IMG/VR virus record: IMGVR_UViG_3300044674_001151
Location: 1 to 24,388 of that record
DNA: 24,388 nt
From: a virus
Lineage: Duplodnaviria > Caudoviricetes
Strand: one strand, 5' to 3'
The position numbers and the translations under genes were made by a program. The notes under the pieces are model-generated. The model ran no database searches and was not told the origin of the DNA. It was given only the letters and a program-made list of their open reading frames with translations. Positions 1-24,388 of this stretch are shown piece after piece (position 1 is the first letter of the stretch; every line of letters starts with the position of its first letter).

Positions 1-213
1 CCGCCGCCACCGCCCGATCCGGTGATTGAGCCTGCGGCTGTGCAGGCGCAGACGCGCACGATTGAGGCGGCGAAAGCGAAAAAGGGATATCGCTCGACGA
101 TTATGACGCGCACGCCGGCGATCGGCGGCTCCAGTGGCGGCGGCATTCGCACTGGTGGGCTTGGCCTGCTGGAGCCGGCACCGGTCGCCAAGAAGAAGCT
201 GCTAGGTCAGTAG
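1..213 (+). CDS. small virion protein, T7 gp7.3-like/Bbp22-like (5' truncated)
   Basis: Frame 1 is open from base 1 (PPPPPDPVIEP...GYRSTIMT...KKKLLGQ*). A Pro-rich start, G.RSTI.T and a C-terminal K.LLG directly before the portal are typical of this position in BPP-1-like podoviruses. Confidence 0.7.
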   Translation, partial: PPPPPDPVIEPAAVQAQTRTIEAAKAKKGYRSTIMTRTPAIGGSSGGGIRTGGLGLLEPAPVAKKKLLGQ

Positions 214-214
214 T

Positions 215-1834
215 ATGGCTGAAGACGCGCGCGCGACTGCTCTGCTCAAGCGCTACAAGACGCTGCAGACTAACCGGCAGCACTGGGAGTCGCATTGGCA
301 GGAGGTTGCCGACTACATCGTGCCGCGAAAAGCGGACATCACGAAGAAGCGCACGGCCGGTGACAAGCGCACCGAGCTGATCTTCGACGGCACCGCCATC
401 CATGCTGCCGAGCTGATGGCAGCGAGCCTGCACGGGATGCTCACCAACGCTGCGACGCCATGGTTTTCGCTACGCTACCAGGACGACGAGATTAACAGCG
501 ACGACGAGGCCAAGGAGTGGCTGGAGGGCGCGAGCGACGTCATGTACCAGTACCTCGCGCGCAGCAATTTTCAAGAGCAGATCCACGAGCTCTACAGTGA
601 CCTGGTGACGTTCGGCACCGCCGTTATTTTCGTAGACGGGGACGACGACGGCGTGCGCTTCAGCACGCGCCACATCGCCGAGTGTTATGTCAGCGAGGAC
701 GCGCAAGGTCGCGTCGACACTGTTTACCGCAAGTACAAGACGACCGCGCGGGCGGCGCAGGCGCAGTTTACGAACCTGACGCGCCGCATCGAGAAGCTGG
801 CGCAGCAAGACCCCTACGCAGAGGTCGAGCTGCTGCACATCGTCATGCCCCGCGAGGAGCGCAATCCGAAGCTGCGCACGAAAAACAACAAGCCCTTCGC
901 GAGCATTTTCGTCGACCCTGACGAAAAACAAATCCTGGGCGAGGGCGGCTTCGACGAGCTGCCCTACATGGTCCCGCGTTTTCTCAAGGCGTCATTCGAG
1001 CTCGGCTACGGCAGATCGCCGAGCATGACCGCGCTCCCCGACACCAAAATGGTCAACAAGATGTCGGAGATCGTGATCCGCGCGAGCCAGCTGCAGATCC
1101 ACCCGCCGATGATGGTGCCGGACGATGGCTTCATGTTGCCTGTACGTACAACACCCGGTGGGTTGAACTTTTACCGATCGGGCACCAGAGACCGCATCGA
1201 GCCGCTCAACATTGGCGCCAATAATCCGATCGGCGAGCAGCAGCTCGAGCAGCGCCGCCAGGCGATCCGCGCGGCGTTCTACGTCGACCAGCTGATTCTG
1301 GGCACCGGCCCAACCATGACGGCGACTGAGGTTATCCAGAGAACAGAGGAAAAGATGCGACTGCTTGGCCCCGTCTTGGGACGCCTGCAGGCGGAGCTGC
1401 TCCAGCCCCTCATCAACCGCGTCTTCAACATTTTGGCGCGCAAGCGCGCGTTCAAGCCTGCTCCCGCAAGCCTGCGAGATGGCGACATTGACATTGAGTA
1501 TGTGAGCCCACTCGCCAAGGCGCAGCGCTCGGGAGACGTACAGAGCATCCTGCAGATGATCGAGTTCTTGGCGCCGCTGACGCAGATCGACCAAAGCGTT
1601 CTGGACTACCTCGACGTCGACGGCATGGCGAAGCACATCATTAGGGTGACTGGCACGCCGGCCACCGTCGTGCGCGGCGAGGGCGAGGTGGCGCAACTGA
1701 GAGAGCAACGCGCTGCGCAGGCTGCGCAGCAGGCTGAACTGCAGACTATGCAGAGTCTGGCGACGAGCGCTGGCGAGGCGGCGCCGGCGCTGCGTGCCGT
1801 CGAGGACAGCCCGACGCTGCAAGGCATGGCATGA
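215..1834 (+). CDS. portal / head-to-tail connector protein
   Basis: 539 aa; motifs WESHWQEVADYIVP, LVTFGTA, YGRSP, MTATEV..R.EEK..LLGP..GRLQ.ELL.PLI.R, YVSPLA.AQ match the T7 gp8/Bbp21 head-tail connector family. Confidence 0.95.
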   Translation: MAEDARATALLKRYKTLQTNRQHWESHWQEVADYIVPRKADITKKRTAGDKRTELIFDGTAIHAAELMAASLHGMLTNAATPWFSLRYQDDEINSDDEAKEWLEGASDVMYQYLARSNFQEQIHELYSDLVTFGTAVIFVDGDDDGVRFSTRHIAECYVSEDAQGRVDTVYRKYKTTARAAQAQFTNLTRRIEKLAQQDPYAEVELLHIVMPREERNPKLRTKNNKPFASIFVDPDEKQILGEGGFDELPYMVPRFLKASFELGYGRSPSMTALPDTKMVNKMSEIVIRASQLQIHPPMMVPDDGFMLPVRTTPGGLNFYRSGTRDRIEPLNIGANNPIGEQQLEQRRQAIRAAFYVDQLILGTGPTMTATEVIQRTEEKMRLLGPVLGRLQAELLQPLINRVFNILARKRAFKPAPASLRDGDIDIEYVSPLAKAQRSGDVQSILQMIEFLAPLTQIDQSVLDYLDVDGMAKHIIRVTGTPATVVRGEGEVAQLREQRAAQAAQQAELQTMQSLATSAGEAAPALRAVEDSPTLQGMA

Positions 1835-2079
1835 CGCCGAAAGAACTGCGAGCGACCTACCGGCAGATCTTCACAAGCGACGACGGCAAGGTCGTGCTCG
1901 AGGATCTCGCCAAGCGCTTCAACATTCACTCAACCAGCTTCTCGAAAGATCCGCACGAAACGGCCTTTCGCGAAGGGCAGCGCGATGTCGTGCTGTTCAT
2001 CCAATCAACAATCGAAGAGGTAAATGACCGTGTCAGAAGAGCAGGTAGCGGAGGCCGCGGAAGCGACAACCCCGTCTGA
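1831..2079 (+). CDS. Bbp19-like phage protein
   Basis: Y..IF.S.DG..VL.DL...F and D..ETAFREGQR.VVL.I motifs; ATGA overlap with the portal stop; usual position between portal and scaffold. Confidence 0.8.
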   Translation: MTPKELRATYRQIFTSDDGKVVLEDLAKRFNIHSTSFSKDPHETAFREGQRDVVLFIQSTIEEVNDRVRRAGSGGRGSDNPV

Positions 2080-2830
2080 CGACTGGAGATCAGCTCTAGA
2101 CCCGACCATTGCGGGCGACCCTAGCATTCAGCATATCGGGTCGGTCGAAGCGATGGCGAAGAGTTACATCAACGCGCAGCGCATGGTAGGCGCTGAAAAG
2201 ATTGCGGTACCCGGCAGCTGGGCTACCGAGGACGACTGGGCTGCCGTCTATAACAAGCTCGGCAGGCCGGAAAGTGCTGACGGCTACGAGCTGGAATTAG
2301 GCGACAACACCGACGCTGACTTTACCGATTGGTTTCGCAGCGCCGCGCACTCGGTCGGCTTGTCGTCGAGCCAGGCGCAGAAACTTGCCGCCGCCTACGG
2401 CGAATACGCCGGCCAGGCGCAGCAGCTGAGCGAGCAGCAGCTCGACGCGCGCCAGGCCGAAATTGAGGCCGCTCTGCGCAAGGAGCACGGCGGTGACTTC
2501 GACGCCAAGCTGGCGGGTGCGCAGGAGATGCTGCGCGAGCTCGATGCGGCCGATTTCACTGAGATCGCGCTCGCTGACGGCAGCCTGCTCGGCGACAACC
2601 CGCAGCTGATCGGCATGCTGATCAAGGTCAGCGAGCACATCAAGAATGTGACAGGCGAGGACACGCTGGCCGGCCGCGATAGCAGGCCCGGCCTGAGTGC
2701 GCAGGACGTACAGGACCGGATCAGCGAGCTGACGCAGCAGGGCAGCCCCTACTGGGAGAAGATGCATCCCGACCACGCCCGCATCGTCAATCAGGTAAAC
2801 GAGCTCTACGAGCAGCTCCATGCCGAATGA
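2024..2830 (+). CDS. capsid assembly scaffolding protein
   Basis: 268 aa, acidic and helical; AKSY.NAQ..VG..KI..P, Y.KLGRPE....Y, PYW...HPDH motifs; lies upstream of the major capsid gene; GAGG RBS. Confidence 0.85.
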   Translation: MTVSEEQVAEAAEATTPSDDWRSALDPTIAGDPSIQHIGSVEAMAKSYINAQRMVGAEKIAVPGSWATEDDWAAVYNKLGRPESADGYELELGDNTDADFTDWFRSAAHSVGLSSSQAQKLAAAYGEYAGQAQQLSEQQLDARQAEIEAALRKEHGGDFDAKLAGAQEMLRELDAADFTEIALADGSLLGDNPQLIGMLIKVSEHIKNVTGEDTLAGRDSRPGLSAQDVQDRISELTQQGSPYWEKMHPDHARIVNQVNELYEQLHAE

Positions 2831-2996
2831 CGAGGAAACGAAGCTCGAGTGCCTGCGCCTTGCCGTCGAGTTCGGCGCGCAGATTAACATTGAGAACCCA
2901 ATGTCCCTGGCGGAAAAATACTTCGCCTGGGTCACCGAAAAATCCGCGGATAAGCGAAACGCCCCGCGGCGCAAGCCTGTGAGCAAGGCAGAGTAG
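2820..2996 (+). CDS. small hypothetical protein (58 aa), not in the ORF track
   Basis: Hand translation: MPNDEETKLECLRLAVEFGAQINIENPMSLAEKYFAWVTEKSADKRNAPRRKPVSKAE*. The start overlaps the scaffold end and the ORF fills the gap before the capsid leader; it is shorter than any ORF in the track. Confidence 0.7.
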   Translation: MPNDEETKLECLRLAVEFGAQINIENPMSLAEKYFAWVTEKSADKRNAPRRKPVSKAE

Positions 2997-3040
2997 TCGG
3001 CTTAACCGACAGTGAGCCGGGCGCAAGCCCGATAACCCAC
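2996..3040 (+). promoter_or_regulatory. structured leader upstream of major capsid gene (two hairpins)
   Basis: GTCGG-CTTAA-CCGAC (2996-3010) and CGGGC-GCAA-GCCCG (3018-3031, GNRA tetraloop); AGGAG RBS at 3068-3072. Confidence 0.4.
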
Positions 3041-3080
3041 GCAGGACCATCTTCATCAACCAACTGTAGGAGCACCTGTT

Positions 3081-3941
3081 ATGTCTACGCAGGTCACTAC
3101 GGCGTTCGTCAATCAGTTTTCCGCGAACGTCGCTATGCTCTCGCAGCAGATGGGATCTCTGCTGAGAGGGGCCGTTGACACCGAAAGTGTCACCGGCGAA
3201 AAGGCTTTCTTCGATCAAATCGGAGAGGCCGCTGCGGTTGCACGCACGTCCCGCCACGGCGACACGCCGCTGGTGGAGACGCCGCACAGCCGCCGCATGG
3301 TCAGCCTCACCACTTACGAGTGGGCCGACCTCATCGACGATGCCGACAAAGTCCGCATGCTTATCGATCCGACGTCCAGCTACGCTCGCGCAGCTGCCGC
3401 CGCGATCGGTCGCTCGATGGATGACGTCATCATCGACGCACTTGGCGGTACCGCCAAGACTGGCAAAGACGGTTCGACCTCCACGGCGTTCCCGTCGGCC
3501 CAGAAGATCGCGGTTGCTTCGAGCGGCTTGACCATTGCGAAATTGGTCAGCGCAAAGAAGCTGCTCGACAAAAACAATGTCGATCCGTCGATCAAGCGTT
3601 ACATCGTCGTCTCGCCTGAGCAGATCGAAGACCTGCTCAATTCGACCACTGTCACTTCGGCCGACTTCAACACTGTGAAGGCGCTGGTCCAGGGTGACAT
3701 CAACACCTTCGTCGGTTTCGAGTTTATCGTATCCAACCGCCTGAGCGTAGACGGCAGCAACGATCGCCTCTGCTACGCTTTTGCGCAGGATGGCGTGAAG
3801 CTCGCCGTCGGCAAGGACGTGATGGCTCGCATCGACGAGCGCAACGACAAGTCTTACTCGACGCAGGTCTATTACTGCGCGACCTTCGGTGCGACCCGCA
3901 TGGAAGAAGACAAGGTCGTTGAAATCGCGTGCTCTGAGTAA
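3081..3941 (+). CDS. major capsid protein
   Basis: 286 aa; MSTQVTTAFV.QFS.NV..LSQQ.GS.LR, TPHSRR, AA.A.GR.MDD.II, DFN.VKALVQG.I.TF.GF.F motifs typical of Bbp17/HTVC010P-type capsids; strong RBS. Confidence 0.93.
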   Translation: MSTQVTTAFVNQFSANVAMLSQQMGSLLRGAVDTESVTGEKAFFDQIGEAAAVARTSRHGDTPLVETPHSRRMVSLTTYEWADLIDDADKVRMLIDPTSSYARAAAAAIGRSMDDVIIDALGGTAKTGKDGSTSTAFPSAQKIAVASSGLTIAKLVSAKKLLDKNNVDPSIKRYIVVSPEQIEDLLNSTTVTSADFNTVKALVQGDINTFVGFEFIVSNRLSVDGSNDRLCYAFAQDGVKLAVGKDVMARIDERNDKSYSTQVYYCATFGATRMEEDKVVEIACSE

Positions 3942-3956
3942 GAGGAGGGATGAACA

Positions 3957-4433
3957 ATGGCTACTGTTTACAGTAATGTTCGGACCGACCTGACTCAGGA
4001 CGATCCGAAGGAGTTCGTCAAAGCTAACCAGCTTGGCGGTTCCGTTCGTGTCGCGCATGCGACTTACGAGGCGGCAAGCCTGTCCGCGTCAGACGTCATC
4101 GAGATGTTCTCGCTCCCCCAAGGGGCGCGTATTCTCGGCGGCTATCTGTACAACGACGCGCTTGGCGCTAGCACGACGCTCTCGGTCGGCCACGCGGCCT
4201 ACACTGACAGCTCGGGCTCAACCGTTGCGCTTGACGCCGACGAGTATCTCGCTGCCACGTCGACCAGCTCTGCTGGTCGCAACGACGTCGCCGCGACGCT
4301 CGCGCTGTCTGCCAACACCGCTGTCGACATCGATGCGTCGGCAATCGACAACGAGTTCGTCGTCACGGTCACGCTCGCAGGCGCCAGCGCCACGGGCACG
4401 ATCGAGCTGATGATGCTCTACGTCGTAGACTAA
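3957..4433 (+). CDS. probable capsid decoration / minor capsid protein
   Basis: 158 aa, beta-rich (D.IEMFSLP.GARI..G, G.I.L...YVVD*); GAGGAGG RBS; directly after the capsid gene and before the terminator. Confidence 0.65.
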   Translation: MATVYSNVRTDLTQDDPKEFVKANQLGGSVRVAHATYEAASLSASDVIEMFSLPQGARILGGYLYNDALGASTTLSVGHAAYTDSSGSTVALDADEYLAATSTSSAGRNDVAATLALSANTAVDIDASAIDNEFVVTVTLAGASATGTIELMMLYVVD

Positions 4434-4436
4434 GCG

Positions 4437-4465
4437 AAATGGGGGAGCCTTTGGCTCCCCCATTT
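4437..4465 (+). terminator. hairpin terminator after the capsid genes (T7 Tphi-equivalent position)
   Basis: Perfect 13-bp inverted repeat AAATGGGGGAGCC-TTT-GGCTCCCCCATTT with a short U tail, which would fit partial readthrough into the tail genes. Confidence 0.75.
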
Positions 4466-4480
4466 GTTCGAGGACACACA

Positions 4481-5071
4481 ATGGCATCTGACGTCGATAT
4501 TTGTAACTCAGCGTTGAACATGCTGGGCGCGAGCAACATCGTTTCGCTCACGGAAGACAGCCGTGCCGGTCGTGTCTGCAACCAGCGCTACAACTTCGTG
4601 CGCGACGCCGTCATGCGCGCCCACCCGTGGAACTGTTTAGTGCAGCGCGCCAGCGTCGCGGCTGACGCCACGGCGCCTGCTTTCGAGTTCGACTACGCGC
4701 ACACGTTGCCGACTAACCCCTATTGCTTGCGGGTTCTGCGGCCGCAAGATCCTGACACAGTATTCCGCGTCGAGGGCCGCAAGATTTTAAGCAACACGAC
4801 GCCGTTCAAGTTTATCTACATCGCGCGAATAACCGATCCAAACGAGTACGATCAGCTCTTCATTGAGTCTTTGGCGGCGCGCCTAGCGGCGGATATTAGC
4901 TACGCCCTGGTCAACAGTAACGCGCTCACCCAATCGCTCTTTGCGCTTTACGAGTCGAAGCTCAGCGAGGCGCGCTTCGTGGACGCGACCGAGGGGACGC
5001 CAGACAACCTCGTCAATATCGATCGTGCGCAGTACGTCGAAAGCGATCTGCTGATCTCTTCGAGGTTCTGA
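4481..5071 (+). CDS. tail tubular protein A (adaptor, T7 gp11-like)
   Basis: Start moved to ATG 4481 (AGGA RBS; the track start at 4439 lies in the terminator). MAS.VDICN.AL..LGA..I.SLTE, R.HPWN, LAARLAA.I motifs. Confidence 0.88.
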   Translation: MASDVDICNSALNMLGASNIVSLTEDSRAGRVCNQRYNFVRDAVMRAHPWNCLVQRASVAADATAPAFEFDYAHTLPTNPYCLRVLRPQDPDTVFRVEGRKILSNTTPFKFIYIARITDPNEYDQLFIESLAARLAADISYALVNSNALTQSLFALYESKLSEARFVDATEGTPDNLVNIDRAQYVESDLLISSRF

Positions 5072-7539
5072 TGCCGAAAGCCACCAAGGCCTTCACCAAT
5101 TTCACTGCCGGCGAGATAACCCCGCGGCTTTTCGCGCGGACAGACCTTGCGAAGTATGACAACGGCGCAGAGACGGTCGAGAACTATTTGGTTCAACCGC
5201 ACGGCGGCTTGTCGCGCCGCGCCGGTACGCGCTTTGTCTGCGAGGTGAAGAGCAGCGCTGCCGCCGTGCGGCTGATCCCTTTCGAATTTAATGTCGAGCA
5301 GACCTATGTTCTCGAGTTTGGCAACAACTACTTCCGCGTTCTGAAGGATGGCGGTCAGGTCGAGTCAGGGGGATCGCCGGTCGAAGTGGTGACGCCTTAC
5401 GCCACGGCCGATCTGGATAACCTGAAGTTCGCGCAGTCTGCGGACGTCATGTATGTGGTGAGCCCGAGCTACACAATTCGGAAAATCACGCGCACGAGCC
5501 ACACCGCGTGGACGATCACTGAAGTGGACTTGGCTCGTGGCCCGATGCTGGACGTCAACTCGACGACGACGACAATTACCAGTAACGGCCGATCGGGCAG
5601 CGTTACGTTGACGGCTAGCGGATCGATCTTCGCCAGTACAGACGTCGGCCGCCTTGTTAAATTGCAGGACGGATTCGCGAAGATCACCAACTACAGCTCC
5701 GGCACGTCGGTGACGGCGACGATACAGGCGCTGGAAGACGGCCGAAGCGAGATCGCGCCGGACTACACTGCAACAACGCTTAGTTTCCACGAGGGCGACC
5801 CGAGCGCCACCGGCCTCGAGCACAACGATCGCATCCAAGACTCGGCTGGCGACTTTATCAACCAGGGCTTTAAGGCCGGCCAGACGGTTGTCGTAAGCGG
5901 CACGGCCAGCAACAACAGCACCAGCGGATACCTAATCGTCGACGTTACGGATAGCGTGCTGACTCTGGCGCCCGGCTATGATCTCGCTGACGAAGGCGCG
6001 GGCTCGAGCTTTACCGTTCAGGGCAAGCTCGTCGCAGACAAGAATTGGGCGCTTGGCGCTTTCAGCGACACTACAGGCTATCCGCGCTCGGTTGCATTCT
6101 ACGAGCAGCGCCTCGTTTTTGGCGGCACAAGCAATCAGCCGCAGACGCTGTTTTTCAGCCAGAGCGGCGATTTCGAGAACTTCGAGGCCGGCGTCCAAGA
6201 CGACGACGGCATGGTCTACACGATCGGCTCAAACGAAGTGAACGTGATCCGCTATCTGAGCAGCACGCGGAGCCTGATCGCAGGCACAAGCGGCGGCGAG
6301 TTCATCGTGCGATCTGGCGGCGCCGACAACCCAATTACGCCGACGTCGATTCAGATCAAGCAGCAGACCAACTACGGCTCTGCGGACCATACGCCAGCGC
6401 AGGTTGGCAACACTGTGCTGTTTCTTCAGCGCGCCAAGCGCAAGCTGCGGGAGCTGCAATTCAACTTCGACGTTGACGGCTACGTTGCGCCAGATCTGAC
6501 GCTGATCAGCGAGCACATAACTGAAGGCGGTCTCGTCGAGCTGACTTATCAGCAGGAGCCGGATGGCGTGATTTGGGCCGTGCGAGCTGACGGGCAACTC
6601 GCCTGCATGACATACAAGCCGGAAGAAAAGATCGTTGGCTGGACGCGCCAGAAGATCGGCGGATCGTTTGGTGCCGGTGATGCCGTCGTTGAGCGAGTAA
6701 CGGCGCTGCCTGGCGACCTCGACGAGGACGAGGTCTACATGGTCGTCAAGCGCACCATAAATGGCGGCACCAAGCGCTACATCGAGTACATCAGGGACTT
6801 CGAGTTCGGAACAAATATCAATGACGCGATATTCGTCGACAGCTCGCTTACCTATACAGGCGTGACGACGACTTTGGACGGCGACATAGCGTCTGGCGCG
6901 ACGACGATTACGTTGACGGATGCGAGCTCTTTCAACAGCTCCGGCGCCGTCAAGATCAACAATGAGATCATCACCTACAGCGGGAAAAGCAGTAATGACC
7001 TTACGGGTTGTGTACGTGGCGTCACGTCTGTTGCGGCTGCACATACATCGGGCGACACCGTCACGCAGGCGGCGATCTCGCTTAGTGGCCTCGACCATCT
7101 TGAAGGCGAGACGGTTGATATCCTGGCCGACGGCGCTGTTCACGCGAGTAAAACAGTTTCTAGTGGCGCAGTCACGCTAGACCGCTACGTCGCAAAGGCT
7201 CACGCCGGCTTGCCGTACACCTCCACGCTGCGGACCTTGCGGGTGGATGCGGGCAGCGCGCTTGGCAGCGCTCAAGGCAAGCTCAAGCGCATCAGCGAAG
7301 TCACCGTGCGGCTTTATCGCAGCGTCGGCTTGTCGATCGGCGACGATAGTCTCGACGTGCTGCCGTTCCGCAGCTCGGCTGACGAAATGAACGAGTCGCT
7401 GCCGCTCTACACCGGCGACAAAGAGATCGAGTTCCGCGGTGGGTTCGATAGCGACGGACAGATCATCGTGAAACAAACGCAACCGTTGCCGCAGACCATT
7501 TTGGGCGTCTTCGCGACGCTCACGACATTTGATCAGTAG
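5071..7539 (+). CDS. tail tubular protein B (nozzle, T7 gp12-like)
   Basis: 822 aa; NFTAGE..P.L..R.D...Y, RLIPFEF, AQSADV, YP..V.FYEQRL.F, Q..P.P.TI motifs; follows tube A. Confidence 0.9.
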   Translation: MPKATKAFTNFTAGEITPRLFARTDLAKYDNGAETVENYLVQPHGGLSRRAGTRFVCEVKSSAAAVRLIPFEFNVEQTYVLEFGNNYFRVLKDGGQVESGGSPVEVVTPYATADLDNLKFAQSADVMYVVSPSYTIRKITRTSHTAWTITEVDLARGPMLDVNSTTTTITSNGRSGSVTLTASGSIFASTDVGRLVKLQDGFAKITNYSSGTSVTATIQALEDGRSEIAPDYTATTLSFHEGDPSATGLEHNDRIQDSAGDFINQGFKAGQTVVVSGTASNNSTSGYLIVDVTDSVLTLAPGYDLADEGAGSSFTVQGKLVADKNWALGAFSDTTGYPRSVAFYEQRLVFGGTSNQPQTLFFSQSGDFENFEAGVQDDDGMVYTIGSNEVNVIRYLSSTRSLIAGTSGGEFIVRSGGADNPITPTSIQIKQQTNYGSADHTPAQVGNTVLFLQRAKRKLRELQFNFDVDGYVAPDLTLISEHITEGGLVELTYQQEPDGVIWAVRADGQLACMTYKPEEKIVGWTRQKIGGSFGAGDAVVERVTALPGDLDEDEVYMVVKRTINGGTKRYIEYIRDFEFGTNINDAIFVDSSLTYTGVTTTLDGDIASGATTITLTDASSFNSSGAVKINNEIITYSGKSSNDLTGCVRGVTSVAAAHTSGDTVTQAAISLSGLDHLEGETVDILADGAVHASKTVSSGAVTLDRYVAKAHAGLPYTSTLRTLRVDAGSALGSAQGKLKRISEVTVRLYRSVGLSIGDDSLDVLPFRSSADEMNESLPLYTGDKEIEFRGGFDSDGQIIVKQTQPLPQTILGVFATLTTFDQ

Positions 7540-7966
7540 CTACCGCGCCGGCCATCTTGAGGCGATCTACGCCGGCGGCCTCAACCACGAGCCTGGAGAG
7601 GACACGATTGCCTTCGGCGAGCACGCCGCCGCGCTGCAGATCGAGGGCATGAGCTACACATATCTAGTCGACGGCGTGCCCATTCTTTGCGCCGGCGTGG
7701 CGCCGCTATGGCCCGGCGTTGGCGAGGGGTGGGCGGTGGCGTCGCAGCATATCTATCGCCACGGCGTGAGCGCCGCGCGGGCAGCGCGCAGGGGCTTTTC
7801 GGACATTATTGAGCGCAGTCAGCTGCACCGCGTGCAAACCGCCGTGTTAGTTGGCGCGCCGCGGCTATCGCGGTTTGCGCAGTTTCTCGGGTTTGAGCGC
7901 GAAGGTCTCATGCGCGCATACGGCAGCGACCGAAAAGACTACGAGCTCTACAGCAGGGTGATGTGA
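7529..7966 (+). CDS. GNAT-fold protein at the T7 gp13 position
   Basis: 145 aa, TTG start; G...LWPGVGEGW, RVQT.V, RFA.FLGF.REG.MR.YG motifs characteristic of phage acetyltransferase-like gp13 analogues. Confidence 0.7.
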   Translation: MISSYRAGHLEAIYAGGLNHEPGEDTIAFGEHAAALQIEGMSYTYLVDGVPILCAGVAPLWPGVGEGWAVASQHIYRHGVSAARAARRGFSDIIERSQLHRVQTAVLVGAPRLSRFAQFLGFEREGLMRAYGSDRKDYELYSRVM

Positions 7967-8493
7967 TGGTGAAACCTCTACTTTTTGCGGCCGGCACCGC
8001 GGTACAAGTGGCGGGGCAGGTGGCGGCTGCGCGTGCGACGCGCGCTGCGGGCCAGGCGGCTTACGCGACCGCCGAATACAATGCTTCGATTCGCGATCGC
8101 AACGCAGAGGTTGCGCGTAACGAAGCCGCACTGCGCGAGCGCGTCGGTGATCGCGAAATCCGCAACTTCACGAAGCGCTACGGCGATCTGCGGGCGCAGG
8201 CTATTACGCGCTACCGCGCCAGTGGCGTCATCGCTACCACTGGCACACCGCTGCAAGTCCTTCTAAACAGCGACACCGAAGCCGAGGAGGAAAAGCAGAT
8301 GATCGGCCTGGTGGCGCGTACAGAAGCCGGGCGTATCCGCGAGAGTGGCGTCAACGAAGAGCTGGCTGGTCGCCTGACATTGCTCGAAGGCGCACAGCAG
8401 CGACGCGCGGCAGAGACCAAGTCGCGGAGTCAGATGTTCAGTGCGCTGACGACAGCCGCGTTTGGTGCTTACAGGTACAGCCAGATCACATGA
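7966..8493 (+). CDS. internal virion protein (T7 gp14-like)
   Basis: About 175 aa, Ala-rich, hydrophobic N-terminus, A.YNA, A.SGV...GTPL motif; first gene of the ejection block. Start may be GTG 7963. Confidence 0.7.
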   Translation: MVKPLLFAAGTAVQVAGQVAAARATRAAGQAAYATAEYNASIRDRNAEVARNEAALRERVGDREIRNFTKRYGDLRAQAITRYRASGVIATTGTPLQVLLNSDTEAEEEKQMIGLVARTEAGRIRESGVNEELAGRLTLLEGAQQRRAAETKSRSQMFSALTTAAFGAYRYSQIT

Positions 8494-10094
8494 AGATACC
8501 CACTTATACGAGGCAGACAGCCCAGCCTCGACAAGGCGCAGGCACATTCTTGAGTGCCCAACTATCGCCAGCCGCGATGTCGGCGCCTGCGAGAGCTGCA
8601 GCCGAAAGCGCAAATGAGCTGGCTCGTACTGCAGGACAGGTTACCGACCTTATTTACCAAAAGGCGGCGATCGATGCAGAGAGCCGCGCGATCGAGGCGG
8701 CCGCGAATTACGCAACCGAGCTTGAGGAGTTGTCGCAGCGCGCGCTGTTGCAGCCACCAGCGACCGCTGAGAGGACTTTTGAACAGGGGGCTAAGCTAGC
8801 TGCGCAAAAGTCGTCGGTTGGCATGAATAGCCTTGCGCTCCGCGAGTTGCAACGTCGCTTACCAGGCGTGCGCACGCAGTCTGCAATCAACTTCAAGCGC
8901 GCAAACAACCAGCGCTACATCGAGCAAGCGCAGGCCAATGTAACGCTCACGACAGACAGCGCTGTCGACATCGGCTCTAACGTCAGCAACACGCTAATCC
9001 AGCGGCTAGAGTCAATCGCAGCTGCGCGGTTGGAGATCGACAACTCTGCCGATCGGATAGGCGGAGATAAGGCTGCGCTGGCGCACTTAAAGCTCGACGA
9101 AGATCTGGCAACTAACATTGTCGCGAGCGCGATGACGCGCGATGCAAACCCGCTTCGCGTTGCAGAAGCGTTTGCGCGTGGAACTCTCGACGACCCTGTT
9201 CTCCGAAACATTAGCCTGTCGCCTGCGCAGCGCCAGGAGATTGCGAACTCGGCATACGACGAGGCGTCGAAGCTGATTGAAGTGCGCCAAAAGCAGCGCG
9301 CTGATCAAGACAAGGCGGGGCGCGAGGAGCTTAACGCGCTGAACCGCGAGGTTGTAAACGTCGACTTGAACGACCCGGCGGCCGTTGATGCCGCGCGTGA
9401 TACTTACGCCAGGCTTCTTGCCGTTGGGTACTACGAGACGACGGCGGCCCGCGATGCTGTTTACAAGCTGCTGTATCCCGAATCTGAGCCGGTCACGTTT
9501 ACCCCGACTGCCGACTCGATAGCAGAAGAGAACCGGCTGGAAGAGCTTGAGAGCTTGAACCAGCTCACCTACAGCGAGCTTCTTGCAGCGCGCGACCGCG
9601 TATCCCCCGTGTTTTTCGGCCAGATGCTGCAGGCGCTGGAGGGCGACAGGTCTGAAGCCGAAACCGACGCAATCAACCTGTTTCGCGATGCGTTCATGTA
9701 CACGGAGCAGGCAGACGACGGCGGCACACTAAAGGCACCGTCGCGCGCGGCGTTCCGGTCAAGTAGCAGGGAGCTGCGCGCATGGATACGCGACAACCCC
9801 GCGGCGCCATACAGCGCAGTACTGTCGGAAGCAGAGCGCATTGTGAGCGGCAAGCGCGACAAGTTCATCCAGACGATGCAGCAGAACCAGCGCCTCGAGT
9901 TGGCGAGTATGGCGAGTACGCTAGGTCGTTTCCCGCTGCAAATTGAAGGCGAAGGCGCGGCATCGATGGCCGAAATCCGAGGTTATTTAGCTGATCAACT
10001 GGCGCTAGATCAGCCGATTGCTCTCAGAGATCGGTTTCTTCAGATGCTGCGCATAGCAAACGAAGAATATACGTTCGAGGCCTTGCTGCCATGA
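8490..10094 (+). CDS. internal virion protein (gp15-like position)
   Basis: 534 aa, helical, MKIPTY N-terminus; ATGA-coupled to both neighbours; assignment by synteny. Confidence 0.6.
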   Translation: MKIPTYTRQTAQPRQGAGTFLSAQLSPAAMSAPARAAAESANELARTAGQVTDLIYQKAAIDAESRAIEAAANYATELEELSQRALLQPPATAERTFEQGAKLAAQKSSVGMNSLALRELQRRLPGVRTQSAINFKRANNQRYIEQAQANVTLTTDSAVDIGSNVSNTLIQRLESIAAARLEIDNSADRIGGDKAALAHLKLDEDLATNIVASAMTRDANPLRVAEAFARGTLDDPVLRNISLSPAQRQEIANSAYDEASKLIEVRQKQRADQDKAGREELNALNREVVNVDLNDPAAVDAARDTYARLLAVGYYETTAARDAVYKLLYPESEPVTFTPTADSIAEENRLEELESLNQLTYSELLAARDRVSPVFFGQMLQALEGDRSEAETDAINLFRDAFMYTEQADDGGTLKAPSRAAFRSSSRELRAWIRDNPAAPYSAVLSEAERIVSGKRDKFIQTMQQNQRLELASMASTLGRFPLQIEGEGAASMAEIRGYLADQLALDQPIALRDRFLQMLRIANEEYTFEALLP

Positions 10095-12274
10095 GTGATC
10101 TGGACGACATCTTTGAGCAGTACAGAGACGCTGATGCGCTGCGTAGCGTGCCATTTCGCCCTGATCAATTTTCGCAACTGCAAACCGACCTGGACGGCGA
10201 GCAATACGGCATGGTCGGGGAGATTGCCGTCCCCGTCGGGCGTGAGCCGTCGCCGGCTCCCGCCAGCGCGGCGCCTGCGCCGCAGGCCGAAGAAAACAAA
10301 GGCTTCGAGATTGGCGGCGTACCTATCGGCGATATCGAGACGGCGCTCAATGCGCCATTTGCCGGCATTGCTCGCGGTGTCTCGCGGTTCATCGGAAACA
10401 CTGCTGCAGCTTTTGGCCTTGTCGACCAGGCCAAGGTTGATCGGTTCTTTGACGCTGCTGACCGCATTACAACAGACGTCCAACAGGACAACCTTCCCGC
10501 TCAAATCCTTGGCGGCGCGGGTGATATTGTTGGTCAATTTGTTGTACCAGCAAGCGCCGGGATTAAGCTGCTAAAGGCCGCCGGTGCCTCGCCGTTCGTC
10601 GCTAGTCTAGTTAGCGACAGCCTTGTCGGCCTGCTTGGCATGTCGCCTAACGACGAAGCGCTCGCGAATATGATCAGCGAGGATGCCTCGCATCCGGCTG
10701 TTGTCGCTCTTCGAAATCTGATGGCAACGGACCCAGATGATCCGGAGTGGGTCAACCGCTCGCGCAATGCCGCCGAGGCGTTTGCCTTGCTCGGAATGAG
10801 CGAGGCTGTTGTGCGCTCGCTGCCAGAGATCGTGCGGCAGACGAAACAATTCGCGCGGACTGAGTTCGGGCAAGGCCTTGAGCGTCTGTCTGCCGCCGGT
10901 CGCGCAGCTGACGAGCGCATTGCCGAGCTGTCGCGTGGCGGCACGATGATGGCGAACCCGATCGCGGCTGCTGCGGATGTCGTGGTGTCGGGCGCTGGTC
11001 GTGTGGCGGGGGCGCTTAGTCCCAGTATGTCTGAAGTATCGCCGCGGATGGTTAGCGCACGATATCCGACAGCAGTGAAGCGCGCTGAAGACCCAGTTTC
11101 GAGTCAACTAAACATTGGCTACGAAGCGATTGCGGCAGACCCAAAACTATTGCGCAGGAACACAGATATTCTGCGAGCTTACCCTGGTGCTCGTGCGGAC
11201 GCAGCGGTAGACCCAGAGGAGTTTGCTGCACAATTTATTAATGACGCGAAAGAGAACTTGATCTGGCTGCATAATCGAGTGCCAGAAGCAACTCGTATGC
11301 GTTCAAAGCTCTGGTACGATGGTGCCAACAAATTAGCTAAAGAGCTTTCTGGAAAATACGGTATCCCAGATACTGCGGTGGCCGGTGTGATGGCGGCGCT
11401 TTCACCGCAAAAAGACTGGTTTATGAATGTTTCTTTGGCTGAACGAACGCTTGAAGTGTTAGCAAACAAGCAAGGTTTTGCGATTAACGGCGCCATGTTG
11501 GCGCGGATGGAAGAAATTTTTCCAGGCGAGAAGTACGCGGCGTTGCGTGAAGCGATGACGGGGAAGACACTAGGCGAGCTTAAAGACCCAACTGAAAAAG
11601 CGTTTTTCGTTCGCCTCCATGACGAAACATTTGCCGACAGGACTCACCGCATTATTACGCCCGAAGGAAACCGTGGCGACGTTGTCTTGACAGACAAAGG
11701 TTTGCCAAGCGGAACAGGTTGGGGGTCGCTCGTTGAAATATCTAAAGCGGTGAGAGCATTTGAAAGTGAAGGCGACCGTGGCTTGATGACCGAAATTCTC
11801 GGGACAAAGCATAAGGTACGCAGCTTCTACAACAACATTATCGAGCCAAACAGTGCCAACGGGGACGTGACCATCGACACGCACGCCGTTGCGGCAGCAC
11901 TAATGCGGCCCTTGTCTGGTCAGAGCGCGGAGGTTCACCACAATTTTGGCTCAACCCCACTCAAAGTGAAGCAGCCTAAAGGCTGGCAAGCCGCGGCTAA
12001 TTCTTCCAAGACTGGTGTGCAGGGAACGTATGGCCTTTACGCACAAGCGTACCGTGACGCGGCACAAGAGTTGGGCCTTTTGCCGCGCGAATTGCAGTCC
12101 ATAACGTGGGAGGCAATCAGAGGTCTGTTTGATGCGGGCTTCAAAACGCCCAAAAATACCAGTATGGTAGACGATCTATGGCGAAGCCATGCTCAAGGAA
12201 GATTGTCGATCGATGACGTCAGAAAAGCCGTCGAAGACGCCGCAGGAGGAATCGATGCCCCAAGCTGGGAATGA
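10091..12274 (+). CDS. internal virion protein with C-terminal HhH-GPD DNA-glycosylase-like domain
   Basis: 727 aa. The first ~310 aa are Gly/Ala-rich with hydrophobic helices (ejection-protein-like, high GC). The last ~415 aa are lower GC and carry WY, AALSPQ..W..N, K.RSFYNNI, VTIDTHA and PRELQSITW motifs. Confidence 0.65.
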   Translation: MSDLDDIFEQYRDADALRSVPFRPDQFSQLQTDLDGEQYGMVGEIAVPVGREPSPAPASAAPAPQAEENKGFEIGGVPIGDIETALNAPFAGIARGVSRFIGNTAAAFGLVDQAKVDRFFDAADRITTDVQQDNLPAQILGGAGDIVGQFVVPASAGIKLLKAAGASPFVASLVSDSLVGLLGMSPNDEALANMISEDASHPAVVALRNLMATDPDDPEWVNRSRNAAEAFALLGMSEAVVRSLPEIVRQTKQFARTEFGQGLERLSAAGRAADERIAELSRGGTMMANPIAAAADVVVSGAGRVAGALSPSMSEVSPRMVSARYPTAVKRAEDPVSSQLNIGYEAIAADPKLLRRNTDILRAYPGARADAAVDPEEFAAQFINDAKENLIWLHNRVPEATRMRSKLWYDGANKLAKELSGKYGIPDTAVAGVMAALSPQKDWFMNVSLAERTLEVLANKQGFAINGAMLARMEEIFPGEKYAALREAMTGKTLGELKDPTEKAFFVRLHDETFADRTHRIITPEGNRGDVVLTDKGLPSGTGWGSLVEISKAVRAFESEGDRGLMTEILGTKHKVRSFYNNIIEPNSANGDVTIDTHAVAAALMRPLSGQSAEVHHNFGSTPLKVKQPKGWQAAANSSKTGVQGTYGLYAQAYRDAAQELGLLPRELQSITWEAIRGLFDAGFKTPKNTSMVDDLWRSHAQGRLSIDDVRKAVEDAAGGIDAPSWE
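12140..12168 (+). promoter_or_regulatory. possible internal sigma70 promoter for the small acidic ORF
   Basis: TTCAAA-17 bp-TATGGT; each hexamer is 4/6 to consensus, about 85 nt upstream of ATG 12255. Could be chance. Confidence 0.25.
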
Positions 12275-12419
12275 AGACGACGTTGTTATTTTGATGCGCA
12301 AATTAGGCTTGCCTATGGATCGACAGACATACCTAGAGTTGGCCTATTTTGGAGCCGCGCCAGAAGAACTGAGCGCTGAAGAAGAGTCCGAGCTGCCGGG
12401 GATTTTTCAGCAGAACTAG
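12255..12419 (+). CDS. small acidic protein (54 aa), candidate immunity/inhibitor
   Basis: AGGAGGA RBS at 12244-12250, ATG 12255 (in frame with track ORF 12189). MPQAGNEDDVVILMRKLGLPMDRQTYLELAYFGAAPEELSAEEESELPGIFQQN; 11 D/E vs 3 K/R; overlaps the upstream gene by 20 nt. Confidence 0.7.
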   Translation: MPQAGNEDDVVILMRKLGLPMDRQTYLELAYFGAAPEELSAEEESELPGIFQQN

Positions 12420-12441
12420 GCTAACCACAACGAGCTAAACC

Positions 12442-12465
12442 AAGGCGCCCCCGGGCGCCTTTTTT
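12442..12465 (+). terminator. rho-independent terminator
   Basis: AAGGCGCC-CCCG-GGCGCCTT followed by a T run (6 T from 12460). Confidence 0.8.
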
Positions 12466-12479
12466 ATTGGGAAAACCAT

Positions 12480-15400
12480 ATGGCACTACCGGATAGCGCG
12501 ATGGACGCATCGCGCACAGGCGCGCCCTTGCGTCCCGAAGGCGAGGTCCAGGTAGCGAGCGCTGCCGCCGATTTTCTGAAGCTGCTGAACAACCTCAAGC
12601 GCGCGCAGCGCGTGCCGACGCCGATCGAGGAGCGCGCGGCGGGCAAAGGCGCCTACGAAGCGCGACAGCGGGAAGGCGCGCAGCAGCTCTTGAGCCCAGA
12701 GGGCCAGCAGCGCTTTAGCGACGCCAACAATATCGCAAACGAGGCTATCCGACCGGACCCCACCGTTCGCTACGCGGAGGAGGCGCTCAATCAGCAGCCC
12801 GAGCAAGTTGTCGCCGGCGCGCGGGAAGGGCTACGCGGAGTCGACCCAGCGACAATGGAGACTTCGCCGCGGGTCGCCGCTGCGCAACCTGGCGCAACCG
12901 AAATCGATGCGGGCGACGCTATACGACTGACTAGCGAAACGAGAGTCGATGACTTTATTCGCAACGGTAGCGAGGGTGTCGACTTTAATTTCGATCGCAT
13001 CGAAACCGGCGACGACGTCAAGCTACTCGTCAATACGATGAGCGATATCTACGCCAGCCCAATCGAAGCTGCAAAGCGTGGCATCCAGACAAACTTGGAG
13101 ACGACGGCGCGTGCAGACGAGCTGCTCGCTGATGAGCTGGGCCTGACGCGCACGCTGCTGAAACGCAAAACAGGCGAGCTATTGAACGCTGAGCAGATGA
13201 CAGCTGCGCGTGTTGTTCTTGTGCGCTCGGCCGAGCGACTGATCGATTTGGCAACTGCCATCCGCGACGGCGACACGACGGCCGCCACGATGGTCAAGTT
13301 CCGTCGACAGATGGCTATTCACGCCGGGATACAAATGCAGGTGAAGGGCGCGCAGACCGAGATCGCGCGATCGCTGCAAGCAATGCGCATTCCGGCAGCC
13401 GCGCGCACGCTCGAGGACGTCGCCAATTTTCAGGAAATTGTACTGCAAGAGAGCGGCGGCCGAAAAGCCGCTGCCAAGATGGCGCAGGCGGTGCTGAAAG
13501 CGAACGCAACCGGCGGTCGCGCGCAGGTCCATAAAGTTGCGATGAACGGCTGGAAGCGAGCCGAGGGCATTTTCGCAGAGGTGTACGTGAACGGCCTGTT
13601 GAGTTGGCTCCCGACGCACGTCAAGAATTTCGTCGGCACTCCGCTGTTCATGGCTTGGCAGCTCCAAGTAGAGCTGCTGGCTGGCGTCTACGGTGGCATG
13701 GAGCGTGGCATTCGAAGCGCGGTGGGCGCAGGCCGCGACGAGGAAGGTGTTTACGTCGGTCAAGCGGCAGCGCGGGTCATCGGCTACACGCAGGCTGTGC
13801 GAGACGCTTTCGTGACTGCCTCGCGCACAATGGCGACAGAAGACAGCGCGGACGCGCTTAACAAAATCGAAGGCGCCTCTTTCAAGAATATCAGGTCCGA
13901 GTCGAGTGGTCCGTTCGGTCGCTTTTTCAACGCGGTCGGCAAGGTTGTGCGGTTACCAAGCGCTGGCCTGATGGGCGCCGACGACTTCTGGAAGGTTTTT
14001 GCGCAGCGCGGTGAGCTCTACGCGCAGGCCTATGGCGAGGCCCGCCAGGCACTAAGGCTGGGCAAGTCGCAGCAAGAGGCGACCGACAACATGATGATGG
14101 CGATCCTAGATCCGCGCAGCTACGCCGGCGAGCTTGACGAGTTCGCGCGCTATTCGACGCTGACTAGCGACACGGGGTGGCTCGCTAAACTAGGCCGCGG
14201 TATGCAAAGCGTTCCTTTCTTCGGACGCATGTATGTGCCGTTCGTCACCGCGCCTACGAACAGCATCCTGCGGTACTACGAAATGATGGTGCCTAATTCA
14301 GGCGTTTTGAAAGACCCCGTCGCGCGCCAAAAGGCGCTGGCGCGCCTGACAATCGGATGGGGCGCGAGCTACGGCCTCTACAGCATGGCGATCGACGGCC
14401 GCATCACCGGCGCATATCCGCGCGAGCAATCACAGCGTGATTTGCTGCCGCCGGGATGGCAGCCATACAGCTTTGTCTTTCGCGGCGATAACTGGCCGAC
14501 GGATGAAGACGGCGACCCTTTGCCCATATACGACCGCGTGACCGGTGCGCCAAACGGCCCGCTTACATACGTCTCTTACGCCGGCATCGAGCCAGTGGGC
14601 GCGCTGATCGGTATTGCTGCGGAAACCGCTGAGCGGATGCGCCGCACGAACGACCCAGAGGCCCGCCAAAATATCGCCTCCGCAGCGATCGGGGCAGGCC
14701 TCAAATACCTCACTGATCTTCCGATGTTGCAAAGTATGGGTGACATTATGGAAGTGTTAGAGCGTGGGGATCTTAAACAGCTAGCGCGATCTCCGATCGG
14801 CGGCATGATGCCATTTTCATCGGCGGTGCGCGCGGTCGAGCGCTCGATCGATCCGACAATTCGGAAGCCGAGCGGCTCATACGATTACTACACGCTCGAA
14901 GACGTGCAGGAGATGGGCCCAGACGAATCTGGACTGCTCCAAACCGATTTGATCGGCACCGTTAAGGGTGGCGTTATTCCCGGCTTTTTAGACGGCCTGG
15001 CGCAGTACAAGGCGATGCTCACGGAGCGGCCTCTATATGGCGGTGCGTCAGACGAAGAGACTGGCATCCAGTACGACATCTTGGGCCGCGCGCGAGAGAG
15101 CAGCGTTCGCTTTGACGTTAGCCCGGTCCTGGCTTTTTACAATCTCGCGATGCCTTTCGACATATCGGCTGGCGAGGCGCCGGGGCCGGTCGAGCTCGCG
15201 CACATAGAACTTGGCGGCCCGCTCCGCATGAAAAAAGAGAAGAGCGGCGGCTTTCGCTTCACCGAGGCGTTGCAGGCGCAGTGGGTAAACGCTGCAAAAA
15301 ACGAAGTGATGTTGCCAGACGCGCGCGGACAGCTCGTGGATTTCAGAACTGCGATGACGGCTCTCGTGCTTTCGCCGAGCTTCCTGCGCGTCGGGCGCAC

Positions 15401-15569
15401 CGAAACGCCGGAGCAACGGCGCACGCGCCAGCGCAATGCGATGAGAAATCTCGAGGACGAGTATTTCGATGCTGGCCTCGAGCGCACACTCGCGCGGCCC
15501 GAGAACCAAGACGTGTACCTGGCATATCGCGACTACACCAACAACCGAAATCGAGCGCAAGGACAATAA
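12480..15569 (+). CDS. large internal virion protein (T7 gp16-like)
   Basis: 1029 aa, helical; E.YVNGLLS..PTH.KN, L.GADDFWK, PFV.APTN, G.ITG..P, GWQPYS, YVSY...EP.G motifs of podovirus large ejection proteins; lies just before the tail fibre. Confidence 0.75.
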   Translation: MALPDSAMDASRTGAPLRPEGEVQVASAAADFLKLLNNLKRAQRVPTPIEERAAGKGAYEARQREGAQQLLSPEGQQRFSDANNIANEAIRPDPTVRYAEEALNQQPEQVVAGAREGLRGVDPATMETSPRVAAAQPGATEIDAGDAIRLTSETRVDDFIRNGSEGVDFNFDRIETGDDVKLLVNTMSDIYASPIEAAKRGIQTNLETTARADELLADELGLTRTLLKRKTGELLNAEQMTAARVVLVRSAERLIDLATAIRDGDTTAATMVKFRRQMAIHAGIQMQVKGAQTEIARSLQAMRIPAAARTLEDVANFQEIVLQESGGRKAAAKMAQAVLKANATGGRAQVHKVAMNGWKRAEGIFAEVYVNGLLSWLPTHVKNFVGTPLFMAWQLQVELLAGVYGGMERGIRSAVGAGRDEEGVYVGQAAARVIGYTQAVRDAFVTASRTMATEDSADALNKIEGASFKNIRSESSGPFGRFFNAVGKVVRLPSAGLMGADDFWKVFAQRGELYAQAYGEARQALRLGKSQQEATDNMMMAILDPRSYAGELDEFARYSTLTSDTGWLAKLGRGMQSVPFFGRMYVPFVTAPTNSILRYYEMMVPNSGVLKDPVARQKALARLTIGWGASYGLYSMAIDGRITGAYPREQSQRDLLPPGWQPYSFVFRGDNWPTDEDGDPLPIYDRVTGAPNGPLTYVSYAGIEPVGALIGIAAETAERMRRTNDPEARQNIASAAIGAGLKYLTDLPMLQSMGDIMEVLERGDLKQLARSPIGGMMPFSSAVRAVERSIDPTIRKPSGSYDYYTLEDVQEMGPDESGLLQTDLIGTVKGGVIPGFLDGLAQYKAMLTERPLYGGASDEETGIQYDILGRARESSVRFDVSPVLAFYNLAMPFDISAGEAPGPVELAHIELGGPLRMKKEKSGGFRFTEALQAQWVNAAKNEVMLPDARGQLVDFRTAMTALVLSPSFLRVGRTETPEQRRTRQRNAMRNLEDEYFDAGLERTLARPENQDVYLAYRDYTNNRNRAQGQ

Positions 15570-15573
15570 GACG

Positions 15574-18381
15574 ATGACTGTTTCTTCAACGACTACCAAA
15601 GTCAGCTACGCCGGCAACGGCGCGACAACGGTCTTCGCTTACACTTTCAAAATCTTCGCGGCAGCCGACCTCGAAGTCGTGTTGCGCAGCGCAGCCGGCG
15701 TCGAGACAGTGCAAACTATCACGACGCACTATACTGTCAGTGGCGCAGGAGCCGACGCCGGCGGCAACGTAACTTTCGTGACAGCCCCAGCCTCTGGCGT
15801 CACCGTCATCATTCGACGCGCGCTGGCACTGACGCAGGGCACTGACTACGTCGAAAACGATCCGTTCCCGGCGAACTCGCACGAGGACGCGCTCGATCGC
15901 CTCACATTTATTACCCAGCAGATGCAAGAAGAGCTCGATCGCTCGGTCAAAGCATCTGTCACCAATACTATTTCCACCGTCGAGTTCTCGACGAGCGCAG
16001 CTGACCGTGCGAACAAGCTCTTTTCTTTCGACAGCTCTGGCGACCTTCAGATCAGTCAAGAGCTTGGCACGTACCGCGGCAACTGGTCGGCGTCGACGCT
16101 GTACTACCAGCGCGACATCATCAAGGACACCAGCAACAACAACATTTACCTCGCCAACACGCAGCACACGTCGACCGGTGCGCAGCCTATCTCGAGCAAT
16201 GCGGACGTAGCGAAATGGGATCTCATAGTCGATGCGGCGAGCGCGGCGGCCTCTGCTACGAGTGCTAGCGGATTTGCCGACGAGGCCGAGGCGTGGGCGA
16301 AAAAGACTGACGGCGAGGCACAGGTCGGCGAGGGCTACAGCTCGAAGGCCTGGGCGGTCGGCGGGACGGGCGTCACGGACACCGCCGCCGCTGGCGCTGC
16401 GAAAGAGTGGGCAACTGAAACTTCCGGCACAGTCGACACGAGCGACTACTCTGCAAAAGAGTATGCGAGCGGCACGCAATCCGGCGCCGGCGGGAGCGCC
16501 AAAGAATGGGCGCAGCGAGCCGAGGACTCCGCAGTCCCAGGCGGCGGCGGCGAGTATAGCGCGAAGCACTACAGCGCTAAGGCCAGCGCGTCGGCCAGCT
16601 CGGCCAGCACTTCGGCGTCCAACGCGAGTACAAGCGCGTCGGCTGCCAGCACATCGGCGTCAGACGCAAGCACTTCGGCGTCGGCTGCATCGTCCAGCGC
16701 CGCATCGGCGGCGGCCTCATACGATAGCTTCGACGATAGGTATTTGGGCGCTAAGTCCAGCGCTCCGGCGCTCGACAACGACGGCGATGCTCTGATTACC
16801 GGGGCGCTGTACTTCGACACCACCGCTGGCGAGATGAAGGTTTATAACGGCAGCGGTTGGGTCGCGACGGGATCGACGATCAGCTCTGTTTACCAGCGGT
16901 TCGAGTACACCGCGTCCGGCGGCGAGACTTCAGTGACCGGCGCGGACGACAACGCTAACACCCTGGCATATGACGCTGGGTTCATCATGGTGTTTCTCAA
17001 CGGCGTGATGCTCAACGACGGCGATTACACTGCGACGAGCGGATCGTCAATCACCGGGCTGGCGGCGCTGACTGCGGGTGACAAGCTCGAAGTGATCGCC
17101 CACGGTGCGGCTGCACCGGGAGACTATTACACCAAGGCTGCGAGCGATGCGAAGTACGCCCTGCTGGGCGCGAATACAGATATCACGTCTCTGACCCTGG
17201 CCGATGGATCGAGCAGCGCGCCAGCGCTCGCCAACACCGGCGATACCAATACCGGAATCTTTTTCCCCGCAGCTGACACGGTTGGCGTTGCGGTTGGCGG
17301 GACTGAGGTCTGGCGCTTCGGGTCGAACCCGACGACTGCGAAGAACTTAATAATCAACGGCGCGATGACTGTTAGTCAGCGAGGAACCAGCTTTGCAGGT
17401 CTTGGCACAGCAGCAGCATACACACTGGATCGCTGGAAATTAGATATTAACGGCTCACCACAGGCTAGAGTCACAATTACTCAGGACACTGATGTGCCGT
17501 CAGGTCAGGGTTTTGCAAGTTCATTGAAGATTGACGTAACAACCGCAGAAAGTGCCGTTGCTGCCGGTGAGACATTTCATGTTTTTCAAAACATCGAAGC
17601 GCAAAATCTACAGCTTCTTGCCTACAACACCGCATCTGCAAAAACGATGGCGCTGTCTTTCTGGTTCAAATCTCCAAAGAGCGGTACGCATTGCGTAACT
17701 ATCGACAATCAAGATGGCGGTAGCACCTATATTCGTGAGTTTACGGTGGCCTCTGCGGACACTTGGGAAAAACATTCTGTAACTTTTCCCGGCGACACAG
17801 CGGCAGGGATAAATAATGATAATGGTACAGGACTAACGCTTATCTTTCCGCTTATCAATGGTACGACCTATCAAGGCACTGCAAATACATGGACCGGAAG
17901 TGGCACGCAATGGTCTACATCCAACCAGCAGAACCTTCTCGATAACACCGCTAACAACATCTACATCACGGGTGTCCAACTCGAAGTCGGCTCCATCGCC
18001 ACGGACTTTGAGCATGAGCCTTACAGTGTGACGCTTGAGAAGTGTCAGCGGTATTACTGGCGGATACAGGAGTTTTCAACAAATGCGGTTCCTATTGGTG
18101 CAGGGGAAATGGACTCGACGACCCAAGCAAAAATTCACATTGATTACCCTGTTGCAATGCGAAGCAGTACTCCCACCCTACAGGTAAGCAATGTAGCTGA
18201 CTTTAAGATTCAAAGTAATGCTGTAATTGCAAACAGCACAAATGTCACAAGTGACTATTCTGCTAATCCATATAAGCATCAAATAGCTGTAACTCTTTCA
18301 GGCGGCACAGCGGGGCAGGGCGTAACAATGAGAACTGATGGTTCTTCTAATGGGTATATAGGATTTGACGCAGAGCTTTAA
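15574..18381 (+). CDS. tail fibre protein 1 (T7 gp17-like N-terminal anchor)
   Basis: Start moved to ATG 15574 (AAGGA RBS). Y.GNG.TT.F.Y.FKIF...E.ALDRLT...QQ anchor domain, SAKEWA repeats, Ser/Ala heptads, FDDRYLGAK, and a KNLIING.M.V.QRG...TGVQLEVGS.ATDFEH carbohydrate-binding-like domain. Confidence 0.9.
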   Translation: MTVSSTTTKVSYAGNGATTVFAYTFKIFAAADLEVVLRSAAGVETVQTITTHYTVSGAGADAGGNVTFVTAPASGVTVIIRRALALTQGTDYVENDPFPANSHEDALDRLTFITQQMQEELDRSVKASVTNTISTVEFSTSAADRANKLFSFDSSGDLQISQELGTYRGNWSASTLYYQRDIIKDTSNNNIYLANTQHTSTGAQPISSNADVAKWDLIVDAASAAASATSASGFADEAEAWAKKTDGEAQVGEGYSSKAWAVGGTGVTDTAAAGAAKEWATETSGTVDTSDYSAKEYASGTQSGAGGSAKEWAQRAEDSAVPGGGGEYSAKHYSAKASASASSASTSASNASTSASAASTSASDASTSASAASSSAASAAASYDSFDDRYLGAKSSAPALDNDGDALITGALYFDTTAGEMKVYNGSGWVATGSTISSVYQRFEYTASGGETSVTGADDNANTLAYDAGFIMVFLNGVMLNDGDYTATSGSSITGLAALTAGDKLEVIAHGAAAPGDYYTKAASDAKYALLGANTDITSLTLADGSSSAPALANTGDTNTGIFFPAADTVGVAVGGTEVWRFGSNPTTAKNLIINGAMTVSQRGTSFAGLGTAAAYTLDRWKLDINGSPQARVTITQDTDVPSGQGFASSLKIDVTTAESAVAAGETFHVFQNIEAQNLQLLAYNTASAKTMALSFWFKSPKSGTHCVTIDNQDGGSTYIREFTVASADTWEKHSVTFPGDTAAGINNDNGTGLTLIFPLINGTTYQGTANTWTGSGTQWSTSNQQNLLDNTANNIYITGVQLEVGSIATDFEHEPYSVTLEKCQRYYWRIQEFSTNAVPIGAGEMDSTTQAKIHIDYPVAMRSSTPTLQVSNVADFKIQSNAVIANSTNVTSDYSANPYKHQIAVTLSGGTAGQGVTMRTDGSSNGYIGFDAEL
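16283..16719 (+). repeat. coding repeats in tail fibre: six (S/A)xK(E/A/H)(W/Y)-like units then Ser/Ala heptads
   Basis: AEAWA, SKAWA, AKEWA, AKEYA, AKEWA, AKHYS; then SASNAST SASAAST SASDAST SASAASS (21-nt period). Confidence 0.75.
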
Positions 18382-18399
18382 CAGCAGGAATTATGAACA

Positions 18400-18735
18400 A
18401 TGCTAGAAAGCATTAAATACGCAAACGCAGGGCACACTGTAGTTTCCGCAACAGAAAACGGTAGTCAGCTTTCTATTCCAGTTGCTGTTGGCAACCGTCA
18501 CTACGATGAGATCGTGGCGCAGGGTCTAGCTATTGCTGACTATGTACCTCCTGCTCTGACTTGGGCGGACGTCCGCAGCGAGCGCGACGGTCTGCTTGCG
18601 GCGACAGACTGGTGGGCAGTTTCAGATCGCGCGATGTCTGCGGACGAAACAAATTATCGGCAGGCGCTGCGCGATGTTCCGCAAAATTTTGCAAGTCCAG
18701 CCGATGTGGTCTGGCCGACCAAGCCAGGAGCTTAA
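18400..18735 (+). CDS. tail fibre assembly chaperone 1
   Basis: C-terminal R.ERD.LL..TDW...YRQALRD.P....WP.KP signature (phage tail assembly chaperone domain); follows fibre 1. Confidence 0.85.
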   Translation: MLESIKYANAGHTVVSATENGSQLSIPVAVGNRHYDEIVAQGLAIADYVPPALTWADVRSERDGLLAATDWWAVSDRAMSADETNYRQALRDVPQNFASPADVVWPTKPGA

Positions 18736-18737
18736 CC

Positions 18738-20960
18738 ATGACAATCAATCGTGATCTAGCAGACCTCGCCCAGTCCCTTACCGGGGGCATCACGACGCTC
18801 AGCGAATTAGTCACCGCAGCGACTTCCGGCATCGTCGAGACCAACGCATTCATTGATGCGTGTCTCGTCGGCCCTTCAGTAGATGGCAAGGCGTGGTCAG
18901 GTAAGTTTGAGAACGGATCAGTTTGGTCAAGCCTGATGCTTGCGACCGTCGAGACAAGCGGCGCAAATGCCGAAGTCAACATCTGGGATTTGACGGCTGG
19001 TACGCTTGCGAGCGCATCGCCGCTCGCGACTGTCACCTTGACCGGCGCAACGCCGACAAGCATTGCCGCAAGCATGGGCTATGTGATCGTCGGGACCAGC
19101 GACCAAGGCTTTCACATTGTTGACCCGCATGGTGGGTCGTGGGCCGAGCGTACCGATGGTTGGCCGCGCTCGCTTTCATCTACTACAACACCCGGCCTGA
19201 CCAATGACAATGTGCAGTTTGTTTGTGCGGGCTTGGCTCAACAACCGCCGTTTGACCCGCGCACTGGTGGTCCGATGCCTTCTTTTGGTGTTTCTTATGG
19301 GGCCGGTGCTGACGGGTATTCTCTAGTCAAGCATGACGGCAACGTATGGGATCGTTCTGAAACGGTAACGAGTGGGGCTCCAATTAGCATATCTGGCGGC
19401 CACTTTTTTGCAGTTAGAGAATCCGTTTCAGATATTATTTATAAATCCCTCACACCGATAGACGAAATCACAGCGGACGATTGGAGTAGGTCAAACGTAA
19501 GCGGGGGCAACTATAATCAACCAGTCCAAGCAGACACATCGCTTGATATTATAAAAAGGTTTGCGGTCGGGGCGGATGCTGACGGTCTTTCTTTGGCCTA
19601 TGGTTTCCCCTTTTATGGTTCTCTAGGGACGGACGACTCTATTTGGGCAAATATCACAACCACCTATAACACTGGTTATAACAGCCAAGGATCGGTTCTT
19701 ACTGCTTTTGCGAACAGCGCGACGGCTGATAGGTCTGGAGGAGCCAACACGCTAACCGCTGGCGGCACCACCACAGAGATTACGCCGTACACTGGCGCAG
19801 AGATTAAGGCATACCGAATCTCTGCTGGGGCGACGAACAACACCCCGACCGGCGATGCCGACTTTGAAATGGGCACCGGGTCGTTTTCTGGCTGTCTTTG
19901 GGTTTACGCCGAAGCTGGTGCGGATAGCGTCGCGATTATGCAATATCGCAATGCCTCGACCGGCGCGGTCCCGCAATGGGGCATAAACACATCAACCACC
20001 GATTTACAGGCGGGTGTGAATGATGGCTCAAATTCTGCTACGGCAACGTGGACCGGTGGGCACACCTTTATTGCGGACGGAAATCCACACCTTGTCGGGT
20101 TTAGCTTCAACGGCACATCCAAGACGGTCACGCTTTTCGTTGACGGCAATGAGGTTGCGAGTGCAACGAACGCCAGCATTGGCAGCGTATCTGGCGGGGC
20201 TTCGTTTGCATGTGGTATCGGCGCGTCCCCAGAGGGCGGCAACGAGTTTGACAACACAAACAACTGGTTGTCGCTTGCGCGGATAACGAAGGGCTCCGAG
20301 ATTACCGGCGATCAATTCAAGAAGATGTACGAAGCCGAGGTCGGCATTTTTGCTGATAATGCGAAGTGCCTCCTGCAAGGCGCGAGCGACGCTGTTCTCG
20401 ACGCCCGAATCGATCCGCTGACCGGCAAGTACATCGTCACTCAGTCCGACACTCAAGACATTTTTGACGGGCTTGCAATCGATACCGAGCGCACCATCGC
20501 GGCTGGCGGCACCACGTTCGAACACGGTTTGTTGTGGGGCGATGGTGTTGCCGAGATCAACGACGCGAACCTCTATGCGTCGATGCCCGCAACCAATCAA
20601 CGGCAAGTCAACGAGATGGTCCGTTCAATGGCGGCTGATATGCCGAGGGGTGTCGATCTGAGTAAGGCTAAGGCGTGGGTATATTTTAACACAGGAACGC
20701 CGATTATAAATGCGACGTACAACGTCGAGTCCGTTACGTCGGGGGGCGCGGGGCTGGGGACTATCACATGGGCAGTCCCTTTCAAGTCAGCTAAATATGT
20801 GGTCGTGACGGGAGCCAATGACGCAAGTCAGGCGCTCGATGTCAGTGCTTACGTCACGGCCCAATCTACGACCGCAATCACCGTCGTCAGGACAGAAGAT
20901 AGCGCCGACGTCAACGGAGATATTTACGTGGCTTGTTTTGGAGAACTAGAAAATGAATAA
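18738..20960 (+). CDS. second tail fibre / receptor-binding protein with LamG (ConA-like) domain
   Basis: Start moved to ATG 18738 (CAGGAG RBS); MTINRDLADLA N-terminus; FS...WVY...ADG..HLVG......LFVDG.EV LamG-like segment; AKAWV.FN.....YNV.SV C-terminal tip domain. Confidence 0.75.
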   Translation: MTINRDLADLAQSLTGGITTLSELVTAATSGIVETNAFIDACLVGPSVDGKAWSGKFENGSVWSSLMLATVETSGANAEVNIWDLTAGTLASASPLATVTLTGATPTSIAASMGYVIVGTSDQGFHIVDPHGGSWAERTDGWPRSLSSTTTPGLTNDNVQFVCAGLAQQPPFDPRTGGPMPSFGVSYGAGADGYSLVKHDGNVWDRSETVTSGAPISISGGHFFAVRESVSDIIYKSLTPIDEITADDWSRSNVSGGNYNQPVQADTSLDIIKRFAVGADADGLSLAYGFPFYGSLGTDDSIWANITTTYNTGYNSQGSVLTAFANSATADRSGGANTLTAGGTTTEITPYTGAEIKAYRISAGATNNTPTGDADFEMGTGSFSGCLWVYAEAGADSVAIMQYRNASTGAVPQWGINTSTTDLQAGVNDGSNSATATWTGGHTFIADGNPHLVGFSFNGTSKTVTLFVDGNEVASATNASIGSVSGGASFACGIGASPEGGNEFDNTNNWLSLARITKGSEITGDQFKKMYEAEVGIFADNAKCLLQGASDAVLDARIDPLTGKYIVTQSDTQDIFDGLAIDTERTIAAGGTTFEHGLLWGDGVAEINDANLYASMPATNQRQVNEMVRSMAADMPRGVDLSKAKAWVYFNTGTPIINATYNVESVTSGGAGLGTITWAVPFKSAKYVVVTGANDASQALDVSAYVTAQSTTAITVVRTEDSADVNGDIYVACFGELENE

Positions 20961-21369
20961 TCGCATCGTCACCGCAGAGGGCGCGGTCATCCACTCCCTC
21001 AATCCATCGGCCACTATTGCCAAGCTGATGGAAGCTAAGGCAACGCCAGCCACGTATGACGATGACGGCGCTGTGCTGACGCCAAAGAGTTACCCAGACG
21101 CAGCCACAGTCTACGAAGAAGTAGACATTGATGAGGTTGATCTACGCACACACAGGTGGCTTGCCGCTCGCTACGACAGCGAACAATGGGCTGCGCTGAG
21201 AGCAGAGCGTGATCGGCTGCTGGCTGAGACTGATTGGGTTGTCGTGAAAGCGCAAGAAGCTGGCGAAGCAGTGCCTGCCGCTTGGCAAGCCTACCGCACC
21301 GCGCTGCGCGACTTGCCTGCCAACACTACCGATCCCGCCAGCCCAGTCTGGCCGACGAAGCCTGCGTGA
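20953..21369 (+). CDS. tail fibre assembly chaperone 2
   Basis: LRAERDRLLAETDW...W.AYRTALRDLP...PVWPTKP; paralogous C-terminal domain to 18400..18735. Confidence 0.85.
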   Translation: MNNRIVTAEGAVIHSLNPSATIAKLMEAKATPATYDDDGAVLTPKSYPDAATVYEEVDIDEVDLRTHRWLAARYDSEQWAALRAERDRLLAETDWVVVKAQEAGEAVPAAWQAYRTALRDLPANTTDPASPVWPTKPA

Positions 21370-21392
21370 TGTTCCGCACCGTTGCCGCCGCC

Positions 21393-21415
21393 ACCGCCCT
21401 GTGGGCGGTTTTTTT
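21393..21415 (+). terminator. rho-independent terminator between tail and lysis genes
   Basis: ACCGCCC-TGT-GGGCGGT followed by TTTTTT. Confidence 0.8.
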
Positions 21416-21445
21416 ATGCGCGCCCGCCGAGCCAGGAGAAAAGAT

Positions 21446-21622
21446 ATGAAATGGGAAGCGACCAAAACCGGCGGCGATGTGCTGAGCCTCGCGGTCGTCG
21501 CATCTACCTTGCTTGAATGGCTGCCGGCTTTGGCTGCGGTCGTCAGCATAATCTGGGGCGTGATCCGCATATATGAAACACGCACAGTCCAGGGGTTGGT
21601 GGCTCGATGGATGGCTCGGTAG
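21446..21622 (+). CDS. small membrane protein, putative holin
   Basis: ATG 21446 after CAGGAG; 58 aa with hydrophobic segments (VLSLAVVASTLLEWLPALAAVVSIIWGVIRIYET); first gene of the lysis block. Confidence 0.6.
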   Translation: MKWEATKTGGDVLSLAVVASTLLEWLPALAAVVSIIWGVIRIYETRTVQGLVARWMAR

Positions 21623-21906
21623 ATCTCAGACTTATTATTACCGTCGCCGGCCTCATCTTCTCGGTCGTAGCCGCCTCTGCGGTCGCACGATACCAAATTA
21701 AAGAGCTGATCGAGCAGGTCCACGAGCTGCGAAAATTGGTCGGCGCAATAGACCTGCGGGTCGATCGCAGCGAGCTCACAATACAGTCAGTGCAGCAGCG
21801 CACCGACATGCTCGCGCACATGAGCTCGCCGGAAGTGCTCGAGCGCCGGCACCGAGAGATCGCTGCGCTCATAAAAGACGTGGAAATCCTGAAAGCCAAG
21901 CCATGA
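21607..21906 (+). CDS. membrane-anchored coiled-coil protein (lysis accessory)
   Basis: 99 aa; one N-terminal TM helix followed by a heptad-rich region; overlaps both neighbours. Confidence 0.55.
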   Translation: MDGSVDLRLIITVAGLIFSVVAASAVARYQIKELIEQVHELRKLVGAIDLRVDRSELTIQSVQQRTDMLAHMSSPEVLERRHREIAALIKDVEILKAKP

Positions 21907-22319
21907 TCCAAGCCCTTCTCCCTTTAATCGCGCCGCTTGTTGGCGACGTCGTCCGCCGGGTGCTGCCCGAGGACAAGGACAAGCGCGCTGAGATTGAGCG
22001 CGAGCTAAGCATGGCGCTGGTCGCCAACAGCGCAGCAATCGAGCAGGCGGCTGCCGCTGTCGTGCTCGCAGAGGCCAAGTCGGAGCACAAGATCACTGCA
22101 ATTTGGCGGCCGGTGCTAATGCTTACTATCACGGCCATCGTCGGCTGGAACTACCTGATCGCGCCGCTAGCCGAGCTAGCAGTGCAGCTGCTCGCCGGTG
22201 ATCAGGTGCCGTTGGCGATCGAGCTGCCAGACGAGCTGTGGAACCTGCTTATGATCGGCGTCGGTGGCTACATAGTCGGCCGGTCGGGCGAGAAAATCGC
22301 GGCCAAGGTGCGGCAATGA
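21903..22319 (+). CDS. holin, 3TM GTA-holin-like family
   Basis: AEAKSEH.....WRP..ML, LP.ELW.LL.IGVGGY..GRS.EK signature. Confidence 0.8.
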   Translation: MIQALLPLIAPLVGDVVRRVLPEDKDKRAEIERELSMALVANSAAIEQAAAAVVLAEAKSEHKITAIWRPVLMLTITAIVGWNYLIAPLAELAVQLLAGDQVPLAIELPDELWNLLMIGVGGYIVGRSGEKIAAKVRQ

Positions 22320-22744
22320 TTGTCGAGCGCATGGCCCGCATGGTCGCCAACTTGCAGAAGGAAGAGGGCTTCAGTGCACACGCTTACCAAGACCATTTGG
22401 GCGTCTGGACAATCGGCCACGGCCGCAACATCGACAAGGAGCGCGGCGGCCTAGGGATCTCGCTCGATGAGGCTGAAATTCTGCTGCGGTCTGACATACG
22501 TCGTGCTGCGATAGAGCTCGAACACCGGCTGCCGTGGGTCGCGAGCGTTGAGCTCGACCGCAGAGAGGCGCTTGTCGAGCTTGCGTTCCAGCTCGGCGTG
22601 CCGCGGTTACTGAAGTTCCGAAAAATGCTAGCAGCGCTGGAGGCTGGCGATTTTGCTCGCGCGTCGGCTGAGCTGCTGGACAGCAAGTACGCAACCCAAA
22701 CGCCGGCGCGCGCGCAGCGCTACGCCGATCGGCTCCGTGGATAA
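22316..22744 (+). CDS. endolysin, T4-lysozyme-like (GH24)
   Basis: Start moved to ATG 22316 (ATGA overlap). Catalytic E-x8-D-x5-T in EGFSAHAYQDHLGVWT, TIG.GRN, L.F.KML.AL, ELLDS.YA.Q...RA.R. Confidence 0.9.
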   Translation: MIVERMARMVANLQKEEGFSAHAYQDHLGVWTIGHGRNIDKERGGLGISLDEAEILLRSDIRRAAIELEHRLPWVASVELDRREALVELAFQLGVPRLLKFRKMLAALEAGDFARASAELLDSKYATQTPARAQRYADRLRG

Positions 22745-23087
22745 ACATCAGCGGGGCGCGCTCAGCGAGGCCGTCGTGGCGACCTATATGATCGAGCACG
22801 GCTGGCTCGTCTACACAATGGAGTTTCGCGTAAGTGGGCCGATCGACCTTGTTTGCCTACACCCAGGGCTGCAGATTTGGGTCTATTTAGACGTCAAGTC
22901 TGACGCGCAGCGGACGACTAAAGATAGGCGCAGTCCGAGCCGTATAAACAGAGTGCGCAGCTGCCTACAAAAATCGCTCGGCGTACACACAGTCTACGTC
23001 ACGCGCGCTGGTAAGCTCTCCTTCTCGCCGCGGCTGCCGGAAGACGCTGCGGTTACCCTGCGACCTACACCCTCGATCACGAAATAA
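22737..23087 (+). CDS. PD-(D/E)XK endonuclease (Hjc/PDDEXK_5-like)
   Basis: GTG 22737 overlapping the endolysin end; G..SE..V..Y....GW.V, GPIDLV, LDVKS motifs. Confidence 0.7.
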   Translation: MDKHQRGALSEAVVATYMIEHGWLVYTMEFRVSGPIDLVCLHPGLQIWVYLDVKSDAQRTTKDRRSPSRINRVRSCLQKSLGVHTVYVTRAGKLSFSPRLPEDAAVTLRPTPSITK

Positions 23088-23184
23088 TCACGAGGATGCT
23101 CGCAGTCGCCAACATGTAGTTGCAATCGGCAGTAGTCGCTTGTACGATTCAATCGCAAGCACGGCCTCGTTTTTTCGTGGCTTG

Positions 23185-23300
23185 GCTGCTAAGTGATTGA
23201 AAAGATTGGCGCGCCCTCCAGGATTCGAACCTGGGACCTACGGCTTAGAAGACTGATCGCGGCCGAAAAAACAACCAGGGCAAATCAATCACTTAGCAGC
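23185..23300. repeat. 16-bp inverted repeat containing IHF-like sites
   Basis: GCTGCTAAGTGATTGA (23185-23200) / TCAATCACTTAGCAGC (23285-23300). AATCAATCACTTA (23283-23295) fits WATCAANNNNTTR; the left copy has one mismatch on the - strand. Confidence 0.8.
23207..23251 (-). pseudogene. 3' half of tRNA-Arg(UCU), attP core
   Basis: The - strand reads CTTCTAA GCCGT AGGTC CCAGG TTCGAAT CCTGG AGGGCGC G CCA: anticodon loop (TCT), T arm, acceptor 3' strand and CCA. No D arm or 5' acceptor strand upstream. Closely resembles the 3' half of proteobacterial argU-type tRNAs. Confidence 0.92.
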
Positions 23301-23379
23301 TTGGCTAAGTCCTTTTTTTGTGTCCGATCACGAAATAATCACGAAAGGGCAAAATCACGGAAAAAAGCGCAGGTCGCTC

Positions 23380-23408
23380 TTGTCACTGTTAGTTACATTA
23401 ATTACGTT
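23380..23408 (+). promoter_or_regulatory. possible sigma70 promoter for the ORF-integrase operon
   Basis: TTGTCA-17 bp-TACGTT in an AT-rich patch; GAGGAG RBS before ATG 23438. Confidence 0.4.
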
Positions 23409-23437
23409 GTGACTAGAAATTGAGGAGCGACTAACCA

Positions 23438-23860
23438 ATGACCAACCAGATCACAAAAACCATCGCCAAGACCATCAAGGACGCCGGGGTCGATCCCGAC
23501 GCATTCCTCGGCTGGGTCGCTAACGACTGGAACGAAAGTTGTCTGCAGGGGCTGCTGACCGCCGACGACCATGAGGGTGCCCACTACGAGCATGCCGCTG
23601 ATCACATCAATAGCGGGTTTGAGCTTGACGAGTTGATCCAGCAGTACAGGGCCGCGAACCCGACCTCAGAGCAGCGCGCCCTTGATGCGCTGGAGGACGC
23701 AATAGGCGATGAGGTCTTGCGCGAAATGGCAATCAGGGAACAGCCTGACCAACCACTCTGCAAGGGCTGCGAGTGGCCCGTTGATGACGCAGAGTTTGAC
23801 TACTGCGACGAATGTTTGGGCATCACCGCTCCCGAGCGGGTGACAGGGGGTGCAGCATGA
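23438..23860 (+). CDS. acidic hypothetical protein with C-terminal CxxC-x11-CxxC Zn ribbon
   Basis: 140 aa, strong RBS; CKGC...CDEC; about 30 D/E vs 9 K/R by hand count; ATGA-coupled to the integrase. Confidence 0.75.
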   Translation: MTNQITKTIAKTIKDAGVDPDAFLGWVANDWNESCLQGLLTADDHEGAHYEHAADHINSGFELDELIQQYRAANPTSEQRALDALEDAIGDEVLREMAIREQPDQPLCKGCEWPVDDAEFDYCDECLGITAPERVTGGAA

Positions 23861-24388
23861 TCAGTAAACGAGGCCCACTCTATTACGTCGACGCCCGGCG
23901 TTTCGCCGGGAAGCAGCGCAAATTCGAGACGCGCGCTGAAGCCCAAGCCTACCTGGAGCACCACCGCGCGGCGCACTGGGCGGGCTCGGTGTACCTGGAC
24001 CCCGCGCAAAGCCTGCGCGTTGAGGAGGCGATCGAGAACTACCTCAAGCGCGAGGAGAAGCGCGCACGCGCAGAACATCTGGCCGCTACGTATGTCCAGA
24101 GCAAAGCCGTCGCGCTGCGGCAGGTCGCCGCTCTTGGCAGCCCGTCTTTTGGCGCCCGGCGCGTGGGCGAGTTGCGGAAATCCAACCTCGCAGATTTACT
24201 GGAGCTCTTACAGGCATCATGCAGGTCGCACTCCACGCTGAAAAAGAAGTGGGTGAACGTCGGACAGTTCTTCGAGTGGCTGGTCGAGACGGACCAGATC
24301 GAGACCAACCCTGCGCGCGTGCGGCTGCCGCGCCGGACAGACGAGCCCCATGAGGCACTTCGCATCTCGCGCGAGCAGATCGCCGCGA
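23857..24388 (+). CDS. int: tyrosine integrase, N-terminal part (3' truncated; not in the ORF track)
   Basis: Open to the window end: MISKRGPLYYVDARRFAGKQRKFETRAEAQAYL (arm-binding-like) ... STLKKKWVNVGQFFEWLVETDQIETNPARVRLP (core-binding domain ending in NP). Adjacent to attP. Catalytic residues lie outside the window. Confidence 0.82.
   Translation, partial: MISKRGPLYYVDARRFAGKQRKFETRAEAQAYLEHHRAAHWAGSVYLDPAQSLRVEEAIENYLKREEKRARAEHLAATYVQSKAVALRQVAALGSPSFGARRVGELRKSNLADLLELLQASCRSHSTLKKKWVNVGQFFEWLVETDQIETNPARVRLPRRTDEPHEALRISREQIAA

Follow-up and report, generated by a model that had tools for sequence, protein, structure and literature searches.

This locus raises the question of whether a phage delivers a DNA-acting enzyme into the cell together with its genome and also encodes a cognate inhibitor of that enzyme. 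The window, i.e. the whole 24,388-nt stretch of viral DNA that was analysed, contains a 727-aa ORF (10091-12274; all features described here between 8490 and 15569 are on the plus strand), which was originally predicted to be an ejection protein fused to a DNA-glycosylase-like domain and paired with a small acidic protein. The window is from an HTVC010P-type podovirus; the ocean has been described as extremely rich in HTVC010P-like podoviruses. Its internal-virion genes are placed between the tail-tube and tail-fibre genes. The preceding gene (8490..10094, 534 aa) belongs to the internal-virion block, with synteny in L001, L002, L016, L030 and L098, and its stop overlaps the start of the carrier gene. 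The flanking gene on the other side (12480..15569) is internal virion protein D-like, with 23-28% identity in tblastn comparisons to cultured-phage proteins annotated 'internal virion protein (D)'; judged by sequence, its product is the C-terminal part of an ancestral fused ejection protein. An integrase-like ORF is present in the window from 23812 (phrog_1, E 6e-16). Integrase was found in only 4 of 35 near-complete carrier genomes and the other 31 were without it; most carrier phages appear to be lytic.

The carrier N-terminus (aa 1-268, 10091..10894) is an N-terminal part that has been split off from an ejection protein resembling gp16/internal virion protein D. This homology, which had been anticipated from the sequence of the window, is distant for gp16-like (internal virion D) proteins (24-34% identity). 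The carrier N-terminus is fused to a homologue of the 1029-aa neighbour in P0015 and in L004/L007/L013, and such a fusion was present in 52 of 150 carrier representatives. L002 is an empty allele consisting of the carrier N-terminus alone (282 aa), and partner profiles found no match in this allele or in the fused alleles. The carrier has no evident transmembrane segment (best 19-residue hydropathy 1.46). Its GC content is 0.61 (GC3 0.63), compared to 0.52 (GC3 0.52) for the C-terminal domain, 0.50 for the partner gene and 0.59-0.62 for neighbouring genes. The original hand counts of GC were reproduced exactly (0.683 for 10921-10980 and 0.467 for 11281-11340) and the C-terminal domain is indeed lower in GC; however, the switch had been placed at ~11020, and the break in DNA homology is at nt 10998-11002.

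Two short homology blocks delimit the exchanged segment. The left block, or hub (aa 269-303, 10895..10999), is a recombination junction common to different carriers and different cargos, and it is nearly invariant in alignments A1/A2. BLAST breakpoints were found at 10894/10895 and 10998/11002, and loose contig ends in other samples at 10895 and 10998. The right block (12419..12535), the second junction, contains an intrinsic terminator and the opening ~55 nt of the gene that follows; homology restarts at 12419 (L001) or 12454 (L095) and stops at 12535 (L097), with loose contig ends in other samples at 12419, 12439 and 12490. The terminator expected after the small ORF is a hairpin at 12442-12461 followed by a T-tail. 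This call is weak on its own, with 10 sites in a terminator scan vs 5.7 ± 2.4 in shuffled sequences; the block is conserved in relatives.

Pairwise comparisons revealed the exchange itself. The flanks of the window and L001 share 93-98% DNA identity, with no match at 10999-12418, and the window and L097 are 97% identical only at 10895-12535. L097 and L098 have flanks of 95-98% identity and different cargos. A second clade repeats the swap, with A and B cargos on N-termini that are up to 98.7% identical, and cargo types A and D occur in the same seawater samples (X7, X9 and X10). From these data we conclude that nt ~11000-12420 are exchanged as one unit between the two blocks, and that homologous N-termini carry different C-terminal domains, which was a point that the original prediction had left to be checked. 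At least five cargo types occupy the slot, all sharing a motif described below, and elsewhere the carrier slot is filled by the conflict domains ART-PolyVal, LPD3 and PBECR3. A metagenome scan yielded at least four loci. We also considered type-specific sequence avoidance (a restriction-glycosylase idea). This was dropped because no 4- or 5-mer was strongly avoided in one cargo type only among 49 type A and 46 type B loci; GGACC was avoided in the loci of both types but not in the window.

The cargo of the window, type A (11042..12274), is a DUF7178 (PF23802) domain (Pfam E 2e-28), which is the sole Pfam match of the 727-aa protein and also corresponds to phrog_3842. Pfam lists DUF7178 as a family of unknown function, and its name was not found in a literature search. 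Types A and E and further cargos are above the Pfam cut-off for DUF7178, and types B, C and D are below it or have no match. The hhalign probabilities were weak between type A and types B, C and D (0.07-2%) and strong between types A and E (95%). A viral scan for type E found no relatives, and PADLOC 2023 matched none of nine proteins.

The AF2 model of type A has a pLDDT of 95, and its best fold match (VIA) was Ogg2 (3n0u, Z 8.9, rmsd 4.0, 190 aligned residues). All 20 PDB rows at Z ≥ 5 were HhH-fold enzymes (48,161 chains), the next unrelated row having a Z of 4.4, and 18 of the 20 act on DNA. QNG1/DUF2419 gave the longest aligned stretch (225-233 residues, Z 8.3-8.5). For the type D model, all of the top 7 rows were Ogg2 (TM-target 0.72, E 7e-3). 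The scores are middling, i.e. a Z of 8.9 and Foldseek E > 0.001 for the type A and type D models; the Foldseek PDB search with type A returned no row with E ≤ 0.001, and AGOG was fifth (E 0.14). PDB sequence searches with two profiles identified no glycosylase (five spurious rows and zero rows). On the basis of these models we predict that types A and D adopt an Ogg2/HhH fold. K575, F579, D596, H598 and Q669 are invariant in two sets, of 111 and 41 sequences; the first set also shows no variation at W673, which is conserved in at least 90% of the second. A K..F..D-x-[HWI] pattern is present in nine cargo representatives. Spacing and conservation predict that K575 and D596 are the equivalents of the catalytic Lys and Asp, and that Q669-x3-W673 forms a guanine-type pocket, like OGG1 Q315/F319 and Dag1 D184/W188. 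The proposed DNA-glycosylase-like nature of the C-terminal domain is therefore supported at the level of the predicted fold and the invariant Lys575/Asp596.

The small ORF over the 3' end of the enzyme gene was recovered as first described. Partner A (12255..12419) is a 54-aa acidic protein (net charge -8) encoded in the +1 frame, its ORF overlaps the 727-aa ORF by 20 nt, and its Shine-Dalgarno sequence AGGAGG (12244..12249) lies inside the last codons of the enzyme gene. Its assignment draws on linkage, third-position wobble and complex prediction. Of 80 domain-bearing viral loci, 79 have a partner homologue in the corresponding position, which is far beyond chance, and the remaining locus is cut by a contig end. 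An ATG start occupies the equivalent position in 79 of 79 relatives, and in most of them an SD-like purine run precedes it. A longer 76-aa version starting at 12189 was rejected because it lacks an SD and the starts in relatives correspond to 12255 or lie 10 codons earlier; an in-frame fusion was rejected as the source of the partner similarity because the partner sits in another frame. Codon-position variability in nested copies was 0.11/0.09/0.28 in the partner frame, which shows that selection acts on the partner's own reading frame. An overprinted ORF of this kind in a giant polyvalent gene was missing from the annotation of the one annotated record examined.

Co-occurrence of the domain with the small ORF extends to other cargos, as each of types A-D has its own linked partner family of ~50-65 aa overlapping in the +1 frame. 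Among distinct intact viral loci the cognate partner was found for type A in 65/65, type B in 57/57, type C in 5/5 and type D in 9/9, i.e. 136/136 cognate and 0 cross-paired, although the loci are mutually related and some of them had also served as seeds for the partner profiles. With only viral loci as input, a partner-A profile recovered partners in 21 of 46 distant loci on genome contigs, in every case adjoining the domain end. After iteration, 23 of 49 distant type A loci were without a partner-A match; in nine of these another +1-frame ORF occupies the place, and the other 14, among them that of cultured CRP-738, show no clear candidate. Type E had no partner in 3/3 loci (L098, CRP-212 and CRP-3) despite intact-looking motifs. 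Because type E and some distant type A copies are without a partner, the enzyme may not always be self-toxic or may be controlled otherwise. No orphan toxin/immunity arrays were found, as each locus has one partner within flanks of 5-8 kb, and double matches at L126 and L129 were traced to a stray seed in the type B profile. The Spearman correlation between enzyme and partner identities (0.85) reflects shared ancestry and was rejected as evidence of co-evolution. An ESM Atlas search with the partner returned one viral cluster at 0.79, which is below a useful level.

Modelling of the pair, as recommended with the original prediction, predicted binding. The complex prediction scored 0.92 for enzyme plus partner vs 0.00 for the best of three controls; the mark for this score is reached by 116/157 solved pairs and 2/215 mismatched pairs. 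The runs agreed in at least 93% of contacts, with a partner pLDDT of at least 84. The predicted interface includes K575, D596, T597, P439 and Q440, so that in the model the partner covers K575/D596 and the neighbouring surface of the active site.

Our preferred reading, which we consider fairly probable, is that the locus is a swappable two-gene cassette encoding a predicted glycosylase/AP-lyase that is likely packaged and injected, together with a small overlapping protein predicted to block its active site. The two genes would be expressed late and be translationally coupled, and in the producing cell the partner would prevent access of the folded enzyme to the DNA of host and progeny. The carrier would bring the enzyme into the capsid and then, at infection, into a cell without the matching inhibitor, where a guanine-type base would be excised from resident DNA (the host chromosome or a competing phage), which would then be nicked. 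Cells already containing a phage with the same cassette type would be protected, and we propose that several types are kept in one population for this reason. Against this reading, the incoming genome should itself be a target of an enzyme that attacks ordinary guanine, and self-protection by synthesis of 7-deazaguanine was rejected in a search covering QueC and FolE, each of which was encoded in 0/35 carrier genomes.

The same result favours a possible, though doubtful, alternative in which the enzyme acts against competitors like Dag1/Dag2. It would cut only DNA containing 7-deazaguanine or another modified guanine, from competing phages or a modified host; the types would differ in the base that they read, and the partner would only restrain residual or off-target activity during late expression. 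With QueC and FolE absent, the phage's own DNA would be spared and the problem of self-attack solved. QNG1, whose substrate is a 7-deazaguanine nucleotide, is joint best among the fold matches, type E manages without a partner, and Dag1 is described in its preprint as an HhH glycosylase (K118, D132, D184 and W188) that breaks down phage DNA only when it is modified. However, a near-obligate inhibitor predicted to cover the active site in viral A-D loci would be unnecessary if the producing cell had no substrate, the passages of the preprint on Dag describe no inhibitor, and PADLOC gave no match.

That the nearest solved folds are Ogg2, AGOG and OGG1, with guanine-pocket residues matching by spacing, could also mean that an injected 8-oxoguanine glycosylase mends the phage's own sun- or ROS-damaged genome, with the partner as a folding chaperone or activity switch. 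We find this improbable: self-repair provides no reason for rapid swapping of at least five barely alignable types with non-cross-reacting partners, the slot also holds conflict domains, the C-terminal lysine sensor of Ogg2 is absent and PF22175 (Ogg2) had no match in the phage's own genome (0/1; control matches in 3/14). An RNA or free-nucleotide substrate, e.g. queuosine in tRNA or a signalling nucleotide, would make the enzyme an effector that stops translation or disarms a defence signal. The incoming DNA would then be spared while an inhibitor would still be needed in the producing cell, and the long QNG1/DUF2419 alignment is compatible with such a substrate; however, the Lys-x20-Asp-x-His plus Gln-x3-Trp pattern fits DNA-acting OGG enzymes, as do the substrates of most top fold rows, and we regard this explanation as quite improbable. 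Finally, recent horizontal transfer (97% identity between otherwise distant phages) and the empty allele would fit a selfish addiction module, dispersed by recombination, which stays out of the virion and brings no benefit after infection. This is very hard to reconcile with the in-frame position of the domain inside polyvalent or virion-module proteins in every case where the sequence extends to the N-terminal side, with a cassette that has no mobility genes, and with the 31/35 carriers that have no integrase.

Like polymorphic toxins, the preferred two-gene cassette combines a conserved N-terminal delivery part with C-terminal domains varied by recombination and, for types A-D, an immediately following small gene that differs according to the C-terminal domain; unlike them, it has no downstream orphan cassette arrays in the flanks inspected. 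A related layout is that of MuF toxins, for which the sections of PMC5576092 and PMC3482391 consulted describe a phage head-associated carrier, a variable C-terminal enzyme and a small downstream ORF presumed to confer immunity, and propose delivery with phage DNA. The layout of carrier, variable C-terminus and small gene holds here as predicted, but the carrier is a gp16-like ejection protein with no MuF Pfam match, the partners are overprinted in the +1 frame and the cargo is predicted to fold like an HhH glycosylase (the main text of Jamet, PMC5576092, never uses the word 'glycosylase'). Those sections restrict MuF toxins to temperate phages; as most carriers here appear lytic, the lysogen-immunity logic is not directly transferable. 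Polyvalent proteins (Iyer et al. 2017, PMC5512222), as described in the part consulted, are also large virion proteins with early-acting enzymes, and at the family level the type A domain is found in such multi-enzyme virion proteins, co-occurring with LPD23, ART-PolyVal, RadC and GGDEF. The copy here has one cargo domain, and a general Pfam scan gave no peptidase match comparable to the built-in MPTase of polyvalent proteins; the main text of PMC5512222 does not contain the word 'glycosylase', and the part consulted does not describe cognate inhibitors. Ogg2, AGOG, OGG1 and QNG1 resemble the modelled domain in predicted fold, catalytic Lys and Asp, and Gln-x3-Trp base pocket, but identity is just 6-13%, and the domain here is virion-linked and paired with a predicted inhibitor. 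Compared to Ogg2 it is about twice the size, with insertions, and ends in a conserved Trp motif in place of the C-terminal lysine 8-oxoG sensor. Dag1/Dag2 (bioRxiv 10.1101/2025.10.29.685425), compared by description only and from part of the source, are likewise HhH glycosylases used as weapons, with Lys, Asp and a stacking Trp and many divergent families; however, they are stand-alone bacterial defence genes rather than phage-encoded, virion-fused and inhibitor-paired. No description of a glycosylase/partner ejection-protein system was found in the literature.

These results extend polymorphic toxin/immunity logic beyond the MuF heads of temperate phages, to ejection proteins in HTVC010P-like podoviruses that are mostly lytic, and add HhH-fold glycosylases as an enzyme class that was not found named as a toxin domain in the literature as far as it was available. 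DUF7178 gains a testable role, and the 410-aa domain and its 54-aa partner are directly testable in E. coli. The four partner families are small candidate inhibitors for a DNA-repair fold, for which Ugi-like logic is a parallel, and they reveal overprinted partner genes hidden in giant phage polyvalent genes. More tentatively, abundant aquatic podoviruses, most of them lytic, may use injected base-excision toxins as weapons against their hosts and one another, by way of an ejection-based polymorphic system in which HhH glycosylases have diversified into mutually non-immune types, each neutralised by its own active-site plug of ~55 aa, in many cases concealed in the +1 frame of giant polyvalent genes. 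If so, these phages would provide four new families of proteins that inhibit HhH glycosylases, and the system would amount to kin discrimination among co-infecting lytic phages.

The window carries genes in podovirus order (portal, capsid, tail tubes, internal virion genes, tail fibres, holin, lysozyme and an integrase-like ORF), has a GC content of ~59% and encodes a capsid protein 63-69% identical to those of HTVC010P-type pelagiphages. The cassette consists of a 727-aa carrier-cargo ORF (10091-12274), an acidic 54-aa partner ORF (12255-12419) that overlaps it by 20 nt and has an AGGAGG at 12244-12249, and a terminator (12442-12461), all of which agree with the original prediction. The 727-aa protein matched DUF7178 in Pfam (E 2e-28); no Pfam match was obtained for the 54-aa ORF. 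The fall in GC noted within the large gene was reproduced, the two hand counts being recomputed as 0.683 and 0.467, and GC3 is lower in the C-terminal domain (0.52) than in the carrier (0.63).

An ejection-protein-like N-terminus had also been proposed. The product of the neighboring 1029-aa gene matches annotated internal virion protein D, and in relatives (protein P0015 and loci L004, L007 and L013) the window-type N-terminus and a homologue of this neighbor form a single chain. The carrier was fused to the neighbor homologue in 52 of 150 carrier representatives. These fused chains identify the 727-aa gene as the detached front part of a gp16-like ejection protein, provided with a slot for cargo, and the gp16-like homology suggests that the carrier is ejected at infection. 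One locus (L002) encodes a 282-aa carrier front without cargo. The Pro/Ala linker of the carrier (10218-10267) is a second variable slot, holding a ~185-aa insert in L001/P0007, and contigs from three other sequencing runs (X7, X9 and X10) depart from the window at 10218. Elsewhere in the window (15469-21369), a gene for a tail-assembly chaperone (PF16778) comes after each of two long tail-fibre-like genes.

Among 14 carrier matches, those that were 88-94% identical bear unrelated-looking C-termini. We named the cargo types A (window), B (P0003), C (P0004), D (P0007/9) and E (P0008). Homologous N-termini carry different C-terminal domains, as predicted; in a second clade, A and B cargos are likewise exchanged on N-termini up to 98.7% identical. 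Compared with L001 (type D), the window is 97/93% identical as far as 10998; nothing matches beyond this until 12419, where 98% identity sets in. The homology gap with L095 (type C) spans 11002-12454. L097 has only 10895-12535 in common with the window (97% identity), and L097 and L098 have flanks 95-98% identical around different cargos. From these DNA breakpoints we conclude that a 105-nt hub (10895-10999) and a block comprising the terminator and the start of the next gene (12419-12535) are the crossover sites. In three of four other samples (X7, X9 and X10), contigs gave lower-depth coverage of type A, and ends belonging to type D were present at 12419 in the same run; X9 and X10 also had type-D starts at 10998. 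In X12 the cassette sits on the other carrier.

The slot is not restricted to glycosylases. The 150 representatives include 24 with types A-E, 49 with other cargos and 25, some of them fragments, that stop right behind the carrier. The 49 others include six ART-PolyVal (below the cut-off), four DUF7178, three LPD38 and one PBECR3, and the cargo of L003 is LPD3. The same slot is occupied by another cargo of ~600 aa, which has an EE[IM]QSD motif, in P0140 (no Pfam match for this cargo), P0141 and gp34 (L245:6944-9808) of HTVC028P, a cultured SAR11 phage. The type-B cargo has an additional conserved C-terminal domain (P0003 aa ~730-1000, no Pfam match), which the tails of P0142 and P0149 resemble by eye. 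Roseobacter phages CRP-738, CRP-212 and CRP-3 (L242, L246 and L247) have the same enzyme domains in large proteins whose genes lie between those for the portal and the capsid, unlike the carrier position in the window. The proteins concerned are gp40 of CRP-738 (type A, for which no partner was found), gp38 of CRP-212 and gp36 of CRP-3 (both type E); Limnohabitans phage DC33 is a further cultured carrier, with a type C-like cargo. GGACC/GGTCC is strongly avoided in type A and B loci (L018-L094 and L116-L195; observed/expected 0.11-0.15), probably reflecting host restriction, and is not avoided in the window (0.79).

The type-A domain was modelled with a pLDDT of 95. Foldseek alone gave no significant match; among 48,161 chains compared, every one of the 20 rows reaching a Z of 5 or more was an HhH-fold enzyme, the best being Ogg2 3n0u (Z 8.9, rmsd 4.0, 190 aligned), followed by QNG1 (8.3-8.5), EndoIII and AGOG. 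Ogg2 membership was rejected, as the domain has neither a PF22175 match nor the C-terminal lysine sensor. The top seven rows for the type-D model (pLDDT 93.5) were Ogg2 structures (TM 0.72 to target, E 7e-3); types A and D hardly align by profile despite both models matching Ogg2. K575, F579, D596, H598 and Q669 are invariant, W673 is almost invariant, and this pattern is found again in nine cargo representatives. Its spacing mirrors that of K249/C253/D268/H270/Q315/F319 of OGG1 and K118/D132/D184/W188 of Dag1, as given in the available parts of the respective papers (PMC3397491; 10.1101/2025.10.29.685425), and by this analogy the enzyme would act on a guanine-type base.

In 79 of 80 viral loci a partner homologue is located where the domain ends, the exception being a locus cut by the contig end. 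Each of four types has its own partner family (A 81/82, B 71/78, C 5/5 and D 15/16 loci) without cross matches, and every miss was a truncated locus; after removal of duplicates and truncated loci the cognate partner was present in 65/65, 57/57, 5/5 and 9/9. These counts are not independent events, as the loci are related and some of them supplied the profile seeds (63, 37, 3 and 3; one of those for type B is a stray piece of the adjoining gene). Co-occurrence of domain and partner holds for types A-D but not for type E, whose three loci all lack a partner; their cargo (L098:3695-4900, L246 and L247) retains the catalytic pattern, and its substrate may be one that the producing cell does not contain. 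The L098 locus has no terminator. Distant genome-contig loci provide a cleaner test: the viral partner-A profile matched 21 of 46, always beside the domain end. After iteration, and with three annotated phages added, the count was 26 of 49 distant type-A loci. Nine of the remaining 23 (L214, L217, L220, L224, L226, L227, L228, L234 and L237) have a different ATG-started +1-frame ORF of 60-93 aa where the partner would lie, and these ORFs may represent additional families of type-A inhibitors; 14 of the 49 showed no clear candidate, with motifs mostly intact.

The partner is wholly nested in the enzyme reading frame in 63 of 79 viral loci. When 30 distinct nested copies were compared, the variability of the three codon positions was 0.11/0.09/0.28, and identity was 73% in the partner frame versus 55% in the enzyme-tail frame. 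The partner is a real gene under selection. It is kept even within polyvalent genes of 2000-3300 aa; such +1-frame overprinted partner-A genes occur in four genome contigs (L200, L213, L215 and L223) and in OP947163.1 (L243), and the one annotated record covered does not list the gene.

The predicted complex of domain and partner scored 0.92 versus 0.00 for the best control; the mark is one that 116 of 157 solved pairs attain, as do 2 of 215 mismatched ones (both counts are approximate for the alignments used). At least 93% of contacts agreed between runs, and partner pLDDT was at least 84. The model places the partner over catalytic residues, the interface including K575, D596, T597, K573, P439 and Q440. 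Recall of a similar solved complex is unlikely because no sequence relative was found in the PDB. The prediction supports the partner as a putative active-site-blocking inhibitor of the enzyme domain.

On the simplest reading, a glycosylase/lyase made late and harmful to the producing cell itself would be held inactive there by the translationally coupled inhibitor, taken into the virion by the carrier and released without inhibitor into a new cell, where it would damage resident DNA. We consider this model of a toxin and its inhibitor, in which the host cell contains the substrate, reasonably probable. Its weak point supplies the main support for a Dag-like enzyme directed at modified guanine in competitors: none of 35 near-complete carrier genomes encodes QueC or FolE, and the model does not account for the sparing of the incoming genome. 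The near-obligate inhibitor is the main objection to such an enzyme, which we regard as rather improbable. When the toxin and modified-base readings are added together, a conflict enzyme with a cognate inhibitor becomes likely.

The proposed polymorphic toxin/immunity layout was supported. The cassette appears to work like the MuF toxins described in the accessible portions of PMC5576092 and PMC3482391, but it falls outside MuF membership. It belongs alongside the phage polyvalent-protein cargo of PMC5512222 and PMC7824862, in whose available passages no glycosylase cargo or cognate inhibitor is mentioned, a point on which their supplements may bear. The slot is not discussed in the available part of the HTVC010P-type paper (PMC8477408), the name DUF7178 was found in no paper, and no title describing a glycosylase-toxin/inhibitor system was found in the non-subscription literature. 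Lysogen protection, which the MuF model proposes, cannot explain the partner in general because only 4 of the 35 near-complete genomes carry an integrase, although the window phage may itself be temperate given its integrase-like ORF (23812-24387, leaving the window end; phrog_1, E 6e-16). The partner more likely protects the producing cell, and the strong comparative evidence indicates that the cassette is real and a new version of a known kind of system.
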